Shown here: in pieces, positions 1 to 64,000 of the stretch
Numbering within the stretch: the stretch's first letter is position 1
Layout: the number at the start of each line of letters is the position of its first letter
DNA from: Armatimonadota bacterium
Lineage (GTDB): Bacteria > Bacteroidota > Ignavibacteria > OLB7
NCBI GenBank assembly: GCA_020850315.1
Contig: JADZEY010000089.1
Span: 1,022 to 65,021 of the forward strand
DNA: 64,000 nt
Direction of reading: 5' to 3'
Notes under the pieces: model-generated
Told to the model about the DNA's origin: nothing
Seen by the model: only the letters and a program-made list of their open reading frames with translations
Databases searched by the model: none
Made by a program: the position numbers and the translations under genes

Positions 1-277
1 TGGTTAATCCCGGAGCCATGATATTGTTTGCGGTAAACATCCGCCCGCCGGCGCGTCCGCTGGCTTCAAAAATGGCTGGTGTGATTCCTGCTTGTTGCAG
101 TTCCCAAGCTGCGTTTAATCCGGCCATGCCTGCGCCAATAATTGCCACGCGCACGCTGCTGCTGGTTGGGCGCAAGGTTCGGCAAGCGGGGATCATTGCG
201 CCAGCACCGATTGCAGCGGTTGCTATGCCCGCAGTTTTAATAAACTGGCGGCGTGTTTGCTGGAATTGGTGGCGCAT
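1..277 (-). CDS. FAD-dependent oxidoreductase (amine-oxidase-like Rossmann fold), N-terminal fragment with a Tat signal. The gene continues past the window start.
   Basis: The reverse-strand translation reads ...RRQFIKTAGIATAAIGAGA...VRVAIIGAGMAGLNAAWELQQAGI...GRAGGRMFT. This has a twin-arginine motif, a hydrophobic h-region, and a GxGxxG dinucleotide-binding motif followed by the GRxxGR signature. An ATG (complement) lies at 275-277. Confidence 0.6.
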   Translation of the reverse strand, partial: MRHQFQQTRRQFIKTAGIATAAIGAGAMIPACRTLRPTSSSVRVAIIGAGMAGLNAAWELQQAGITPAIFEASGRAGGRMFTANNIMAPGLT

Positions 278-472
278 TTCAAGTAATTCATCCGCTGGCG
301 GTGCATTTGGCGTTAGCGAGCTTGCAGCGGTGCGAATAATTCGACGCAGTAGATCGAATAGGGGAGTGTGAGCAGTTTTGGCAGCGGAGGAGCGGAGCAG
401 TTTTGGCATGGTTGATAGTCGAGGTTATTCCAAATAGAGTTGGGACAATGGGGGAATATTCGTGCGCCGATT

Positions 473-1474
473 TCACCACCCCATCGGATTATTGGTTGCT
501 GCAATTTCCTGCAACTGTTCGCGAAGGTAGCGGATCTCGCCACGCCAATATTCGCTGGTTCCCCAGCCGGCTGCAATTCGGGCAACGTTGGCATCGCGGG
601 CTTGGGCTACCAACCATGCCGTAAAATGGATATACCGCATTCCTCGCAACGCTTCGATCATCCGCAAGGTTCGGCGGTCGAACGTCCGAAATGTTTCGTA
701 GCCTTCAATAAATAGGTCAATTTCCAGCAGGGATGCACGGCTGTAGTCTGGCAGCAGCATCCAAAAATCCTGTACAACTGGGCCAATCGCCATGTCGTCG
801 AAATCAATCACGTAGAATGATTCGCCGGGGCGATGCACGATATTCCCACGGTGTAAATCACCATGGATGCGAATCGCTTCGGCCCCCCGAAACAGTGGCG
901 TTGCCGCCGCAATAATTTCTTCGGCTGCCAACTGATATTCGCGGTGAAACGATTGTGGAAGCAACCCGCTGTTCAGAATCATGGCCAAATGCTTCCCGGT
1001 TGATTCCGTTGGGGAAATGGTGATGCGGTCGCGTGGGGGGTGCATTGCTCCAACGCGGTGAATCCGCGCAATTAATCGCCCAAATTCTTCCCATTGCTCA
1101 TCTTGAAATTCATCACAAGCCCGGCCAAGCCGTTTGGGAAATAGTGCAAAAAGAATTCCATCGGCTTCGCCAAGTGTGTTCCCATTTTCCAGAAGCAATG
1201 GCGGAACAACAGGAATTTCACGCTCGGCTAACTCACCCAGAAACTCATGCTCGTCCAGCAACGCTGCATGGCTCCAGCGGCCTGGGCGATAAAATTTTGC
1301 GATGATCCCTTCGCGCTCCTCCGTCTGAAGCTCGAACACACGATTGATGTAGCTGTTCAGCGGGCGGCAGATTGAGCTAAGGGGGCGGCCAAGCGCGGTT
1401 TCGGCATAGCCAAGCACGTGGTCGGGGGTAAGGCCGCTGAAATCGGCTGCGGGGCTGGTGGTTTTGTTGTTCAT
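473..1474 (-). CDS. Protein kinase-like (APH/SrkA-YihE family) stress-response Ser/Thr kinase homologue
   Basis: The 389-aa ORF was trimmed to the internal Met (MNNKTT..., 334 aa). It carries the catalytic motifs IHGDLHRGNI and VIDFDD, typical of the SrkA/RdoA and aminoglycoside phosphotransferase fold. Confidence 0.7.
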   Translation of the reverse strand: MNNKTTSPAADFSGLTPDHVLGYAETALGRPLSSICRPLNSYINRVFELQTEEREGIIAKFYRPGRWSHAALLDEHEFLGELAEREIPVVPPLLLENGNTLGEADGILFALFPKRLGRACDEFQDEQWEEFGRLIARIHRVGAMHPPRDRITISPTESTGKHLAMILNSGLLPQSFHREYQLAAEEIIAAATPLFRGAEAIRIHGDLHRGNIVHRPGESFYVIDFDDMAIGPVVQDFWMLLPDYSRASLLEIDLFIEGYETFRTFDRRTLRMIEALRGMRYIHFTAWLVAQARDANVARIAAGWGTSEYWRGEIRYLREQLQEIAATNNPMGW

Positions 1475-1587
1475 GCTGTGAAGATATGGCGCGAAACTCT
1501 GGTAATGAAGCAACTGAATCGGCAAGGGGAATGTTGTACTTTTGCGGAACACTATCGGGATCAACAAAACCTGCCGTAGGTACCTCC

Positions 1588-2022
1588 ATGAATTACCAAA
1601 AAATGCTACCGATTCCCTTGCTGCTGTGTGCCATGGTGGCAATCGCAGCCCCCACCGCAGCCCGCGCCGCTGGGGAATATCACATCACCCGCGACACCGC
1701 GCTGGCTTCGCTGAAAAGCTCCATCCGCCAAGCGATCAGTATGATAGAGGCAAAGGAGTACGTTCCATTTTTGCAGCGGTTTGTCCGGCCAGCGGATATG
1801 GAGGCGTTGCTGAACGATTGCGAAACGCTGGAGCAGTGTGCCGAACAGTTTGCCATGGAGAAAGCGGAGATACTGTTGCAGGTTCTGAAGAAAACGAAAA
1901 ACCGGAAACCAAGAATGAATCGGAAGGCAAGCACCGCAACGTTCACGATCCCGAGTCCAGGGGAAGGGAAAACGAGCATTACTTGGGAGCAGGTTCAGGG
2001 GGTGTGGTACATCAGAAATTAG
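1588..2022 (+). CDS. Hypothetical secreted protein
   Basis: The ORF 1486..2022 was trimmed to the ATG at 1588 (MNYQKMLPIPLLLCAMVAIAAPTAARA), a classic signal peptide. I recognise no family. Confidence 0.45.
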   Translation: MNYQKMLPIPLLLCAMVAIAAPTAARAAGEYHITRDTALASLKSSIRQAISMIEAKEYVPFLQRFVRPADMEALLNDCETLEQCAEQFAMEKAEILLQVLKKTKNRKPRMNRKASTATFTIPSPGEGKTSITWEQVQGVWYIRN

Positions 2023-2053
2023 GAGCTGCGGCAAGCGATACCGTAGCCAAAGT

Positions 2054-2734
2054 TCAGTATGCCACGATTGCAGCAACCTCCGTTCCGCCAATCGCAGCAA
2101 GCAGGCCCCACATTAGCAATCCGAATGTTAGCGGAATTGTGAAATTGTCGTCAACGTTGATGCCGTAGCTCATGGCCTCGGCAATGGCGGCGGCAACCGA
2201 GCAGAGAATGCCAACATAGATGAACGATGCTGGGGCCTGATACACCTGCGCAGCAATCAGCACCACGCCGATTGCTGTCACCACAAACGCCAACGATCCT
2301 TCCAGGCTTTTCTCCAAAAATTTATGCCGCCCAAAGGGTCTGCCGATCAGCGCGCCAGCGGTGTCGCTGATAATCAGCACGGTGAAGGCGGTGATTGCAA
2401 TCACTTTGGGGAACAGTGCCACGCACAGCGCTGCCGAGACCAACACAAACGTTGCGCCGTTCATTTTTCGTTTTTTCGAGGCTTGCTCATGCGGGCGAAG
2501 GATTGCCCCGAACAGCCGCCCGAACCAGGCATCGAATGCCGCCGAGCGGAATCGTAGAATATCTATCACCAACGCCAGTAACGCTGCGGGAATCAGCAGA
2601 AGCAGCATCTCGCCACGGGTAAGGTGGTGGTAAATCAGCGGAACGCTCATCGAGCAAAGGTGAATTCCTTTCCGCACAAACTCACCACGCATGGTGATTT
2701 GCGTGGGCTGTGCTGTTGCTGAATCGTCTGCCAT
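2054..2734 (-). CDS. CTP-transferase-1 superfamily membrane protein (CdsA / dolichol-phytol kinase-like)
   Basis: Trimmed to MADDSATAQ... (227 aa). It is predicted to span the membrane several times and carries the C-terminal signature ISDTAGALIGRPFGRHKFLEKSLEGS, matching the SDxxAYxxGxxFGKHK motif of phosphatidate cytidylyltransferase and polyprenol kinases. Confidence 0.55.
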   Translation of the reverse strand: MADDSATAQPTQITMRGEFVRKGIHLCSMSVPLIYHHLTRGEMLLLLIPAALLALVIDILRFRSAAFDAWFGRLFGAILRPHEQASKKRKMNGATFVLVSAALCVALFPKVIAITAFTVLIISDTAGALIGRPFGRHKFLEKSLEGSLAFVVTAIGVVLIAAQVYQAPASFIYVGILCSVAAAIAEAMSYGINVDDNFTIPLTFGLLMWGLLAAIGGTEVAAIVAY

Positions 2735-2864
2735 GAAGTTGCTGGGAGTCGGTCTGGAGTATCTAATGAATAGGAGGGAAGGCGGCACACCAGATTTCAT
2801 TTCTGGAAGGAATTGATTCTGCAGAGGTGCGGCACCGTTGCCCAAAACGTGGCCCAAGATAGCC

Positions 2865-2910
2865 AAACCGCCCGCTTCGGCGATTATGCCAAGCGGGCGG
2901 TTTGTTTTTT
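2865..2910. terminator. Rho-independent terminator hairpin in the gap downstream of ftsH
   Basis: The inverted repeat AAACCGCCCGCTT ... AAGCGGGCGGTTT is followed by TTTGTTTTTT on the plus strand. It sits just 3' of the ftsH stop (minus strand), so it may act bidirectionally. Confidence 0.55.
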
Positions 2911-2962
2911 GCTCTGGTTGTTCACTCTGGTTGTTCACTGCAGGCGGTTGCTGCGGCTTCTA

Positions 2963-5056
2963 TCAGCTTCCGGCGCTGATATCAGCATGGCGTTCCTCAC
3001 CTGCGGCGGTGTTCGATCCGATTGCTGTCGGTTGCGAAGCTGGTTCGCTGGCTCGGCTTCGGGTTCCGTTGGTTGGGTTTCCGCCGGCCATGCGTGCTTG
3101 CAGCATCCGTTTTACCTCAACTGGTGCCAATTCTTCGCCCCGCATCACTTGGTCAATTTCGTCGGCATCCAGGGTCTCGCGCTCAATCAGCAACTGCGAC
3201 ATCCGGTGCAGAATATCAATGTGTTCTTTCAAGATTCTGATTGCTGTGTGCATCCCTTCGTCAATGATGCGGCGGACTTCTTGGTCAATCATCTCGGCGG
3301 TGGATTCGCTTAAATCTTTGTGGACGGCGAAATCGCGCCCCAAGAAGACTTCCCCTTCGCTGGAGGAGTAGTTCACCGGACCAAGTTTTTCGGACATTCC
3401 AAGCTCGCACACCATCTGGCGGGCCATTTGGGTGATGACTTTGATATCCCCCTGCGCCCCCGATGTGTAGTTGCCAAAGATCAGCAGTTCGGCAGCGCGC
3501 CCGCCAAGCGCCATTGCAATTCGCGCCTCGAACCACTCGCGCGAGCGGGAGTGTTGGTCGTCGTTTGGCAGGAAAGCCGTTACGCCCAGGGCCCGGCCAC
3601 GCGGGATGATGGTCACTTTATGAAGCGGGTCGCCATGTGGCATGAACTTGCCAACAATCACGTGGCCCGATTCGTGGTAGGCGGTCATTTTCTTCTCTTC
3701 CTCGCTCATCACCATTGTGCGGCGTTCAAGGCCCATCATCAGCTTATCCTTTGCCATTTCGAAATCGTACATCGTCACGCGGTCGCCATTGCGGCGTGCG
3801 GCGTAGATGGCGGCTTCGTTGCACAGGTTGGCGATGTCGGCCCCGCTGAAACCAGGGGTTGATTTTGCAAGAGCAACAAGGTCAACGTTTTCGGCAAGGG
3901 GGATATTCCGGGAGTGGACTTTCAGGATTGCCTCGCGGCCACGGCGGTCGGGGCGGTCCACCACAATTTGGCGGTCGAATCGCCCCGGGCGCAGCAATGC
4001 GGGATCAAGAACGTCGGGGCGGTTGGTGGCGGCGATAATGATGACCCCGGTGTTCTGCTCGAACCCGTCCATTTCCACTAACAGTGCGTTCAGCGTCTGC
4101 TCACGTTCGTCGTGTCCGCCCCCCAGCCCTGCGCCACGTTGGCGGCCCACGGCATCAATTTCATCAATAAAGACGATGGCCGGCGCAACCTTCTTTGCCT
4201 GCTCGAACAAATCGCGAACGCGGCTTGCGCCAACGCCCACAAACATCTCCACAAAGTCAGCACCGGAGATGGAAAGGAACTGCACGCCAGCTTCGCCGGC
4301 AACAGCGCGGGCCATCAAGGTTTTTCCGGTTCCGGGGGGGCCAAGCAGAAGAACGCCACGTGGGATTTTTCCGCCAAGCCGTTGGAACTTTGCTGGTTCG
4401 CGAAGGAACTCCACAATTTCCTGAAGTTCTTCTTTTGCTTCATCGGCCCCGGCAACATCGGCAAACATGACGCGGGGTGAGTTTTCGCTCATCGTCCGGG
4501 CGCGCGATTTTCCGAAGGAGAAGATGCCTTTGGTTCCGGTGCCTTGCATCCGGCGCATTGCCCACACGAAAATGAAGATCAGGGCAACCCAGGGGAGGAA
4601 GGAGAAGAGGATCGTCCAGAGCGTACCGCTGTCGGATTCAACGTTGTATTTAATTCCGTTCTGAACCCAGGCTTGTTCGATTTCGCGATCCACCACAATC
4701 AGCCGTGTGGTGAAGGCTTTGGTTTTGATCTTGGCTCCATCTTTCCGTTCCACTTCGGTGATTTCCTTCAGGTCGCCACGGAACTCGTAGCCGCTTAGCT
4801 CGGACCCGACCACTTCGGCGCGGTCAATTTTGCTTTCGGTAAGCAGGCGTTGGTACTCGTTGAAGTTGACGGCAACGGGCTGGCCGGGGCCATTTTTCAG
4901 GATCATGTACAGGACAAGGAATCCGACGATGATTCCCATCCACATCGTCACGGTGCGCACAACGCTGCCGACATTTCCTTCGTCGTCGCCGTTCGGTTTC
5001 CGTGATGGCCGCGGTGGCCGGTTTGCTGGCTTCCGCTGGTTGCTATCGTTGCTCAT
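2963..5056 (-). CDS. ftsH: ATP-dependent zinc metalloprotease FtsH
   Basis: The sequence has a TM region, the AAA module ([20 protein letters not shown], Walker [15 protein letters not shown]) and the HEAGH-type zinc protease motif (HESGHVIVG). The start was trimmed from 5305 to the internal Met at 5056 (MSNDSNQRK...) to remove an unsupported N-terminal extension. Confidence 0.9.
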
Positions 5057-5087
5057 TGGTTGTGAGTGTGATTGCTCTAAAGTGTCG

Positions 5088-5651
5088 TTATGAAAAATCG
5101 TTTGCTGGTTGATAAAGAGCCACGGGATGCTGTTGTTGCGGTGGTGGTTCTTTGTCATCAAGGGCGTAGATGGCCGGAAGGTTTCTCCCTTGCTGCGCGA
5201 AATCAAGCCCGAACCCGACCACGAAGCTATCGGGGATTTCGATGCCGACGAACTCCGGTGGGATATTGCTCCGGAAGGCTTCCGGCTTGAACAGCAGTAC
5301 CGCAACCGCCACCGAAGCCGCCCCTTGCTGGGTTAGATATTCCCGAATTCGAGCAGAGGTTAGCCCGCTATCCACGATGTCTTCAACCACTATGACGTTT
5401 CTTCCGTGGATTTCAGTGCTGGGATAGGCTGTAAAAGTTAATGCCCCGGAAGATTGCATCCCTTGCCCGTAGCTGCTTACCCTGATGTAGTCAACCGAAA
5501 GTGGAATCGGCATCCCCCGGATAAGATCGGCGTGGAAGATTGCTGCTCCGTTCAGCACACACAGCATCAGCGGGTTCTTCTGGCGGTAATCTTCGGTAAG
5601 CTGAACGGCAATGCGGCGTATCTGCTGGCATAGTTCCTGGTTGGAGATCAT
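5088..5651 (-). CDS. hpt: Hypoxanthine-guanine phosphoribosyltransferase
   Basis: The PRPP-binding motif [13 protein letters not shown] is present. The gene lies in the conserved position between tilS and ftsH. The start was trimmed to [10 protein letters not shown]... (ATG complement at 5649-5651). Confidence 0.85.
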
Positions 5652-5682
5652 CAGCCTGAACCACCGCCCGCCAACGTTGACT

Positions 5683-8241
5683 CTATCGCTCACTTGTTCC
5701 CTCATCTTCGCCCTTGTGGCCCGCTGCGGTGGGGGGCTTGGGCGTTGCTGCTTTCCGTGTGGCTGTGCGCTTTGGCTGTGCTGGCGCGCTGCTTTGTGCG
5801 CTCTCCTCCACCTGTGGCTTGCTTGCTTTGGATGCCGTAGCTGCGGCCTTTTTTGCGGGGCGTTTGGCTGCTGGCTTGGGTTGTGCTTGTTCGGCCACTT
5901 CTGCTTTTACTGTTGGTGCCGCCGATTTTTTTGCCGCAGCTTTTTTAGCTGCTGCGGTTGTGGCTGGCAGCACAACGGCTGGTGTGCCCACGGTAGCCGC
6001 AGCCGCCGGAGGTGGGGAAGCGGGTGAGATAGATGGAGTTTTCATTGCTGGCCGATTTGCTGCCCCGACAGGCTCCGTTGGCGTTGGCTGTGCTATCGGG
6101 TTAGCTGGTCGCTGCTCTGCTGCTGCTGGCCGTTGTTGGCCGGGTTGCTCAGTTGGCCGTGGGTGCTGTTGTGCAGGTTGCTGCCGCTGATTCCCTTGCG
6201 GCTTGGCTTGCGCTGATCCAGATTGCTGGGTTGGCCGCTGTTGCTGCTGGCTACCCTGCTGTGGCCGCTGCTGTTGCTGTGCGGGTTGCTGGCGTTGCGG
6301 CTGATTTCCTTGTGGCTGCTTGGCTTGGGTTGATCCAGATTGCTGAGTTGGCCGCTGTTGCTGCGGCTGGCTACCCTGCGGTTGCTGTGGCCGCTGCTGC
6401 TGCTGTGCGGGTTGCTGGCGTTGCGGCTGATTTCCTTGCGGCTTGGCTTGGGTTGATCCAGATTGCTGAGTTGGCCGCTGTTGCTGCGGCTGGCTACCCT
6501 GTGGTTGCTGGGAGCGTGGCTGCTGCTGCTGGCTTCCTTGTGGGGTGGTCTGGGCAGTTCCGGCTGGCTGCTGTGGTCGCTGCTGGTTTCCCTGCTGTGG
6601 CTTCGGCTGTTGTTGTTGGGGTTGATTCCCTTGCGGCTTGGCTTGGGCTGTTCCTGTTGGTTGTTGCTGTTTTTGTCCCCCCTGCTGGCCGCGTTGTTGG
6701 GGTTGGTTTGCGGGCTTTGGTTGCTGTTGGGGCTTCTGCCCGTTGGTGGATTGCTGCCCGTTTGCTTGTTGCTGTGCGTTGGCTGGTTTTGCTTGCTCGG
6801 GCTGGCGGCGTAGCTGGATGAACTCAATCCGCAGCACATTTTTGGTCTCGGGGGTGATGCGATAGCGTTCGTCAAGCCTCATGCCGCATACCCAGATGAT
6901 GGTTTGGTCATCGGCCAGCACCAGCACGTCGCGCTTGGCATCCAACGCTATTTTTTCGTCAATCAGGAAATCGCTGATCTTTTTCTCACCATTCATCCCC
7001 AACGGCTGGAAGCGATCACCTTCGCGCCAGGAGCGCAAGGTTAATTTTTTCGGCAGACGGTCGGCATCAATAAACTCTATCGAGCGGTTGTTATTGAATT
7101 GGATATTGTTGTTTTTCATCCGTCGGGTTACCAGCCGCGCTTTCCCTGTCTCGGTGGTTGTTCCGGTGTCGAAACTCCGCTCGAACGGAATAAACGGCGG
7201 TGGATCGCGCCGGATCACCAACGTTTCGCGGTCGCGCAGGGCACTAATTCCATCAACGATTTCTGCTTTGCTTCCGGTTTCTTTCCAAACCAACCCCATT
7301 GTGCGTTCCACAGCCGAGTGTGGGATTGGTGGAAGCTCGAACCGTTGGCACACCACCCGCTGCACCAGCTCCGATTGAATTGCTGGCAGCAGGTGTTTTA
7401 GTTGGTTCAGGTTCAGCTCAACAACATCGTTGCTGCGTGGTTCGTTGTTGCGCGATGCTGTCACCTGCTCGATGGCGGTTCGGACCGAGTGGCCCAGGTG
7501 CTGCTCAACGCCCCGCATGATGTCGGCAGTGGAGTTCAGCGTGCTGACAATGCTTGGGTTGAACTGCTGCAACGCCGGCAGCAGTTCTTGGCGGACGCGA
7601 TTGCGGAGGAACCGTGTGTTCTGGTTGGACTCATCCTCGCGCCATTGAATCCCTGCTTGCTGCACAAATTCCCGAATTTCACTTCTTCCGGCCCAGAGCA
7701 ACGGGCGGGCAAGGATCAGCCCACGCCCCAACGAGCGGACGGGGGGGATTCCGGCAAGCCCGGTAACGCCGCTTCCGCGAAGCAGGTTCATCAACAACGT
7801 CTCGGCGTTGTCGTCGGCGGTGTGGCCTGTTAGTATAATGGAGTATCCGTGGCGGCGGGCAACGCGCTCCAGAAATTGGTATCGGGCTTTGCGTGCGGCA
7901 TCTTCCAGCGAAAGTTTTTGCTCGGTAGCAAGGCGTTGGACTTCGGCCCGTCCGATAAAAATTTTCAATCCCCGCTCGCGTGCTTGCTCGTTGACGAACG
8001 CGGCATCCTTGCGCGATTCCTCGCCGCGCAATTCGTGGTCAAAGTGGGCAATGCCAACCTGAAGTTTCAGCAGGGGAGCAAGCCGCGAGACCATTTCCAG
8101 CAGTGCCATGGAGTCGGCACCGCCGCTAACGGCAATCAGCACCGATTCTTTTCCAAGCAGCATATCGTGCTTGCGAACGTAGGCCCGCATTTTCTGCTGG
8201 CATTTCTCAACAAACGTAGATGTTAGAATCATAAGCCGCAC
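5683..8241 (-). CDS. tilS: tRNA(Ile)-lysidine synthetase TilS fused to a ~390-aa low-complexity C-terminal extension. The extension has Gln/Pro-rich tandem repeats followed by a Lys/Ala-rich basic tail.
   Basis: The N-terminal ~460 aa have the PP-loop SGGADS, the HFDHELRGEES... region and a TilS C-terminal domain ending ...RIEFIQL. The same frame then continues without a stop through ~41-aa repeats (QQRPTQQSGSTQAKPQGNQPQRQQPAQQQQRPQQPQGSQPQ), a short Pro/Ala-rich segment, and an AAKKAAAKKSAAPTVK...KRPAKKAAATASK tail. The start is GTG at 8241 or ATG at 8232. Confidence 0.75.
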   Translation of the reverse strand: MRLMILTSTFVEKCQQKMRAYVRKHDMLLGKESVLIAVSGGADSMALLEMVSRLAPLLKLQVGIAHFDHELRGEESRKDAAFVNEQARERGLKIFIGRAEVQRLATEQKLSLEDAARKARYQFLERVARRHGYSIILTGHTADDNAETLLMNLLRGSGVTGLAGIPPVRSLGRGLILARPLLWAGRSEIREFVQQAGIQWREDESNQNTRFLRNRVRQELLPALQQFNPSIVSTLNSTADIMRGVEQHLGHSVRTAIEQVTASRNNEPRSNDVVELNLNQLKHLLPAIQSELVQRVVCQRFELPPIPHSAVERTMGLVWKETGSKAEIVDGISALRDRETLVIRRDPPPFIPFERSFDTGTTTETGKARLVTRRMKNNNIQFNNNRSIEFIDADRLPKKLTLRSWREGDRFQPLGMNGEKKISDFLIDEKIALDAKRDVLVLADDQTIIWVCGMRLDERYRITPETKNVLRIEFIQLRRQPEQAKPANAQQQANGQQSTNGQKPQQQPKPANQPQQRGQQGGQKQQQPTGTAQAKPQGNQPQQQQPKPQQGNQQRPQQPAGTAQTTPQGSQQQQPRSQQPQGSQPQQQRPTQQSGSTQAKPQGNQPQRQQPAQQQQRPQQPQGSQPQQQRPTQQSGSTQAKQPQGNQPQRQQPAQQQQRPQQGSQQQQRPTQQSGSAQAKPQGNQRQQPAQQHPRPTEQPGQQRPAAAEQRPANPIAQPTPTEPVGAANRPAMKTPSISPASPPPAAAATVGTPAVVLPATTAAAKKAAAKKSAAPTVKAEVAEQAQPKPAAKRPAKKAAATASKASKPQVEESAQSSAPAQPKRTATRKAATPKPPTAAGHKGEDEGTSER
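6150..6570. repeat. Tandem direct repeat of about 3.3 near-identical copies, period 117-123 bp, inside the tilS 3' extension
   Basis: Repeat units begin at about 6202, 6319 and 6442 with CTTGGCTTGGGTTGATCCAGATTGCTGAGTTGGCCGCTGTTGCTGCGGCTGGCTACCCTG.... The first copy has a 6-bp deletion. The repeats are in frame, so the protein repeats are 39-41 aa long. Confidence 0.85.
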
Positions 8242-8521
8242 AATTTAGCCATAGCGTACCGAAGAGCGGCACAGAGAATTGGTGAAGGGAAATATCAACG
8301 CTTCGGGTAGCAAGCGCAGTGGGGGCAAACAGGCCATACAGTATCGGGACAAATTGGGGGAGGGGGAGCGGACATATGATCTTGTAAAAAAAATTGTTAG
8401 CGCGTTGCTTCGGTTGTGAGAACGGTGTGTTACGCCCTATCTTTGCCGTCCTTATTACAACGTTGGAACCAATCATACTGCCTTTTGGCAGGGAGAATCA
8501 GCAGTGTTACAGCCGGAAAAA

Positions 8522-8956
8522 ATGACAGTCTCGGCCCGTGAGGCCGATGTCGAGAAACAGTGGTGGGTGGTGGATGCCGAGGGGCAGACCCTGGGTCGCC
8601 TTGCTTCGCAGATTGCCCACATCCTTCGCGGCAAGCATAAGCCGCTTTTTACGCCGCACGTTGATTGTGGTGACTTCGTCATCGTGGTCAATGCCGATAA
8701 GGTGCAGATTGCACAACGCCGTGCCGAGCAGAAAGTGTACATCCACCACACCGGGTTTCCGGGTGGGCAACGCATCCGCCCGTACAAGCAGATGTTGCAG
8801 AACAATCCGGAGGAGATCATCGAGATCGCCGTCCGCCGGATGATTCCCCGCAACCGGCTTGGAAAGCGGATTATGACCAAGCTGCGCGTTTATACCGGTG
8901 GCGACCACCCACACTCCGCACAGAAGCCAGAAGCACTAGAACTGAAATACAAGTAA
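8522..8956 (+). CDS. rplM: 50S ribosomal protein L13
   Basis: MTVSAREADVEKQWWVVDAEGQTLGRLASQIAHILRGKHK aligns with the E. coli L13 N-terminus. The ORF begins with GTG at 8504, but the ATG at 8522 matches the canonical start. Confidence 0.9.
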   Translation: MTVSAREADVEKQWWVVDAEGQTLGRLASQIAHILRGKHKPLFTPHVDCGDFVIVVNADKVQIAQRRAEQKVYIHHTGFPGGQRIRPYKQMLQNNPEEIIEIAVRRMIPRNRLGKRIMTKLRVYTGGDHPHSAQKPEALELKYK

Positions 8957-8973
8957 TCCCAGCATAGCTACCA

Positions 8974-9360
8974 ATGCCGAATTCAATCAACGTCGGACGG
9001 CGCAAAAATGCTGTTGCACGGGTGTACCTTACCCCGGGCAACGGCAACGTCACCGTGAACAACCGCGAGCTTATCAACTACTTCTCCGATCCTTTCGACC
9101 GCCAAACCATCATGTCACCATTGGTGGCTGTGGAGATGGTTGATCGTTTCGATGTCCATGCCAACGTCAACGGCGGCGGGCGCGCCGGCCAAGCGGGTGC
9201 TATTCGTTTGGGCATTGCCCGCGCCCTTGTGGAGATTGACGAAACGCTGAAATCCCCGCTTCGCAAAGGGGGCCACATGACCCGCGACCCACGCATGGTG
9301 GAGCGGAAGAAGTACGGCCAGAAGAAGGCCCGCAAACGCTTCCAGTTCAGCAAGCGTTAA
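8974..9360 (+). CDS. rpsI: 30S ribosomal protein S9
   Basis: It has the S9 signature ...GGGRAGQAGAIRLGIARAL... and the C-terminal KKYGQKKARKRFQFSKR. It lies immediately downstream of rplM. Confidence 0.92.
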   Translation: MPNSINVGRRKNAVARVYLTPGNGNVTVNNRELINYFSDPFDRQTIMSPLVAVEMVDRFDVHANVNGGGRAGQAGAIRLGIARALVEIDETLKSPLRKGGHMTRDPRMVERKKYGQKKARKRFQFSKR

Positions 9361-9617
9361 TCCGCCCAGAAGGTTCCAACAGTTTGAACCAGGCAGAGGG
9401 TGCTTCACCGATGGATGGTGTGTGCCGCTGCCTGGTTCGTTGTTGTAGCCGAAACTTGGTGGCCAGAGAATCTATTGATTCAGCTGACCAGGAACATCAG
9501 ACGACTTTTCATCACACATACCCTTCGATCCCCTGTGTGTGTTCCGCTTGGGCGGGATAGGCAGGGTGAGATGACAAGGGTAGAGGTTGCATCAATAACA
9601 CAAACCAAACAAACACC

Positions 9618-10496
9618 ATGGCTTCACTTGAGATCGAAGATCTTCTGAACGCCGGTGCCCACTTCGGGCACCTGACCCGCCGCTGGAATCCCCAGATGCG
9701 CCAGTACATTTTTATGGAGCGCAACGGCATCCACATCATTGACCTGAAAAAAACCCAAGTTCTGGTTGATGATGCCCGCAACGCTGCCGAGCGAATCGCT
9801 GCCGAAGGGAAGCGCATCTTGTTCGTCGGCACCAAAAAGCAGGCCCGCGATGTGGTCCGCAACGAAGCGTCGCGCATTGGCGCAAACTTTGTAAGCGAAC
9901 GCTGGCTTGGCGGAATGCTTACCAACTTCGCCACCATCCGCAAATCAATCAAGCGGCTGAAGGATATTGAGAAGATGGAGGGGGACGGCACAATCGAAAA
10001 TTACACCAAGAAAGAGCGACTGATGATTAGCCGCGAAAAAGAACGCTTGGTGCGTGTGCTTGGTGGCATTGCCGACATGAACCGGCTGCCGGGCGCGCTC
10101 TACATCGTGGACATTAAAAAAGAACACCTTGCGGTGAAAGAAGCCAAAACCCTTGGCATTCCGGTGATCGCTATTGTTGACACCAACACCGACCCGCGCG
10201 ACATTGACTTCCCAATCCCCGCCAACGACGACTCGCTGAAAACCGTTGCCCTTATCACCAAAGTCATTGCCGACGGCGTTGCAATGGGCCGCGAAGCCAG
10301 CAAAGCCTTGATGGCCGAAGAAGGCGCAACCGACGATCGTGAAATGAAAGAACAGGGGAAAGAGGGGGCAGGCGACGATCCACAAGCACGCCGCCGGACT
10401 CGCTCGCGCCGTGGAAGCGGCGGTGGTGGCCGTCGCGACGAACAGCGTGGTGGCAGCGATGCCCCAGCTGCCGCCGCACCAGCCAGCGGTGAGTAA
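9618..10496 (+). CDS. rpsB: 30S ribosomal protein S2 with an acidic, Gly/Arg-rich C-terminal extension
   Basis: [27 protein letters not shown]... is the S2 family N-terminus, and VDTNTDP is also present. The protein is 292 aa. Confidence 0.92.
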
Positions 10497-10567
10497 GAAA
10501 AGCCGGGTGTGGTAATCCCCATATCCCTCCACGTGAACAATCATTTTATCAAACCATAGAATCTATC

Positions 10568-11392
10568 ATGGCTATTTCAGCACAGGATGTAAAGACGCTC
10601 CGCGACCGTACCGGAGCGGGAATGGGCGACTGCAAAAAAGCCCTTGAAGAAGCCGCAGGCGACATGAATGCTGCTATTGAAATCCTTCGGAAGAAGGGCG
10701 CAGCAACTGCCAGCAAGCGCGCCGATAAAGATGCCAACGAAGGCGTGGTCGCCACGGCTACCTCCGATGACCGCTCCAGCGCGGCTATCGTTGAGGTAAA
10801 CTGCGAAACCGACTTTGTGGCCCGTAACGAGGAGTTCAGCTCCTTTGCCCGCAGCCTTGCCGCCCACGTGTTGGCCACCAAACCAGCAAGCATCGAGGCA
10901 CTGTTGGCCAGCGAACTGAACGGTGTGGCAATCCAAAACCAATTGAACGACCTGCTTGCCAAGTTCAACGAGCGGATTGAAATCCGCCGCTACGAAGTTG
11001 TGGAAACAAGCGGCGGCTACGTTGCCGACTATGTTCACAACGGCGATAAGCTGGGTGTGTTGGTAGAGTTCGGCGCAGCCAATGACGGCTTGCACGCTGT
11101 GGGGCGCGACGTTGCCATGCAGGTGGCAGCTATGAACCCGGGCTACGTTCGCCGCGAGGAAGTGCCGACCGACGTGCTGACCAAAGAGCGCGAAATCTAC
11201 GCCGAGCAGATGCGGGGCGAAGGGAAACCGGAAGCGATTATTGAGAAGATTGTGACCGGACGGCTGGAGAAATACTACGCCGACAACGTTTTGCTGGAGC
11301 AGTCCTTCGTGAAAGATTCGGCCAAGGTTATCAACGAGGTGATCGGCGGAGTCAGCATCGTCCGGTTTATCCGATTCAACCTGGGGCAGTAA
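10568..11392 (+). CDS. tsf: Elongation factor Ts
   Basis: The N-terminal UBA-like segment AISAQDVKTLRDRTGAGMGDCKKALEE matches EF-Ts, as does the dimerisation core. The gene lies downstream of rpsB, in the conserved rpsB-tsf arrangement. Confidence 0.92.
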   Translation: MAISAQDVKTLRDRTGAGMGDCKKALEEAAGDMNAAIEILRKKGAATASKRADKDANEGVVATATSDDRSSAAIVEVNCETDFVARNEEFSSFARSLAAHVLATKPASIEALLASELNGVAIQNQLNDLLAKFNERIEIRRYEVVETSGGYVADYVHNGDKLGVLVEFGAANDGLHAVGRDVAMQVAAMNPGYVRREEVPTDVLTKEREIYAEQMRGEGKPEAIIEKIVTGRLEKYYADNVLLEQSFVKDSAKVINEVIGGVSIVRFIRFNLGQ

Positions 11393-11447
11393 TCGTGCCG
11401 ATTAGGGATTACAGTCTAGACTATCCCTGACACAATCAAACTATGTG

Positions 11448-11507
11448 CCCCGCAAAACGTGGGGATGCACAAACAAGCCGCAAGCAGTCCTGCTTGCGGC
11501 TTGTTTG
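11448..11507 (+). terminator. Two consecutive stem-loops downstream of tsf, a putative terminator
   Basis: The first stem-loop is CCCCGCAAAACGTGGGG. It is followed by a perfect 18-bp-stem hairpin, CAAACAAGCCGCAAGCAG-tc-CTGCTTGCGGCTTGTTTG. The U-tract is weak. Confidence 0.5.
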
Positions 11508-11615
11508 CTGAACAGTCTTGCCGAACAGTGAGTACGCGCCGGCCACAGCCGCTAAAAAATGCTCACTTTGCTCCATCCTTCCTCACTGTACCGGATGGCT
11601 ATAATCCGAGTATCG

Positions 11616-11666
11616 AAAAAAAAAACAGCCTACCGTCGTGACGGTAAGCTGTTGTTGTCTCTTTGT
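11616..11666 (-). terminator. Rho-independent terminator for the minus-strand gene 11689..12234
   Basis: A10 on the plus strand (T10 on the minus strand) lies directly 3' of the hairpin CAGCCTACCGTC-gtga-CGGTAAGCTG. TTGTTGTCTCTTT follows on the plus side, so it may be bidirectional. Confidence 0.7.
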
Positions 11667-11688
11667 CGTGTGCCGGGCTGGGGGGGGA

Positions 11689-12234
11689 TTAGGAAGCCAC
11701 CCCAGCTTTTTGCGCTTGCTGCTTTGCAACATCGCCGAACTTCACGACGGTTTTTGCCATTTGCTCTGGGCTATTCATTTGTGGGTTCAGGCGGTGCATC
11801 ATCATCAAGTTGCCGCCATCCATCCGCATGGTTCCCACGGGGGAACTGGTATTGAATTCGGAAATCTGGCTTTCCACTTTCTGCTTCATGTCGGCTGGCA
11901 TCGCGTCCACGCTTGTCACCATCCCGTTGATGTCAACTTCTTGGTCGCTTACGTGGCTGATAAATGCCACTTCTTTCCCCGATCCAGCATCCACCAGCGC
12001 GATTTTATCGCCACGCATTTCTGCTTTCCAAGCTCCAGATGCGCTGCACTCGTTTTGCAAACTGGTGTACAGGGTCTGCATGGTGGCTTGTGCATCTTTC
12101 ACGTTGCCCGAAAGATTGTTTCCGGCGGCAGGGGCTGTGCTGTTGCCAAACATCCCCGAGTTGTACAATCCGAACCCAATGGCGGCGATAACCAGCACCG
12201 AGCCAAGGATAGTTAACAGTGTTTTCTTGTTCAT
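11689..12234 (-). CDS. Hypothetical membrane-anchored or secreted protein
   Basis: The sequence begins MNKKTLLTILGSVLVIAAIGFGLY (signal/anchor). A good SD site (AAGAGG) sits 8 nt upstream of the ATG. I recognise no conserved family. Confidence 0.5.
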   Translation of the reverse strand: MNKKTLLTILGSVLVIAAIGFGLYNSGMFGNSTAPAAGNNLSGNVKDAQATMQTLYTSLQNECSASGAWKAEMRGDKIALVDAGSGKEVAFISHVSDQEVDINGMVTSVDAMPADMKQKVESQISEFNTSSPVGTMRMDGGNLMMMHRLNPQMNSPEQMAKTVVKFGDVAKQQAQKAGVAS

Positions 12235-12480
12235 GGTCGTTTCCTCTTGTTGTTGTTGTGTTGTTGATATCGGCTCAACAGTTCCTCATCGTTGTTCTGT
12301 TGCCACAGTGTTGTTGCTGTTCCCACTGCGGCCTTGTTCATCACCCGATCTGAGGGGGACTGGCCTTTTGAAATTGCTGTTTCGGTTATTGCGGTTGCAA
12401 AGTTAGAAGGAAAATCGTTGCAATGTTCATCCTCTGATTTCTTGCAGAACAAAAACGTGGCGTTGCTGTGCGCTGCTTGG

Positions 12481-12993
12481 TTATTTTTTTGCAAGGAAGT
12501 AAGCAAGCATTGGGGAAATCGCCAGAATCACTACGGGACGAACTCCAATCCCCGCTCCCTGCTGAAGCGATAGCCCCATCACCAGCGTAAGCTTCACAAG
12601 AAAGCCAGATAGATGGCCGCTGAACCGGCGGCCCATTGCCGTGGAAAACCATTGGCTAACGGAGTGAATCGGGATACGCGCTCCAAGTGCGGAGATAACG
12701 CTGGGGCACTCCTGTGCTGCTTTGCGCTCCAACGGGGAAACTGGGCCCCGCCGCCGCAATGCTGCCACCAGCACAAGAAGCATCATGGCCATCAACGCAA
12801 CTCCCAAATACTTCAGTGCCGGAACCTGAACCCCAAGCCCCCAGGCTTGTAGGCCAATCACGACTATTCTGCCAGACATATTGCCTAATAACTGTGCTGG
12901 CGGGGTGCCGACAATAGCGTTCTCAATCTTTGCTGAAACCCAGTTGTGCAGCATGGCGGGTACGGTTGCTATCGGATTGATTACGGCGTTCAT
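12481..12993 (-). CDS. Hypothetical integral membrane protein
   Basis: It is 170 aa with several hydrophobic helices. I recognise no family signature. Confidence 0.45.
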   Translation of the reverse strand: MNAVINPIATVPAMLHNWVSAKIENAIVGTPPAQLLGNMSGRIVVIGLQAWGLGVQVPALKYLGVALMAMMLLVLVAALRRRGPVSPLERKAAQECPSVISALGARIPIHSVSQWFSTAMGRRFSGHLSGFLVKLTLVMGLSLQQGAGIGVRPVVILAISPMLAYFLAKK

Positions 12994-13273
12994 GATGTTG
13001 CTCTCTGGTTACGTTTGGGCTTGCTGATCTTTTTTTCTGATGCAACCATACGGAGCTTCTCTGCCGAAAGCACTACGGATAAACTACGGAGGCATCCGTA
13101 CCGCCACTGCGAACCGAAAAAAGGGGGCAGCATCTGATAGGCAGTAACTTCCAGCCTGATGCTTGGTTACTTTGCCGGGCGCGAATCTTTTTTGGCATCA
13201 TGCCGTTCGGGCACGGCATTTCTTCCGAATCGCCCCCCGCTATTTCCGCTCATTGTTCCCGTTCTGTTTCCCA

Positions 13274-16200
13274 ATGGATGCACTCACCAGTTTCCTACAT
13301 CACGGCACGCTTCCTTTTACCGGGCGTGGCGACCAGATTGAGCAGTTGCTTGCTTTTTGGCGTTCCACTCCCGATGTCTATGCCATGCAGATTGCGTTGG
13401 TGTTTGGCGAGGCTGGGGTGGGGAAAAGCCGATTAATAGATGAACTTGGCCCGCAAGTAATCCACAACGAGGGCCTGCTGATCCGGTTGAAACTGATCCC
13501 CGGGGCCACCATCTCCTTTGCCAGCCTGATTGCCCGCGCAATCCGCTGGAACGCCACCGCACGCGGGTTGCTGAAAGAACCGATTGTCGAATCACAAGGA
13601 GAGTCGGTGGCGGCATTGCACCGGCTTGCACGGCTGCGCCACACATTGCTGGTGATCGAGGATATCCACCTTCTCCCGCGTGAGTCAATTGAGGATTTGC
13701 GGCAACTGTTGGATGGACTATCGGGGGAGTTTATCAAGGTGATGCTGCTGGCGCGCCCCGTTGCTTTTGAATCGCGTGGATTGCTGGAGCCTTATCTCAC
13801 CCAAGAACTCCACTTGCGTGGCATGAACCTTCAGGAGTTGGCGGTGTTGTGGGAGCGGCTTTTCCTTTCCAAAGCGGATTCAGCGGTGATTGAGACGTTG
13901 GCGAACGTCACCTTGGGCAATCCATTGGCCGTTCGGTCGGCATTGCGTGGGGCGTTGCAGTCGCGGTTGCTGTTGTTGGATTCGGCAGGGGCGCGTTGGG
14001 CTCCGGCGGTGGCGATTGATCTGTTTAAGGAGTGCCTGCAACGCTACGTCGGGACGTTATCGGAGGGGATGGGGGCACACCTTGAACCGGATGAGCTTCG
14101 GGCTGCCGAGCAGCTGGCAACGTTAGGGGAAGTGTTTGCCCGCGAGGCCGCAGTGGCGTTGCTTCCGAACCTCCCAGAAATGCTGCCGATACTTCTGCAC
14201 AAAGGCATTTTGGTGGTTACGTCGGCTCCGTCGCCACTGCCACACACGGGTGATGGAACCGCTATCTACACCTTTACCCACACCTTGCTGCATCGCCATT
14301 TGGTGGCAACCGCTGTGGCCAACCGTGGCGTGAACGGTGCTGCGATTATTGCTGTTGTGGCCGGGCGGCTTCCCCTGTACTCCATTCTCCCATTGGAGTT
14401 ATTAACCACGCATGGCTCCGGTAACGCCCCGATTGCAGCGGTGCAAGGTGCCTTGAAGGTGTTGACCGATATGGTTATCCCCTTGACCGAAGGGACCGAC
14501 TGGCGATTTGCTACCCCAGTGTTGCAAGCCGCCAAAAGTTTGTTCGCTGCCTGCCAGCCGCACCTGAGCCAAGCCGAACAGCGGCAGCAGCAGTTGTTGC
14601 TGAAGGGGCTTGAGCTTTCGGTGCGCTATGCCGCTAGCGATTACGAGACGGTGCGGCAGGGGGTGGGTGAGTATCTGCAGCTTACGCAGCCGATGGAGTC
14701 GTTCGATGTTGTTCTGCGTCGGTACCATGCGTTATCGTTGCTGATGACGGTTGAGATGTACCAGACCAGTCAGTTCCCAGAAGAAACTTGGCGAGAACTT
14801 CAGGAGCTACAACAGCGATTTCCCGAAATTGAACTAACCGAGGAATACGTCCAGAATCTTACCAGCATTATCGGCGTGGTGATGTTGGTGCTGAACGACT
14901 ACACGTTGCTACGCCAGCTGGAACCCCGTTTGGAGGAGTTGCGGCAATCTGAGCAGACACCACCCGGGGTGCGCCGCCGGCTGCTGATCGGTATCGCCCC
15001 GTACCTTCTAACGCTGTACGACACCGAAGAACAACTTCAGCAGCGGCTGGCGATTGCTACAGAGTTGGAAGCGATTGCCGACGAACATTGGCTGGTGATT
15101 GTCAGCGGCCTTGTGCGGTTGTACGATGCCGCAGGGTTGTATCACCAGATGAACGCCGAGATTGAGCGGCGGCTTCCCCACGCCCGGCGGCTGGGCCATG
15201 TGAAGTCGGAACTCAGCTGGCGGTTTCGCAGCCTGATCTCCAAAGCTGCGTTTGGCACGCCCCCCCAGCAGATTATTGAACAGGTTGCCGAGATGTTTGC
15301 CGACCATTTCGGCGTGATGCCCTCCAGCGTCCGTTACCAGTTGGGGGATCGCCTCTGCTTTATTGCGTTGATGCTTGATCAGCCCGATCTGGCCAAACAG
15401 GTGTTTCACCAGTATAACCAGGGCGCGCCCGAACCGTTGGAGATGGGGGTGTTGCTGGGGCTGCACAACGGAACCCTTGATGAGCTTCCTGAACATCTTC
15501 CGGTGCGGGCGTTTCGGGAGTTCGAGGCGTTCGTGCAGGCTGCGTTGCTGCGCCAAACACTATCCGAACCGCAGATGCTGCGAGTTGTTCAGGAGGTGCT
15601 ATCCCCGGCGTTTTTGCACGCCGGCGAGCTGCTGATTGTTCATGCTGCATTCCAACTGTTGGAAGCCCGCATCATGCCACGATTGCAGGATCGTGCAATC
15701 ATCAGCCAGATTCAGGAGGCAATGCGGCAAACAATGGCGGGGGTGATGCGGTGGATGCACCAGCGGGGAATGTTTGCATTTATGAGGCCAATGGTGGCCC
15801 GCTATTCCCATCTACTAACCGAACCGACCGCCGCCGTATGGGAACAGCAAATCCAAACGTTGGAGGAACATTATCAATCGGGAGGGGGAGGCAAGCCGGA
15901 TCGCTGTGCCATCCAGATCACGATGGTGGGGGAGATTTCCGTGCAGGAACCGGGCCGCACTCCCCAGGCGGTTCGCGGGGCACGCAACCGCACCTTGCTT
16001 GCCTTGATGGTGGCCAACCAGATGCTCCGGCGGCCACTGACCAACGCAGAGTTCTGCCAGATTGCAACCGGGGTCGAGCAGGACGATGAGTACGCCCAAC
16101 GCCTAACCCGCATGGCGATATCGCGGCTTCGCGGACTGATTGGGCGCAACGCTATTCTCACCAAGTCGGGCCCCCCTCGGCTGAACCTCGATACTGTTCA

Positions 16201-16588
16201 GGTTGACCTGCTCCAGGCTCAACAGCAGATTGATAGCGCCCTGGCTGCCGCCAACGAAATGGCGTTGTTCCGGGCGTGGTCGGCGATGATTGCCGCGCTG
16301 AAGATCGTGCGGGGTGAAGTTCCGTTCCCCACACAGTACGAACGGTTTTTTGAAGCCGCCCGCGATGACTTCGAGCACCGCCTCCGCTCGGCACTCCTTC
16401 ATGTTGTGCGGCTTCTGCTGGAAGAAGAGGACTTTCACTATGCCGAAGAATTACTGCGCCATGCCATGCAGGCGATGCCAGGTGATCCAGAGGTCTCGGA
16501 CCTTCTGTCAAACGTGCTGCTGCAACAACACCAACGCGCCGAAGCCGAACGGTTGCGGCTAACTGCACTCCGATTGGCTGCTGACTGA
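13274..16588 (+). CDS. Large STAND/AAA_16 ATPase transcriptional regulator with a helical/TPR-like middle region and a C-terminal SARP output (OmpR-type winged helix plus BTAD)
   Basis: Walker A FGEAGVGKSRL and Walker B LLVIEDIHLL lie near the N-terminus. The C-terminal region ...RNRTLLALMVANQMLRRPLTNAEFCQIATG...ISRLRGLIG...RLNLDTVQVDLLQAQQQID... followed by ...ALFRAWSAMIAALKIVRGEVPFP... matches the SARP DNA-binding and BTAD pattern. The start was trimmed from 13163 to the ATG at 13274 (MDALTSFLHHGTLPFTGRGDQIEQL). Confidence 0.7.
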   Translation: MDALTSFLHHGTLPFTGRGDQIEQLLAFWRSTPDVYAMQIALVFGEAGVGKSRLIDELGPQVIHNEGLLIRLKLIPGATISFASLIARAIRWNATARGLLKEPIVESQGESVAALHRLARLRHTLLVIEDIHLLPRESIEDLRQLLDGLSGEFIKVMLLARPVAFESRGLLEPYLTQELHLRGMNLQELAVLWERLFLSKADSAVIETLANVTLGNPLAVRSALRGALQSRLLLLDSAGARWAPAVAIDLFKECLQRYVGTLSEGMGAHLEPDELRAAEQLATLGEVFAREAAVALLPNLPEMLPILLHKGILVVTSAPSPLPHTGDGTAIYTFTHTLLHRHLVATAVANRGVNGAAIIAVVAGRLPLYSILPLELLTTHGSGNAPIAAVQGALKVLTDMVIPLTEGTDWRFATPVLQAAKSLFAACQPHLSQAEQRQQQLLLKGLELSVRYAASDYETVRQGVGEYLQLTQPMESFDVVLRRYHALSLLMTVEMYQTSQFPEETWRELQELQQRFPEIELTEEYVQNLTSIIGVVMLVLNDYTLLRQLEPRLEELRQSEQTPPGVRRRLLIGIAPYLLTLYDTEEQLQQRLAIATELEAIADEHWLVIVSGLVRLYDAAGLYHQMNAEIERRLPHARRLGHVKSELSWRFRSLISKAAFGTPPQQIIEQVAEMFADHFGVMPSSVRYQLGDRLCFIALMLDQPDLAKQVFHQYNQGAPEPLEMGVLLGLHNGTLDELPEHLPVRAFREFEAFVQAALLRQTLSEPQMLRVVQEVLSPAFLHAGELLIVHAAFQLLEARIMPRLQDRAIISQIQEAMRQTMAGVMRWMHQRGMFAFMRPMVARYSHLLTEPTAAVWEQQIQTLEEHYQSGGGGKPDRCAIQITMVGEISVQEPGRTPQAVRGARNRTLLALMVANQMLRRPLTNAEFCQIATGVEQDDEYAQRLTRMAISRLRGLIGRNAILTKSGPPRLNLDTVQVDLLQAQQQIDSALAAANEMALFRAWSAMIAALKIVRGEVPFPTQYERFFEAARDDFEHRLRSALLHVVRLLLEEEDFHYAEELLRHAMQAMPGDPEVSDLLSNVLLQQHQRAEAERLRLTALRLAAD

Positions 16589-16592
16589 GGTG

Positions 16593-16653
16593 AGATATAC
16601 TTGCAGCAAAGGAGTTTGCGAAGCCTTAACCCCTTGGCTGCAAGTAGTATATC
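16593..16653. terminator. Long imperfect inverted repeat between convergent genes
   Basis: GATATACTTGCAGC ... GCTGCAAGTAGTATATC flank a 30-nt loop. It lies between the stop of the STAND regulator (16588) and the stop of the minus-strand gene (16703). Confidence 0.35.
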
Positions 16654-16702
16654 ATGCAGGCTGAGTGTTGATTGGGCGGCGTATGGCAGCCGGGCAGGGG
16701 AC

Positions 16703-17263
16703 TCACGCTTTTTTCTTGAATACAGCCTTGAAGACCACTGCCGTAGCTCCGCCAATCATGACGGTGCTGCTGATGGATAGTTCACGCGGGGTGGTGAACT
16801 CCGCCACAATCTCTTCCAGTAGCGGCGCGCCATCGGCCACCCCTTCGTACCGGAATTCTAGTCGCTTGTCGTTCGTCCATTTACCACTGTGGTCATGGGT
16901 TTCGCCAAAGCTGGTGACGCTAAACAGATGAAGTGCGTCGCGCCCAGCATCGTAGCCGAACATGTCGGTTTCATGGTACTCGCCCATGCCGGGTATTGTC
17001 CCATGAACCGTTGACATCAACCCCCATCCGCCAGAGATTACCTTATTGCTCATTGATAGTGGAAACCGGAGCGTTTGATCCCCCATTGTGATCGTTGCAT
17101 TGCCGGCCCATTCCCCTTTTGCAATCGTGATGATTCGCTTGATTTGATCTGAGACCTTGGGTATCTCTTGTTGTGCGTTGGTGGGAATGGAGGTTGCCAG
17201 TTGCAGCAAGATTGCCGCAGCGATAGCGGCAGCGTTGTTCCAGATTGATGATGCTGTGGACAT
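16703..17263 (-). CDS. Hypothetical secreted protein, possibly DUF1579/lipocalin-like
   Basis: It has an N-terminal signal (AAAIAAAILLQLATSIPTNAQQ) and is 186 aa. It lies directly downstream of the LuxR-family gene on the same strand. Confidence 0.5.
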   Translation of the reverse strand: MSTASSIWNNAAAIAAAILLQLATSIPTNAQQEIPKVSDQIKRIITIAKGEWAGNATITMGDQTLRFPLSMSNKVISGGWGLMSTVHGTIPGMGEYHETDMFGYDAGRDALHLFSVTSFGETHDHSGKWTNDKRLEFRYEGVADGAPLLEEIVAEFTTPRELSISSTVMIGGATAVVFKAVFKKKA

Positions 17264-17465
17264 TGTGAAGCCTTTTATTCGTTGCTGTTGTTGGTTTTCT
17301 GATGACCCCGACTGACTACCTTGCCGAAATCATCGGTGCAAAACTACCCTCTACACATGGCGGTGGCATCCGTGCCAGCACGTAATTTCAGCGAGCGGGA
17401 ACACGTAATTTTTCAAGAACAGATGGGTAGGAAAGGGGTGGGGAACGAATGGTGAAGAGGGAGGC

Positions 17466-19199
17466 TCATTTTTTTTGTTTCCACACCCAAGCGGTTGCAA
17501 CGGCACGGGCGGTGCGGCCGGTGGCCCCAAGTTTCAGATAGATATTCGAGACGTGCCGCTCCACTGTTCGGATGCTTAAGAAAAGTTCCGTGGCAATCTC
17601 CTCGTTGCTTTTCCCGGCAGCAACCAGCATCAAAACTTCTGTTTCGCGGCGTGTAAAGTCATCCGAAGCAGAGCTATAGGGGGCAGTAGTGTGGCCGTGC
17701 GATGTGGAGATAAGGGCTGTTGCGCGTTCTGCGTCGCGTAGCGCGCCAAGCCGTTGCAGTGATTGTTCGGCAGCCCTGGCTTCTTCGCCAGCGCGTGTGT
17801 GATCGCCCAGTTGGTAAAGTAGGTGTGCAAGCTCAATCCGGGCGCATCCCCCTTCAAATGGCATGGGGGTGCGGTCATATAAATCAATGGCATCTTCAAG
17901 GTGAAGCAAGGCTTCGCGAAGGTTCCCCGTGGCTCCGGCAACTGCGCCATCGGCTGCATGAATTGCAGCGTGCAAGGGTAATGTGTTGAACCGGCTTGCA
18001 ATCTCCCGAAGTTCCGCCAGTGTGTGCTTGGCTTCCTGTCCGTTCCCCGCCGCAAGTTGCGCACGCAGCAAAAGCTCTAATCCCGAAACTCGTTCGATAC
18101 GGTCGGTAAGGGGAACGCGGCGAAGGTAGCGTTCAATCAGCCCGATTGCCCCGATAGGATTACTGTTGTGCAATTGTATAGCCGCGCGCCCCATCATCGA
18201 AAGTGGGTGGGATGAGGTTTCGGCAAACAATGCTTCAGCTTCGGCAAACCTCCCTTGCCTACGCCGAAGCTCTCCGATCCGAACGGTGCAGGCCGCCACT
18301 TGTCCTGGGCGGCATTCGCGCAGCATCGTGGCGGCATTCATCAGTTCTTGCTCCGCTTCTTCCCACCGCCCTTGTGTCATCAGGATGCTGGCATATTGTG
18401 TGCGGCATGACCCAAAGACAGAGGCCATGCGCCAGCGGCTACTGAATTTGGAAATACGGATGCACCATTGCGCGGCGCGGTCGTAGTCACGGATCCGTTC
18501 GCAGGCGGCAATCAGGTAGCAGCAGGTGCTGCCAATGGCGTTGATGTCGTCGGTTTCCCCTGCGATTGCGGCGGCGGTGGCTTCATCCAGCAATCGCATC
18601 CCCTCCGCTGGTTCGCCTTGGCTCACAAGTGCCAACCCGCGCAGTGCCAATGCCAGCATCTCGATGTCAGGTGCATCAAATGTGCGTCCGTAGCGCAATG
18701 CACTATCAGCATAGAGTATCGCTTCGGTGGGGTCTTTTTGAATCAGCAGCGCAACATGGGCTTGAAGCATGGTAAGAAATCCGGCTTCGCGGCATGGGCC
18801 GCATTTTTCAATGGCACGTAGCCCACGCGATAGCCACCCGATAGCAATCGCAAAGTCGCCACGGAACTCACCATAATCATTTGCTACCAGTCCGGCTACC
18901 CGCGCCATTCCTTGGTGATTATTTGCTTCATGGTGCAAAGCGTAGGCCCGTTCGCGGGCTGCGATGGTGGCGGTTGCATCGTTCAAAAAATAGGTGGCGG
19001 CTGCAATGGCTTCCAACGCTTCGGTGGTTTCTTGGTGGCCAAGTGCCTTTCCAAAACAATCGGCGGCAAGCTCCCACTCCCCCTGGGAAAAGGCTCGGTT
19101 CCCGGCGTTCAGATGGCTGATGTAATCGGCAGTGGGCATTGCTTGGCAGTACGAAAAGTAACCGGAAATAGATGAATCAGCCGAGGGAGGAGCGAACAT
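17466..19199 (-). CDS. LuxR-family transcriptional regulator with an N-terminal TPR/helical-repeat domain, comparable to the C-terminal half of MalT
   Basis: The C-terminal HTH, RRETEVLMLVAAGKSNEEIATELFLSIRTVERHVSNIYLKLG, is a LuxR/GerE helix-turn-helix. Long helical repeats precede it, and no P-loop is present. The start is ambiguous (ATG complement at 19197-19199 or 19137-19139); the 729-aa ORF extension lacks support. Confidence 0.65.
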   Translation of the reverse strand: MFAPPSADSSISGYFSYCQAMPTADYISHLNAGNRAFSQGEWELAADCFGKALGHQETTEALEAIAAATYFLNDATATIAARERAYALHHEANNHQGMARVAGLVANDYGEFRGDFAIAIGWLSRGLRAIEKCGPCREAGFLTMLQAHVALLIQKDPTEAILYADSALRYGRTFDAPDIEMLALALRGLALVSQGEPAEGMRLLDEATAAAIAGETDDINAIGSTCCYLIAACERIRDYDRAAQWCIRISKFSSRWRMASVFGSCRTQYASILMTQGRWEEAEQELMNAATMLRECRPGQVAACTVRIGELRRRQGRFAEAEALFAETSSHPLSMMGRAAIQLHNSNPIGAIGLIERYLRRVPLTDRIERVSGLELLLRAQLAAGNGQEAKHTLAELREIASRFNTLPLHAAIHAADGAVAGATGNLREALLHLEDAIDLYDRTPMPFEGGCARIELAHLLYQLGDHTRAGEEARAAEQSLQRLGALRDAERATALISTSHGHTTAPYSSASDDFTRRETEVLMLVAAGKSNEEIATELFLSIRTVERHVSNIYLKLGATGRTARAVATAWVWKQKK

Positions 19200-19458
19200 A
19201 AGAAAACAGCAGGGGAGGATGCTCCTGTAAAAATTGTACGATGCGGCGGTAGCCGTTTCGTGGCCACCGATAGCCAATAGCGTACCTTTGCACCGTAGAT
19301 ATACTCGGGTGCGTTGAGATTGCGAAATTCGATCCCTGTGGGCCTTGTAGATACTCGGCTTCGCGGGTAGCAATTTCGCAAACTGAAAGCACGTGAGTAT
19401 AAAAGCGGGGAAATCCCGCACGCCGTGCCTGCCCCCAACACCGATTCCCAATTTCCCG

Positions 19459-19962
19459 ATGAAAATCTTCGACGTTCTATTCTTGCTGGTTATCGCTGGG
19501 CTTGGCATCATCTCCCTGTTCGGTGGATGTACACAAAAAATCGGAAGGACGGCCGGGCCGCTGGCAACCGCACCAATCGGTGTGGAACGCGAGATTTGGG
19601 AGCGAATTAACCAGCACCGCCGAACGATGCAGATGCCGGCACTGGAGTACAGCATGGCAATGGCTGAGCAAGCGCAAACTCACTCGGAGCAGATGGGAAG
19701 CGGTGCGGTTCCGTTTGGGCACCAGGGGTTTGATGAACGCGCCGAGGCGATTGCCGAAACCGTGCAATTCAACGGGATTTCCGAAAACGTTGCCTGGTGT
19801 TCCGATACCAAAGCCATTGCCGACACCGCCGTAAAATTGTGGCTTGCCAGCCCAAGCCACCGCAAGAATATCGAAGGCGATTTCACCTTTACCGGGATTG
19901 GTGCCGCGCTGAACCAGCGTGGCGTTTGGTATTTCACACAGATTTTTGCGAAGCAGAGGTAG
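19459..19962 (+). CDS. CAP/SCP/PR-1 domain lipoprotein (YkwD-like)
   Basis: It begins [24 protein letters not shown], a lipoprotein signal with a lipobox Cys. The CAP-domain motifs [15 protein letters not shown] and VWYFTQIF are present. Confidence 0.6.
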
Positions 19963-20041
19963 TATATCCGTTGCCTGATTCGTTATTTGCCACGGCTTTC
20001 CGTTGCACGTCTGCAAACCTTCACATCTTCAAACTCAAACA

Positions 20042-20458
20042 ATGGACTTCGTTTTTACGCTTCACTCGCACACCCGTTGGCTGGTTGCAATCGCTGCGGT
20101 GGTGGCTATCGTGAAACTGGCAATCACCGCGATGCAGGGGAAGGAGTATGGCAAGGGGGATCGCATCGTCACTTCGGCGTTTGTGGGGATGCTGGATCTT
20201 CAGATGGCAATCGGGCTGGTGCTGCTTGTGTGGCGGTTGGTTGCGGGGATGACAATCTCACGGTTTGTCTGGGAGCATTTTGCCACCATGCTGATCGCCA
20301 TTTCGATAGCACACATCATGAACACCCGCGCCCAAACCAAAACCGCGCCAGGTACCCGCGCCCGCGTTATGCTGCTGACATTTTTGGGGGTGGCGGTGCT
20401 GGTCTATGTTGGCATCATGCGGCTGCCACAGGGGGGCTTGCAGTTGTTTATGCCATAG
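20042..20458 (+). CDS. Hypothetical small integral membrane protein
   Basis: It has four predicted hydrophobic helices. The start was trimmed to MDFVFTLHSHTRWLVAIAAVVAIV. Confidence 0.4.
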   Translation: MDFVFTLHSHTRWLVAIAAVVAIVKLAITAMQGKEYGKGDRIVTSAFVGMLDLQMAIGLVLLVWRLVAGMTISRFVWEHFATMLIAISIAHIMNTRAQTKTAPGTRARVMLLTFLGVAVLVYVGIMRLPQGGLQLFMP

Positions 20459-20497
20459 TTGGAATAACAGCCAAGAACACCTTGCGCAGAGTGTGAG

Positions 20498-21124
20498 TTA
20501 ATCAGCCCGAACTGCTCGCATCAACGATTGCGCCCGTTCGGTGATGGCCGTTGGCGAACTGACGCTTCCATCGGGATTGTGCGTTAGCCAGCTTCCCACA
20601 TTCAGGATTGCTGCGCCAGCTTGCAACAGTGGCCGCGCCGTTTGGTCGGTAATCCCACCCGATGGCGCAAACCGGATGTCGGGAAACGGCCCACGGAGTG
20701 CGGCCAGATGCTTCACCGGGTCGGGGAGCATCGGGAAAATCTTCACAAGGTCTGCTCCAGCGTTCCAAGCCGCAACGATTTCCGTGGGGGTGAACGCCCC
20801 GGCCATGCTCACCAATCCATGCAGGGTTGTTCGCTCGATGATGCTCAGATCCAGCATCGGGCTTGCCACAAACGCGGCTCCGGCGGCGGCGGCGGCCTCA
20901 ACATCGGCTACTGTCAAAGCGGTTCCGGCTCCGGCGATCACGTTCGGCAGCTGTGCGATTTCTTTCAGCAACGCGCTGGCGTTTGGGGTTGTCCATGTCA
21001 CCTCAATCACGGAAATTCCGCCGCTCAATATCGCTTCAATGGCCCGCGCAGCATCCCGCTGCGTCTCCATCCGAACAACTGCAATCACGCCGTAGCGAAG
21101 CATCCGGTTCAGTGTAGTTTCCAT
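20498..21124 (-). CDS. eda: 2-dehydro-3-deoxyphosphogluconate (KDPG) / KHG aldolase
   Basis: The Eda family motifs are present: VIAVVRMETQRDAARAIEAILSGGISVIEVTWTTPNA...GAGTALT...VKIFP...PSGGI. The start was trimmed to METTLNRM. Confidence 0.8.
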   Translation of the reverse strand: METTLNRMLRYGVIAVVRMETQRDAARAIEAILSGGISVIEVTWTTPNASALLKEIAQLPNVIAGAGTALTVADVEAAAAAGAAFVASPMLDLSIIERTTLHGLVSMAGAFTPTEIVAAWNAGADLVKIFPMLPDPVKHLAALRGPFPDIRFAPSGGITDQTARPLLQAGAAILNVGSWLTHNPDGSVSSPTAITERAQSLMRAVRAD

Positions 21125-21264
21125 GTCGGTTCTGATTGCTAAGTGGTTGTAATCAAATAGTGAAAAGGGAATTTTCCGCGATACCCGCGTTGCTGCCAAC
21201 GGATCACATTGCAGCAGCCGTTGCTTCCGTAAATCTAACGATGCTTACCGTTCACACAGCCTAC

Positions 21265-23679
21265 ATGAAAAATCTTCTTGCCAGCGTACTGTTCCTTGTA
21301 GTTCTATCCGTTGCGGCGCAATCGCAACCGGTGAAATCGTACCACACCACGCTGTTCGGCACCCTTGATCCCGACATCCAGAAGCAGGGAACGTATTCCG
21401 CGCTAACCGGCTACGCTGCCCCCGATGGCCGCGAGTACGCATTGCTGGGGGGCTTCACCGGAACCTACGTGATTGATGTTACCGATGCACCGCTGAAGCT
21501 GGTCAGCTTCATTCCCGGCCCAACAAGCCTGTGGCGCGAGATGAAAACATGGGGTTCCTACGGCTACGTTGTAAGCGAAGGGGGAAGCGGGTTGCAGATT
21601 ATTGACCTAACGCAGCTTCCGCTGAAAGCTGCATTGCTCCGTGCCGACACCTCAGCCTTCCGAACCGCCCACACAATTTCTGTGGAGGGGAATTATCTGT
21701 ACGTGAACGGAACCAACCCCGAAGCTGGCGCAAACCAGGGGACGCTGATTTTTGACCTTTCGGTGGACGCAACCCGCCCACGGTTAGTTGGGAAGTGGAC
21801 CGGCCGATACGTTCACGATTGCAGCGTCCGAAACGACACCCTGTACGCCGCAGCAATCCTTGATGGCCAGCTTGATATTGTCTATTTGGGAAAAGACCGG
21901 AAAAACCCGGTGCAAATAACCAATGTGAAATATCCCGGCGCAGGAACCCACAACGCCGAAACCACGATTGATGGCCGCTACATCCTGACAAGCGATGAGG
22001 TTGGCAGCACCCCAAAAACATTGAAAGTGTGGGACAGGACTGATATCCAAAACATCAAAAAAGCTGCTGACTGGACTCCTGTTCCCGGGGAGATTATCCA
22101 CAACGTTCATATCAAGGGGAACCATGCGTTTATTGCATGGTACAGCGCAGGAACCCGTGTTGTTGACATCAGCAACCCAACCAACCCGGTGCAGGTTGGT
22201 TACTACGACACCTACCCCGAAGCGGGTGAGTTTTTTGCGGGGAATTGGGGAACGTACCCCTACCTTCCCAGCGGTAAAATCTTAAGCAGCGACATGCAAA
22301 CCGGGCTGCACGTTTTCACGTTCGATGGCGCAACGCCTGGGCGGGTAAGCGGGCGGGTGATTGATGCCCTCACCAACAAGCCAATCCCCTTTGCACGTGT
22401 GGACCTTACCGATCTGAAAATCCGTGTCATCACCGACACGCTTGGGCGGTACACCTTTGCTGGCGCGGCGGATTCCCTGAATTGGTCAGCATCCATCCAA
22501 GATTACTTGCCCCGCTCCGGCAAATTTTACATTGACCCCAAGGGGGCGCAGCACGACATCTACTTATCCAAACTACCGCTGGCCGATCTCACCCTTCGGG
22601 TGGTTGACGACGGGACAAACCAGGCTATTCCCAACTTCGGTTGGCGGCTAACCGAGCGTTCGTTTGCCGAAGGCGTTGCCCCCAACGGATTCCAAACATT
22701 TTCGCTTCCGGCGGACAGCACTTATCAGATGTTTGTTGGGGCGTGGGGCTACCGCACTCAGTTGGTGCAGTTTGGCTCCAAAGGTGGCAACACGCAGGAA
22801 GTGCGGCTGAAGCGGGGATACTACGACAACGCAGAAGTTGATTTGGGATGGAAGATAGAGGACACCGCCGATGATGCAGTTTCTGGAAAGTGGGAGCGGG
22901 GTGTTCCAATCGGGACGGTGGCAGATATTCCACGGCGCGGGGAAACCAAAATCCAACCCGACAGCGACCGCACAGCCCAGCCCGGCGACCATGCTTTCGT
23001 TACCGGAATCACTGGAACGGAAGGGAGCAACATCGGTGCCGCCGACGTTGACAACGGGATCACACGGCTAACCTCGCCAGCATTTGATCTATCCGGTTGG
23101 TACGACCCTCACATCACCGTGAACCTTTGGTACTCGCGTGGTGGAAACGTTCGGGGGATTGATGACACCATGCACGTTCTGCTATCGAACGACAACGGCA
23201 AAACCTGGGCCGTGATTGACAGAATCACCGACTCGGCGGATGCCTGGAAACGCTACGAGTATCAAGTGCAGAAATTTCTGGAACCTACATCGCAGATGCT
23301 ATTTCGGATAGAAGCAAGCGATCTGGGGGAGCCATCGTTAGTGGAAGCAGCAATGGATGAATTTGAGATAGAAGAGCGAGGCGACGCAACTGGGGTTGAT
23401 GAAAAAATGACCGCAAGTGGAATCGCAACCACGCTGCAACCGAACCCATTGGTGGCTGGGCAGGGGAGGGTGATACTGAATCTTGCCAACTCAATCAATC
23501 AGCTTCGCATTGAAGTATTCAATATCACAGGGGAGCGGGTGCTACAACTGCATGATGGCGCAGCCGCATCGGGTATCTTGAGCCTTCCGATTGATGCCAC
23601 ATCGGTAGCAGCAGGAAATTACCAATTGACCATCACTGCCGACGGGAACGTGTGGAGTAGGGAAGTGGTGGTACGGTAG
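21265..23679 (+). CDS. Secreted LVIVD-repeat beta-propeller protein with a carboxypeptidase-regulatory-like domain and a C-terminal Por/T9SS sorting domain
   Basis: It has a signal peptide (MKNLLASVLFLVVLSVAAQSQ) and a CarbopepD_reg-like segment (GRVSGRVIDALTNKPIPFARVDL). The last ~80 aa (LQPNPLVAGQ...LRIEVFNITGERV...AAGNYQLTITADG...) match the T9SS C-terminal-domain pattern. Confidence 0.7.
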   Translation: MKNLLASVLFLVVLSVAAQSQPVKSYHTTLFGTLDPDIQKQGTYSALTGYAAPDGREYALLGGFTGTYVIDVTDAPLKLVSFIPGPTSLWREMKTWGSYGYVVSEGGSGLQIIDLTQLPLKAALLRADTSAFRTAHTISVEGNYLYVNGTNPEAGANQGTLIFDLSVDATRPRLVGKWTGRYVHDCSVRNDTLYAAAILDGQLDIVYLGKDRKNPVQITNVKYPGAGTHNAETTIDGRYILTSDEVGSTPKTLKVWDRTDIQNIKKAADWTPVPGEIIHNVHIKGNHAFIAWYSAGTRVVDISNPTNPVQVGYYDTYPEAGEFFAGNWGTYPYLPSGKILSSDMQTGLHVFTFDGATPGRVSGRVIDALTNKPIPFARVDLTDLKIRVITDTLGRYTFAGAADSLNWSASIQDYLPRSGKFYIDPKGAQHDIYLSKLPLADLTLRVVDDGTNQAIPNFGWRLTERSFAEGVAPNGFQTFSLPADSTYQMFVGAWGYRTQLVQFGSKGGNTQEVRLKRGYYDNAEVDLGWKIEDTADDAVSGKWERGVPIGTVADIPRRGETKIQPDSDRTAQPGDHAFVTGITGTEGSNIGAADVDNGITRLTSPAFDLSGWYDPHITVNLWYSRGGNVRGIDDTMHVLLSNDNGKTWAVIDRITDSADAWKRYEYQVQKFLEPTSQMLFRIEASDLGEPSLVEAAMDEFEIEERGDATGVDEKMTASGIATTLQPNPLVAGQGRVILNLANSINQLRIEVFNITGERVLQLHDGAAASGILSLPIDATSVAAGNYQLTITADGNVWSREVVVR

Positions 23680-23874
23680 CGTGGGGGGGGGGAGGAGTCA
23701 GCTGGAAACCCTAATAACAATGAAGTATAAAACCCAGAATTATCTGCATATCGAATAGCTTCAAAAAAATGGAGGGATTTAATCTGTATAGATTTTTAGG
23801 AAGGATATGCACATCCTCAGCACCACTGCAATCACCAAGCTCCAACATGGTGTTGCGTAAGGTGATTCACTCAT

Positions 23875-24591
23875 CTAATCAAACAAATTCGCTGCCTTCA
23901 ATAACGCTGTTTGGTCAATTATTCGGATTTTTCGGCCAACGAAATCAATGCTCCCTTCTTGCCGGAAGTCGCTTAAAATTCGGATAGTGGATTCCGTTGC
24001 CGAGCCGATGATGTTGGCAAGCTCCTCGCGCGTGATCACCACGTTCAATGTCTGATTATCGGGCTTTAAGCCGTAGGTATCTTTCAGCAGCAGCAGTGCT
24101 TCGGCAAGGCGTTCTTTTGCTGGTTTCTGAGCCATGTCAACAATGCGGTTTTCGGCATGGCGTAGTTCCTCCGAAAGCAGTTTAATCACCCGCATCGAGA
24201 AATTTTGGTTTGCTGTCAGAAGCGAAAGGAAGACCGATTTAGGGATGTAGCAAAGGATGGAGTCCTCCATCGGTACCGCAAATGCCGAGTATGTTTCCCC
24301 GCTAAGAAGCGAGCGGTAGCCGATTAAGTCGCCGGCCTTTGCCAAGCGAACAATCTGCTCCTTGTCATCCTTCCCATGTTTGTACAGTTTCACTTTCCCA
24401 CGCTGTAAGCAGTAGAGACCGTTTGGGCTATCGCCAGCAAAGAAGATGATCTGCCCTTTTCGATAATGCTTGCAAACTTTGGTTTCCGAGATTGACTCAA
24501 CCTGGTTTGCAGTAAGATCGGCGAAGATAGAAATGCCCTTGGCAATGCATTGGTCGCATTCAGGAATGGGAGTTTTGACAATTTTCAGCAT
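23875..24591 (-). CDS. Crp/Fnr-family transcriptional regulator
   Basis: It has a cNMP-binding-like domain and a C-terminal HTH (TREELANIIGSATESTIRILSDFRQEG). The N-terminal Cys cluster (PECDQC...C) suggests an FNR-like redox sensor. Confidence 0.8.
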   Translation of the reverse strand: MLKIVKTPIPECDQCIAKGISIFADLTANQVESISETKVCKHYRKGQIIFFAGDSPNGLYCLQRGKVKLYKHGKDDKEQIVRLAKAGDLIGYRSLLSGETYSAFAVPMEDSILCYIPKSVFLSLLTANQNFSMRVIKLLSEELRHAENRIVDMAQKPAKERLAEALLLLKDTYGLKPDNQTLNVVITREELANIIGSATESTIRILSDFRQEGSIDFVGRKIRIIDQTALLKAANLFD

Positions 24592-24677
24592 GGCGCATTA
24601 CTTGGTTCGCTGTTACTGAAGGCTGCCTTTTTCGGCAGGACTACCTTCACGCTGTACGTTCAAGGCTGCGATAAAAT

Positions 24678-24717
24678 AACAAACAAAGGTCGGCAATCGC
24701 TGCCGACCTTTGTTTGT
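24678..24717 (-). terminator. Rho-independent terminator of glnA
   Basis: A 17-bp perfect stem, AACAAACAAAGGTCGGCA-atcgc-TGCCGACCTTTGTTTGT, is followed on the minus strand by TATTTTAT. It lies 77 bp 3' of the glnA stop. Confidence 0.7.
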
Positions 24718-24794
24718 GTTTGTGCGTTTGTGATTTTTTTCTGCGAAGTCTTTGGAGAGGAATGGGTTGCCTCCCCCAAAAACATCACATCCGT

Positions 24795-26135
24795 TTAGTG
24801 GATTTCCAGATAGCGTTCCAGCTCCCACTGCGAAACCGCAATCCGATACTGATCCCACTCCTGCATTTTGGCTTGGTAGAATTTCTTGAACGTGAACTCA
24901 CCCAATGCCCCGCGGACCACATCGTTTGCGGCCAATGCCTCAAGTGCATCCTTCAAATTTGCGGCCACTGCGCCAATTCCCCGCTCCTGAACCTCTTCCT
25001 TTGTCATCTCAAAAATGTCATCTTCCACGGGGGCGGGCGGGGTCATCCCTTTTTCAACGCCGTCAAGTCCGGCGGCCAGCAACACGGCAAAGGCCAGGTA
25101 GGGGTTTGCGGCTGGGTCTGGGCAGCGGATTTCCACGCGAACGGCTTTCTCCCGGCCTGGCGTGTAGCGTGGCACACGGATCAGCACCGAGCGGTTCCGT
25201 TGGCCCCATGCAACGTTCACCGGGGCTTCGTAGCCAACCACCAACCGTTTGTAGCTGTTGACGGTGGGGTTGATAATGGCGTTCAGTGCTTTGATGTGGT
25301 GCATCTGCCCGGCGATAAAGCTGCGTGCAAAGTTGCTGAGTGAGTAAACCCCATCAGCATCGAACATCAGGTTTTGCCCTTCGGTGGTGAACAACGACTG
25401 GTGGACGTGCATCCCCGATCCGTTGATCCCGGCAATCGGCTTTGGCATGAACGTGGCGTGCAGCCCGTGGCGTTGGGCAATGGACTTGAAGGCATACCGC
25501 AGCGTCACCGAAGCATCGGCCCCGGCAAGCGCGTCGCAGTAGCGGAAGTCAATCTCATGCTGGCCAATGGCAACCTCGTGGTGAAGTGCCTCAACATCAA
25601 TCCCAAATTCTTGCAGCGATACCGTCATCTCCTGCCGAATCTCGGCGGCAGCATCCGTTGTTTGGTCGAAATATCCCCCTTCGTCGTGGGGAAGTGCTGT
25701 CAGCTTCCCATTCTCCTTTTTGAACAAGAAGAATTCCAATTCCGGCCCAACGTTGAAAACATAGCCCATCTGCTTTGCCCGCTCAAGCTGGCGTTTCAGG
25801 ATGAAGCGCGGGTCCCCCTCGAACGGTGAACCATCTGGCATGTACACGTCGCAGATGATGCGGGCAAGGGTTCCGCTGGGTGAGTTCTTGGTCCACGGGA
25901 TCACGGCGAACGTGTCCAGATCAAGCTTCAAAAACATGTCGCTTTCGTGGATTCGGGCGAATCCTTCAATCGAGCTGCCATCGAACCAGACGTTGTTATC
26001 AATGGCTTCTTCTAACTTCCAAACGGGGATTGTGACGGCTTTCAGCACGCCGACAATATCGGTGAACTGAAGGTTCACAAACTGCACGTTTCGCTCGCGT
26101 GCCAGTTCCAACACCTGCTGTTTGGTGATTCCCAT
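24795..26135 (-). CDS. glnA: Glutamine synthetase type I
   Basis: The GS-I motifs are present: FDGSSIEGF, the ATP-binding region KPIAGINGSGMHVHQSL, and NPYLAFAVLLAAGLDG. The start was trimmed to MGITKQQVLELARE, which leaves a 67-bp gap after the upstream lrp gene. Confidence 0.9.
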   Translation of the reverse strand: MGITKQQVLELARERNVQFVNLQFTDIVGVLKAVTIPVWKLEEAIDNNVWFDGSSIEGFARIHESDMFLKLDLDTFAVIPWTKNSPSGTLARIICDVYMPDGSPFEGDPRFILKRQLERAKQMGYVFNVGPELEFFLFKKENGKLTALPHDEGGYFDQTTDAAAEIRQEMTVSLQEFGIDVEALHHEVAIGQHEIDFRYCDALAGADASVTLRYAFKSIAQRHGLHATFMPKPIAGINGSGMHVHQSLFTTEGQNLMFDADGVYSLSNFARSFIAGQMHHIKALNAIINPTVNSYKRLVVGYEAPVNVAWGQRNRSVLIRVPRYTPGREKAVRVEIRCPDPAANPYLAFAVLLAAGLDGVEKGMTPPAPVEDDIFEMTKEEVQERGIGAVAANLKDALEALAANDVVRGALGEFTFKKFYQAKMQEWDQYRIAVSQWELERYLEIH

Positions 26136-26202
26136 TGTGTGTGATGCTCCGTTGATTGGGTTTGAATTTGTATTGCCGGACGAACCGTCTTCGGTTGTTT
26201 CT

Positions 26203-26727
26203 CTAAGTTTGTGCCGCTTTTGTTCCCCGCTCACGCCGCCCTTCGCTCACAACCTCGTCGGCGTGGGCTAACGGCAGTGTAAGGGTCTCCTTGTTGGTGG
26301 AAAGCACCAGGCTGGTGCGGGTCTTTACCACACCGGGCCAACGCTGAATCTCGGCCAGCAAGGCTTCAAGGGTTGCGGTGTTCTTGGTGCGAATTTTGAT
26401 AAGGTGGCTTCCGTCACCGGTGATTGCGTGGCATTCCATGATCTCCTCGTGGGCCACAGCTTTTTCCAAAAATTTGGGGAAGTGGGTGCTGGAATCCACG
26501 CGAACCTCGATGAACGCTGTGATATCCAACGCAAGGTAGCGCGGGTCAAGCTGGGCATGGAACCCACGAATGACCCCACGGTCTTCCAGTTTCCGTAGCC
26601 GTTCGGCCACCGCAGGTGAGGAAAGCCCAACCTGCTCGGCCAACGCCCCTTGGCTGATCCGTCCGTTCATCTGAAGGATCCGGAGCAACTCAAGGTCAAT
26701 AGTGTCGAGATCGGTGGAAAGGCGCAT
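26203..26727 (-). CDS. Lrp/AsnC-family transcriptional regulator
   Basis: It has the HTH_AsnC N-terminus (LDTIDLELLRILQMNGRISQGALAEQVGLSSPAVAERLRKLEDRGVI) and the RAM/AsnC_trans C-terminal domain. It lies directly upstream of glnA. Confidence 0.85.
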   Translation of the reverse strand: MRLSTDLDTIDLELLRILQMNGRISQGALAEQVGLSSPAVAERLRKLEDRGVIRGFHAQLDPRYLALDITAFIEVRVDSSTHFPKFLEKAVAHEEIMECHAITGDGSHLIKIRTKNTATLEALLAEIQRWPGVVKTRTSLVLSTNKETLTLPLAHADEVVSEGRRERGTKAAQT

Positions 26728-26804
26728 TTGCTTTGATTAATTAAGCAGGTGCGCAAACATACAAAACAAATTTAGGCTGCAATGGGGCAGCGCAAGAAAA
26801 ACTT

Positions 26805-28100
26805 ATGATTGAACGTTACACGCGCCCGCAGATGGGCGCAATCTGGCAGGATCAAAACAAGTACAGCATCTGGCTGGAAATTGAAACCCTTGCGGTGGAG
26901 GCCCAGGCCGAAACTGGCATTATCCCCCGCGAAGCCGCCGAAGCGGTCCGCCAGCGGGGCGCGTTCGATGTTGCGCGGGTGCTGGAAATTGAGGAAACCA
27001 CCAAGCATGACGTGATCGCCTTCCTGACCAACGTTGCCGAGTACGTTGGCGAGCCATCGCGCTACATCCATCTGGGGATGACCAGCAGCGACGTGCTGGA
27101 CACCTGCCTGGCGGTGCAACTGAAACAAGCCGGAGAGCTTCTGTTGGCCGGTCTTGAAGCCCTTCGCGACGTTCTGGCCCGGCGCGCAAAGGAGTTCAAA
27201 CACACCATGATGATTGGCCGCTCGCACGGTATCCACGCCGAACCGATTACCTTCGGGCTGAAACTGGCGTTGTGGCATCAGGAAACAGAACGGAATATCG
27301 AGCGGATGAAACGAGCGATTGAGGTGATTTCCTACGGCCAGATTTCCGGTGCGGTTGGAACCTTCGAGCATCTTAGCCCCCAGGTGGAAGAGTACGTCTG
27401 CCAGCGGTTGGGTCTGAAGCCGGATCCGGTGACAACCCAAGTAATCCAGCGCGACCGCCACGCCGAATACATGGCCACGCTGGGGGTGATTGCTGCAACG
27501 TTAGAGCAGTTCGCAACCGAAATCCGCCACTTGCAGCGGACGGAGGTTCTTGAAGCCGAGGAGTATTTCTCGGCAGGGCAGAAGGGAAGCTCGGCAATGC
27601 CGCACAAGCGGAACCCAATCATCAGCGAGCGCGTCTGCGGAATGGCGCGCATCATCCGCGCAAACGCGCTTGCGGCAATGGAAAACGTTGCCTTGTGGCA
27701 CGAGCGCGACATCAGCCATTCTTCCGTGGAGCGGGTGATCTGCCCCGACAGCACCATCGCCCTTGATTACATCCTGGAGAAGATGACCACTATGATTGAC
27801 CGCCTGCTGGTCTATCCCGAAACCATGATGAAGAATCTGGAGATTACCAGTGGCCTTCACTTCTCCCAAACCATTTTACTGGAGTTAGCAAAACGTGGGG
27901 TTAGCCGTGAGGACGCGTACCAGATAGTCCAGCGGAACGCCATGCAAGTCTGGCAAACGCGCGAGCCATTTGCCGAAGTTCTGAAACGTGATAGCGAGCT
28001 AACCACGCTGATTTCCGCCGAAGAACTTGACAACCTGTGCGACCTGCAAAAATCCATTCGCAATGTTGATTACATCTTCCAGCGGTGCGGGTTGGGATAA
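26805..28100 (+). CDS. purB: Adenylosuccinate lyase
   Basis: The fumarate-lyase signature GSSAMPHKRNP is present. The N-terminus MIERYTRPQMGAIW and the overall length of 431 aa are typical of PurB. Confidence 0.9.
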   Translation: MIERYTRPQMGAIWQDQNKYSIWLEIETLAVEAQAETGIIPREAAEAVRQRGAFDVARVLEIEETTKHDVIAFLTNVAEYVGEPSRYIHLGMTSSDVLDTCLAVQLKQAGELLLAGLEALRDVLARRAKEFKHTMMIGRSHGIHAEPITFGLKLALWHQETERNIERMKRAIEVISYGQISGAVGTFEHLSPQVEEYVCQRLGLKPDPVTTQVIQRDRHAEYMATLGVIAATLEQFATEIRHLQRTEVLEAEEYFSAGQKGSSAMPHKRNPIISERVCGMARIIRANALAAMENVALWHERDISHSSVERVICPDSTIALDYILEKMTTMIDRLLVYPETMMKNLEITSGLHFSQTILLELAKRGVSREDAYQIVQRNAMQVWQTREPFAEVLKRDSELTTLISAEELDNLCDLQKSIRNVDYIFQRCGLG

Positions 28101-29668
28101 GCGGGAATCGGTTGCAGTGCCTTGATATTCCGCCTACTGGACAGAACGATGCAGCCAAGAAATACTTCCTCTTAGATCACCGATTTCCAGCTCCCGTGAT
28201 TATTCCTTCACTTGCCGATTTTCTTCACGTTGCCCAACCAGGTATTCGGGTTCCTGTGGTGGCTCAGTTGCCAGCGGGCACGGCCACACCGTTTCAAGTC
28301 TATCAGGTATTTCGCAACGGGGGGAAGGGGGCGTTGTTGGAGACGGGAAGGGGGGCGGGGCGTTCGGTTGTTGCCGTGGATATTGCAGGGGAATGGACCT
28401 TTTCCGAATCCGACGCGGGCGATCCTTTTAGCCAACTGCGCGCGCTTTGTGCGGCTAATCCTATCGTTCCCAACCCGCTGCTTCGGCGGTTCAACGGCGG
28501 GCTGGTGGGCTGGTTCAGCTACGATCTTTGCCGTACCATCGAGCGGCTCCCTTCGGTTGCTACCGACGACCTCCGGCTTCCCCTGTGCTACTTCCAACTG
28601 GTGGATTCGTTCATCGAGTTCGACCACCAGCGCGGCCTGCTGAACCTTGCCACGCTTCCGCAACTGCACGCTGGCGACATGGCCGAGCAGTACCGGAAGA
28701 TGGTGGGGCGATTGCAGGAAATGATAGACCTTCTTGCCACGCTTTCCGCTACCGACGATCCCCCCGAAGCTCAACCATCGGCCAGTTCGCTCCATGCCGA
28801 TCCACTCAGCTTCGCCCCAACCGTAACACCCGATCGCTTTGCCGAGATTGTCCGCCGCACGCGGGAGTACATTTTCGCTGGCGATATTTTCCAGGCAAAC
28901 CTTAGCGTCCGGTTCCAGCGCAAGTTCCCGTGCGATCCGCTGGAACTGTACGGCCAATTACGCCGGATCAATCCATCGCCCTTCATGGCGTTTATTGAAC
29001 ATGATGATTGCGCAGTGGTGAGTGCTTCCCCCGAACTGCTGCTGCGTGCCAGTGGGCCGGTGATTGAAACGCGACCAATCGCCGGAACCCGCCGCCGCGG
29101 AGCCAACGAAGCCGAAGACGAAGAAAACATTGCCGAGCTGCTTGGCAACGAAAAAGAACGCGCCGAACACCTGATGCTGGTGGACCTTGAGCGGAACGAC
29201 ATTGGCCGCGTTGCACGCTACGGCACGGTGCAGGTGGATGAGCTAATGGCCGTTGAAAAGTATTCCCACGTCATCCACATCGTCTCGAACGTTCGGGGGG
29301 AATTACGCGAAGGGATGGATGCGCTGGATGCCATCCGCGCCTGCTTCCCCGGCGGAACGATTACCGGCGCGCCGAAGGTGAGGTCCATGGAGATTATCGA
29401 GGAGCTTGAGCCAACGCGGCGGGGGATCTACACCGGTTCAATCGGTTGGTTGGGATGGAACGGCGATGCCGAGTTCAACATCGCAATCCGGACGCTGCTG
29501 GTGAAAGGGGGCGTTGCGTACTTGCAGGCGGGCGCCGGAATCGTGGCCGACTCCGTTCCCGAACATGAGTACCGCGAATCGCTTCGCAAAGCCCAGGCCG
29601 CAATGAACGCCGTGGAAACCACGCTGGCGGGTTCGGCACTGGCAGAAAAGGAGGGAGCGGCCAGATGA
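28085..29668 (+). CDS. pabB: Aminodeoxychorismate synthase component I. An anthranilate synthase TrpE-like protein is the alternative.
   Basis: It has the chorismate-binding-enzyme C-terminal region (...GTITGAPKVRSMEIIEELE...GIYTGSIGW...). It is followed by GATase (pabA) and class-IV aminotransferase (pabC) genes. The GTG at 28085 overlaps the purB stop; an alternative TTG lies at 28112. Confidence 0.75.
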   Translation: MRVGISGNRLQCLDIPPTGQNDAAKKYFLLDHRFPAPVIIPSLADFLHVAQPGIRVPVVAQLPAGTATPFQVYQVFRNGGKGALLETGRGAGRSVVAVDIAGEWTFSESDAGDPFSQLRALCAANPIVPNPLLRRFNGGLVGWFSYDLCRTIERLPSVATDDLRLPLCYFQLVDSFIEFDHQRGLLNLATLPQLHAGDMAEQYRKMVGRLQEMIDLLATLSATDDPPEAQPSASSLHADPLSFAPTVTPDRFAEIVRRTREYIFAGDIFQANLSVRFQRKFPCDPLELYGQLRRINPSPFMAFIEHDDCAVVSASPELLLRASGPVIETRPIAGTRRRGANEAEDEENIAELLGNEKERAEHLMLVDLERNDIGRVARYGTVQVDELMAVEKYSHVIHIVSNVRGELREGMDALDAIRACFPGGTITGAPKVRSMEIIEELEPTRRGIYTGSIGWLGWNGDAEFNIAIRTLLVKGGVAYLQAGAGIVADSVPEHEYRESLRKAQAAMNAVETTLAGSALAEKEGAAR

Positions 29669-30249
29669 TTTTTGTGCTGGATAACTACGATTCTTTCACC
29701 TTCAACCTGGTGCAATACTTGGGTGAGCTTGGGGCCGATCCGGTGGTGGCTCGCAACGATGCTGTAAGCGTCCAGCAAGTGATGGCGATGAACCCGACGC
29801 ACATCGTCCTATCCCCCGGCCCCTGCACCCCGAACGATGCCGGAATTTTACTGGAGTTGATTGCCGCCGCTGCCGGAAGGATTCCGTTGCTGGGGGTTTG
29901 CCTGGGGCACCAAGCGATTGGGCAGGTTTTTGGTGGCGATGTTGTTCGGGCCGCAACGGTGATGCACGGCAAAACCGCCATGATCCACCACGACGGAACC
30001 GGCGTGCATTCCGGCGTGCCCGCGCCGTTCCAAGCCATGCGCTACCACTCGCTGATCCTTGCCGCCGAAACCGTTCCCGATCCCCTTCGCGTCACTGCTT
30101 GGACCGAGCATGGAGAGGTGATGGGGGTGGAGCATCGCCAGCTTCCGGTGGTTGGGGTGCAGTATCACCCCGAGTCCATTATGACCGATCACGGGCGGGA
30201 TATTCTCCGAAATTTTTTAGCCTACCGTACTCCCCGCCATGCTGGTTAA
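29665..30249 (+). CDS. pabA: Glutamine amidotransferase component II (PabA/TrpG)
   Basis: The class-I GATase triad context is present: LLGVCLGHQAIG and GVQYHPES. Its start overlaps the pabB stop by 4 bp. Confidence 0.85.
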   Translation: MIFVLDNYDSFTFNLVQYLGELGADPVVARNDAVSVQQVMAMNPTHIVLSPGPCTPNDAGILLELIAAAAGRIPLLGVCLGHQAIGQVFGGDVVRAATVMHGKTAMIHHDGTGVHSGVPAPFQAMRYHSLILAAETVPDPLRVTAWTEHGEVMGVEHRQLPVVGVQYHPESIMTDHGRDILRNFLAYRTPRHAG

Positions 30250-31069
30250 TCTCAACGGCCAACTTCTTCGGCAGGAGGAGGCGGTTGTCTCCCTGTTTGA
30301 TCGTGGCTTCCAGTTTGGCGATGGGTTGTTCGAGACGATGCGGAGTTACGGGGGGCGGGTGTATCTGCTTTCGCGGCATTTGGAGCGGCTGCGGGCCGGG
30401 GCGGAGTTGTTGGGGATACGGCTTCCGGAAGATAGTGAGTTAGCCAAACGGATTGCCGAAACCATTGCCGCGAACAACCTTCCCGATTGCGCTGTTCGGC
30501 TGACGGTCACGCGGGGCGTTTCGGAGAACGTGTTCGACATCCGCCCCGATGCCGAGCCAACGATAGCAATCCAACTCAGGCCGTTATTGCATTCTGGCGA
30601 CCAACCAGAAGCCATCATCACCGTAGCTGCCGACCCCAACGTTGGCGGCGGGGGGATGATAAAATCACTGAACTATTTGCGCTCGGTGCAGGCAGTGCGG
30701 AAGATTCGGGAAGCGGGGGTGCGGGAAGGGGTGATGGTGCGGGAAGATGGAGTAGTGTTGGAAGGGAGCGTCAGCAACATCTTCATGGTGAACAGCGGGA
30801 GAGTGATAACCCCACCAATCGGGTTAGGCATTCTTCCCGGGATCACTCGCCAGCGTGTGATAGAGCTTGCCCAAGAACTGAGTATCCCCACCGAAGAACG
30901 CCCCTTCACCATCGCCGAGCTACTGCGTGCCGATGAAATTTTCTACACAAACTCCGTGCGTGGGATTGTGCGGGTGGGGAGCGTTGATGGAGTTTCGCTT
31001 GGTAAAAGCTTGATTGCTCCAGCCATTGCCAGCAAGTATCAAGCCGATGTGTTTTTTAGGAACCATTAA
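30239..31069 (+). CDS. pabC: Aminodeoxychorismate lyase / class-IV aminotransferase
   Basis: The fold-type IV PLP motifs are present (FGDGLFETMRSY...; EGSVSNIFMV; GILPGITR). Its start overlaps the pabA stop. Confidence 0.7.
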   Translation: MLVNLNGQLLRQEEAVVSLFDRGFQFGDGLFETMRSYGGRVYLLSRHLERLRAGAELLGIRLPEDSELAKRIAETIAANNLPDCAVRLTVTRGVSENVFDIRPDAEPTIAIQLRPLLHSGDQPEAIITVAADPNVGGGGMIKSLNYLRSVQAVRKIREAGVREGVMVREDGVVLEGSVSNIFMVNSGRVITPPIGLGILPGITRQRVIELAQELSIPTEERPFTIAELLRADEIFYTNSVRGIVRVGSVDGVSLGKSLIAPAIASKYQADVFFRNH

Positions 31070-31893
31070 CTCCAATCACCTTCCCCCATCAACACCGCCA
31101 GCATCTCCTCCTCAATCTTTCCATTGGTTGCCAGCATTCGGTCGGTGGCCAGCAGCCCCTGGGTGGTGTTGGGGCCGTAGGAACTGATGTTTCCGCCGGC
31201 TTCCTGGACCATCAACGCTCCGGCGGCAATGTCCCACTCGTTCAGTTTCACTTCCCAAAAACCATCGAAGCGGCCGGCGGCAACGTAGGCCAAATCAAGC
31301 GCGGCGGAGCCAAGCCGCCGCACCGGAATCCCGCGCCGAACAAACGCCACAAAACTATCAATGCAGCCAAAAGGGTTTTCGGCAACGTTGTACGGGAAGC
31401 CCGTTACCAGCACCGATCCCACCAACCCAGGCGTTTCCGTAACCCGCAGCCGCCTGCCGTTCAGGAACGCGCCGCCCCCTTTGGCCGCCGTGAACAGCTC
31501 ACCAACATTGGGATTGGCAATCACCCCAACTAACGGTTCGTTGTTGGCCACCGCCGCAATGGAAACGCACCAAATCGGGATGCCATGCGCGTAGTTGACG
31601 GTTCCATCAATCGGGTCCACCACCCACGTAAGCTCCGTTAGGTCGCGGTTCCCTCCGGTCTCCTCGCCAAGAAATTTCGCATTGGGCAAATGGCCCCGCA
31701 CAATCTCCTGGATCAGCTTCTCGCTGGCAAGGTCCATCTCCGTCACAAGGTCGTGCGCCCCGCCCGGCTTCAGCCGCACATCCATATCGGTGCCGAAACG
31801 GGAGGCAAGAAGTTGCGCGGCAGTGTCGGCGGCTTCGGTGGCGATTTCCAGCAACTGCCGAAGGTTGCTGCTGGTGAATTGTTCGTTCTCCAT
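31066..31893 (-). CDS. suhB: Inositol monophosphatase family protein
   Basis: The IMPase motifs are present: WVVDPIDGTVNYAHGIP and WDIAAGALMVQEAGG. Confidence 0.85.
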   Translation of the reverse strand: MENEQFTSSNLRQLLEIATEAADTAAQLLASRFGTDMDVRLKPGGAHDLVTEMDLASEKLIQEIVRGHLPNAKFLGEETGGNRDLTELTWVVDPIDGTVNYAHGIPIWCVSIAAVANNEPLVGVIANPNVGELFTAAKGGGAFLNGRRLRVTETPGLVGSVLVTGFPYNVAENPFGCIDSFVAFVRRGIPVRRLGSAALDLAYVAAGRFDGFWEVKLNEWDIAAGALMVQEAGGNISSYGPNTTQGLLATDRMLATNGKIEEEMLAVLMGEGDWS

Positions 31894-31898
31894 CTGAA

Positions 31899-33032
31899 TT
31901 ATTTCTCCCCCCGAAGCACCCGTTCGTAGTAGGCTTCGTATTTGGCCACAATATCAACCGCATCGAAATTCTTCACGGCGCGCTCGCGTGCGGCGGTGCT
32001 GAACTGAGCATATTTTTTTGGATGAGTGAGTAGGTCAATGGCGTACCGCGCCATTCGGTCGGTGTCGCCGATTTCGCAGATGTAGCCGGTGGTTCCGTGA
32101 AGGTTCAGCTCGGGCAAGCCGCCAACCGAACTGGTGAGTGCTGGCAATCCGCAGGCCATGGCCTCCAGCGCCGAAAGCCCAAAACTTTCCGATTGGCTTG
32201 GCATCAGGAACAGGTCGCTGGCGGAAAAAATCTCCGAAAGGCCAGTTTGCTTTCCCAAAAACAGCACATCGTCGCAGATGCCAAGCTCGCGGCACATCCG
32301 TTCGGCTTCGGCGCGGTCGGGGCCATCGCCCACCATAATCAGTTTGCTGGGGATTGTTTTGTGAATCTGATCGAAGGTCCGCACCACATCCAACACCCGT
32401 TTCACCGGGCGGAACGTGCTGACGTGAACCAGAACCTTCTCCCCGTTTGGTGCCCATTGCGCCCGCAGGCGGCTTCCATCCTGGCGTTTCCATTCATCAA
32501 TGTTGACGAAGTTCGGGATCACCTCAATCGGGACATCGAGGTTGAAATTGGTCAACGTTTTCTCCCGCAGGAATCGGCTAACGGTGGTGATGCCGTCCGA
32601 TTTATCAATCGAGAAACGGACCAGCGGAAGCATCGTGGGATCCAGCCCAATCAGGGTGATGTCGGTTCCGTGCAGGGTGGTGATGATCTTGATGTCGCGC
32701 CCCTGCTCGTTCAGTATCAGCTTGGCCATGTAGGCACTGCTGGCGTGGGGGATTGCGTAGTGGACGTGAAGAATGTCAAGGTCGTCGTACAGCACCACAT
32801 CCACCATTTTACTGGTGAGCGAAAGGGAGTACAGGTCAACCTCGAACAAGGGGTAATCGGGCAACTCTACTTCGTGGAAGTAGATATTCTGCATAAATCC
32901 GTTCAGCCGGAACGGAAGCGCGTAGCTGATGAAATGGACGTTGTGCCCGCGTGCTGCTAATTCTTTTCCCAGCTCGGTTGCCACAACGCCACTTCCGCCG
33001 TAGGTAGGGTAACAGGTAATGCCTATGTTCAT
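31899..33032 (-). CDS. bshA: GT4 glycosyltransferase, N-acetyl-alpha-D-glucosaminyl L-malate synthase (bacillithiol biosynthesis BshA-like)
   Basis: MNIGITCYPTYGGSGVVATELGKELAARGH closely matches the BshA N-terminus, and the EAMACGLP GT4 motif is present. The 469-aa ORF was trimmed to this Met. Confidence 0.75.
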   Translation of the reverse strand: MNIGITCYPTYGGSGVVATELGKELAARGHNVHFISYALPFRLNGFMQNIYFHEVELPDYPLFEVDLYSLSLTSKMVDVVLYDDLDILHVHYAIPHASSAYMAKLILNEQGRDIKIITTLHGTDITLIGLDPTMLPLVRFSIDKSDGITTVSRFLREKTLTNFNLDVPIEVIPNFVNIDEWKRQDGSRLRAQWAPNGEKVLVHVSTFRPVKRVLDVVRTFDQIHKTIPSKLIMVGDGPDRAEAERMCRELGICDDVLFLGKQTGLSEIFSASDLFLMPSQSESFGLSALEAMACGLPALTSSVGGLPELNLHGTTGYICEIGDTDRMARYAIDLLTHPKKYAQFSTAARERAVKNFDAVDIVAKYEAYYERVLRGEK

Positions 33033-33144
33033 GGAAGCCAAGTTACAACAATGGGCCAAAGAAGCGCGGCCATGGTTCCATGACGCAGTGTTAATGATGT
33101 GTAGATGTGTCCGAGCATAGATTTTTTGCTCAAGAATTGCGATT

Positions 33145-33786
33145 ATGCCGACGAGGAGAGTACAGAATATGGCATTGGTAAAGCCGTTCAAATCCATTGG
33201 AACAAGGGTGCGCCAGGAGCTGAAGGTTCGCGGTTCCCGATTTATTGGAACCGCCATTCCCGTTTCCGGGCGCGATGACATTGACCGCGAGCTTGCCGAA
33301 ATCCGCAAGGAGTTCTGGGATGCAACCCATAACTGCTACGCTTGGCGGCTTGCTCCCGATGGCCTTCAGTATCGTTTCTCCGACGACGGCGAACCAACTG
33401 GCTCCGCCGGAAAACCTATCCTGTTTGTGATGCAGCAGCGCGAACTGCTGAACACCCTTGTGGTGGTGACGCGCTACTTTGGCGGGGTGAAGTTGGGGGT
33501 TGGTGGGCTGGTCCGCGCCTACGGCGATGCGGCCGCCCAAGCCTTGAATGCCACGGACATTATTACCACGTATCCAAGCAGCAATTACCGAGTTTTTACC
33601 CCTTACGAGGATATGAAGGTTGTGCGCCCACTGGTGGAGCGGTACGCGCTGAAGTTCGAGGAGGAGTTTCTGGATGTTGTGACCTACACCGTCACCATCC
33701 GCAGCGACCACGCCGAAGAATTCCAGGCCCTGATAACCGAGTCGTCGCAGGGGAGGGCAGGGGTGGTGGGGATTGAGGGGAAGTGA
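33145..33786 (+). CDS. IMPACT/YigZ family protein (UPF0029)
   Basis: Conserved RGSRFIG...CYAWRL...DDGEP.GSAG.PIL... blocks are present. Confidence 0.75.
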   Translation: MPTRRVQNMALVKPFKSIGTRVRQELKVRGSRFIGTAIPVSGRDDIDRELAEIRKEFWDATHNCYAWRLAPDGLQYRFSDDGEPTGSAGKPILFVMQQRELLNTLVVVTRYFGGVKLGVGGLVRAYGDAAAQALNATDIITTYPSSNYRVFTPYEDMKVVRPLVERYALKFEEEFLDVVTYTVTIRSDHAEEFQALITESSQGRAGVVGIEGK

Positions 33787-33849
33787 CGAATGTCGAAAAT
33801 CCTACTAATCCTGTCAATCCAAAAATCCTGACTCAGACTTCTTACCCCC

Positions 33850-35568
33850 ATGCCCCCTCTCGCGTATTTCCTTCTACTCTTGGCTCCATTATCTGTTGGA
33901 TTGGCGCAAGACAGGGATAGCGTTGTGATACTTGGAGCAACAGCGTTCCCGATTAAGTTGCTGCAAGGGGAAATTGCTGGAATGCCGATTGATTCTGCCG
34001 TTGCCAACCTTCGCCAATTCTACTTCCAAGAAGGTTTTTTGGATGCTGATGTTCGCCGCCAGGGGAATGCGCTGTTGATTCAGGAGGGGCGCGGGTATCG
34101 GTTTGGGAAGGTGAAAGAATCGGTTGTTTCCGCTGATTCACTTTCTGCAATCCCTAATTTTGATCCGCTACTGCTTGCGGGGGAACGCTACCGCGCCTCA
34201 CTTCTTGAAGAACTGCTCCGCAATCGGCTTGCGTTATTTGCCGAACAGGGTTATCCGCTTGCTTCGGCCCAGATACAGCCCACAGTAGATACCGCCACCG
34301 CCACCATTGATGTAGGGATAGCACTGCACACCGGGGAGAGGGTGCGGATCAGCAAGATTGATGTTCTTGGTTCCAGCAACGCAGCCCCGTTGGTGCGCGC
34401 TGCTGCCCGGCTGAAACCGGATGAGCCGTTCACCCCGGCGGTGTCGCAGGCAATCCGCCAACGGCTTACCCGGCTTGCCCTTTTTAGCGAAGTGGCCGAG
34501 CCGCAGCTGTTCCGCTACGACAGTGCCGGTGCGGGAAGCCGCTACGGGCTGCTGCTGCAAGTAACCCCGGGAAGTGCCAACAGCTTCGATGGCATCATCG
34601 GCTACCAGCCTGCGGTGACGGCTGGGGAGAGCGGGGCGTTCACGGGGTATCTGAGCGTTGTGCTGCGGGATCTGTTTGGGGCGGGGCGGCGGGTTTCGGC
34701 GCAGGTGCAATTTCCCGGGAAAGGGGCGCAAGAGCTATCGCTGGGGTACTCCGAGCTCTACATTTTCCGGCTGCCGCTCAACTTCCAATTCGATTATCGC
34801 CAGAACCAGGAGGCCGCAACCCCGGGGCTTACCAGCTACCTCCAGCGGTTCCTTGCTGCGGATCTTTCGTATGAGTTCGCCGATGCTTGGCGGGTTCGCG
34901 TTGGCGGAGATTACGAAGCAACCATCCCCACCCCCGACTCCACCGGCGATTGCTCCCGCCAGTTGCTGAACAGTAGCCTTCTTGGTTCCACCGTTGCCAT
35001 TGTGTTCGATAATCGCTCCAACCCGTACAGCCCCCGTTCTGGAGTTCGGTACAGCACCAGCTACCAGTTCGCCGGAAGAACAATCAACGGCCCGCTGCCA
35101 TGTGTTGATTCCACACTGCCAACCAACACCGCCCGGCAAAAAGTAGATGTTGACCTTGAAGCCTACTGGCCAATCGCCCGAACGATAGTGGTGGCAACGG
35201 GGCTGCATGGCGGCCAAGTGGATGGCGGGGTGGTGGATGAAAGCGACCTCTATTTCGTTGGCGGGCAATCAACCGTGCGGGGGTATTACGAACGCCAGTT
35301 CCGGGCGGCGCGGCGCGCTTGGGGGGGGATGGAGTTCCGGTTGCTGTTGTCGGAGCTATCCTACGTCGCGCTGTTTTTGGATGGAGGTTGGTACCAACGC
35401 CCCGCAACCCGCACCGGCGGCCTTGCAGCAAGCGATTGGCTGGCCGGCTACGGCGTTGCTGGCCAAATCGAAACCCCGCTTGGGCTGGCTCGCATCGGCT
35501 TTGCCCTTAGCCGCGACGACACGCCAGAAACCGGAAAGGTATTTGTGGGACTGGTGAACCAATTCTGA
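33850..35568 (+). CDS. Outer-membrane protein of the BamA/TamA (Omp85) family
   Basis: It has a signal peptide, N-terminal POTRA-like segments and a C-terminal beta-barrel with alternating aromatic/hydrophobic strands. It ends with the Omp85 terminal pattern ...GFALSRDDTPETGKVFVGLVNQF. Confidence 0.65.
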   Translation: MPPLAYFLLLLAPLSVGLAQDRDSVVILGATAFPIKLLQGEIAGMPIDSAVANLRQFYFQEGFLDADVRRQGNALLIQEGRGYRFGKVKESVVSADSLSAIPNFDPLLLAGERYRASLLEELLRNRLALFAEQGYPLASAQIQPTVDTATATIDVGIALHTGERVRISKIDVLGSSNAAPLVRAAARLKPDEPFTPAVSQAIRQRLTRLALFSEVAEPQLFRYDSAGAGSRYGLLLQVTPGSANSFDGIIGYQPAVTAGESGAFTGYLSVVLRDLFGAGRRVSAQVQFPGKGAQELSLGYSELYIFRLPLNFQFDYRQNQEAATPGLTSYLQRFLAADLSYEFADAWRVRVGGDYEATIPTPDSTGDCSRQLLNSSLLGSTVAIVFDNRSNPYSPRSGVRYSTSYQFAGRTINGPLPCVDSTLPTNTARQKVDVDLEAYWPIARTIVVATGLHGGQVDGGVVDESDLYFVGGQSTVRGYYERQFRAARRAWGGMEFRLLLSELSYVALFLDGGWYQRPATRTGGLAASDWLAGYGVAGQIETPLGLARIGFALSRDDTPETGKVFVGLVNQF

Positions 35569-35705
35569 TTTCTGAACGCCCCAAATACAGTTAGAAAGTA
35601 TGAACACAGCAACCGATTGGCCGGTTCTTCCTACGCCCCCATGTATATTTGCCCGCTGTTTTCAGCAAAAAACGATCTACACAAACACAACTCAGCCATA
35701 GCATC

Positions 35706-36446
35706 ATGAACATAGTTGTCTGCGTTAGCCACACGCCCGACACCGCAACCAAAATCGTTGTTGGGGCCGATGGCAAAACGATTGACCCCAAAGGGGTGAA
35801 ATTTATCCCCAATCCCTACGATGAATTTGCCGTTGAAGAAGGCCTTCGCCGCCGCGACAGTGGCACGCTAACCCTGCTTTGTGTTGGGGACGATTCCGCA
35901 AAGGAAACCCTCCGCTGGGGTCTTGCCGTTGGTGCCGATAAAGCCGTGCTGATTAAAGATGCGCAGCGGAACGACTCCTTCAGCGTGGCAAACTCACTTG
36001 CCGAAGCAATCAAGGGGTTAAGCCCCGATCTGGTTCTGGTTGGTCGCCAATCCATTGATTACGATTCGGCCCAAGTTGGCCCAATGCTTGCCGAACTGCT
36101 AGACCTTCCGGTGGTTAGCTTTGTCACCAGCTTCCAAATCAACGGCACAACCCTTATTGCCGAGCGCGATGTGGAAGGGGGGAAGGAAGTGGTGGAGACA
36201 ACGCTCCCCTGCATCATCACCGCACAAAAAGGTTTGAACGAGCCACGCTACCCGAAGCTCCCCGACATCATGAAAGCCAAAGCCAAACCGATTGAGGAAC
36301 GCCCTGCAGCCAGCACGCCGGACCGCACCCGGACGATTGGAATGCGCCTGCCAGAGAAAAAGCAGGGAGGGAAAATCCTAGAGTTCTCGCCCGAGAACGT
36401 CCGCGAATTGGTTCGGCTTCTGCATGAGGAAGCAAAGGTCATTTAA
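35706..36446 (+). CDS. etfB: Electron transfer flavoprotein beta subunit
   Basis: MNIVVCVSHTPDTATKIVVGADGKTIDPKGVKFIPNPYDEFAVEEGLR is the canonical EtfB N-terminus. The ORF was trimmed to this ATG. Confidence 0.85.
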   Translation: MNIVVCVSHTPDTATKIVVGADGKTIDPKGVKFIPNPYDEFAVEEGLRRRDSGTLTLLCVGDDSAKETLRWGLAVGADKAVLIKDAQRNDSFSVANSLAEAIKGLSPDLVLVGRQSIDYDSAQVGPMLAELLDLPVVSFVTSFQINGTTLIAERDVEGGKEVVETTLPCIITAQKGLNEPRYPKLPDIMKAKAKPIEERPAASTPDRTRTIGMRLPEKKQGGKILEFSPENVRELVRLLHEEAKVI

Positions 36447-36500
36447 GCTACTCCATCCATCCACTGCTTCTGTTTTACCAAACCTTCAAGAACAAACACC

Positions 36501-37475
36501 ATGACTATCCTTGCATATATCGAGCAACGCGGCGGGCAACTGAAGAAAAACGCATTTGAAACTATCACCGCCGCACGGAACCTTGCTGCCAGCACAGGGG
36601 GGAAGTTTTCGGCATTGCTGGTGGGGGATGGCGTTGCAGGGCTGGCCAGCCAGCTTGCCCCGTACGGCGCGGCTGATGTTATCGTGGTTGAGGATGCCCG
36701 GCTTGCGCAGTTTTCATCCGGTGCGGTCAGCACCGCAATCGCAGCGGTTGCCGTTGCCGAATCGGCCAACGTTGTGCTTATCAGCAACACCTTGCACGGC
36801 AAGGACCTTGCGCCACGGGTTGCCGTGAAGCTATCGGCCGGTTTGGTTCCCGACTGCGTTGGCTTGGATATTAACGACGGCAACGTGGTGGCCACGCGCC
36901 CGGTCTTTGCTGGCAAAGCCCGCGTTGACGTAGCCGTCACCACTCCGAACAAAGTCTTCTCACTCCGTCCGAACGTCTTCACTGCCACGGCTGTGGAAGG
37001 GGTTTCCGCTGCCGCGCGCTCGGCATCAGTGAATTTTGGGGAGAAGGATTTCGCAACCCGGGTTGTGGAAACCAAGCTGAACACCGGGAAGAAAGATGTT
37101 GCCGAAGCTGACGTTATCGTCTCCGGCGGACGTGGCTTCAAGGGGCCGGAAAATTTCAATCTGGTGGAGAATCTTGCCGAGGCGTTTGGCGGTGCTGTGG
37201 GCGCGTCGCGTGCGGTGGTGGATGCCGGCTGGCGGCCGCACTCCGAACAAGTTGGGCAAACCGGAAAAACCGTTTCGCCATCGCTGTACGTTGCCTGTGC
37301 AATCAGCGGAGCCGTCCAGCATCTTGCAGGAATGTCAAGCTCGAAGTACATTGTTGCCATCAACAAGGACAAAGACGCGCCGATCTTTGGCGTTGCCGAT
37401 TACGGCATTATTGGGGATGTTTTCGAGGTGCTTCCGGCCCTTACCCAAGAAGTGAACGCGCTGCATGGCAAGTAA
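36501..37475 (+). CDS. etfA: Electron transfer flavoprotein alpha subunit
   Basis: The FAD-binding C-terminal region VVDAGWRPHSEQVGQTGKTVSPSLYVACAISGAVQHLAGM is present. The gene follows etfB. Confidence 0.88.
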   Translation: MTILAYIEQRGGQLKKNAFETITAARNLAASTGGKFSALLVGDGVAGLASQLAPYGAADVIVVEDARLAQFSSGAVSTAIAAVAVAESANVVLISNTLHGKDLAPRVAVKLSAGLVPDCVGLDINDGNVVATRPVFAGKARVDVAVTTPNKVFSLRPNVFTATAVEGVSAAARSASVNFGEKDFATRVVETKLNTGKKDVAEADVIVSGGRGFKGPENFNLVENLAEAFGGAVGASRAVVDAGWRPHSEQVGQTGKTVSPSLYVACAISGAVQHLAGMSSSKYIVAINKDKDAPIFGVADYGIIGDVFEVLPALTQEVNALHGK

Positions 37476-37544
37476 GCCAAGCAGTACAAGCAGGGCTATG
37501 TGAGCGGGGAGACAAGGGGGGCTTGAACCTTCAATGGAACGCAA

Positions 37545-38162
37545 TTGATGAATGGCATGGATAGAGTTCAAATGGAAATCATCGGGCTAACCAGCAGCCC
37601 TCAAACAAGCGGATCGTACGCGCTGATCTTGCAGGAAACCGGCGGTATTCGTCGGCTATCCATCCTGATTGGTGGTGACCTTGCCCAAGTGATCGCGCTG
37701 GAACTGGAAAGCCTGAAGCCCCCCCGCCCAATCACCCACGACCTGATGAAGGCGATGATTGATGCGTTGGGTGTCCGCCTGTTGGATGTGTGCATCACCG
37801 AACTGCGCGAAAGCACATTCTACGCCGTGCTGAATATCGAAGGCGTTGGCGAACCGATTGATGCCCGTCCATCCGATGCCATTGCCCTGGCAATCCGTTG
37901 CGGAGCCGGTATCTACGTTGCCGAAGCAGTGCTTGCCGAGGCCGGAGTGCTACCAAACGATGACGAAGATTTTGACGACGACGAGGAGGATGAGAACGAC
38001 CGGTTCGAGGGGGAAGCAGAAGCGGAGGAATCGAAACCCGAACGTCCCAAAACCCTTCGGGAAGTCTTGCAAGGGAAATTAGATGTGGCAGTGAAACAGG
38101 AAGACTACGAGCGGGCCGCACAGATCAGGGATGAGATTGACCGCTTGGATCGAAACAGCTAA
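37545..38162 (+). CDS. Bifunctional nuclease family protein (DUF151/BFN domain) with a C-terminal UVR motif
   Basis: The BFN-domain core ([29 protein letters not shown]...RPITHDLM) is followed by an acidic linker and a UvrB/C-type motif ([24 protein letters not shown]). Confidence 0.7.
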
Positions 38163-38198
38163 ATCACGCGCCAACGCGGGCATCGACCCGATACCATC

Positions 38199-38241
38199 CA
38201 ACGCGGGCATGGAAACACTTCCAAGCCCGCGTTCCCTTTTT
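38199..38241 (+). terminator. Rho-independent terminator after the bifunctional nuclease gene
   Basis: The hairpin AACGCGGGC...GCCCGCGTT is followed by CCCTTTTT. A partial direct copy of the left arm lies upstream. Confidence 0.6.
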
Positions 38242-38332
38242 ACGAGCTGCTTTGCGTTGTCTTTTTCTGGCCTTCAACTATCTTGCTGCGGCCATCAGCG
38301 TACCAACGCAAACACAACCCAACACCACAACA

Positions 38333-39373
38333 ATGGAACAGCCGAAAGGAAGCCGTAAATCAGTTAGCCAGCAAGTTCAAAGCACCGTTGAATCGGAAAT
38401 TGAGGCAGCACTGCGCCCCAGTGGATTCCATGAATTCACCGGGCAAAGCAAAGTGGTGGATAACCTGATGGTGTTTATCAAAGCCGCAAAAATGAGGGAG
38501 GAAGCGCTGGATCACGTGTTGTTCACCGGCCCGCCGGGGCTTGGCAAAACCACGCTCAGCTACATCATCGCCAACGAGATGAGTGCCGAAATTAAAACCA
38601 CCAGCGGGCCAGTGCTGGAAAAACCCGGAGACCTTGCCGGATTGCTAACCGGACTGAACCATGGCGACATCCTGTTCATTGATGAAATCCACCGCCTAAG
38701 CCCTGTGGTGGAGGAATACTTATACTCGGCAATGGAGGATTACCGGATTGACATTATGATTGACTCCGGCCCGAACGCGCGTTCGGTGCAGCTGACTATC
38801 CCGCAGTTCACGTTGGTGGGGGCAACCACACGCCAGGGGCTGCTGACGGCTCCGTTGCGTAGCCGGTTCGGGATCATCAATCGGCTGGATTACTACTCGG
38901 TGGAGGATCTGTTCCACGTCATCAATCGGTCGGCTGCAATCTTAAATATCCCGATTGAGGTGGAGGGGGCGTATGAGGTTTCGCGGCGTTCGCGTGGGAC
39001 CCCACGCATTGCCAACCGGCTGCTGCGCCGCACCCGCGATTTTGCCGATGTGAAAGGGAACGGCATCATCACCAAACACATTGCCGACTACGCCCTTGCT
39101 CAACTTGAAGTTGATGAGCATGGCCTTGATGAAATGGACAAACGGATTCTGGTGGCAATCATGGAGAAGTTCAACGGCGGGCCAGTCGGGCTAAACACGC
39201 TGGCGATTGCCGTTGGCGAGGAACCAGGAACCATCGAGGAAGTCTATGAGCCGTATCTGATCCAAGAAGGATTCATGCAGCGGACCCCCCGTGGCCGCGA
39301 AACCACTCCGCTTGCCTATCGCCATTTTGGAATTGAACGGAAAACTGGCGACCAGCAGGGGTTGGGGATTTAG
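38333..39373 (+). CDS. ruvB: Holliday junction branch-migration ATPase RuvB
   Basis: The motifs [24 protein letters not shown] and the RuvB winged-helix C-terminus are present. The start was trimmed to MEQPKGSRK. Confidence 0.9.
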
Positions 39374-39392
39374 GTGGCGAGTGCAAGGTGAG

Positions 39393-40913
39393 TTACTCAC
39401 GCACCAACACCATGCTTCCGTACAACCTGCCGTCGCCAGCCAACACAAGTGGCGGCTGCAAGCTGGCCCAAGATGAGGTTCCATCAACCGCGAATTTTTG
39501 GGCAACGATCTGGCTGCTGTACTCCCCCGGATGCTCCAGCGGAACGTCGCGGATGGCCACGATGATAAGCTGCCCCAACGCATCCACCGTTAGCGCGGCA
39601 TCGCGCTCGGGCGTGGGGGTGTTGAATGCGGCCACTGCATAATCCCCTTCCCCCCAGGCTTGCGTCCCATCGGCAGCAATCCGCTGCACGTAGATGTCGC
39701 GGTCGCGGGTGGTGGTGTCGGTGGTTTCCATCGAAAGGTAGAAGTGCCCAAGCCCATCGGCAAGCAACTGTTGATGCGCCACTTGGCCATGCTGCACCCC
39801 TGTCAGCACTGCCTTCTTCCCTTCGTTCCACAGCGGTTTGCCAAGCATATCCAGCCGTTGCATCCCAATAAATGTTTGCCCCCCAATCTGAAGTTTGAAC
39901 GCCACAGCAAGGCCAGCTGGTTCGGCCAAAACAACGGGATCTGTCTCGCGCGCTTTTGCATCGGAGCTCACCAGTGGCAACGATGCTTCATCCATCCATC
40001 GGCGCGAGCCGTCGGGGGAGATGCGTTGTGCAAGGATGTCAACATCGCCGGCTCGTTCCCCAGCGGTGTATTCGATTTCGTAGGCCACATATGCCCCGCC
40101 GGCTCCGTCGCTTACCACTGCGGCATTCCGCTCCAGATGGCGGCTTGTGGCAACGTGCACTGGGTTTGCCGAAGCACCCCACCCGGTTTTGCCGTAGCCA
40201 TCAATCCGCATTGCCAGCAGGTCGCTGGATGCCACGGAATCTTTGGTGATGACAGCGCTTTCGTACACCGCAATCACCCCGCCACGGCTATCGGCCACAA
40301 CTCCGGAAAGAAGTTCGCGCCGTTTCGTCTTGGCGATCCAGGAACCGGATCCCCAGGCTGGCTTCCCATCGGCTCCAATTTTTACGGCTGCAATATCAAC
40401 ATCCCCAAAACTGCTTGCCGAGTAGTGGACTTCGTACAGCACCATGATCGAGCCATCGTACAGTTTCACGGCTTGGGCATTCTGTTCGCTGAAATTGGAG
40501 CGGGCTATTGCGGTGATTTGATTTGTTGAATCCCCCCAAAGGTCGTTTCCTTCACGATCCAGGCGGCGCATCAGAATGTCGCGGTCGCCGGCGTGCGCGC
40601 TTGCGTTATGCTCCACCGTGTACATAAGAAAACAACCGCCATTGGCATCGGGGAGGGTAATGGGGGAAAATTCCTTGTAGCTTTGCCCGCAAATGGAGGC
40701 GGGGGTTGCTGCCGGGGTCTCCAGCCGGCCATCGGTGAAGAAACGGGCAGCGATAATATCCTTATCTCCCGTGCGCTCCCCGCTCAGAAATTGTGCTGGG
40801 AACAACGCTGCAATCCTGCTGATCTGCTGCCCCAAGAGTGTGGTGGTGGTTGCCAACAACATGGTGGCAATGGCAGCAATCAGTTGGGTCAACGTCGGTG
40901 TACTTGGGTTCAT
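39393..40913 (-). CDS. Hypothetical secreted repeat protein, probably a beta-propeller
   Basis: It has a signal peptide (MNPSTPTLTQLIAAIATMLLATTTTLLG). At least five repeats of about 55 aa contain D(R/V)DI...R(I/L)..DG...WG. I recognise no named family. Confidence 0.5.
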   Translation of the reverse strand: MNPSTPTLTQLIAAIATMLLATTTTLLGQQISRIAALFPAQFLSGERTGDKDIIAARFFTDGRLETPAATPASICGQSYKEFSPITLPDANGGCFLMYTVEHNASAHAGDRDILMRRLDREGNDLWGDSTNQITAIARSNFSEQNAQAVKLYDGSIMVLYEVHYSASSFGDVDIAAVKIGADGKPAWGSGSWIAKTKRRELLSGVVADSRGGVIAVYESAVITKDSVASSDLLAMRIDGYGKTGWGASANPVHVATSRHLERNAAVVSDGAGGAYVAYEIEYTAGERAGDVDILAQRISPDGSRRWMDEASLPLVSSDAKARETDPVVLAEPAGLAVAFKLQIGGQTFIGMQRLDMLGKPLWNEGKKAVLTGVQHGQVAHQQLLADGLGHFYLSMETTDTTTRDRDIYVQRIAADGTQAWGEGDYAVAAFNTPTPERDAALTVDALGQLIIVAIRDVPLEHPGEYSSQIVAQKFAVDGTSSWASLQPPLVLAGDGRLYGSMVLVRE

Positions 40914-40997
40914 AGCAATTCCTATCCTGTACCTTGTTTGGGGCAAGATACGTGGAAAACTTCCGAATAACCATCTTCACATATTCAAGAATCTACT

Positions 40998-41870
40998 ATG
41001 CCATATCACGCACTGCTGAACGATCTTTCTATCCTTCGGCTTGTTCAAATTGCTTTGCACGAAGATATCGGCGATGGCGATGTCACAAGCGAATCGCTGC
41101 TGCAACCGGAAGTTTTTGGCGAAGCGGTGATGCTGGCAAAAGCCGATGGAGTGGTGGCCGGAACCGCGATTGCATCGCTGAGTTTCCGGGAAGTTGATGG
41201 TGACGTGAGCTGCGATTGGATTGTTGAGGATGGGGCAACCGTTAGTCCAACAACAGTGATCGGCCAGATTCGTGGGCCGCTGCGGAGCATTATCATTGCC
41301 GAGCGGACTGCGCTGAATTTCATGCAACGGATGTCGGGGGTGGCCACGCTTACCCGCCAGTTTGTTGATGCTGTTGCTGGCACCGGGGCAACAATCTTGG
41401 ACACCCGGAAAACAATCCCCGGCTGGCGATTGCTGGATAAGTACTCGGTGGTGGCCGGTGGCGGGAAAAACCACCGAATGGGGCTGCACGACATGGTGAT
41501 GATAAAGGATAACCACATCGAAGCCTACGGCTCGATAACCGGCGCGGTGAACGCGGCTTCGGAGTGGCTAACGGAGCGGAATCTTCAGCAACGAATACCG
41601 ATTGAGGTGGAAACCCGAACCCTTGAGGAAGTGCGTGAGGCGTTGGAACTGCCAGCAATCGCCCGCATCATGTTTGATAATTTCACGCTGGAGATGATGC
41701 GGCAAGGGGTTACGCTGGTGGCTGGGCGGAAGGAAACCGAGGCATCGGGGGATGTGACGCTGGAGAACGTCCGGCAGGTGGCCCAGACAGGGGTTCAGTT
41801 TATCAGTTCCGGCGCGCTTACTCACTCGGCAAAGGCACTGAACATTTCGTTGGAGATCATTCGGAAGTGA
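40998..41870 (+). CDS. nadC: Nicotinate-nucleotide pyrophosphorylase (quinolinate phosphoribosyltransferase)
   Basis: The conserved blocks DIGDGDVTSESLL, LDTRKTIPGWR and MIKDNHIEA are present. Confidence 0.88.
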   Translation: MPYHALLNDLSILRLVQIALHEDIGDGDVTSESLLQPEVFGEAVMLAKADGVVAGTAIASLSFREVDGDVSCDWIVEDGATVSPTTVIGQIRGPLRSIIIAERTALNFMQRMSGVATLTRQFVDAVAGTGATILDTRKTIPGWRLLDKYSVVAGGGKNHRMGLHDMVMIKDNHIEAYGSITGAVNAASEWLTERNLQQRIPIEVETRTLEEVREALELPAIARIMFDNFTLEMMRQGVTLVAGRKETEASGDVTLENVRQVAQTGVQFISSGALTHSAKALNISLEIIRK

Positions 41871-41915
41871 GGCTGGGGCGATGCTGGGGCAACGCCGCGC
41901 AACCGAAGGGATCGC

Positions 41916-42632
41916 TTACCAGATATTCCCCCAATCGGTTGATGTTGCAACCTTGTAGGCAAGGATAACCGCAAACAGCACAAACGCCCACCCAGCAAAG
42001 CGATAGACCCTTCCGATGAAATTGGTGGGGATGCGGGTTCGGAATTTTATCAGCAACTGGAGTAGCACAAAAAACCAGAGGAACACCCCGCAGCCGAAGC
42101 CAACAGCAAGGATGATGTTATCGGTGGCGGAGGCTCCAACAACGGTTTGCAGGTAGGAATTTGTGCGGAGCGACCCGATCACCAGCGTTAGCGTGGGAAG
42201 GAAGGTGGGGGAGGCGATGTTCATAATGCCAAGCAACGCCCCCAATGCAATCGGAGATTTCAGCCCAAGATTCTGCACCCGTTCTTCCTGCTTCTTCCCC
42301 TTTGTTGCCGATTTCACCACCGCTTGGGATGTTGCTTGAAAGTAGTTCCGAGCCAGGATTATCAGCACCACAATGCACCCAATTTGCACCAGCATCACCA
42401 GCCAGCCGTAGGAGGTAATGGAGCGAAGCAAGGAATCAACAAAAGCAGAGGAAGCAAACGCGGCCAATGCGGCCAACAGCATATCGGCAAATGCGGCACC
42501 AACACCAATCTGTGTCCCGATGTTCCCATTTCCTTCCAGCGCCTGCTTCATCACAGCAATGGAGATTGGGCCCGGTGGAATAGCCAGCGCAAATCCAGCA
42601 AGGGCACCAATCAGCAGATCGCCAACATACAC
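41916..42632 (-). CDS. LysE/RhtB-type amino-acid efflux family membrane protein
   Basis: It has six predicted TM helices and the N-terminal LAIPPGPISIAVM motif typical of LysE-type translocators. It abuts the purF stop codon. Confidence 0.55.
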   Translation of the reverse strand: MYVGDLLIGALAGFALAIPPGPISIAVMKQALEGNGNIGTQIGVGAAFADMLLAALAAFASSAFVDSLLRSITSYGWLVMLVQIGCIVVLIILARNYFQATSQAVVKSATKGKKQEERVQNLGLKSPIALGALLGIMNIASPTFLPTLTLVIGSLRTNSYLQTVVGASATDNIILAVGFGCGVFLWFFVLLQLLIKFRTRIPTNFIGRVYRFAGWAFVLFAVILAYKVATSTDWGNIW

Positions 42633-44189
42633 CTATCCAACCTCCTCAAGCGCAAGTTTGCTGGCCTCCGAGTCAATCTCCACCGGGTAATTTCCGGTGA
42701 AGCAGGCGGTGCAGTAGCCTTCGCCGTTTTCGTGCGGGACGGAGTCGAGCAAGCCTTCGATGGAGAGGTAGTGGAGCGATTCAACGCCAAGCGAATCGCG
42801 AATGGCACTAACGTTAAGATTGAAGTTGTTGGCAATCAATTCTTCCTTGCTGGGGAAGTCCATGCCATACTTGCAGGGGTGGGTGATGGGGGGGGAGCTG
42901 ATCCGGAGGTGAACGCTGCGTGGGGCCGCTTCTTTCACCAGATTCACCAGTGCTTTGCTGGTGGTTCCGCGGACGATGGAGTCATCCACCACCACCACTT
43001 GTTGCCCTTCCAGCACGCCACGAACAACGTTGAACTTCATCTTCACTTTCAGTTCGCGGTTGGATTGGCCCGGGGCAATAAAGGTGCGGCCAACGTAGTG
43101 GTTGCGGATCAGCCCAATTTCATACCGGGTATCTTGATCGTACAACTCCTCGTTCACTTGCCGGAACCCAAGTGTTGCGGTGTTGGAGGAATCGGGGACG
43201 TTAATCACCACAACTTTCCCGCCGGGGCGGTCGCTAATCATGCCGGATTCTTCAGCAAGCCGTTTCCCTAACTTGCGGCGTACCTTATCCACCGAGTGGC
43301 CAAAGATGTGGCTATCGGGGCGGGAGAAGTAGATATACTCAAAAATGCAATGGGCAGGGCGGGGGGTAACGTCGTCAATTTGGTAAGAGTGGATGTGGCC
43401 GGTTCGGACGGTTTCCTCATCAATCACCACGATTTCATTTGGGCGGACATCACGCACATACTCAGCCGACAGGATATCCAACGCGCACGTTTCGCTGGTG
43501 ACGATGTAGGTGTCGCCCAGTTTCCCGATGCAAAGCGGGCGGAAGCCGTGGGGGTCGCGGGCGGCCACAAGGCAATCGTCGGTAAGGATGGTAACGGAGT
43601 AGGCCCCGCGGACCTGGCGCAAGGCATCCCGAATTCTTCCTATGGTGCTATCTTCGCGGCTTCGTGCAATCAAGTGGAGCATGATTTCCGAGTCGGTGGT
43701 GGTTTGGAACAGCACACCATCGTTGCTCAAATTTCGGCGAAGCGTAAGGGTGTTCGTCAAATTCCCATTGTGGGCCAGCGCAAGGTTGCCGTGGTGATAA
43801 TTGACGAAGAAGGGCTGGACGTTGGCCCGTTTGATGTTGTTGCCAGTGGTGGAGTAGCGGTTGTGGCCGATAGAGCAATCGCCCCGGAGGTCCTTCACCA
43901 GGATGTCTTCATTGAAGACATCCAACACCAGCCCATGGTCTTTATGGATGGTGAATGTTCGTTTTCCCGGGCGCGACTGGCTTGGCCGTGAGGCCACAAT
44001 TCCCGCAGCCTCTTGCCCACGGTGCTGAAGCGCATGAAGCGCGTAGTAGGTCATCACCGAGGCCCGTGGGTTATTGAAGATCCCAACCACGCCGCAGTTG
44101 CACAGCGGTTTGTCAATTTCGCGTTGTTGGTCTGTGGCTTCGGACGAATGTGGAAGTTCCATACAGGGAAGTTCAGTGAGAGTGTTCAA
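42633..44189 (-). CDS. purF: Amidophosphoribosyltransferase (glutamine-PRPP amidotransferase) with an N-terminal propeptide
   Basis: The Ntn nucleophile context CGVVGIF and the PRTase motif VVVVDDSIVRGTT are present. The protein is 518 aa. Confidence 0.9.
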   Translation of the reverse strand: MNTLTELPCMELPHSSEATDQQREIDKPLCNCGVVGIFNNPRASVMTYYALHALQHRGQEAAGIVASRPSQSRPGKRTFTIHKDHGLVLDVFNEDILVKDLRGDCSIGHNRYSTTGNNIKRANVQPFFVNYHHGNLALAHNGNLTNTLTLRRNLSNDGVLFQTTTDSEIMLHLIARSREDSTIGRIRDALRQVRGAYSVTILTDDCLVAARDPHGFRPLCIGKLGDTYIVTSETCALDILSAEYVRDVRPNEIVVIDEETVRTGHIHSYQIDDVTPRPAHCIFEYIYFSRPDSHIFGHSVDKVRRKLGKRLAEESGMISDRPGGKVVVINVPDSSNTATLGFRQVNEELYDQDTRYEIGLIRNHYVGRTFIAPGQSNRELKVKMKFNVVRGVLEGQQVVVVDDSIVRGTTSKALVNLVKEAAPRSVHLRISSPPITHPCKYGMDFPSKEELIANNFNLNVSAIRDSLGVESLHYLSIEGLLDSVPHENGEGYCTACFTGNYPVEIDSEASKLALEEVG

Positions 44190-44231
44190 GAAAACCGTTC
44201 AAATCTACGACAGGAAGAGCGTATCACAACA

Positions 44232-45389
44232 ATGAAGATTGCTTTGATTGGCCCAGCGTTTCCGTTACGCGGCGGGATTGCCCACCACACCAATATGCTT
44301 GCCATCTACTTGCGGAAGCATGGCCATGCGGTGGATGTTATCACCTTCCGCCGGCAATATCCCAAAATCCTCTATCCTGGAAGGTTTCAGGAAGAAATAG
44401 GGGATGGGGGTGGGTTTGCGCAGCAAGTACAATCGGAGCGATTGATTGACAGCATGAGCCTCGGCAACTGGAAGCAGGTGGGGGCGTTGCTTCACCAGCG
44501 AAACTACGACCTGATTGCGTTCAAGTATTGGACCCCGATGCTGGCTCCGGCATTTTCCAGCATTGCCAAGCGGGCGCACCACGAAGGGAGGAAGGATATC
44601 ATGGTGATTGTGGACAATCTGTTCCCGCACGAACGCCGGCCAATAGACCGATTGCTCACAGATAAATTTTTCCGCTATTGCAATCTGGCTCTTACTCAAT
44701 CCAGCACAGTCTATCACCAGCTTGCAAGGGCGTACCCCGCAATCCCACAACGGCTGACCCCGCACCCGATGTACGAAAATTTCGGCGCAAAACTGGATAC
44801 CCACCAGGCCCGCAAACAGTTGGGCATTGATTCCCCAAAAGTGTTACTCTTCTTTGGTTTTGTGCGGCAGTACAAAGGGCTGGATCGGTTGCTGTCGGCC
44901 ATGCCGGAAATCGCTCGCCGCCACCCCGATGCGCAGTTGTATGTGGTTGGGGAATTCTTTGGTGGGGAGAAAAAGAAGCAACCGTACATCCAGCAAATCG
45001 AGCAGGGGGGGGTAAGGGATAACATCACCGTTGTGGATCGCTATGTGCCGAACGATGAAGTTGCGCTGTGGTTCTCGGCAGCCGATATGCTTGTCCAGCC
45101 CTACCACTCGGCCACCAACAGCGGGATTGTCCAGATTGCCTACAACTTTGCCACACCGCTGATTGTCACCAACGTCGGCAGCTTAGGTGAAGTGGTGGTG
45201 GATGGCCACACCGGGTTCGTGATTGATGACCCTTCCCCCAATGGAATTGCTGATGCGGTTGATAAGATGTACCACAACGGCACCATCCAGCAATTTTCCC
45301 ACAATATCACCCAAGAACGGAAAAAATATAGCTGGGATGCTTTTGTTGAGGGGATGCTGGAACACGCACGAACCGTTCAGCAACAGTAG
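44232..45389 (+). CDS. Glycosyltransferase family 4 (GT4)
   Basis: The start was trimmed to MKIALIGPAFPLRGGIAHH. The GT-B C-terminal domain carries the E-x7-E-type motif region (ADMLVQPYHSATNSGIVQIAYNFATPLIVTNVGSLGEVV). Confidence 0.72.
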   Translation: MKIALIGPAFPLRGGIAHHTNMLAIYLRKHGHAVDVITFRRQYPKILYPGRFQEEIGDGGGFAQQVQSERLIDSMSLGNWKQVGALLHQRNYDLIAFKYWTPMLAPAFSSIAKRAHHEGRKDIMVIVDNLFPHERRPIDRLLTDKFFRYCNLALTQSSTVYHQLARAYPAIPQRLTPHPMYENFGAKLDTHQARKQLGIDSPKVLLFFGFVRQYKGLDRLLSAMPEIARRHPDAQLYVVGEFFGGEKKKQPYIQQIEQGGVRDNITVVDRYVPNDEVALWFSAADMLVQPYHSATNSGIVQIAYNFATPLIVTNVGSLGEVVVDGHTGFVIDDPSPNGIADAVDKMYHNGTIQQFSHNITQERKKYSWDAFVEGMLEHARTVQQQ

Positions 45390-45680
45390 ATTTGACACAG
45401 GATGGTGTGCTCTCTGAGAAAAAAATCTATGTTTGCCGCTGCTGTCATTTCTTTAGCTCCTTTCCGGCTTACCTGAAACCATTCCGCACGCGAAGCATGG
45501 GACGTGTTCCACATCCTGATGCTGCGTCCATTCATGGATGATTGCTGGCTTGTTGCCAGCCAATCAACAATTCTCAGCCATTGATGTAACACATTCGGTT
45601 TGCGCAGGGTCTTCACTCTGTGCTGCCGGAATACCTCACCGTTTCAACAGGCTCTCCAAAGCCGATAACTGCCTGAAGCC

Positions 45681-47675
45681 ATGACCAAAGCCCTACGCTA
45701 TTACCTTGCCGCAGCCTTGCTTGTTGCTGCTGGCGTGTTGGTGGCAATCAACACAAAATCTTCGCCGAAACCGGCGGCGCGCACCTACACTGGTGTGCAA
45801 TCTTGCCTAACCGCCAACTGCCATGCCGGACAGTATGGCAACGGAGAAAGCTACAAAGGTGCCGCAGCGTTTATGGAAACGATGCACACCAAAATCCACC
45901 AGCGACCAAACCCACAGACCGTAATCATTGACCGCTGGTTCCGCGAAAAACGTGTGTTGAAAATCCACGACCAGGGAATCCCAACGCCTGGGCAGGATAC
46001 GCTGCTGATTGAGCTAAGCAAAGGGGAGCGTGAGGATGAATACTACATCCAGCTCCGCTTCTCGGGTGGGGGCGATTCCTTGCCAAAAATGAAGGTGGGC
46101 TACACCTACGGCGGCAACGGATGGCTGCAACGGTTTTTGGTGGAGATCAACGGAGCCTACTATGTTCCCCCGTTCCAGTATGTGCTTCCTGAATACCGTA
46201 ACCAGTCCGATACCGGTTATTGGGTTGGATTGGATATGCAAAAATGGTACGTGGCAAACGATCCAAATACTGGCAGCGCACGATTCCTCCGCTGGGAAAA
46301 GAATGAGTTCCTGAAACTCTCGTGGGATCACGAGTGTGCTGCCTGCCACGTAAACGGTTTTGGCTTGGTTGTGGATCCCAAACCAGGAACAACCGACACC
46401 GCAAATTATGCAACATGGGTTGGCGTTGCCGAAGGCGACTCCGCTCTGGCCGACCAGAACATTATGATCGGTTGCGAAAGCTGCCACGGCCCCGGCTCGG
46501 AACACGTTGCAAGCCCACGGAAGGATAACATCTTTGCCTTCTCGGTACTCCCCAAAACAAAGGAGGCAACCGACCGCAAATTGGATCTTTGCAACTACTG
46601 CCACACCCGTGGCCCCAGCAAGCCAGGCCGCGTCCATCGCTATCCGTTTGATGAAACCAACAATGAGCCGTTCATCCCAGGTGGCGAACGTCCGCTCAGC
46701 GATTTCTTTTTCGCACGCCCAACGGTCTGGGACGACGGAAAAACTTCCTACGCCCACCACCAGCATGGCGATGATTATGCGCGCTCAACGCAGTATAAAA
46801 GTCACCTGTTCATTGACGGCTGCTCCGATTGCCACTTGTCCCACTACAACAAGCCAGGGCTACCGTTCCAGTTGAAAGATGATTACTACTCATTGGAAGA
46901 TGGCGTTGGCTGCATGAGCTGCCACGGTATTCCAAAGGCGCAGGGAGGAAAGAGTGAGTTCCCAGCCGATAATTTGGGACGTGATACAGTGTTGGAAGGG
47001 AAGACCCTGAACGCACATACGTTCCACTCGCAAGGGGTAAGCCAGTGTGTGAACTGCCACTTCACGGCAACGGCAACCATCTCCTTCGACGGCAAGTTCA
47101 ACTTCACCGATCACAGCTTTAAAGTGGTCTCGCCAGAGGAGACTATTTGGTACTACCGCCGCGGAGCAACCATCGGGGTGATTAACTCCTGCGCTGCGGG
47201 CTGCCACCGCAACGGGCGCGGCGAACGGAACCGCAAGCCAGGCGACCCGCTGGCCCCAGACTTTGGAATCGTAGATCTGAACCCAGTCTTCTATAAGGAG
47301 AAAACGGATAGCCTGTTGGCTGATACGCTGTTCAAGCGTTGGAAGCAGTGGGGATGGTCAACACGGCATAATCAAACTGGAGTTGAGACATCCAACATCG
47401 CCGTCACCGGCATGGCACCAAACCCAATGGTATCCGGCAACACGCTGAACATCCAGTACAATGTGAAGTCCCGCTCGAACGTACGGGTGCAGATTGTGGA
47501 TATGCTTGGCAGGAACATCCGGTACGTTGCCAACGGCATGACCGAGCCAGGGAATCACTCAGTAGTGTGGGATGCCAACGATAACTTTGGCAAGCGGGTG
47601 GCAAGCGGAGCCTACATGGTTCGCATCACAACACCGGCTGGGACCACCAGCGAAAAAGTGATTGTGCTGCCGTAG
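45681..47675 (+). CDS. Secreted multihaem c-type cytochrome with a C-terminal Por/T9SS sorting domain
   Basis: It has a signal peptide and six canonical CXXCH motifs (CAACH, CESCH, CNYCH, CSDCH, CMSCH, CVNCH). There are also variant CX3CH (CAAGCH) and CX4CH (CLTANCH) motifs. The last ~85 aa (MAPNPMVSGNTLNIQYNVKSRSNVRVQIVDMLGRNI...SGAYMVRITTPAGTTSEKVIVLP) match the T9SS C-terminal-domain consensus. Confidence 0.75.
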   Translation: MTKALRYYLAAALLVAAGVLVAINTKSSPKPAARTYTGVQSCLTANCHAGQYGNGESYKGAAAFMETMHTKIHQRPNPQTVIIDRWFREKRVLKIHDQGIPTPGQDTLLIELSKGEREDEYYIQLRFSGGGDSLPKMKVGYTYGGNGWLQRFLVEINGAYYVPPFQYVLPEYRNQSDTGYWVGLDMQKWYVANDPNTGSARFLRWEKNEFLKLSWDHECAACHVNGFGLVVDPKPGTTDTANYATWVGVAEGDSALADQNIMIGCESCHGPGSEHVASPRKDNIFAFSVLPKTKEATDRKLDLCNYCHTRGPSKPGRVHRYPFDETNNEPFIPGGERPLSDFFFARPTVWDDGKTSYAHHQHGDDYARSTQYKSHLFIDGCSDCHLSHYNKPGLPFQLKDDYYSLEDGVGCMSCHGIPKAQGGKSEFPADNLGRDTVLEGKTLNAHTFHSQGVSQCVNCHFTATATISFDGKFNFTDHSFKVVSPEETIWYYRRGATIGVINSCAAGCHRNGRGERNRKPGDPLAPDFGIVDLNPVFYKEKTDSLLADTLFKRWKQWGWSTRHNQTGVETSNIAVTGMAPNPMVSGNTLNIQYNVKSRSNVRVQIVDMLGRNIRYVANGMTEPGNHSVVWDANDNFGKRVASGAYMVRITTPAGTTSEKVIVLP

Positions 47676-47713
47676 CCAGCGGCAACGCCAACCGAACAAC
47701 ATATGGTAGTTGT

Positions 47714-47763
47714 GGAGGCACGGATTCTCTGGGGGAGCAATCTCCCCGCGACTTCGTGCCTCC
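47714..47763 (+). terminator. Compound stem-loop 3' of the cytochrome gene
   Basis: The outer arms GGAGGCACG...CGTGCCTCC enclose an inner GGGGGAG/CTCCCCG hairpin. A GGGGGTTTTCCC tract lies 20 nt downstream. There is no clean U-tract. Confidence 0.35.
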
Positions 47764-47902
47764 CGTGTATCGGGGCTGCTCTTGGAGGGGGTTTTCCCAC
47801 AGTTTGAAAAACGCTGCGACAGCAATCCCTACCTTGAATTCCGTAGCTTGCTTCGGTAGAGCATCAATCTGGGGCTAACCATAATTCTGCGGAATCAACG
47901 CT

Positions 47903-48592
47903 GTGTCTTCCACGCTTGCCAAAGCATTCCAACAAATGGCTGCTGTTGCGGCAAAGGATATCCGAAGCGAGCTTCGTACACGATTCGCGCTGAACTCCCT
48001 TGCAATGGTTGCTGTGGTAACGGTGGTGGTGTTGGTGTATGCCGCCCGCGAGGAGGTGAAGGTCCCCGTGGGGATTGCTTCCGGGATGCTGTGGGTGAGT
48101 ATGTTTTTTACCGCTGTGACTGGGCTTGGCCGCACGTTTGTTAGCGAGGAAGAGCGTGGCACGGTGCTGCTGCTGCGGCTAACAACCTCGGCAATCCCTG
48201 TGTACTTCGGCAAGCTGCTGGTGAATATGCTGTTTGCTGTTGGGGTGAATGCCGTGGTGGGGGTGCTGTACTTGTTCTTCTCCACCAACGTGCAGTTGGG
48301 TTCGCCGTTCGCGCTGCTGGTGGTGCTGCTTCTGTGCAGCTTCGGGTTTGCCGCATCGCTCACAATCGCTTCGGCCATTATCGCCCGCTCCTCCTCCAAA
48401 AGTGCTCTGTTCCCGGTGCTCTGTTTCCCAATTCTGCTGCCGCTGATGGTGCTGGGGATTGACCTTCTTGGCCGTTCGTTTGCTGGCGCAGCGTTGGGCG
48501 TGATGCTTGAACCATTGCTGCTGCTGCTGCTGTACTCAGTGCTGGTGATCGTCGTCAGCTACATCTTGTTCGACTTCCTCTGGAAAGAATAA
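47903..48592 (+). CDS. ccmB: Haem exporter protein B (System I cytochrome c maturation)
   Basis: It has six predicted TM helices and the CcmB-family motif FVSEEERGTVLLLRL. It begins with GTG at 47903; an alternative ATG lies at 47936. No ccmA ATPase gene is adjacent. Confidence 0.72.
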   Translation: MSSTLAKAFQQMAAVAAKDIRSELRTRFALNSLAMVAVVTVVVLVYAAREEVKVPVGIASGMLWVSMFFTAVTGLGRTFVSEEERGTVLLLRLTTSAIPVYFGKLLVNMLFAVGVNAVVGVLYLFFSTNVQLGSPFALLVVLLLCSFGFAASLTIASAIIARSSSKSALFPVLCFPILLPLMVLGIDLLGRSFAGAALGVMLEPLLLLLLYSVLVIVVSYILFDFLWKE

Positions 48593-48595
48593 TCC

Positions 48596-49696
48596 ATGAA
48601 AGCACTTCTCATTTTCGGCGGGTTTGCCTTGGGGATGTTCCTCGGCTTCTATCCCGGCGGCGTTACCAAGCCGCGCCCCGTGTGGTGGCGCACCGTTGCA
48701 ATGGTTGCCCTTGTGGTGTTGGTTTTTGTTGGGTTCGGCGTGCCAACGGGGGGAACCTTCGGCTCGGCAAAAATGATCACCATGACCAAGGACACGCCGC
48801 CACTGCTTCCGGTGATGGGGAAGGTGGTGCAGGCGCCAACCAACGGCTTGGCCGTGCTCCAAGATTCCGATGGTGATTTAGATACGTTCCGGTTGGCCGG
48901 CACGGGAATGAACCCCTCTGACATCCAGCGTGGCGACCAAGTGATCCTTGATGCCCGCTTCATTCGCGCCGAAAAACTGTTCGAAGCCGAGCGGGTTGCT
49001 TCGGTGAACCCCATCGTCACCGCGCCGCTGATCCCCGGGCTTGAGGAACGCGCCCGCAACCTCTATTTCCATGTCCCCTCGGCTTGGGTGGCGCAAATTG
49101 CGTGGTTTGTGGCGTTCGGTTTTGCGATAGCCTACCTGCGCAAACGAAAAATTGAGCATGACATCATTGCAAGCTCAGCTGCCGCGTTGGGGGGGATTTT
49201 TTGCCTGTTAGCAACCATCACCGGATCGGTGTGGGCGCGTTTTAACTGGGGGACATTTTGGACGTGGGACGATCCCCGGCTTATCTCCATCACGATTGTC
49301 CTGATTGTTTTTGGGGCCTACTTTGCGCTCCGTTCTGCAATCGAGAACCAAGACCAGCGGGCAAGGATTTCCGCAGTCTATATGATTATCCTGGTGCTTC
49401 CGGTGACGTTCTTCATGTTCGTCTATCCCCGGATTGCTGGCGGATTGCACCCCGGTTCAAAAGGGGATGTGAACTCCGGACCGGTGCTGTCGGGCCAAGC
49501 CGATTCAATGAACATTGTGATGCAGGTCATCTACGGCTTAGCAATCTTTGCGTTTATTACTCTCTACTTCTGGATGCTGAACGTTGCTGCCCGAACACGG
49601 CTGTTGGGGATGCGCCGGGAACGCCGCGCCGCCGAAATGGATAACCGAGAGAAACAACCAACATCGGCAATGGGGCCGACGGTGGTTCGTCTGTGA
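48596..49696 (+). CDS. ccmC: Haem exporter protein C with a ~125-aa N-terminal extension or insertion
   Basis: The WWD tryptophan-rich motif (NWGTFWTWDDPRL) and the LYFHVPSAW block align with CcmC. The protein is 366 aa against ~245 aa for canonical CcmC. The extra region has two TM segments and a ~70-aa soluble segment. Confidence 0.78.
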   Translation: MKALLIFGGFALGMFLGFYPGGVTKPRPVWWRTVAMVALVVLVFVGFGVPTGGTFGSAKMITMTKDTPPLLPVMGKVVQAPTNGLAVLQDSDGDLDTFRLAGTGMNPSDIQRGDQVILDARFIRAEKLFEAERVASVNPIVTAPLIPGLEERARNLYFHVPSAWVAQIAWFVAFGFAIAYLRKRKIEHDIIASSAAALGGIFCLLATITGSVWARFNWGTFWTWDDPRLISITIVLIVFGAYFALRSAIENQDQRARISAVYMIILVLPVTFFMFVYPRIAGGLHPGSKGDVNSGPVLSGQADSMNIVMQVIYGLAIFAFITLYFWMLNVAARTRLLGMRRERRAAEMDNREKQPTSAMGPTVVRL

Positions 49697-49746
49697 GCCA
49701 CGGCTTGCTGAAGCGATCAACTTCATACACTGGCCAACCAAGAACC

Positions 49747-49881
49747 ATGCAATTCCTATCCGAACACTCTATCTACGTTGTTCTTATCATCGCGCTATTG
49801 ATCCTGAGCGGGTTGCTGATCTACCTAAACCGGATTGATGCTCGGCTGCGAAAACTTGAACAAGAGGAACCACAACCATGA
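49747..49881 (+). CDS. CcmD-like small single-TM protein
   Basis: It is 44 aa (MQFLSEHSIYVVLIIALLILSGLLIYLNRIDARLRKLEQEEPQP). Its size and position between ccmC and ccmE are typical of CcmD. Its stop overlaps the ccmE start. Confidence 0.45.
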   Translation: MQFLSEHSIYVVLIIALLILSGLLIYLNRIDARLRKLEQEEPQP

Positions 49882-50261
49882 AACCAAAGTATATCATCGG
49901 GGCCGTTATCGCCCTTGCGGTGCTGGTCACAGCGTTTATCGTTGTTGAAAGCCGTGGCGTGGAGTACATGAACTTCCCACGCGCCGCCGAATCAGGAAGC
50001 AAAGTGCAGGTGGCCGGCGTTTGGGTGAAAGAGAAAGGACAGGAGTACAACGCCACCAACAACCTGTTCACGTTCACCATGCAGGATCGCGACGGCAACA
50101 CCATGCCAGTAAAGTTTGAAGGTGCCAAGCCAAATAACTTCGAAATTGCCACCGAAGTGGTCTGCACCGGAAGGGTGGAGAATGGAGAGTTTGTGGCAAC
50201 GAACATCCTAACAAAATGCCCCAGCAAGTACGAAGCAACCTCAAAAGACTTGCAGCTGTAG
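49878..50261 (+). CDS. ccmE: Cytochrome c maturation haem chaperone CcmE, Cys variant (CXXXY instead of HXXXY)
   Basis: It has a TM anchor and an OB-fold that aligns with E. coli CcmE. VQVAGVWV corresponds to VRLGGMVM, and VKFEGAKPNNF to VSYEGILPDLF. The haem-binding position reads ILTKCPSKYE where the canonical sequence is LAKHDENY. Confidence 0.68.
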   Translation: MKPKYIIGAVIALAVLVTAFIVVESRGVEYMNFPRAAESGSKVQVAGVWVKEKGQEYNATNNLFTFTMQDRDGNTMPVKFEGAKPNNFEIATEVVCTGRVENGEFVATNILTKCPSKYEATSKDLQL

Positions 50262-50316
50262 CCACGCATCAGCCACGCTGCACTCTCCCGCTTTCCCAGA
50301 ACTAACCCTTTCCTCA

Positions 50317-50673
50317 ATGCAACGCAGAATCCTTTTCATCTCCTTCTTTCTGTTGCTCGCAGCCGGCGTTGTGATCTACGGAGTGATGAACGTTGATGTG
50401 CCGCAAATGACCTTTGCCGAAGCGGTGAAGGTCAACGATGAATCCAAAAAAGTGATTCTGGTGGGGAAAGGAATCAACCGCCCCGCCACCGAGGATGGCG
50501 CAGTGGTCTTTTACGTGACCGATATGGACGGCACCGAAGTGAAAGTGAGCTACGATGGCGAAGCCTTCGACCACGAACGGCTGAACCACGCCTTGCAAAA
50601 GGGAGAGGTGGTGCACGTTGCCGGCCACGCCCACTCGGATCATTTCCACGGCAAAGAACTCTTCTTTAAGTGA
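50317..50673 (+). CDS. Second CcmE-like OB-fold protein with a His-rich C-terminus
   Basis: It has a TM anchor. VKVSYDGEAFDHERL...KGEVVHVAGHAHSDHFHGKELFFK aligns with the CcmE core (VDVSYEGILPDLF...GQGVVVQGEL). The C-terminus is His-rich and lacks the conserved Tyr. Confidence 0.5.
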   Translation: MQRRILFISFFLLLAAGVVIYGVMNVDVPQMTFAEAVKVNDESKKVILVGKGINRPATEDGAVVFYVTDMDGTEVKVSYDGEAFDHERLNHALQKGEVVHVAGHAHSDHFHGKELFFK

Positions 50674-50697
50674 CCCCCCACACAGCAGCTTACACCA

Positions 50698-53121
50698 ATG
50701 AATGATACAGCAGTTTTTAACGGAACACTTGGCACGATTGCCATCTGCTTTGCGCTTGCCACCGCCGCAATCGCAATGGTTGCCTATGGGCTGATGTGGA
50801 AAAACGGAGAGGAGCGATTTGGGAAGATTGGCCGCGTTGGCTTCCATGCTTCGGTGCTCAGCTTCATGTTCGCATCGGCCACGCTGATGTTCTTGATTTT
50901 CACCCACCAGTTCCAGTACACCTACGTCTGGCAGCATTCCTCCACCTTCCTTTCTCGCCCGTTGCTGATGGCCTCCTTCTATGCCGGGCAGGAGGGGAGC
51001 TTCATGCTCTGGACGTTGCTGACCTGCATCGTTGCAGTGTTTGTGATGGGATATGCCCAGCGGGTGAACTACGAAGCCCCAGTGATGACCATCTACACAC
51101 TGGTGCTGGTCTGTTTGCTGATGATTCTGGTGGTGCAATCTCCCTTCGAGACGCTGCAAGCATCGTTCCCGGGCGAGGTGCCGGCAGGCTACATTCCCCC
51201 CACCGGAAAAGGGATGAACCCGCAGCTGGAAAATCTGTGGATCACCATCCATCCCCCAATTCTTTTCATGGGCTTTGCCGCAATGTCCGTTCCGTTTGTG
51301 TTTGCCATTGCTGGGCTGTTCCGCAAGGATTACCAGCGTTGGATCACCGTCTCGCTCCCCTGGACGCTGTTTGCCTCCATGGTGCTGGGATTCGGAATTA
51401 TGCTTGGCGGTTGGTGGGCCTACGAGACGCTTGGTTGGGGCGGTTTTTGGGCGTGGGACCCGGTGGAAAATTCATCACTGATTCCGTGGCTGGTCTGTGT
51501 GGCACTGGTCCATACCATGCTGGTGCAGAAACGAACCGGAACCATGAACGGCCCTAATGGCAAGCCAATGGCAGGGGGGCTTGTTCGCACCAATTTTGTG
51601 CTGGCAATTTTTGCCTATGCACTTATTCTTTACTCCACGTTCCTTACCCGCTCCGGCGTTCTTGGCGATACCTCAGTCCACAGTTTTGTTGCGCCGGGAA
51701 TGTTCGTGTACGCAGTGCTGTTGGGGATTATTTTTCTATTTCTTGGGATTGGCATTGTTGCCCTCTCAATTCGTTGGCGGCAGCTAACGAACATCGCTGG
51801 CGAGATGAAACTGATGTCGCGCGAGAACGGTTTGGCACTGGGTTCGGCGGTGTTGGTGGGGTGTTCCATCGTTACTTTAATCGGGACAAGTTGGCCCATT
51901 ATTCGCCCCATTTTTGGTTTAGCAAAAAAACCGTTCGAAACCGGCGATTTTAATATGCTGATGCTCCCATTCGGTTTTGTGATTGTGTTCTTGAATGCCT
52001 TAACCATGGGGCTGAAGTGGAAAAACACCTCCAAAGAATCGTTTGTAAAAGCGTTATCATTATCAACAATTATTGCCGCTGTTGGAACGTTCGGGCTGAT
52101 ACTGTTAGGAATCCATGACCCAATCTACATTGCGCTCGGCTTTGGGGCAATGCTGGCATTAACCATCAACATTGAAATGGGGTGGAAAATCCTTCGCGGA
52201 AATAAAAGCTTTGTTGGCGCGTATGTTTCCCATGCTGGCGTTGCGTTGATGATGCTTGGCATTGTCTTCACCGCCCGCTACTCCGTCACCCAGCACGTCC
52301 GTTTGCCGGAAGGGGAGACCAAAGAAGCGTTCGGCTACAAGATGACCTACAAGGGGCAAGAACAGATTGAGTTAGACAAAACCGATCGCGAAAAATACGC
52401 CCATAAAATTGAGATGGTGAAGGATGGAAGCAGCTACGAAGTACAACCAATTATTTTCTGGAGCGATTTTAATAAACGGCAATCTGCATTTCTTGAGCCG
52501 GGGATATTGTACTATCCAACAAAAGACATCTACGTCTCCCCAAAAGCCATTGAAGACGATGGCGGAAATCCAACAATCGCCATGCACAAAGGGGACAAAA
52601 TTCCCCTCCCGTTTGATTCCAGCATCGCCCTCCGTTTTGTGAAATTTGAAATGGCCAACGCAGCCCAAGATGGGAAGCAATCGGCTGTTGTTGAAGTAAC
52701 CACAAAGGATAGCACATTTTCCCTGATCGCTTCACGCGTTTTGGAAGGCGGTCGCTATCTGCCGGTATTGATCCCCTCCACCGACATCTCCATCGGGTTC
52801 GGCGATCTGCGTGCCGATCGGGAAAACTTGGCAAACTCCGAAGCTGTTTTTGTCTTCAGTTCGCCATCGCATCCGCCGCCACCATCCAAGCGGGTGATTA
52901 CGGTTGATGTTTCCGTAAAACCGTTTATTTCGTTCGTTTGGGCGGGAGTGATTATCATGGTGGGGGGATTTTTCTTCTCAATTATCCGCCGCTGGAAAGA
53001 TGTGTTCCGGGGGATAAGCCCTTCAGTGCCTTCACCCCTTCAGCAGCCGCAAACCTTGTTGGCCAGTGGTGAACAATTAAGCAGCGCACGCCCGAAAGAA
53101 ATTAATGTGGGAGAAGTTTAG
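50698..53121 (+). CDS. ccmF: Cytochrome c-type biogenesis protein CcmF (haem lyase subunit)
   Basis: It has the WWD motif (WGGFWAWDPVENSSLIPWL), many TM helices and the conserved CcmF N-terminus (MNDTAVFNGTLG...). The protein is 807 aa. Confidence 0.85.
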   Translation: MNDTAVFNGTLGTIAICFALATAAIAMVAYGLMWKNGEERFGKIGRVGFHASVLSFMFASATLMFLIFTHQFQYTYVWQHSSTFLSRPLLMASFYAGQEGSFMLWTLLTCIVAVFVMGYAQRVNYEAPVMTIYTLVLVCLLMILVVQSPFETLQASFPGEVPAGYIPPTGKGMNPQLENLWITIHPPILFMGFAAMSVPFVFAIAGLFRKDYQRWITVSLPWTLFASMVLGFGIMLGGWWAYETLGWGGFWAWDPVENSSLIPWLVCVALVHTMLVQKRTGTMNGPNGKPMAGGLVRTNFVLAIFAYALILYSTFLTRSGVLGDTSVHSFVAPGMFVYAVLLGIIFLFLGIGIVALSIRWRQLTNIAGEMKLMSRENGLALGSAVLVGCSIVTLIGTSWPIIRPIFGLAKKPFETGDFNMLMLPFGFVIVFLNALTMGLKWKNTSKESFVKALSLSTIIAAVGTFGLILLGIHDPIYIALGFGAMLALTINIEMGWKILRGNKSFVGAYVSHAGVALMMLGIVFTARYSVTQHVRLPEGETKEAFGYKMTYKGQEQIELDKTDREKYAHKIEMVKDGSSYEVQPIIFWSDFNKRQSAFLEPGILYYPTKDIYVSPKAIEDDGGNPTIAMHKGDKIPLPFDSSIALRFVKFEMANAAQDGKQSAVVEVTTKDSTFSLIASRVLEGGRYLPVLIPSTDISIGFGDLRADRENLANSEAVFVFSSPSHPPPPSKRVITVDVSVKPFISFVWAGVIIMVGGFFFSIIRRWKDVFRGISPSVPSPLQQPQTLLASGEQLSSARPKEINVGEV

Positions 53122-53123
53122 AG

Positions 53124-53660
53124 ATGCCGAAAACAAAGCAACCAGCGATTCCTGAAGCTGTGCAATCGAAAGAATTGCACGAAGAGGATCGCATCCTTTC
53201 CAACGAGCAAAAACAGCAGGCGATTGCAACATTCACCAAATTCCTGACCCAGGAACATTACCGCTCAACCGAGGAGCGATTTAAGGTGTTGGAGATGGTG
53301 CTGCACCGCGTTGGGCACGGGCATTTTAATGCCGATGAGTTGTACGCAAATATGGTGATGAGTAAAATTCGCATCAGCCGCGCAACCGTCTATTCAACGC
53401 TGGAGTTGCTGGAAAAAGCTGGGATTATTATCAAGCATAATTTCAGAACTGATAGAAGCTATTATGAGGTCGGATTTGATGAACCACATCACGATCACTT
53501 GATCTGTGTGAAATGCGGGCATATCTCGGAATTTGTGAACCCGCAACTTCTTAGCATTCGCAAGCAAGTTGCCGACATGGCAGGGTTGAAGGTTGTGGAT
53601 CACTCCTTCCAGATATTTGCCGAGTGTCCCGAGCCAGGAAAATGCCCGCATAATCAATAA
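53124..53660 (+). CDS. fur: Fur-family metal or haem-responsive transcriptional regulator
   Basis: It has the Fur winged-helix region (RATVYSTLELLEKAGII), the HHDHLIC metal-site motif and CxxC...C in the C-terminal domain. It starts 2 bp after the ccmF stop. Confidence 0.78.
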   Translation: MPKTKQPAIPEAVQSKELHEEDRILSNEQKQQAIATFTKFLTQEHYRSTEERFKVLEMVLHRVGHGHFNADELYANMVMSKIRISRATVYSTLELLEKAGIIIKHNFRTDRSYYEVGFDEPHHDHLICVKCGHISEFVNPQLLSIRKQVADMAGLKVVDHSFQIFAECPEPGKCPHNQ

Positions 53661-53687
53661 ATCACCCATTATCCTGACCACCGACCT

Positions 53688-54329
53688 ATGTTTAGTAAAC
53701 ACGTTTGGTACGACCGCCGCCACCAAGCTGAAGTATTTATTTCGGATGATGGGCAGATCAGTGGTGCAATTATTGCCTACAAAGGGGCCGTGTTTGTGGT
53801 GAATCCACGCCCAGAAATCATGACCGCGCTCTATCAAGAAGGAAAAATTAAACGGATACTTTCATTGAAAGGGGTGGTGCTTACCGATACCACAATGGAA
53901 TATACCCGTGGTGTCTGCTCGCTTGTTAGCTACTCGCGTGCGTTGCGGCGGAAATCACCCTTTGCCATTATCACCCGCGATAATACCGCAATCACGTCGG
54001 GATTTCTTGCCTCCTGCTGTACACAATTAGTTCCCGATGGTAGTTTCCAGGTGCAATTAACGGCATTACCGCAGCGGGAATCGTTTGTGCTGGGAGAAGG
54101 GTTAATCCGATATGAGCCGCAAGAAACTACGGAGTCCAGCGGCGGCAGCCCCTGCCTTGTGGTGGAAACCCGCGAACGCCGCATCCATTTCTACGATGAA
54201 ACCCACGTGGGGTCTTTTAATTCTAGCGAATTACCCTTGCTGCAACAGCCCCACGTTGTTATTCGCGCTGCCAACATCATGAAATCATTCCAGCCAATTG
54301 AGCAGCGGGTGTTGCAGGTGGCACGGTGA
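53688..54329 (+). CDS. Hypothetical protein, possibly a degenerate metallo-beta-lactamase-like fold
   Basis: It is 213 aa. LKGVVLTDTTMEYTRGV resembles an MBL motif-2 region with the His residues replaced. I am not confident of the family assignment. Confidence 0.4.
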   Translation: MFSKHVWYDRRHQAEVFISDDGQISGAIIAYKGAVFVVNPRPEIMTALYQEGKIKRILSLKGVVLTDTTMEYTRGVCSLVSYSRALRRKSPFAIITRDNTAITSGFLASCCTQLVPDGSFQVQLTALPQRESFVLGEGLIRYEPQETTESSGGSPCLVVETRERRIHFYDETHVGSFNSSELPLLQQPHVVIRAANIMKSFQPIEQRVLQVAR

Positions 54330-54483
54330 TAGGGGAGAGAAGGGAGATCAGGAACAGCAGGATTCGGAGCAGAGGCGATGAATCCCGTCCCTGGGATCGC
54401 CGAGCGTCTGCTCGGCTACCGAACACTCGGAATTTCTGAGAAAAATTCGGCGGAGAACCAAATTCTTTCTTTCCCATTCGACA

Positions 54484-57405
54484 TTACAAATACGCTTCCA
54501 ACTCCGACTCACTCTCCACCAACACTGCCCGGGCTTTCGAGCCATCGAACGGGCCGACAATTCCGGCCATTTCAAGCTCATCCACAAGCCGTGCTGCGCG
54601 GCTGTAGCCCACTTTCAATCGCCGCTGAATAAGCGAGACCGACCCTTGTTGATGCCGCACAATCAGCCGCGCGGCTTCCTCGAACAAGTCATCCCGCTCA
54701 TCGCCACCACCGCCACCGCTTTTGCTTTTTTTCTCCATCACCGACGGCAGCAGATACGGCTTTGAGTACCCTTTCTGGTTTCCGATGTGATCGCACAGTG
54801 CTTCCACTTCTTCGGTGGAGATAAACGCGTTTTGCAATCGGACTGGCTTCGGCATTCCGCCGGGCAGATAGAGCATATCACCATTTCCCAGCAGCTGCTC
54901 GGCTCCGTTCATATCAAGGATTGTGCGGCTATCAATTTTTGTGGCCACTTGGTAGGCGATGCGCGCCGGGAAGTTGGCTTTAATCGTTCCAGTAATCACG
55001 TTCACCGAGGGGCGCTGCGTTGCTACAATCATGTGGATGCCGATTGCGCGGGCAAGCTGCGCAAGCCGTGCTATCGGTTCTTCCACTTCACCGGCGGCTG
55101 TTATCATCAGGTCGGCAAGCTCGTCAACAATCACCACAATGTAGGGGAGCTTCACGTGGTTGAAGCTGGTATCATTGCTGTAATGTCCTTCGTCAACTTT
55201 CCGGTTGTAGTCCAGGAGATTCCGCTGCCGCCCTTTTGCCAGAATGTCATATCGCCGATCCATCTCCATCTCCAATGCCTTCAGTAAAATCACCGCGTTT
55301 TGCGGATTGGTGACGATATCCTCGTCAATATCGGGCGAGGTTGCAAGGAAGTGATCTTTCAGTGCGCGATACTGAGTAAGCTCAATTTTCTTGGGGTCAA
55401 TAATCGCAAACTTCAGATCGGCGGGGTGCATCTTGTACAGAAGCGAAGCAAGAATGGCGTTGATCCCAACCGATTTACCGGAACCGGTCGCGCCAGCAAT
55501 TAGCAAGTGGGGCATTTTCGCAAGGTCATCGCAGAAGACCTCACCAACCGTGGTTTTTCCCAACGCCAGCGGCAACCGGAAATCGGCTTCGCGGAATTTT
55601 GCGGTGTTCAGCACCGCACGGATTCGGACCATTGCCGGCTTGTGGTTCGGAATCTCCACGCCAACAGTTCCTTTCCCGGGAATCGGCGCGATGATTCGGA
55701 TCCCACGCGCCTTCAGTGCCAGCGCGATGTCGTCGGCCAGCGACTCAATCTGGGCAATTTTGATCCCTGCCGCCGGGACGAACTCATACAAGGTGACAAC
55801 CGGCCCCGGGGTCACTGTCAGATTCTCAATCTGGATGTTGAACGTCCCCAATTTCTCCTGAAGAATGCGGGCGTTCTCTTTCAGCTCTTCATCGTTCACA
55901 TCGGCTTGATCCGATTGCGGGGTTAGAAGCTCCACCGGTGGGGGCTGGTAATCAATTTGTTCGTCGGAACTATCCTCCAGCAAATCGCCATCGTCGTCGG
56001 TCTCCTTGTCGGCTGGAATTTCAATCTCCTGCACGTTCACCCGTAGCCGTGCTGGCTGCACTGCGGGCTTGCTGGCGGTTGCTGGTATTGGATCAGTCTC
56101 TGCAGAAAGAGCAGTTGGAATGTGAGCTAACTCAACGTTGCTGGTGTTTGGCGGCGGAAGCACTGGCGCATATCCGTTTGGTTCCCCTTCTTCTTTCACA
56201 ACATGGGTGCGTTCCAGCTGAACCGCTGGGTCAATCGGGGCACGGTTTGTTGCCGGGGGGGCGATGCTCCGCTCGGCTGCCGCCGCATCTCTCACGTCAC
56301 GCGGCTGGCTGCCATCGTGCTCCCCACCAGTTGCAGCCGGGGAAGGGGGGGGGGGAACTTGCAGCGATGAAGTTGTTGACGTGGTTGGCCGTGCGATGCG
56401 TGGCTCGGGGAAGGGGATGGTGGAGGTCCGAACACCGCGTGGCGGGGCGGCAACCGATTCCGCTGGATCGGGGGCAACGGACATCCGCCGCACCATCCGG
56501 GCCGGTTCGCCATCAATCCGGTCGCCGCTGGGTGCGGGCTGTGGTGCGCTGGTGTTCTGTGCTGCGGCCACGCTTGGCTGCGATGATTCTTCCCGCGTCA
56601 ACTCCCCCAATTTCATCCCCACCGATTGCCGGGCTTCGGCAGCTTTGCTCATCAAGGCGTTGCTGTAGGCTTTTGCGGTGGCCACCCCTTTGCGAACGTC
56701 AAGATTGAAGGAGATAATCAGCGTGACGGAGACGGCGGCAAGCAGAAACAGTATCGAGCCAGCGGTTCCAATCAGCCCTGAAAGTATGGTCCCCAGGAAC
56801 GCTCCAATCGCTCCGCTCCACTCGTGAGCGGGGTTTGGCATCCAATGGATCAGCTGCATTGTCCCAAAAATTCCGGAAGCAAGCATTGCCAGCAGCAAGA
56901 TTGTTCCCGTCAGGCGGGTTGCGCGGTTGTAGCCTTGCGCACGATAGACGATCAGCCCCCAAAATCCCATCAGCAACGGAAGGACCAACGCTCCATAGCC
57001 GATTGTGCCGTTGATAAGTGCGTTGGAGAGATAGGCACCAATCAATCCCAACCAATTCTGAGTGGTGTCGGCGCGGGCCGCAATGTTCGGGTCGTTGGTG
57101 AACAGCCCCGTAAGCTCACGTGGGCTGATGTCGGTGTTGGCTTGGTCCAACGGCGTGTAGCTGACAAGTGCCAGCAGCAGCAACGTCCCCCCAAGCAGCA
57201 GAAGAATGGCAGTAATCTGCCGCATCCGCTCGTCGGGATCGGGCGCACGTTTTGGTGCAGGGGAAGGCTGCTTCCGCGATTTTGTTGGTTGCCGACGTTG
57301 GGGTGTTGCTGCTGCCGCTGGGTCATTCTGGCCAGCGTCGCCGCGTGGCTCGGCACCGTTACGGACGCGGGTCAGTGTGATTTCTGGGAACGTGTTGTCT
57401 GCCAT
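54484..57405 (-). CDS. ftsK: DNA translocase FtsK
   Basis: It has N-terminal TM helices, a Pro/Ala-rich linker, and the FtsK/SpoIIIE ATPase (LLIAGATGSGKSVGINA) with Walker B and the gamma domain. The protein is 973 aa. Confidence 0.9.
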   Translation of the reverse strand: MADNTFPEITLTRVRNGAEPRGDAGQNDPAAAATPQRRQPTKSRKQPSPAPKRAPDPDERMRQITAILLLLGGTLLLLALVSYTPLDQANTDISPRELTGLFTNDPNIAARADTTQNWLGLIGAYLSNALINGTIGYGALVLPLLMGFWGLIVYRAQGYNRATRLTGTILLLAMLASGIFGTMQLIHWMPNPAHEWSGAIGAFLGTILSGLIGTAGSILFLLAAVSVTLIISFNLDVRKGVATAKAYSNALMSKAAEARQSVGMKLGELTREESSQPSVAAAQNTSAPQPAPSGDRIDGEPARMVRRMSVAPDPAESVAAPPRGVRTSTIPFPEPRIARPTTSTTSSLQVPPPPSPAATGGEHDGSQPRDVRDAAAAERSIAPPATNRAPIDPAVQLERTHVVKEEGEPNGYAPVLPPPNTSNVELAHIPTALSAETDPIPATASKPAVQPARLRVNVQEIEIPADKETDDDGDLLEDSSDEQIDYQPPPVELLTPQSDQADVNDEELKENARILQEKLGTFNIQIENLTVTPGPVVTLYEFVPAAGIKIAQIESLADDIALALKARGIRIIAPIPGKGTVGVEIPNHKPAMVRIRAVLNTAKFREADFRLPLALGKTTVGEVFCDDLAKMPHLLIAGATGSGKSVGINAILASLLYKMHPADLKFAIIDPKKIELTQYRALKDHFLATSPDIDEDIVTNPQNAVILLKALEMEMDRRYDILAKGRQRNLLDYNRKVDEGHYSNDTSFNHVKLPYIVVIVDELADLMITAAGEVEEPIARLAQLARAIGIHMIVATQRPSVNVITGTIKANFPARIAYQVATKIDSRTILDMNGAEQLLGNGDMLYLPGGMPKPVRLQNAFISTEEVEALCDHIGNQKGYSKPYLLPSVMEKKSKSGGGGGDERDDLFEEAARLIVRHQQGSVSLIQRRLKVGYSRAARLVDELEMAGIVGPFDGSKARAVLVESESELEAYL

Positions 57406-57453
57406 AGGTCTTTTTGAGCGTTACGTTGGGGAAAAGCAACAGCAATCTTGTTC

Positions 57454-58224
57454 TTAAAAACGGAGCTGGGGCTGTGGGGCGGATGCCGGATCGGCAATGC
57501 GAAGCAATGATCCATCGAAGCTGGGGACGGGGGCGGCACTCACGTTCAGTTGGGCGCAGAACCGAACGTCGTCGGCAAAGCCAAGTTTGGCAAGGTGCGC
57601 GCCGTGGTCGCTTTGTAGCAACGCTTCGCTTACATCACGTTCGGCTTGTTGGAACAGCTGCAATGCTGCGTTTGCGCTATCCAGAATGGTGAGGTTGTCG
57701 CCCGCAATGTCCCGCAGTTCGCGCACGATTGCCCCGGCACCGATAGCGTCATCCATCGAAAATTGCCCGTAGCTTCCGGCACACAGCAGAACCACCCGTT
57801 GGTCATCCCCGGCAGCGGCAACCCTTTGGGCAACATTGCGTGCGTTCATCAGCGCTCCGCACAGCACCATCTGCGCGCCGTGGGTTTGCTGGAAGGCGCG
57901 GGTTCCGTTGGTTGTGGTCATCACCACAGTTTTCCCAGAAACGGTTTCGGCATTGCAGGAAGCGGGAGAATTGCCAAGTTGGAACCCGGGAATCGGAACC
58001 GAGTTCCGCTCGCCAGCAAGCACCGTTCGGTCGCTTCCAATCCGGTGGGCGATTGCAACAGCACTTTCAACGGAGTCCGTCGGGATTACTTCGCGTGCGC
58101 CGGACATCAGCGCGGCAACAATGGTGCTGCTGGCACGCAGCACGTCAATCACCACGGCGGTCGCGTTGCGCAAATCCGTGCCGGAGGCAAACGCCGATGG
58201 AGTGAATCGAACGTCAAGGATCAT
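57454..58224 (-). CDS. comB: 2-phosphosulfolactate phosphatase (ComB) family protein
   Basis: The ComB-family pattern is present: VVIDVLRASSTIVAAL...TTTNGTRA...LLCAGSYG. Confidence 0.72.
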   Translation of the reverse strand: MILDVRFTPSAFASGTDLRNATAVVIDVLRASSTIVAALMSGAREVIPTDSVESAVAIAHRIGSDRTVLAGERNSVPIPGFQLGNSPASCNAETVSGKTVVMTTTNGTRAFQQTHGAQMVLCGALMNARNVAQRVAAAGDDQRVVLLCAGSYGQFSMDDAIGAGAIVRELRDIAGDNLTILDSANAALQLFQQAERDVSEALLQSDHGAHLAKLGFADDVRFCAQLNVSAAPVPSFDGSLLRIADPASAPQPQLRF

Positions 58225-58304
58225 GGGTTCACAGAGCAGTTCGGGTGGTTGGAATGTTCAGCAAAGGCAATATGCTGCCGCGTGATGACCAGAACAACAA
58301 GAAT

Positions 58305-58380
58305 AATCTTGAAGTTGTCAAGCGAAAATCTTCAAGTAAACATTCACTTGAAGTGAGTAATGTTCACCTTGAAGTGGATA
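58305..58380. promoter_or_regulatory. Cluster of four CTTGAAG-core repeats including a perfect 13-bp palindrome, in a divergent promoter
   Basis: The motifs are TCTTGAAGT (58308-58316), TCTTCAAGT (58329-58337), the perfect palindrome TCACTTGAAGTGA (58345-58357), and CACCTTGAAGTGG (58366-58378). They lie in the 245-bp AT-rich gap between comB (minus) and the CN-hydrolase gene (plus). Confidence 0.5.
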
Positions 58381-58469
58381 TTAGGCGTGAGTATGAGCAT
58401 CGCTTGAGATTGAAAATTTGGCCATAGTGATTTTTTTACGGCGATATCCACAATAAACCTTCCCAAACC

Positions 58470-59369
58470 ATGCGCCAAGTTCGTGTTGGAACTGTCTCCT
58501 TTCTTTTGGAAGATTCGCCACACACCATCGGGTTCAACCTGCAGCGTGCGGAAACCTACATTCGGCAGGGGGCCGAGCGGGGGTGTGATGTTGTTTGTTT
58601 GCCGGAGATGTTCCGCACTCTGAAGGTGAACGATCGGGAGACCGAGCCGGAGGAGGCCGGTGGGGAAACCGCGCAGCTGCTATCGGGGCTTGCTGCCGAG
58701 CTGCGGATGAACATCATCGGGACGTGGTACGTGGGCGATGGCGGGAAAACCTACAACCAAGCAACCGTGTTCGACCGCAGCGGCGGGGTGGCGGGATACT
58801 ACCGTAAGGCGCAGCCAACCGGCGGCGAGATGCTTGCCGGGGTGACAGCCGGAAGCCAGTTCCCGGTGATTCAGTTAGATATTGGCAAGGTGGCGGTGAT
58901 GATTTGCATGGACATCTACTTCCCGGAAATCCCCCGCATCTACGCCCACAAAGGGGCCGAAATTCTTTTTTGGCCAACTGTCAGTTTGGGACCCACGCAG
59001 GAAGGCTTGCTTGCGCAAATGGCTTCGCGCGCGATTGACAATGCGTTGTGGGTTGTGGAATCCAATCTTGCAAACCACCCGCCCTATGCCCCGTACTCCG
59101 GTCGGTTCCGCCCGGGAACGGCGCGTATCATGGACTTCAACGGCGATGTGATTGCCTGGACCGGACGGCGCGGCGGGCTGGCTGTTGCCGACATTGACCT
59201 TGACGAACAGCGGCTAACTTCCTGGACGGTGTTGCTTCGCGAGCCGGATTGTTTCCGCGAAGACCTTCAATCCATCACCCGGCTTGGCTTGTTTGCCAAA
59301 GAATATGCCGCCATTGCCGAACGGCAAAGCCAATCGGAGCAGTATTTTGAGCAGGCAGATTCCGACTAA
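58470..59369 (+). CDS. Carbon-nitrogen hydrolase (nitrilase superfamily)
   Basis: The catalytic triad context is present: CLPEM (Glu), YRKA (Lys), and MICMD with the Cys nucleophile. Confidence 0.8.
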   Translation: MRQVRVGTVSFLLEDSPHTIGFNLQRAETYIRQGAERGCDVVCLPEMFRTLKVNDRETEPEEAGGETAQLLSGLAAELRMNIIGTWYVGDGGKTYNQATVFDRSGGVAGYYRKAQPTGGEMLAGVTAGSQFPVIQLDIGKVAVMICMDIYFPEIPRIYAHKGAEILFWPTVSLGPTQEGLLAQMASRAIDNALWVVESNLANHPPYAPYSGRFRPGTARIMDFNGDVIAWTGRRGGLAVADIDLDEQRLTSWTVLLREPDCFREDLQSITRLGLFAKEYAAIAERQSQSEQYFEQADSD

Positions 59370-59402
59370 GCGATGCCAACAGAACAGCGAAGAACACAAA
59401 CC

Positions 59403-60677
59403 ATGAGCTTCAACAAATCTCTCCTTCTACTTCTTTCACTTTTTGCCATTGCATGCGGTGGCGGTTCGGCGGAGCAATCGTCCGATGGCAAAACCACCCT
59501 TCGCGTTGCCCATTTCTGGGGCGACCAGCAGGAGTTGTGGAAGGAGGTGATTGCCGAGTTTGAGAAGGCCAACCCGAACATCCGTGTGGAGCAGCAAGTG
59601 GTGAGCTTCACCGTCCACAAGGATAAGGTGCTGGCCGCCGCCGCCGCCGATGTTGATGCTGGCGACCTGATTCTGCTGGAAGATTGGTTCGCCCAGGAAC
59701 TTCTTGACCGCGAGTATCTGGCTGATCTTCAACCCTTTGTTGACCGCGACCTAACGCCGGATCAGATCTTCCCAATCTCGCTGGAATCCTTCCGGCGCGG
59801 GAAATCGCTGCGGGCGTTTCCGGTGGCGATGGGGAGCTATCCGCTGTTGTACAACAAGGATTTGTTCGATGCCGCCGGGCTGCGCTATCCCGATTCCACC
59901 TGGACCTACGACACACTGCTTGCTGCGGCCCAGAAACTGACGGTGGATAAGGATGGCGACGGCAAGCCGGAGCAGTGGGGATTTCTGCTTGATAACAGCG
60001 GCGGGTTCGATGGCCTGCTCTACTCACTTGGCGGCGGTGTGCTGACCCCGGACTTGCAGCGAAGCGCGTTCAACGAACCCAGCACCGTCCGGGCGTTGCA
60101 GTTTTGGGTTGATCTGGTGCAGAAGTACAAGGTGAGTCCATCGTATGCTTCGATTCGTGGCGGGGCAAGCTCCGGCGGGTCGTTGCGTCCGTTCGAGACT
60201 GGGCGGTTTGCCATGGCGATGCTTGGTTCGATGCTGACCACCTACAAGAACAACCAATTCCGGTGGGACATCGCGCTTCCGCCAAGCGGCCCCGCCGGGC
60301 GGAAAGCACTTCGGTTTGCCGCAGCATTTGGCATCCCCAAAAACAGCAAGAATGTGGATGCTGCATGGACCTTTTTGCGGTGGATCATCAAGGATATGCC
60401 GGCAAAGTATTCCGACCGATTGTTCTACGGGCTTGTTCCGAACAGCCGCCGGTTGGCACTATCGCCGGAGTATCTGAACGGCCAGCCGAAGGTGAACCGC
60501 CAAGTAGTTATTGATATGATCCAGAACTACAGCATCAGCACATGGCGCGCGCGGTGGATAGAGTTCCGCGACAACGGGTTCATGCCGGAGCTTGACCTGA
60601 TGGTCAACGGCGAGAAAACCGTGCAGCAAGCCGCCGCCGATGCCGACCGAAAAATCAACGAAGTCTTGAGCCGCTGA
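59403..60677 (+). CDS. ABC transporter substrate-binding lipoprotein, carbohydrate family (SBP_bac_1)
   Basis: It has a lipoprotein signal (MSFNKSLLLLLSLFAIACGG) and the family-1 SBP fold. Two permease genes follow. Confidence 0.8.
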   Translation: MSFNKSLLLLLSLFAIACGGGSAEQSSDGKTTLRVAHFWGDQQELWKEVIAEFEKANPNIRVEQQVVSFTVHKDKVLAAAAADVDAGDLILLEDWFAQELLDREYLADLQPFVDRDLTPDQIFPISLESFRRGKSLRAFPVAMGSYPLLYNKDLFDAAGLRYPDSTWTYDTLLAAAQKLTVDKDGDGKPEQWGFLLDNSGGFDGLLYSLGGGVLTPDLQRSAFNEPSTVRALQFWVDLVQKYKVSPSYASIRGGASSGGSLRPFETGRFAMAMLGSMLTTYKNNQFRWDIALPPSGPAGRKALRFAAAFGIPKNSKNVDAAWTFLRWIIKDMPAKYSDRLFYGLVPNSRRLALSPEYLNGQPKVNRQVVIDMIQNYSISTWRARWIEFRDNGFMPELDLMVNGEKTVQQAAADADRKINEVLSR

Positions 60678-60681
60678 TCCC

Positions 60682-61587
60682 GTGAACTCCAAGCACACCA
60701 TTCCCCCATACGAACGTTCCGGTTTCCGCTGGGCGCAACCCTATCTGTACCTGCTTCCGGTGCTGGTTGGCGTGGTGGTGGTAACGGGGGGGGCAATCGT
60801 GGCATCGTTCCTGTTGGGCTTCACCGATTGGGATTTGGTGCGGCCACCGGTGTGGGTTGGGGCCGCCAATTTCCAGGCGATGTTCCGCTCGGAGCAGTTC
60901 TACCAGGTGCTTGGGAACACTTTCTACTTTGTGGCGATCACGGCCCCGCTGATGGTTGTCTGCTCGCTTGGGTTGGCACTGTTGGTCAATCAGAAATTGC
61001 GTGGGGCCACCTTCTTCCGCACTATCTATTTTTTCCCGGTTGTCACCTCCATGATTGCTGTTGCGGTGGTGTGGGGTTGGCTGTACAATCCTGAGTTCGG
61101 GCTTATCAATTATCTGCTGCGTGAATGGTTCGGGGTTGAAGGGCCGGGGTGGCTGTTAAGCACGTCGTGGGCGTTGCCGGCAATCGCGGTGATGACCGTC
61201 TGGAAGGGGGTGGGCTACAACATGCTGATCTTCCTTGCCGGGCTGCAATCCATCCCCGAACACCTGCACGAGTCGGCGTTGATTGATGGAGCCGGTGCGG
61301 CACGGCGGTTGTTCAGCATCACCCTTCCGATGCTGTCGCCAACAACGTTTTTTGTGGTGGTGATAACGCTGATTGGCTCGTTCCAATTATTCGAGCAGAC
61401 CTACACGCTAACGCAGGGTGGGCCGGCCAATAGCACCTTGACGCTGAGTTATCACATCTACCAAAATGCCTTCCAGTATTTCCGCATGGGCTACGCCACG
61501 GCAATGGCCTACGTGCTGTTTGTCGTCACCCTTTGCGTGACAGTGTTCCAATTCAGAATGCAGCGGCGGTGGGTGCAGTATGGATAA
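60682..61587 (+). CDS. Sugar ABC transporter permease (MalF/UgpA-like)
   Basis: It has six TM helices and the EAA-loop motif (ESALIDGAGAARRLFSITLPML). Confidence 0.85.
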   Translation: MNSKHTIPPYERSGFRWAQPYLYLLPVLVGVVVVTGGAIVASFLLGFTDWDLVRPPVWVGAANFQAMFRSEQFYQVLGNTFYFVAITAPLMVVCSLGLALLVNQKLRGATFFRTIYFFPVVTSMIAVAVVWGWLYNPEFGLINYLLREWFGVEGPGWLLSTSWALPAIAVMTVWKGVGYNMLIFLAGLQSIPEHLHESALIDGAGAARRLFSITLPMLSPTTFFVVVITLIGSFQLFEQTYTLTQGGPANSTLTLSYHIYQNAFQYFRMGYATAMAYVLFVVTLCVTVFQFRMQRRWVQYG

Positions 61588-61660
61588 CAAGGGCCATGCG
61601 TTCTTCGCGATGCCCTCTGTGGTTCACTCTCATCTGGAATGATTTACCCGTACAACATCC

Positions 61661-62494
61661 ATGACCAACCGAATAGTATCGCCGTTGCTCTATCTGCTGC
61701 TGCTTGGCATCGGGGTGGTGATGATTGGGCCGTTTTTGTGGATGGTCGTCACCTCGCTCTCATCCCCCGCCGATCTTTACCACTATCCGCCGCAGCTGCC
61801 CGGTGCGTGGCATCCTGAGAACTACTCGGAGGTTTTCAGCCGCTTCCCGTTCGGCACATTTACCTTCAACAGCGTGAAGATTGCGGTGCTGGCATCGTTG
61901 GGGACGGTGGTGAGCGCGTCGCTGGCCGGCTATGCGTTTGCGCGGATGGAGTTCCGTGGGAAGAATGTGCTGTATTGGGTTATCCTTGCAACCATGATGG
62001 TTCCGTTCCAGGTGACGATGATTCCGGTGTTCTTCGTCATCAAAACGCTGGGGCTGATTGATACCCACGCCGCGCTGATTCTTCCGGCATGGTTTGGGTT
62101 TGGGATGGGGGCGTTTGGGGTGTTTCTGCTTCGCCAGTTTTTTGCAACCATCCCAAAGGAGCTTGAGGAAGCCGCAGTGATTGATGGTGCCGGACGCTTC
62201 CGCATCTACTGGCAGGTGATGCTGCCGCTTGCGCGCCCGGCGTTGGCAACCCTTGCCGTGCTTGCGTTCATGGCCAACTGGAACGATCTGTTGGGGCCGG
62301 TGATCTACCTTTCCAGCACCGAAAAGATGACCCTGACGGTTGGCCTTGCCGCGCTGCAAGGGGGCGAGCTTACCGCACGCATTGACCTTGTGATGGCCGG
62401 CGCAGTGGTCAGCATCATCCCAATCCTGCTGCTGTTTGTGGCCGCACAAAAATTCTTCGTAAAAGGAATTGGAGCAGGGGGGGTGAAAGGGTGA
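61661..62494 (+). CDS. Sugar ABC transporter permease (MalG/UgpE-like)
   Basis: It has six TM helices and the EAA loop (EAAVIDGAGRFRIYWQVMLPLARPAL). Confidence 0.85.
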   Translation: MTNRIVSPLLYLLLLGIGVVMIGPFLWMVVTSLSSPADLYHYPPQLPGAWHPENYSEVFSRFPFGTFTFNSVKIAVLASLGTVVSASLAGYAFARMEFRGKNVLYWVILATMMVPFQVTMIPVFFVIKTLGLIDTHAALILPAWFGFGMGAFGVFLLRQFFATIPKELEEAAVIDGAGRFRIYWQVMLPLARPALATLAVLAFMANWNDLLGPVIYLSSTEKMTLTVGLAALQGGELTARIDLVMAGAVVSIIPILLLFVAAQKFFVKGIGAGGVKG

Positions 62495-62720
62495 GGGGAA
62501 TGGAGAATAGTGAATAGTGAATGGAGAATGGAAACCGCAGTCCACCTTCCTCCCAAACTTGGGAGGAACGATCTGCTGCTTGCAGCACGATCAAGGAGGG
62601 CGCGAAGGAGTGAAGAATGGAGAATGAAGCATAGCCTCTTCGCCACTGACAACTGACCGTCGAATGGAGAGTGTCGAATGACTAATGACCAAGGACTAAT
62701 GACCAATCACCAATCCCCCC
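62495..62720. repeat. Intergenic heptanucleotide tandem repeats plus small hairpins (STRR-like element), copy 1
   Basis: The 7-bp units are GAATAGT x2, GAATGGA xN, and GACTAAT/GACCAAT. A perfect hairpin TCCTCCCA-aac-TTGGGAGGA lies at 62548-62567. A ~35-bp core, GAATGGAGAATGAAGCATAGCCTCTTCGCCACTGAC, is shared with the copy at 63757-63808. Confidence 0.75.
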
Positions 62721-62752
62721 TTATGCTTACCGAACCCGAACTTGACCAGCAC

Positions 62753-63739
62753 ATGACCCAACCAACCTCTGCGCTGGTTGAGTTTATCGCTTCTGTACGC
62801 TCGCCGCTGCTGGTGCTGGGGGGGAGCGGGAAGATGGGGCCTTCGTTGGCGGCAATGGCCAAGCGTGCGGCGGGGCTGGCTGGGGTTGATCTGCGGGTGA
62901 TTGCTGTGGCACGGTTCACCGATCAATCGGCACGGCGGTGGCTGGAAGAGCGTGGGGTGGAAACGCTTGGCTGCGATTTGCTGGACCCCGCCCAAGTTGC
63001 CGCCTTGCCCGATGCCGACGACATCATCTACATGGCCGGGCGGAAGTTCGGAACCACTGGCAACCCAGCACTGACCTGGGCCATGAACGTCCTTCCCCCC
63101 GAATACGTTTGCCGCCGATTCCCCAACGCGCGGGTTGTGGCCTTGTCAACCGGATGTGTCTATCCGCTTGTCCCGGTTGGGCAGGGGGGATCGCGCGAAG
63201 GGGATCAACTAACGCCTGCTGGCGAGTACAGCAATGCTTGTGTGGCGCGCGAAAGGGTCTTTGAGTATCTATCGGGCACGCTTGGCACGCGGGTTTGCTT
63301 GATCCGGCTGAACTACGCTTTGGATCTGCGCTACGGTGTCCTTGTGGATATTGCGTTGAAGGTGCTGAACGGTGCGCCCATTGATCTGACCGTTGGCTAC
63401 CTGAACGCAATGTGGCAGCGTGACGCAAACGAGATGATCCTCCGCGCATTGCCCCTTGCCGAATCGCCAGCCGTTCCGCTGAACCTGACCGGCCCAGAAA
63501 CCCTTTCGGTGCGGGAGCTTGCAGTGCAGTTTGGAGCATTGTTCGGGCGCGAACCAATCTTTGCCGGAACCGAATCCCCGCTTGCCTTGCTGAACGATTC
63601 CACCAAGGCCCACGAAGTGCTTGGATTGCCAGAAACCTCCATCCAGCAAGTGATCCGCTGGACAGCCAGCTGGCTGCAACACCACGGCCGAGTGCTGGGC
63701 AAGCCAACCCATTACGAAGTAGCCGATGGAAACTATTGA
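62753..63739 (+). CDS. NAD-dependent epimerase/dehydratase family protein
   Basis: The start was trimmed to MTQPTSALVEF. It has the Rossmann motif LVLGGSGKMG and an SDR-extended-like fold, with a catalytic YxxxK-like region (YSNACVARE). Confidence 0.65.
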   Translation: MTQPTSALVEFIASVRSPLLVLGGSGKMGPSLAAMAKRAAGLAGVDLRVIAVARFTDQSARRWLEERGVETLGCDLLDPAQVAALPDADDIIYMAGRKFGTTGNPALTWAMNVLPPEYVCRRFPNARVVALSTGCVYPLVPVGQGGSREGDQLTPAGEYSNACVARERVFEYLSGTLGTRVCLIRLNYALDLRYGVLVDIALKVLNGAPIDLTVGYLNAMWQRDANEMILRALPLAESPAVPLNLTGPETLSVRELAVQFGALFGREPIFAGTESPLALLNDSTKAHEVLGLPETSIQQVIRWTASWLQHHGRVLGKPTHYEVADGNY

Positions 63740-63860
63740 AGAGAATGGAGAATGGAGAATGAAGAATGGAAAATGGAAAATGGAGCATAGCCTCTTTGCC
63801 ACTGACCACTGACCACTGACCACTGACCACTGACCACCGACCACCGACTACCGACTGTTT
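63740..63860. repeat. Intergenic heptanucleotide tandem repeats (STRR-like element), copy 2
   Basis: GAATGGA and AAATGGA units appear about 6 times, followed by the GCATAGCCTCTTTGCCACTGAC core. CACTGAC then repeats 5 times and decays to CACCGAC x2 and TACCGAC. Confidence 0.8.
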
Positions 63861-64000
63861 CCAACACCCTTGTTCTCTGCCTACTTCAACTCACGGCTAC
63901 CTGCTATCTTGCCGCCACAACAGTATTCGCCAATGGCAACAATCCTCTACTTCGGTTGGGCGCGCCAGTGCGCCGGTGCCGATACCGACGAACTTCGGTT

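Follow-up and report, generated by a model that had tools for sequence, protein, structure and literature searches.

The cytochrome c maturation locus described here is, as we consider likely, a standard ccm operon of the Kapabacteria/Ignavibacteria lineage, namely a System I* variant, which is extended by two additional CcmE-type barrels and whose ccmA is encoded elsewhere. The two additions, a barrel inserted into CcmC and a tail-less CcmE2 with a histidine cluster, look new and are apparently undescribed: The literature searched for a second or tail-less CcmE, for an OB domain in CcmC, and for ccm genes of Ignavibacteria or Kapabacteria contained nothing relevant.

The locus lies within a stretch of 64 kb, which we refer to in its entirety as the window, and forms a tightly packed, co-directional block on the plus strand that comprises ccmB, ccmC, ccmD, ccmE1, ccmE2, ccmF, fur, and a conserved gene for a protein of 213 aa. 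The gaps at the consecutive junctions from ccmB through to the 213-aa gene amount to 3, −4, −4, 55, 24, 2, and 27 nt. The order ccmB-ccmC-ccmD-ccmE1-ccmE2-ccmF-fur, which had been proposed in a preliminary description of this DNA, is thus borne out by open reading frames on the plus strand with profile matches, including its statement that a co-oriented fur abuts ccmF. CcmB (47903–48592, plus strand), a protein of 229 aa that supplies the membrane part of the CcmAB ABC module, matches PF03379 with 42 bits at a cutoff of 24.9, and many of its 1393 homologues are annotated as heme exporter protein B. CcmD (49747–49881, plus strand) is of the CcmD_alt type (PF20077, 25.6 bits; cutoff 23.5). Its longest open reading frame spans 49693–49881 with a GTG start at 49693, but translation more likely begins at the ATG at 49747, which would give 44 aa, relatives having 41–48 aa. 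A profile HMM of CcmA found no match in any frame of the 64 kb at E ≤ 10, and Walker A motifs in open frames of more than 100 codons occur only four times in the window, in an AAA_16 protein, RuvB, FtsH, and FtsK. Likewise, neither the thioredoxin motif WCxxC nor LRCxxC, as sought for CcmG and CcmH, is present in any plausible gene of the window, and inspection of the neighbours in 84 related loci revealed neither of them. An Rfam scan of the whole window gave no match, and a scan of the operon for sigma-70 promoters and terminators, which is ill-suited to Bacteroidota-type promoters, gave no enrichment over shuffled sequences.

The core features of a System I machinery are found in CcmC, CcmE1, and CcmF. 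The gene ccmC (48596–49696, plus strand) encodes a long form of 366 aa, in which the PF01578 match (69.6 bits, above the cutoff) is confined to residues 151–276. Its haem-handling core consists of His159 in YFHVP, the segment WGTFWTWDDPR at residues 218–228, and His285 in GLHPG; both histidines and the tryptophan-rich residues are invariant among 91 sequences, which identifies the protein as a System I CcmC. An AF2 model (pLDDT 91.4, pTM 0.88) has its best PDB matches in E. coli CcmC (7f02_C and 8ce1_C; target TM-score 0.62–0.64). CcmE1 (49878–50261, plus strand; PF03100, 61.7 bits) is a haem chaperone that is anchored in the membrane and belongs to the System I* type, its haem motif being Cys114-x3-Tyr118, i.e., CPSKY at residues 114–118 (nt 50217–50231), and its best PDB match is the CcmE of Desulfovibrio (2kct). 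All 19 aligned relatives share the segment LTKCPSKY, and CxxxY occurs in the CcmE of all loci compared (62/62 with a long and 47/47 with a short CcmC), the HxxxY form in none. CcmF (50698–53121, plus strand; 807 aa; PF01578 and PF16327), the haem lyase core, aligns over residues 11–613 with the Thermus CcmF 6ZMQ (E = 2e-63) and has a larger C-terminal periplasmic domain and a cytoplasmic tail in addition. It carries the WWD motif at residues 247–258 and conserved histidines at positions 185, 272, 328, and 512, with the motifs WGGFWAWDPVEN and the histidines within TIHPP, LVHTM, SVHSF, and VSHAG expected of a System I CcmF; we take these four histidines, partly by homology, to fill the P-His and TM-His roles. 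The preliminary description had therefore rightly recognized a System I cluster that deviates from the canonical ccmABCDEFGH. It had also counted the missing CcmG and CcmH and the cysteine in CcmE among the peculiarities of the locus; these are, however, the very features by which the published System I* is defined (PMC3601427, PMC9084895); it has no CcmG and sometimes no CcmH either, and its Cys-CcmE most often carries CPSKY (PMC3601427).

What sets CcmC apart is an insertion of about 100–125 aa that separates TM1 from the IPGLEERARNLYFHVP segment and is evident from comparison with short CcmCs of the same phylum as well as with E. coli CcmC and which corroborates the insertion of about 125 aa noted before. 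The inserted domain occupies periplasmic loop 1 (CcmC residues 52–150; nt 48749–49045, plus strand) and is predicted at pLDDT >90 to form a closed, five-stranded beta-barrel at residues 71–137 (nt 48806–49006), which is present in 91/91 aligned long CcmCs. Profile–profile comparison by hhalign matches the insert to CcmE1 with a probability of 94.6–95.8% and to CcmE2 with 90–95%, the scores being 45–53 as compared to at most 18.3 for shuffled and reversed control sequences. By structure comparison without these scores, CcmE ranks 49th among OB folds, so that the specific tie of the insert to CcmE follows from the profile–profile scores and not from the structural ranking. The insertion is a confidently predicted OB barrel, and the profile–profile matches indicate that it is homologous to CcmE. 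It possesses neither an [H/C]xxxY haem-attachment tail nor a conserved ligand residue. The CcmE barrel of E. coli lies over the interface of CcmB/C and over the WxWD loop (PMC10457321), and it is there that the long CcmC has its inserted barrel tethered.

The second addition, CcmE2 (50317–50673, plus strand), is a membrane-anchored, tail-less protein of the CcmE fold with a hydrophobic stretch after RR at its N-terminus. Its kinship to CcmE becomes visible in profile–profile comparison only: Pfam, including the CcmE family PF03100, gave no match, NCBIfam a weak one (NF009727, E = 2.7e-4), and neither the single sequence nor a profile found anything significant in the PDB, whereas hhalign matches CcmE2 to the CcmE1 family with a probability of 98.4% (E = 4e-15) and its barrel alone with 97.1%. 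The alignment stops at the TK that immediately precedes CPSKY in CcmE1. The C-terminus of CcmE2 follows 5–8 residues after the last strand, and [C/H]xxxY occurs in 0/36 sequences. Instead, the last hairpin holds a His/His(Cys)/His triad within GHAHSDHFHG (residues 103–112, nt 50623–50652), which is kept in 33/36 sequences at each position and is replaced in CcmE1 by Arg and Glu/Asp; in the orthologue of loci L003/L008 it is lost. CcmE2 is strongly diverged, with 20–40% identity and 18 single-sequence matches among 1.84 billion representatives. Judged by its sequence, it is a CcmE-like paralogue and not a CcmE, for want of the haem-attachment tail. The preliminary description of two tandem CcmE paralogues hence holds as far as the fold is concerned; the different haem-binding chemistry that it ascribed to them does not, CcmE2 having no tail at all.

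The closest public relatives of the locus are Chlorobiota MAGs. We compared a set of 80 species-level genomes with a long CcmC to a set with a short CcmC, composed of L087, L089, and the 80 metagenome loci L091–L170. Most of the 80 species-level genomes contain the core ccmC(long)-D-E1-E2-F: The long ccmC is accompanied by a CxxxY-ccmE in 62/74 loci, by ccmE2 in 54/71, and by ccmF in 40/64, and the full layout from the cytochrome and ccmB to fur recurs in the 12–16 closest genomes. The neighbourhood had been put forward as unusual unless its synteny proved to be commonplace in the clade, which it is. CcmE2 accompanies the long CcmC in these 54/71 loci and the short CcmC in 0/53 (p = 2e-20). 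Because both occur together, the inserted barrel and CcmE2 probably cooperate. A long CcmC can nevertheless occur without CcmE2, as it does in 17/71 long-CcmC loci (e.g., L004, L006, L011, L081, and L084).

For the catalytic sequence we propose a model in which haem would first occupy the WWD pocket of CcmC, between His159 and His285, and then be attached to Cys114 of the membrane-anchored CcmE1. CcmB and CcmD would aid its release together with a CcmA ATPase whose gene lies elsewhere, and CcmF would finally ligate the haem to the CXXCH, CX3CH, and CX4CH sites of apocytochromes, including the neighbouring T9SS octahaem cytochrome. The barrel of CcmC, located beside the haem exit site, may serve as a built-in docking partner for a CcmE barrel, and the His/His(Cys)/His cluster of CcmE2 might transiently ligate haem, or a metal, between CcmC/CcmE1 and CcmF. 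A further-reaching reading would treat the long-type clusters as an undescribed sub-variant of System I*, in which the CcmC barrel, the co-evolving CcmE2, and CcmE1 constitute a three-barrel haem relay that could stand in for some of what CcmH does at CcmF or loosen the dependence on the CcmAB ATPase. The literature explicitly asks why System I* can dispense with CcmH, CcmG, and the histidine that binds haem (PMC3601427), and a review of 2011 states that bioinformatics had found no compensatory feature in the other Ccm proteins. This further-reaching reading, in which the relay would be the missing feature, we regard as a tentative idea, with the odds rather against it.

Long- and short-type loci differ in the position of ccmA. 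The gene is adjacent in only 1/80 long-type loci as opposed to 44/51 short-type loci (p = 3e-26), and ccmB is likewise detached in 60/76 long-type loci but adjacent in 42/51 short-type loci; the arrangement ccmABC(short)DE(F) is found in L087, L089, and the 80 metagenome loci. That no ccmA accompanies ccmB, as had been pointed out, is therefore correct for the entire 64 kb, yet it is not peculiar to this locus. One could read these numbers as the signature of a long-type system that is free of the CcmA ATPase, with the barrel and CcmE2 replacing the ATP-driven release of holo-CcmE and ccmA being truly absent from many genomes; orphan ccmB genes without ccmA (L085, L086) are in keeping with this, as is a report that CcmB is the haem translocase (PMC11868835). 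We nevertheless judge it improbable: The window retains ccmB, the known partner of CcmA, the long-CcmC operon ccmA-ccmB-ccmC(long)-D-E-F of L084 includes ccmA, and a free-standing ccmAB pair (L088) is what would be expected had ccmCDEF simply moved away. When the CcmA of L087 was used as a query, none of the best 120 CcmA-like matches fell on the contigs of near-complete relatives (4.35, 3.40, 3.20, and 3.15 Mb); the matches were other CcmAs of Ignavibacteria and Bacteroidota. Because ccm genes are commonly scattered in this lineage and the long-CcmC operon of L084 has a ccmA, the ccmA of this organism is probably encoded elsewhere in its genome.

Directly upstream of the operon lies the gene of an octahaem c-type cytochrome with multihaem domains and a T9SS C-terminal sorting domain (45681–47675, plus strand; TIGR04183/PF18962 Por_Secre_tail). 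Its eight haem motifs comprise six CXXCH, a CX4CH at residue 42, and a CX3CH at residue 504, in agreement with the variant motifs reported earlier; site 8 is CX3CH in 13/13 aligned sequences, that of the window counted in, and sites 1 and 6 are CX4CH in most of the 13. The cytochrome is context and stands outside the ccm operon, from which it is parted by 227 nt. This gap contains a GC-rich hairpin 3′ of the cytochrome gene (47714–47763, plus strand; GGAGGCACG...CGTGCCTCC), which is conserved in L001 and L005, has no T-run, and may act as a terminator or processing structure. It is followed 5′ of ccmB by a promoter-like block (47800–47860, plus strand) with TTTG, the palindrome GCTGCGACAGC (47813–47823), and TAccTTGA. 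The block is nearly invariant in the window, L005, and L001 while its flanks diverge, and we infer promoter and operator roles for it. As a repeated operator the palindrome was dismissed, since no convincing further copies are present in the window, and no Fur box was identified beyond this single, unreplicated palindrome.

The conserved variant motifs and the location of the cytochrome directly next to the operon, an adjacency that is kept in the closest subclade, together with the lack of ccmA, ccmG, and ccmH in the 64 kb, had suggested a specialized maturation pathway dedicated to this cytochrome that genuinely dispenses with CcmA, CcmG, and CcmH. We find this a little less probable still than independence from CcmA. 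The cytochrome adjoins only 10/66 long-CcmC loci, yet the ccm core remains unchanged; the hairpin and the conserved block separate it from the ccm unit; and the complete A-B-C(OB)-D-E-F operon of L084 looks like the general system of a cell. CcmF is generic, reaching 261 bits against NrfE (TIGR03145) at a cutoff of 927.3, and no NrfF- or NrfG-like genes are found near ccmF. Nor did a second ccm set come to light in the DNA examined. Moreover, the generic Ccm system of E. coli matures CX3CH and CX4CH sites. The cytochrome is a likely substrate of a Ccm system that we take to be the standard one of the lineage. That CcmE2, the CcmC barrel, or both are functionless, decaying relics of a ccmE duplication and fusion is hardly credible, for although both lack the haem-attachment residue, CcmE2 diverges fast, and the triad is missing in L003/L008, intact and anchored CcmE2 frames persist across species-level genomes over deep divergence, the triad is maintained at sites where CcmE1 differs, the barrel is confidently predicted and universal among the aligned long CcmCs, and the co-occurrence of CcmE2 with the long CcmC is strict.

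Two genes are appended to the 3′ end of the operon. The first encodes a Fur-family regulator of 178 aa (53124–53660, plus strand; PF01475, 104.5 bits) and begins 2 nt past the stop codon of ccmF. The protein bears the HHDH and CVKC motifs and the conserved C-terminal Cx5C of the Fur family; its best subtype match is NF006999 Fur (88 bits, cutoff 146), no NCBIfam subtype being reached at its cutoff. Its CP dipeptides were considered as haem-regulatory motifs and discarded, as the first CP is unconserved and two of the cysteines resemble the second half of a structural zinc site. The gene follows ccmF in 12/63 loci, all of the closest subclade. The second is the conserved gene for 213 aa (53688–54329, plus strand), the last of the co-directional block, which sits after fur in 15 loci and whose product has no match in Pfam, NCBIfam, or the PDB. 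Presumably, fur and the 213-aa gene are additions to the transcription unit that are confined to the closest subclade and would tie expression to the iron or haem status. In sister loci, a further gene separates ccmF from fur. It was rejected as a substitute for CcmH, CcmG, or CcmI: Its product is secreted and has no cysteine motifs, and the gene is missing from the window.

The hand-off of haem from CcmC via CcmE to CcmF is still debated, and a natural CcmC with a tethered barrel together with a CcmE2 bearing a histidine cluster offers a ready probe of CcmC–CcmE docking and of a non-covalent haem relay, for which the short-type relatives without barrel and CcmE2 provide a built-in control. 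Ignavibacteria and Kapabacteria, in which surface multihaem cytochromes abound, commonly possess long-type clusters. A practical point concerns genome annotation: In the NCBI records examined, long CcmCs are labelled “CcsA”, and CcmE2 has neither a name nor a Pfam domain.

Among known systems, E. coli CcmABCDEFGH (7F02–7F04, 8CE8) shares with the window the core fold of CcmC (target TM-score 0.64), including the two histidines and the tryptophan-rich loop, as well as the OB barrel and membrane anchor of CcmE, and the WWD motif and four histidines of CcmF are common to E. coli and Thermus (6ZMQ). It differs in its HxxxY motif, which is CxxxY in the window, and the window in turn lacks CcmG and CcmH, has the CcmC barrel and CcmE2, and belongs to a system of dispersed genes. 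The CcmE family PF03100 has the N-terminal anchor and OB barrel in common with the additions (profile probability 98% for CcmE2 and about 95% for the insert), both of which, in contrast, are devoid of its C-terminal [H/C]xxxY tail. Closer are the short-type operons of Ignavibacteria and Bacteroidota, which agree with the window in phylum-level lineage, CcmD_alt, a CcmE with LTKCPSKYE, and CcmF, and of which L087 has a CcmB (P0226) that is about 45% identical to that of the window; their CcmC, however, comprises about 225 aa without a barrel, CcmE2 is absent, and ccmA and ccmB are mostly adjacent. The ccm genes of Desulfovibrio, a System I* organism, follow the order ccmEFABCD. System I* was described by Allen 2006 and Goddard 2010, as summarized in PMC3601427 and PMC9084895; the Desulfovibrio operon is functional in E. 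coli (PMC3601427), and in an archaeal system the cysteine of CcmE is required (PMC9084895). With System I* the window shares the cysteine in place of histidine in CcmE1, the CPSKY motif, an operon without ccmH and ccmG, and the retained cores of CcmB, CcmC, CcmD, and CcmF. It departs from System I* by an operon without ccmA, by the appended fur and 213-aa genes, by a second, tail-less CcmE, and by a CcmC that contains a CcmE-like OB barrel, the table in PMC3601427 listing no CcmC variants.

The ccm operon of the window is real and ordinary for its clade. It comprises eight co-directional open reading frames at 47903-54329 (+), with intervals of 3, -4, -4, 55, 24, 2 and 27 nt. Profile searches identified ccmB (PF03379, above cutoff), ccmC (PF01578, the match being confined to residues 151-276 of 366), ccmD (PF20077, the CcmD_alt family), ccmE1 (PF03100), ccmE2, whose 118-aa product matched the CcmE equivalog weakly (E = 2.7e-4), ccmF (PF01578 and PF16327) and fur, encoding a Fur-family regulator (PF01475). 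Directly 3' of fur lies a gene for a 213-aa protein (53688-54329, +) that matched no sequence in Pfam, NCBIfam or the PDB; it occupies this position in 15 related loci. For ccmD, the most likely start codon is the ATG at 49747, not the GTG with which the longest reading frame opens; the resulting 44 aa agree with the length in relatives. An Rfam search of the window gave no match, and the remainder of the window holds ordinary chromosomal housekeeping genes. A 517-aa protein of ~50-aa repeats (GD[RV]DI...G...WG) without a Pfam match is encoded at 39393-40946 (-) and is syntenic in the related loci L001 and L003.

The first distinguishing feature resides in CcmC: In the 222-227-aa short CcmCs of this phylum, as in E. 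coli CcmC, TM1 runs directly into the IPGLE..YFHVP segment, whereas in the window protein about 100-125 additional residues intervene, which bears out the ~125-aa insertion claimed in the preliminary description. Profile-profile comparison matched the insert family to the CcmE1 family with a probability of 94.6% (E = 7e-8; 95.8% and E = 7e-9 when the alignment comprised 91 sequences) and to the CcmE2 family with one of 90-95%. Reversed and 80 column-shuffled controls scored at most 18.3 versus 45-53 for the real insert comparisons, and at the level of sequence profiles the match thus appears specific. The 91-sequence alignment contains no conserved His, Cys or Tyr in this CcmE-like barrel, and therefore the barrel itself would not be a covalent haem carrier.

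The second feature is CcmE2, encoded directly after ccmE1. Searches with single sequences detect hardly any members of this family: this protein retrieved 18 matches among 1.84 billion representatives, and a sequence search of the PDB gave none. Because 26 locus-derived CcmE2 orthologues matched the CcmE1 family at 98.4% probability (E = 4e-15; 97.1% with the barrel only), the earlier reading of two tandem CcmE paralogues is right; the different haem-binding chemistry ascribed to them is at best a hypothesis, as CcmE2 has no attachment tail. The alignment of the two stops at the 'TK' directly before CPSKY, the C-terminus of CcmE2 lies 5-8 residues past the last strand, and [C/H]xxxY occurs in 0/36 non-redundant members. 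CcmE2 instead carries the motif G-H-x-[H/C]...F-H-[A/G] (GHAHSDHFHG at residues 103-112 in the window), each of its three positions being kept in 33/36 members; the corresponding CcmE1 residues are Arg, Glu/Asp and a variable one. This His/His(Cys)/His cluster, near the barrel end at which the CcmE1 tail starts, is a plausible candidate for a non-covalent haem or metal site.

Hundreds of proteins of 345-400 aa related to the long CcmC come from MAGs assigned to Chlorobi/Chlorobiota, Kapabacteria, Ignavibacteria and Bacteroidota, with 96% and 89% identity for the nearest ones, and the whole layout of T9SS (type IX secretion) cytochrome, ccmB-C-D-E-(E2)-F, fur and an unknown gene recurs in three relatives (46-89% identity). 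When GTDB species were scanned, each represented by one genome, 343 genomes had a relative; the best 80 of these 343, all of the long form, were annotated with profile HMMs, counting for each gene only contigs with enough room. The ccm core is clade-wide, since the long ccmC was accompanied by a CxxxY-bearing ccmE in 62/74 loci, by ccmE2 in 54/71 and by ccmF in 40/64; ccmB was adjacent in 16/76, and the upstream cytochrome and fur were found in 10/66 and 12/63. Among the closest 12-16 species, the complete arrangement of the window is the usual one. Judged by these best 80 of 343 species genomes, such synteny is common across the clade, an outcome that the preliminary description had itself named as refuting its claim. 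Long ccmC also occurs alone, without ccmD or ccmE (L023-L025, L027, L032, L034, L035, L037, L046, L047, L052, L075, L078), in genomes whose ccm genes are fully dispersed, and several of these loci encode a conserved protein with 8 TM segments (~245-260 aa) directly behind it. Ignavibacteria-type loci encode, close upstream of ccmC, a secreted protein of ~150-175 aa with a conserved C-x3-GCW (immediately upstream in L044, 9480-10004; ~3 kb upstream in L051, 6564-7022).

A metagenome scan with short CcmCs of the same lineage, combined with L087 and L089, provided 82 loci for comparison, 81 of them with a CcmC of <290 aa and typically laid out as a compact ccmA-B-C-D-E-F. CcmE2 was present in 0/53 short-type against 54/71 long-type loci (Fisher p = 2e-20), ccmA was adjacent in 44/51 against 1/80 (Fisher p = 3e-26) and ccmB in 42/51 against 16/76; all ccmE genes found carried CxxxY in both types (47/47 and 62/62). 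Five loci look like intermediates: L084 combines a long CcmC with adjacent ccmA and ccmB and has no CcmE2, and L004, L006, L011 and L081 likewise have a long CcmC and no CcmE2. Barrel insertion was likely followed by CcmE2 and then by dispersal of ccmA and ccmB. Such a succession speaks for a long type that probably arose from the short type and took its place, and against an additional pathway. The CcmE-like barrel within CcmC and the co-occurring tail-less, histidine-rich CcmE2 appear to be new here, neither being described in the literature searched or in the Pfam/NCBIfam libraries.

The absence of ccmA, ccmG and ccmH from the cluster, as initially reported, was confirmed for the window. 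No ABC ATPase is encoded in its 64 kb: within long open frames the Walker A motif occurs just four times, in an AAA_16 protein, RuvB, FtsH and FtsK, and a search of every window frame with an 80-sequence CcmA profile HMM gave no match at E <= 10. Neither a thioredoxin WCxxC nor a CcmH-type LRCxxC occurs in any plausible gene of the window. Indirect evidence from related loci points to dispersal of ccm genes over loss of ccmA: ccmB stands as an orphan in L085 and L086, L088 contains a free-standing ccmA-ccmB pair, L087 and L089 read ccmA-B-C(short)-(D)-E(-F), and L084 is a complete operon ccmA-ccmB-ccmC(long)-ccmD-ccmE-ccmF, in which the truncated first gene retains the ABC signature and Walker B and CcmC carries the insert. 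For this reason, ccmA most likely resides elsewhere in the source genome. Upstream of ccmA in L087, L088 and L089 are genes for a YfiO/BamD-like protein, a 4HBT thioesterase and a ~570-aa protein, with an FG-GAP protein gene between the latter two in L087 and L088 only; this context could steer the search for displaced ccmA in long-type genomes.

The gene preceding ccmB by 227 nt encodes a 664-aa c-type cytochrome (45681-47675, +) whose T9SS sorting tail presumably directs it to the cell surface. Of its eight haem motifs, six are CXXCH; the other two are a CX4CH and a CX3CH. Its variant motifs are conserved traits of the family: CX3CH at site 8 occurs in 13/13 aligned sequences including the window, and CX4CH in 11/13 at site 1 and 10/13 at site 6, where the window has CXXCH. 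Between the two genes lie a conserved GC-rich hairpin (47714-47763) and a promoter-like block of ~60 nt (47800-47860) that is almost invariant in L001 and L005. The block holds the palindrome GCTGCGACAGC (47813-47823) between TTTG and TAccTTGA, elements whose sequences resemble a Bacteroidota-type promoter, and the Fur encoded in the operon may bind it as an operator. A specialised pathway for this cytochrome, as formerly suggested, finds no backing in an adjacency limited to 10/66 loci, in the intervening hairpin and promoter-like block, or in CcmF, which is not NrfE-like (261 bits versus a cutoff of 927). Fur itself contains HHDH, CxxC and a conserved Cx5C, with no subtype assignable. The gap between ccmF and fur is 2 nt in the window and L001 and 15-45 nt in L004 and L003, and in several sister loci the two genes are separated by an unrelated gene for a secreted protein; the proposed translational coupling, in its strict form, is not a conserved feature. 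Co-transcription of ccmF and fur is likely. The intervening gene (L009 14687-15568, L011 4424-5392, L016 14816-15694, also L010 and L018), absent from the window, encodes ~290-320 aa without Cys motifs.

The catalytic cores of CcmC and CcmF are intact. His159, the W-rich loop 218-228 and His285 of CcmC are invariant across 91 homologues, and its full-length AlphaFold model (pLDDT 91.4) matches E. coli CcmC (7f02_C); residues 11-613 of CcmF (50698-53121) align to Thermus CcmF with the WWD motif and four conserved His. Residues 614-807, past the aligned part, make CcmF ~140 aa longer than the Thermus protein and comprise an enlarged beta-rich domain, the last one in the periplasm, followed by a terminal TM helix and ~50 aa of cytoplasmic tail. 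By homology, haem would be bound in CcmC with His159 and His285 on either side, attached to Cys114 of CcmE1, released via CcmB, CcmD and a CcmA encoded elsewhere, and handed to CcmF for ligation onto apocytochromes. For E. coli, the CcmABCD/E structure shows the CcmE helix bound to CcmB and the barrel above the CcmB/C interface, and an AlphaFold model in the same study places the CcmE barrel over the WxWD loop (PMC10457321). A CcmE-like barrel anchored immediately N-terminal to His159 would lie in this neighbourhood; because of this positional match, we propose that the CcmC barrel may be a built-in docking partner or lid, and that CcmE2 may act between CcmC/CcmE1 and CcmF, either as an adaptor or as a relay that ligates transiently through His.

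Replacement of the haem-binding His of CcmE by Cys is the defining trait of System I*, with CPSKY as its majority motif; CcmG is absent or undetected there, CcmH is absent in some cases, and the Desulfovibrio operon needs neither CcmH nor CcmG to produce cytochromes c in E. coli (2011 review, PMC3601427). The Cys of CcmE is required in an archaeal system (PMC9084895). The window resembles System I* in both respects: CcmE1, whose best solved relative is Desulfovibrio CcmE (2kct), ends in LTKCPSKYE, and no ccmG or ccmH was found in the window. The CcmC barrel and CcmE2 are candidates for compensatory features in System I*; they cannot be a general requirement of it, because short-type relatives do without both and also without adjacent ccmG or ccmH. 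The known System I* and gene dispersal together account for most of the ways in which the operon departs from the E. coli model.

Follow-up and report, generated by a model that had tools for sequence, protein, structure and literature searches.

The haem chaperone CcmE carries a cysteine in place of its covalent haem-binding histidine in a variant of the Ccm system that was known as System I* by 2011 (Stevens et al. 2011, PMC3601427). The largest group of System I* carriers is the delta-proteobacteria, with Chloroflexi and Firmicutes represented too, and the majority motif around the cysteine is CPSKY, found in 25 of 36 genomes (PMC3601427). A lack of CcmH and CcmG belonged to the original description of System I*, but as CcmH accompanies about one third of Cys-type systems (PMC3601427), it is no longer diagnostic. 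The CcmE* proteins of Desulfovibrio desulfuricans and D. vulgaris were treated by Allen et al. 2006 and Goddard et al. 2010 and are reviewed in PMC3601427. Cys120 of Methanosarcina acetivorans CcmE is needed for haem attachment and stability, and the cysteine is needed for haem attachment in D. desulfuricans as well (Gupta et al. 2022, PMC9084895). The same authors argued for many transfers of Ccm genes between Archaea and Bacteria and described archaeal systems in which CcmD is missing, CcmF is often split in two genes and the genes are scattered (PMC9084895).

Here, we describe a Cys-type CcmE encoded by an ATG-started open reading frame (ORF) of 127 amino acids (aa) at positions 49878–50261 (plus strand) of a 64-kb stretch of DNA, the whole of which we call the window. 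The protein, a putative membrane-anchored haem chaperone, belongs to the known Cys-type subfamily, which has been experimentally tested elsewhere, and does not stand out within it.

Comparison with described systems

The window CcmE resembles Desulfovibrio CcmE* (PDB 2KCT) in that it belongs to the same family, has an OB fold and carries Cys for His, the two sequences being aligned at '...TKCP'. Similar to the Desulfovibrio system, ccmD is present (PMC9084895), and there is no ccmH or ccmG in the operon analysed here. The differences are (i) the sequence, which is about 33% identical to that of D. vulgaris CcmE over the aligned fragment, (ii) the FCB-group host, and (iii) the operon, which adds a second CcmE-like gene (ccmE2), encodes an OB domain within CcmC and does not have ccmA beside ccmB. 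The CXXXY motif is shared with the archaeal CcmE system (M. acetivorans, C120), and so would be a streamlined Ccm set without CcmH, judging from the 49 ORFs of the window that were scanned. Compared with the published description of the archaeal systems, the genes here stand close together in one operon, include a ccmD and encode CcmF in one piece.

Akin to E. coli CcmE (1SR3, 8CE8), the protein consists of a transmembrane (TM) anchor, an OB fold and a flexible tail with a tyrosine four residues past the covalent residue, and its partners include CcmC, CcmD and CcmF. In contrast to E. coli CcmE, to which it is about 28% identical, it has Cys for His and its sequence contains not a single histidine. 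Furthermore, CcmH and CcmG, which are essential partners in E. coli, were not found in the window: a Pfam scan of 49 ORFs of the window, including every ORF of 200 aa or more, gave no match to CcmA, CcmG/thioredoxin, CcmH or CcdA. The CcmE proteins of the Bacillus-group plasmids pB218 (Metabacillus) and p1 (Cytobacillus firmus) share the KCPSKY motif (LLVKCPSKYE on the plasmids), but they are 29–30% identical to the window CcmE, and their clusters differ in gene order and in having annotated CcmH and CcmA.

The ccm operon and its neighbours

The genes form a compact plus-strand operon with the order ccmB-ccmC-ccmD-ccmE-(ccmE2)-ccmF. The first gene, ccmB (47903–48592, 229 aa; PF03379, E 9.2e-11), codes for the membrane component of the ABC module CcmAB and is followed by ccmC (48596–49696, 366 aa; PF01578, E 3.9e-19; TIGR01191, E 4.7e-24) and by ccmD (49693–49881), the product of which is a small membrane protein of 62 aa (PF20077 CcmD_alt, E 1.3e-5). 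The ATG of ccmE shares 4 bp (ATGA) with the stop codon of ccmD, and as such an overlap is typical of coupled operon genes, the start of ccmE is likely to be translationally coupled to ccmD. Downstream lie ccmE2 (50317–50673, 118 aa), assigned by profile–profile comparison as a tail-less CcmE paralogue, and ccmF, the haem lyase gene (50698–53121, 807 aa; PF01578, E 3.3e-25; PF16327, E 2.6e-24; TIGR00353, E 4e-73). In the translation of ccmC, the WWD motif reads WGTFWTWDDPRL and the two His-ligand motifs read YFHVP and GGLHPG. In that of ccmF, the WWD motif reads WGGFWAWDPVEN, and the conserved histidines occur in all four of their contexts (IHPP, LVHTM, SVHSF and VSHAG); we take these histidines to be equivalent to those of the E. 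coli proteins. An Rfam scan of the whole window gave no match.

This arrangement is widely kept. When GTDB species were scanned with one genome each, a confirmed relative turned up in at least 575 of them, and the best 80 of these relatives were retained with their loci. Of these 80 loci, 71 contain ccmC and 70 contain ccmF; ccmD occupies the same position in 48, and ccmB is located upstream of ccmC in 30.

Upstream of the operon, an ORF of 664 aa (45681–47675, plus strand) encodes an octahaem cytochrome c that is a likely client of the Ccm system. A motif scan identified six CXXCH sites, one CX4CH site (C42) and one CX3CH site (C504), in agreement with the initial annotation, which had noted CX3CH and CX4CH motifs in a cytochrome beside ccmE. 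The two motifs need no special explanation, as even the E. coli Ccm system can mature such spacings. The C-terminus of the cytochrome is a type IX secretion system (T9SS) sorting domain (TIGR04183, E 4.3e-10; PF18962 Por_Secre_tail), which suggests that this multihaem protein is exported to the cell surface by the T9SS, where it could possibly serve extracellular electron transfer. Orthologues of the cytochrome precede the ccm genes in four of the related loci (L001, L006, L007 and L009), and both the CX4CH and the CX3CH sites are kept.

The T9SS domain, together with the nearest relatives, points to the window belonging to the Ignavibacteria/Kapabacteria group. The labels of the metagenome-assembled genomes (MAGs) are in conflict: a protein 100% identical to CcmE2 (IT211_10425) is filed under 'Armatimonadetes bacterium', a 97%-identical locus (L001) is labelled 'Chlorobiota bacterium', and Hyphomicrobiales or Chloroflexota is the label of several related MAGs.

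Family and fold of CcmE

The assignment of the 127-aa protein to the CcmE family, as proposed in the initial annotation together with an OB-fold match, holds in profile, sequence and structure comparisons. In an HMM search, the protein matched Pfam PF03100 with an E value of 9.1e-17 and a score of 61.7 bits, which is 2.5 times the gathering cut-off of 24.6 bits, over profile positions 15–98 of 99. The NCBIfam CcmE equivalog models match far below their cut-offs (e.g. 45 bits vs 126), as would be expected if these models, which we presume to have been built on His-type proteins, were trained on the histidine form. When the sequence was compared by phmmer with all PDB sequences, D. vulgaris CcmE (2KCT) was the top match, followed by E. 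coli CcmE (1SR3 and 8CE8_E).

An AlphaFold2 model built on an alignment of relatives has a mean pLDDT of 86.9 and comprises a helix (residues 3–24), a six-stranded β-barrel and a C-terminal tail of lower confidence. The top six Foldseek matches of this model in the PDB include 8CE8_E, 1LM0, 1J6Q, 2KCT and 1SR3, all of which are CcmE structures; they come from E. coli, in one case within the CcmABCDE complex, and from Shewanella and D. vulgaris. The architecture is that of the family, namely a single N-terminal membrane anchor (approximately residues 3–24; 49884–49949, plus strand) followed by an OB-fold β-barrel (approximately residues 37–113; 49986–50216, plus strand) and then by the C-terminal tail. 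The genetic setting is likewise that of a CcmE, with the gene placed with ccmC and ccmF in the operon ccmB-C-D-E-(E2)-F.

The residue at the haem-binding position

The phmmer alignment places 'niltkcpsky' of the window CcmE over 'evlakhdeny' of the E. coli protein. Cys114 (codon 50217–50219) thus stands opposite His130, the covalent haem-binding residue, and Tyr118 opposite the axial ligand Tyr134 of the E. coli motif H130-D-E-N-Y134. The predicted haem-binding motif C114-P-S-K-Y118 (codons 50217–50231, plus strand) conforms to the (H/C)xxxY tail of the CcmE family, and with Cys in place of the haem-binding His and an exact CPSKY sequence, it has two features of System I*. Across 28 aligned relatives, C114 and Y118 are invariant, and the only other cysteine, C96, is not conserved. 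The two central claims of the initial annotation, that a cysteine replaces the haem-binding histidine and that it forms part of a CXXXY motif, are therefore confirmed: the alignment puts a Cys and no His opposite His130, and the motif is invariant in the relatives.

Spread of the Cys-type motif

The exact sequence KCPSKY is present in all 80 of the related loci (the best 80 of at least 575 relatives). Their labels are for the most part Kapaibacterium, Ignavibacteria, Chlorobiota, Bacteroidota, Melioribacter or Kryptoniota; other automatic MAG labels are attached to about a dozen. The 120 closest homologues in a collection of 5.8 billion proteins carry CPSKY without exception, and those that are named come from Kapabacteria, Ignavibacteria and Bacteroidota MAGs. 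An exhaustive HMMER search of 1.84 billion representatives clustered at 50% identity gave 1084 matches at E<=1e-3. Among the best 150 of these, which reach down to 31% identity, about 140 contain K-C-P-x-x-Y, mostly as KCPSKY, and the others are incomplete or have a closely similar motif; not one of the 150 has His. Further named carriers are Calditrichota, Acidobacteria (Sulfomarinibacter) and Dehalococcoidia.

The same type of protein is encoded in a ccmE-ccmF-ccmH...ccmA-ccmB cluster on Bacillus-group plasmids, at 4992–5453 of L081 (Metabacillus sp. B2-18 plasmid pB218) and at 4860–5321 of L082 (Cytobacillus firmus plasmid p1). Cys-type CcmE is thus also found on large plasmids and together with an annotated CcmH.

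Judging from these genomes, Cys-type CcmE is the rule in the Ignavibacteria/Kapabacteria lineage and not an exception. The initial annotation had called the motif unusual in an FCB-group bacterium, a view that the 80 of 80 loci and the 120 of 120 homologues do not support, and had considered archaea, with a few sulfate reducers, to be its main known carriers, which is out of date, as delta-proteobacteria, Chloroflexi and Firmicutes were reported as early as 2011 (PMC3601427). The range of Cys-type CcmE is far wider and takes in Ignavibacteria/Kapabacteria, Calditrichota, Acidobacteria, Chloroflexota and Bacillota plasmids. Proteins of Ignavibacteria, Kapabacteria and Calditrichota are already named CcmE by NCBI and JGI, and our literature search found no paper discussing CcmE in Bacteroidetes, Ignavibacterium/Ignavibacteria, Melioribacter, Kapabacteria or Calditrichota (Calditrichaeota). 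This taxonomic extension therefore appears to be undescribed in print, though it is plain in the databases.

Additional CcmE-like OB domains

The ORF between ccmE and ccmF encodes a TM anchor and an OB-like domain. In profile searches, CcmE2 matched the NCBIfam model NF009727 (CcmE) alone, with an E value of 2.7e-4, and no Pfam family; searched by itself against Pfam and PDB sequences, it returned noise. When an alignment of the CcmE2 family was compared with the CcmE profile by hhalign, however, the two matched with a probability of 98.9% (E 3.2e-17, 108 columns) vs 0.9% for a reversed-profile control. An AlphaFold2 model based on a four-sequence alignment, a word-indexed search having found four close homologues, is poor (pLDDT 58.6) and has the element order β1–3/helix/β4–5; Foldseek matched it to generic OB folds and not specifically to CcmE. 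Since the matches of the model are unspecific, the link of CcmE2 to CcmE is drawn from the profile–profile comparison and the gene context, and on these grounds we regard CcmE2 as a CcmE paralogue.

The last residue of CcmE2 corresponds to K113 of CcmE, so that the protein stops one residue short of the haem-binding Cys and is without the tail. Its last hairpin displays the motif G-H-x-(H/C)...F-H, in which G-H is invariant and H/C and F-H are nearly so; in terms of residues, His104 is invariant and His106 and His111 are nearly invariant. Of 70 related loci, about 15 have a CcmE2-like ORF at this place (L001:6440–6793, L002:6385–6735, L007:6398–6757 and others), where it is annotated as a hypothetical protein.

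A second CcmE-like OB domain is contained in an extension of CcmC (residues 1–155; 48596–49060, plus strand). With a 29-sequence profile of the extension, hhalign gave a match to CcmE with a probability of 95.9% (E 6.4e-9), compared to 3.3% for the reversed-profile control and 28% for the single sequence; against the CcmE2 profile, the extension scored 85%. This CcmC and those of about 28 related loci have 130–170 extra residues before the first His motif. As the shortest CcmC versions begin with one TM helix, the OB domain would be situated in periplasmic loop 1, and the insert probably lies there, just before the first His ligand.

Neither CcmE2 nor the OB insert of CcmC is covered by a Pfam family, and a literature search for a CcmE paralogue or a CcmC fusion found nothing relevant. 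It is conceivable, and we propose it tentatively as something that may well turn out otherwise, that a Kapabacteria-like sublineage has extended a Cys-type Ccm system by these two undescribed CcmE-derived OB domains. If so, they would represent a new architectural variant of System I. The obvious hypothesis is that the extra OB domains could act as added haem-docking or hand-over modules in haem trafficking, and they might, for example, replace CcmH/CcmI at the CcmF step or stabilise the CcmC–CcmE complex. Should these side observations hold, the proteins would be natural variants in which to study the docking of CcmE on CcmC and CcmF, and would also bear on how Cys-type systems manage without CcmH.

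Descent of the locus and alternative explanations

In a neighbour-joining tree, the window CcmE is nested in a clade of Ignavibacteria, Kapabacteria, Melioribacter and Kryptoniota proteins; next outward come Calditrichota and an acidobacterium, then D. vulgaris, Dehalococcoidia and Bacillota, with E. coli as the outgroup. This is a crude distance tree of 83 columns without bootstrap or archaeal sequences, in which the D. vulgaris (53 aa) and E. coli proteins were entered as fragments. The GC content of the operon (0.53–0.58) shows no anomaly relative to the window mean of 0.556, and the order cyt-ccmBCDE-E2-F-fur-orf213 is kept in L001, L006, L007 and L009. The initial annotation had suggested a phylogeny as a test for horizontal acquisition; the crude tree, the GC content and the synteny give no sign of a recent transfer. 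An ancient transfer of Cys-type CcmE into an FCB ancestor is possible.

The published trees with their many Ccm transfers between Archaea and Bacteria (PMC9084895), as well as the Bacillus-group plasmids, which show that a Cys-type operon can be mobile, lend some plausibility to a recent acquisition of ccmE, or of the whole ccm operon, from archaea or sulfate reducers, which would make the locus a genomic oddity. We nevertheless consider such an event very unlikely, as the nearest loci (the best 80 of at least 575) belong to related genomes that share the motif and the operon order (ccmC in 71 of 80, ccmF in 70 of 80), the protein falls inside the Ignavibacteria/Kapabacteria clade while D. vulgaris CcmE is 33% identical over 52 aligned residues, the GC content is unremarkable and the flanking fur, orf213 and cytochrome genes are syntenic in relatives. 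Still less credence, close to none, can be given to a chance or decayed OB-fold ORF in place of a working CcmE. The low NCBIfam equivalog scores (45 bits vs 126, from models of the His type) would agree with decay, but it is opposed by a Pfam score 2.5 times the gathering cut-off, a motif that is invariant across hundreds of genomes, an intact operon with a coupled ccmE start, and structural matches to CcmE.

The additional OB domains raise a different question, namely whether the covalent haem carrier is the His-rich CcmE2 or the OB domain of CcmC, with the Cys-type CcmE having another role. In favour of such a role, CcmE2 is clearly homologous to CcmE, its gene lies between ccmE and ccmF, and it keeps an invariant His104 and near-invariant His106 and His111. 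Yet it is devoid of the entire tail that bears the haem-binding residue, and its histidines are not at the homologous position; most related loci have no CcmE2, and there the CPSKY-containing CcmE directly adjoins ccmF; and the cysteine is required in the Cys-type systems that have been tested. A carrier other than the Cys-type CcmE is thus very improbable.

Considering the family, the fold, the residue at the haem position, the conservation of the motif, the operon context and the taxonomic spread established here, we conclude, with a probability of roughly 0.88, that the gene encodes the haem chaperone CcmE of System I* and that its descent was most probably vertical, within the FCB group's Ignavibacteria/Kapabacteria branch.

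A proposed model of haem transfer

We propose the following model, in which covalent haem binding to Cys114 and all transfer steps are inferred from the Cys-type proteins that were tested in Desulfovibrio and Methanosarcina. CcmE would be anchored in the inner membrane by its one N-terminal helix, with the OB fold in the periplasm. Haem would be presented to it by CcmC, the WWD loop and two His ligands of which are intact, and Cys114 of the flexible C-P-S-K-Y tail would form a covalent bond with a haem vinyl group, with Tyr118 serving as an axial ligand. Holo-CcmE would then be released by CcmB and CcmD with a CcmA encoded elsewhere; as ccmA was not found among the 49 scanned ORFs of the window, the proposed release step depends on a gene outside this set. 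Finally, CcmF would take the haem and attach it to apocytochromes at their CXXCH, CX3CH and CX4CH sites, one such client being the octahaem protein encoded upstream.

A Fur-family regulator gene (53124–53660, plus strand; PF01475, E 5.2e-30) starts 3 bp past the ccmF stop codon and is followed by an ORF of 213 aa (orf213; 53688–54329, plus strand) with no Pfam match. Both hold their position after ccmF in L001, L006, L007 and L009, and this conserved placement hints that cytochrome maturation may be controlled in response to iron or haem.

E. coli CcmF has about 650 aa, and the 807-aa CcmF of the window is thus about 160 residues longer. The extra stretch is C-terminal, with a Pro/Ser-rich tail at its end, and the CcmF_C profile matches it only weakly.

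Follow-up and report, generated by a model that had tools for sequence, protein, structure and literature searches.

A tail-less CcmE paralogue with a histidine triad beside the Cys-type ccmE of a System I*-type cytochrome c maturation operon

The window, the whole 64,000-nucleotide stretch of DNA analysed here, carries on its plus strand an operon (45681-53660) in which five genes for cytochrome c maturation (Ccm) lie between a multihaem cytochrome gene and a fur-family gene (Table 1). Its CcmE is of the Cys type and thereby places the operon with System I*, whose CcmE (CPSKY) bears a Cys where the haem-binding histidine would otherwise be (PMC3601427). Neither ccmH nor ccmG was found within the operon. 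The ATG at 49747 is likely the true start of ccmD, and relatives of this gene are called at 43-44 aa. Directly downstream of ccmE, as the sequence-only reading had it, lies the small gene studied here, hereafter X. It is separated from ccmE by 55 bp and from ccmF by 24 bp, and it shares its reading frame phase with ccmF. No plus-strand promoter or terminator match was found in either of these gaps, and X is putatively co-transcribed with ccmCDE(F). The encoded protein ends in ...VAGHAHSDHFHGKELFFK and contains seven histidines among its 118 residues, six of them within the last 33.

Table 1. Features of the operon and of X (positions in the window)
Feature	Position	Strand	Basis or remark
Multihaem cytochrome, 664 aa	45681-47675	+	T9SS sorting tail
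ccmB	47903..48592	+	Pfam PF03379, E 9e-11
ccmC, N-terminal extension of ~150 aa with CcmE-like OB domain	48596..49696	+	Pfam/NCBIfam CcmC match, residues ~151-334
ccmD (CcmD_alt family), 44 aa	49747..49881	+	Pfam PF20077, E 1.3e-5
ccmE, Cys-type (System I* type, LTKCPSKYE), parent paralogue	49878..50261	+	Pfam PF03100, E 9e-17
X, tail-less CcmE paralogue gene, 118 aa	50317..50673 (start and stop included)	+	ATG-to-TGA ORF
X, N-terminal membrane anchor, residues 2-25	50320..50391	+	AlphaFold2 helix; MQRR cytoplasmic
X, periplasmic OB-fold domain, residues ~30-117, CcmE beta-barrel homologue	50404..50667	+	AlphaFold2, Foldseek, hhalign
X, family signature G103-H104-A-H106-S-D108-H-F110-H111-G112	50623..50652	+	beta4-beta5 hairpin
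X, codon of H104	50626-50628	+	triad
X, codon of H106	50632-50634	+	triad
X, codon of H111	50647-50649	+	triad
ccmF (haem lyase)	50698..53121	+	Pfam Cytochrom_C_asm and CcmF_C; NCBIfam CcmF/NrfE
fur-family gene	53124-53660	+	

X is a real gene under purifying selection and not a chance ORF, because its dN/dS is 0.07-0.24 at dS 0.41-1.07 (Nei-Gojobori, relatives of ~79-92% identity) and because its family is conserved down to ~20% identity. X is under weaker constraint than the neighbouring ccmE, for which the same comparison gives a dN/dS of 0.03. Five other contigs carry close relatives of X (79-92% identity) in unchanged gene order. As to whether close relatives retain the gene, a point raised in the sequence-only reading, X is intact and under selection in them.

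The AlphaFold2 model of X, built from an 18-sequence alignment, reaches a pLDDT of 91.5. It begins with a helix (residues 2-25), followed by beta1-beta3, an alpha-helix and beta4-beta5; beyond the first helix, the model assigns helices to residues 33-39 and 86-95 and strands to residues 46-52, 57-59, 62-69, 74-79, 98-105 and 110-117. Foldseek comparison of the model with the PDB returned OB folds, among which the CcmE structure 1LM0 stood at rank 5 and outscored the others in target-normalised TM-score (0.61, 101 aligned columns). The basic N-terminus is kept across the family, and all members have the layout of an anchor plus a periplasmic domain. The description of X as a TM-anchored OB-fold protein is thus upheld by the model. 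A haem-sensing role, which had also been suggested, finds no place in it: the cytoplasmic part comprises ~4 residues, hence no signalling output is to be expected from X.

The relationship to CcmE was assessed with hhalign. The full-length X family aligned with CcmE of this lineage at a probability of 98.9% (E 1.1e-17, 109 columns), and the match persisted at 98.3% (E 1.5e-14, 76 columns) when the TM helix was removed on both sides. A broader X alignment, also with its TM helix removed, gave 97.5% (E 5.2e-12, 77 columns), and the most distant X subfamily alone still gave 93.9% (E 1.6e-7, 72 columns). Reversed or column-shuffled X alignments yielded a probability of 0.6% or less, and, as a positive control, the CcmE alignment of the lineage matched the CcmE structures 2KCT, 1J6Q, 1SR3 and 8CE8_E. 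Because the profiles match and the shuffled controls fail, X is a genuine CcmE paralogue, that is, a CcmE-derived membrane-anchored periplasmic OB-fold protein. The proposed parallel between its core and that of CcmE is reproduced, with VKVSYDG of X paired with MPVKFEG and GEVVHVAGHA paired with TEVVCTGRVE. The two proteins also have in common an Asp after beta2 (D69 in X, D70 in CcmE) and a Y/F-x-G after beta3; the sequences of their TM helices are dissimilar.

This homology is visible only by profile-profile comparison. BLASTP of X against CcmE was uninformative (E 0.03 over 18 residues), and HMM searches of the PDB sequences with X profiles missed CcmE, which scored E 1.1 with the narrower alignment and was not matched with the broader one. 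Pfam PF03100 gave no match to X at E up to 1, and NCBIfam NF009727 gave 20.7 bits, below its cutoff of 126. Two relatives of X, P0149 and P0165, reach ~20 bits on PF03100 against a gathering score of 24.6, and their matches end at profile position 89-90 of 99. The BOF stress proteins YgiW/YdeI/NirD (NF033674) were considered as another family for X and rejected: two of 18 members matched weakly (best E 0.0016) and X itself did not.

What separates X from CcmE is the loss of the features by which CcmE carries haem. X ends 7 residues past its last conserved histidine, H111. In the hhalign alignment, its ...HFHGKELF stands opposite ...EFVATNIL of CcmE and X ends three residues further on, so that its end coincides with the start of the CcmE haem-binding tail (LTKCPSKYE). 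The core of this tail, LTKCPSKY, is invariant in the CcmE of the window and 27 relatives. The C-terminal C/H-xxx-Y tail is missing from all 31 X members derived from loci, and in the wider family just 5-9 residues follow the last conserved histidine. The sequence-only reading had noted the lack of the conserved Tyr. This holds, as X has no Tyr beyond residue 79, and it understates the loss, because the whole C-terminal haem-binding tail is absent. The second lost feature is the PNNFE-type motif of CcmE, which holds the haem-platform Phe. In the CcmE alignment of the lineage, this motif (P-[ND]-[NL]-F-[ER], between beta3 and beta4) is invariant or nearly so. Its counterpart in X is DGEAFDHERLNHALQKG, located in the alpha-helix, and the motif is gone. 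The subfamily of the window protein as a whole has a helix at this place. Most family members keep P-x-x-[PF]-F, which hhalign aligns with PNNF of CcmE, and a distant subfamily has a P..PF remnant.

In three features that define CcmE, X falls short: it stays below the curated scores, has no haem-binding tail and has lost the PNNFE motif. It should therefore not be entered or annotated as CcmE. Very probably it is a CcmE-derived, tail-less paralogue and not a covalent haem chaperone. With the Cys-type CcmE of System I* (for example that of Desulfovibrio vulgaris, 2KCT), X has the single N-terminal anchor and the periplasmic OB barrel in common, and the two genes are neighbours in one operon here; X differs in lacking the tail and PNNFE, in possessing a histidine triad of its own, in scoring below the Pfam and NCBIfam thresholds and in being restricted to a subclade and dispensable in relatives. 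With the His-type CcmE proteins (E. coli 1SR3, Shewanella 1LM0/1J6Q, 8CE8 chain E), X shares fold and topology, but its histidines are not counterparts of H130, it has no equivalent of Y134, and there is no profile-to-sequence match. For E. coli, the CcmABCD/E structure shows the haem residues H130 and Y134, with which the C-terminal tail sets in, turned towards the membrane (PMC10457321).

X has instead a motif of its own on the beta4-beta5 hairpin. An alignment of 24 X sequences (17-45% identity) shows A36, D69, G103 and H104 to be invariant and F33, K45, Y79, G81, H111 and A112 to be at least 90% conserved, and every one of the 24 has H or C at position 106. The family pattern is G-H-x-[H/C/D]-x(3-8)-[F/V]-H-A. 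Accordingly, only three of the seven histidines of X belong to conserved positions (H104, H106, which may be H, C or D, and H111); H86, H91, H100 and H109 are lineage-specific. X is His-rich, as had been remarked, but its terminal His-rich stretch does not correspond to the H/C-xxx-Y haem site of CcmE. Over ~131 X sequences, the triad reads HxH..H in ~121, HxC..H/K in 8 and HxD..H in 1, and is degenerate in 1. Both variants with H111K carry C106; in one of the two, a Cys has appeared two residues before 111, at position 109. Tyr is frequent at position 109 in the family.

The AlphaFold2 model places H104 and H106 in, or at the end of, strand 98-105 and H111 in strand 110-117. Since H104 and H106 are spaced i, i+2 on beta4 and H111 stands opposite on beta5, the three side chains are expected to face the solvent on one side of the hairpin tip. 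In the alignment with CcmE, the triad does not coincide with the haem position of CcmE. If X docks like E. coli CcmE, the triad would be at the membrane-distal pole, opposite the CcmE haem site.

To delimit the family, 1.84 billion cluster representatives were searched with HMMER. A profile of close relatives of X found only 19 matches, and the broader alignment found at least 118 clusters (90% identity) with lengths of 107-143 aa, from Kapabacteria-, Ignavibacteria- and Chlorobi-group MAGs. None of these clusters has a precomputed Pfam domain, and all are named 'hypothetical protein' save P0149 and P0165, which carry automatic 'CcmE' labels. Two long matches, P0017 and P0021, are Ig/HYR-repeat surface proteins and were dismissed as spurious. 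The X alignment lacks a conserved stretch of 7-10 residues; loci were scanned with the CcmE alignment, and X was located in them by a local HMM search. One genome per species was used, giving 80 loci.

X is present in 22 of the 80 species loci, directly after ccmE in 21 and 2 kb off in one (L060). Over all X-containing loci (n=31), X is downstream of ccmE in 31/31 and directly adjacent to it in 30/31, and this synteny is kept at 20-30% identity. In the 58 X-lacking loci, ccmF mostly follows ccmE within ~100 bp, three loci have gaps of ~200 bp, and for nine the stretch examined yielded no ccmF. Where X is present, ccmF mostly comes directly after it. A strict coupling of X to ccmF does not hold: L023, L058 and L060 keep X with ccmC-(D)-E while ccmF is not adjacent, so that ccmE, and not ccmF, is the invariable neighbour of X. 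An association with fur, the T9SS multihaem cytochrome or a 213-aa gene was also discarded. It is limited to the nearest subfamily (L009, L014, L015, L017) and therefore reflects local synteny, not a property of the family. As 58/80 related species loci lack X, it is an accessory rather than a core component, and any role it has must be modulatory because close relatives manage without it.

The neighbouring proteins give no comparative hint of a partner, as no CcmF or CcmE residue covaries with the presence of X. No CcmF column separates X-containing from X-lacking loci, and the variable His of the CcmE 'FHAS' segment is uncorrelated with X. The canonical CcmF histidines (185, 272, 328 and 512, window numbering) are intact in loci with and without X. 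We therefore rejected the idea that X replaces a ligand lost by its neighbours, all CcmF histidines being kept and the 'FHAS' His being uncorrelated. The locus holds a single CcmF-type lyase, and no second CcmF/NrfE-type lyase was found there.

The reading we favour, with a probability of about 0.38, is X as a metal-ion-binding accessory subunit of the Ccm machinery. X would be a non-covalent accessory subunit, held beside CcmCDE/CcmF by its CcmE-like anchor, and its triad would bind a metal centre. Rather than haem iron, this centre would be a transition metal in a His3, His2Cys or His2Asp site of the Zn or Cu type. Several observations favour the ion. Three ligands on one hairpin face resemble a classical HxH...H site, and presumably a porphyrin could not be sandwiched between them. 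At the middle position His, Cys and Asp replace one another, and there are HxC/H111K variants, one with a compensating Cys; such exchanges are usual at metal-ion sites and untypical of haem axial ligands. In addition, the triad is predicted to be membrane-distal, whereas CcmC and CcmF have their haem sites at the level of the membrane. In general terms, X resembles the HxH...H sites of carbonic anhydrase and cupins in its ligand pattern and in the use of adjacent antiparallel strands, His3/His2Cys sites in the His/Cys/Asp interchange at one ligand position, and the periplasmic OB-fold metallochaperone CusF in being a small periplasmic beta-barrel. No homology of X to carbonic anhydrase, cupins or CusF was detected, and these are not cytochrome c maturation proteins. 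What the metal would do is speculation. It might be presented to a periplasmic partner and could serve to hold or protect thiol chemistry (the CcmE Cys, the apocytochrome CXXCH) in a system whose operon contains neither ccmH nor ccmG. Alternatively, the metal site may provide X with a stabilised docking surface. Some points count against a metal ion. A haem-devoted operon and descent from a haem barrel make transient ligation of haem iron a serious alternative, one family member, P0008, has lost the triad, covariation in CcmF and CcmE does not indicate a partner, close relatives do without X, and the argument from orientation presumes that X docks as E. coli CcmE does.

The serious alternative is that X acts as a non-covalent haem relay or holder, with a triad His (one, or two across a dimer) as axial ligand. 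In this case, X would hold haem transiently between Cys-CcmE and CcmF, or aid the release of the CcmE Cys-haem bond. We consider this unlikely, yet several observations speak for it: X derives from a haem chaperone and always accompanies ccmE, it is directly upstream of ccmF in most loci, most members keep P-x-x-[PF]-F opposite the platform-Phe motif, the His, Cys and frequent Tyr 109 are possible haem ligands, and the exit of haem from Cys-type CcmE is an open problem (PMC3601427). It sits poorly with three ligands on one hairpin face, of which one haem needs at most one, and with the H->D and H->K variants, which are odd for axial ligation. The site is also predicted to lie opposite the CcmE haem pole, away from the membrane-level WWD sites, and CcmF keeps its four His ligands whether X is present or not. 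In addition, System I* from Desulfovibrio functions in E. coli without an X-like protein (PMC3601427). Considerably less probable than a relay is a structural role, in which X occupies the CcmE docking site of CcmB/CcmC or CcmF as a decoy or regulator, tuning haem flux or stabilising the complex, while the triad merely stabilises the hairpin or an interface. The retention of anchor and barrel with loss of the catalytic tail would suit such a role, as would the dispensability of X in many relatives and the more relaxed selection on it than on ccmE (0.07-0.24 vs 0.03). CcmC of the same lineage also bears a fused OB domain that is CcmE-like and tail-less, which suggests reuse of the barrel as a structural module. 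Against this stands the near-invariant His/Cys triad; no other feature of the family is so well conserved, which speaks for ligand chemistry more than for mere packing, and the TM helix of X is unlike that of CcmE in sequence.

Two further explanations take X at face value as a copy of ccmE. The sequence-only reading had suggested a division of labour between CcmE-like proteins with different putative haem ligands; on this model, X would be a second chaperone that binds haem covalently, with His in the place of Cys, and serves another haem-motif class. X is indeed a CcmE homologue with a His-rich C-terminus in tandem with ccmE, and two automated pipelines label its relatives (P0149, P0165) 'CcmE'. 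We nevertheless regard a second chaperone as very improbable, since the whole tail with the covalent-attachment residue and the Tyr ligand is absent in every member, the conserved histidines are not at the homologous position and the curated Pfam and NCBIfam thresholds are not reached. The single CcmF-type lyase of the locus also argues against a chaperone-lyase pair of the Nrf kind. The other explanation, a decaying ccmE duplicate without function, draws on the look of a truncated paralogue and on the absence of X from most related genomes. What is known of selection and conservation all but rules it out: purifying selection is seen at dS up to ~1, the family of at least 118 clusters is uniform in length, it has an invariant motif of its own that is absent from CcmE, and its synteny survives at 20-30% identity.

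A more specific version of the metal-binding proposal relates X to what the operon lacks. In canonical System I, apocytochrome thiols are handled by CcmH and CcmG, which are anchored in the membrane and work in the periplasm as partners of CcmF. X might be a dedicated System I* component, a metal-loaded, tethered OB protein that substitutes for this CcmH/CcmG thiol-handling branch, although we think this rather improbable. An open coordination position would then capture the CXXCH thiolates or His, or the reactive Cys of CcmE, and the captured groups would be kept reduced and activated for thioether formation; as a variant, X might help to resolve the CcmE Cys-haem bond. A possible functional analogy to these System I proteins lies in the fact that X, likewise, is small, membrane-anchored, periplasmic and mostly next to ccmF. 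In contrast, CcmH is a three-helix bundle with LRCxxC, to which X is unrelated in sequence and fold, and X has no Cys pair. CcmH and CcmG are, moreover, partners of CcmF, whereas at least three X loci (L023, L058 and L060) have ccmF elsewhere.

As a metal-binding accessory or otherwise, X is a candidate extra component of System I*, which matures c-type cytochromes without CcmH or CcmG and in which the chemistry of the Cys-haem intermediate, and especially the release of the bond, is incompletely understood (PMC3601427). No description of a second or tail-less CcmE-like gene was found in the literature searched. The function of X is only predicted, and X is confined to an uncultured clade in which relatives can dispense with it. 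This clade, Kapabacteria and Ignavibacteria-like Bacteroidota/Chlorobi-group bacteria, includes many members that encode large extracellular multihaem cytochromes. For annotation, the consequence is that members now labelled 'CcmE' functionally cannot be CcmE, and that the family has no Pfam model. The soluble domain of X, at ~90 aa, is small and amenable to a direct assay of metal or haem binding.

CcmE-type barrels seem to have been reused as modules in the Ccm systems of this lineage, once as the free tail-less copy and once as a copy fused to CcmC. The N-terminal extension of CcmC (~150 aa) matches CcmE in hhalign at a probability of 90% (E 1.5e-6) as a tail-less CcmE-like OB domain. This extension is found in 18 of the 22 X-containing loci and in 15 of the 58 X-lacking ones.

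In the operon studied here, CcmC carries an N-terminal extension of ~150 aa, predicted to comprise a beta-rich periplasmic domain of ~90 aa and two TM helices. Profile comparison by hhalign matched this domain to CcmE with a probability of 90% (E 1.5e-6) and to the family of X, the tail-less CcmE paralogue encoded between ccmE and ccmF, with a probability of 64%. The periplasmic part of the extension is a tail-less OB domain of the CcmE type, fused to CcmC. The extension is found in 18 of the 22 related loci that have X, and in 15 of the 58 that do not.

Coordinates of the features discussed (positions in the window unless a locus is named)
Feature	Position	Strand	Remarks
Multihaem cytochrome c	45681-47675	+	664 aa; directly 5' of ccmB
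Between cytochrome gene and ccmB	47676-47902		no other gene between the two
ccmC	48596-49696	+
CcmC N-terminal extension	48596-49045	+	within ccmC
ccmD, mechanical ORF	49693-49881	+	GTG start at 49693; 62 aa
fur (Fur-family regulator)	53124-53660	+	Pfam FUR, E 5e-30
L060, ccmE-X insertion and surroundings of X	6486-8271 and 8678-9094

The operon (45681-53660) contains none of ccmA, ccmG, ccmH and ccmI. Its ccmD probably starts at 49747, inside the mechanical ORF, because an ATG is present there (MQFLSEH...) and the ccmD genes of relatives are called at 43-44 aa. The cytochrome combines MtrC/MtrF-like and c554-like segments with a FlgD-Ig domain and, at its C-terminus, a T9SS sorting domain, and from this domain make-up it is probably a surface or secreted protein. 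Its placement before ccmB is common to close relatives, including the related locus L006. At the other end, the fur start lies 2 bp after the ccmF stop, and the two genes apparently share an operon. This linkage, which might tie iron or haem status to cytochrome maturation, is not conserved beyond the nearest relatives (L009, L014, L015 and L017).

X is not always next to ccmF. In L060, the locus of an Ignavibacteriae MAG, a tandem of three paralogous lipoprotein genes separates ccmE from X. Downstream of X lie msrB (SelR) and asd rather than ccmF. The inserted lipoproteins are ~185 aa each with a lipobox (...GC), and none of the three has a Pfam match. Two further loci, L023 and L058, likewise have X without an adjacent ccmF.

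The exact X protein (P0001) has a database entry, named 'hypothetical protein IT211_10425 [Armatimonadetes bacterium]'. Since the nearest genome locus, L009 (CcmE identity 97%), is labelled Chlorobiota, all relatives are Kapabacteria/Ignavibacteria-like and the locus encodes a T9SS-tailed protein, the Armatimonadetes label probably reflects mis-binning or mis-classification. Among the related MAG loci, several labels ('Hyphomicrobiales', 'Chromatiales' and 'Chloroflexota') seem just as mistaken. One relative, P0004 (111 aa, from a 604-bp ENA contig), is X-like over residues 1-74 and then runs into low-complexity sequence (AGAKAAGTAGAK...); this divergence looks like an assembly artefact or a frameshift, and P0004 was left out of the alignments.
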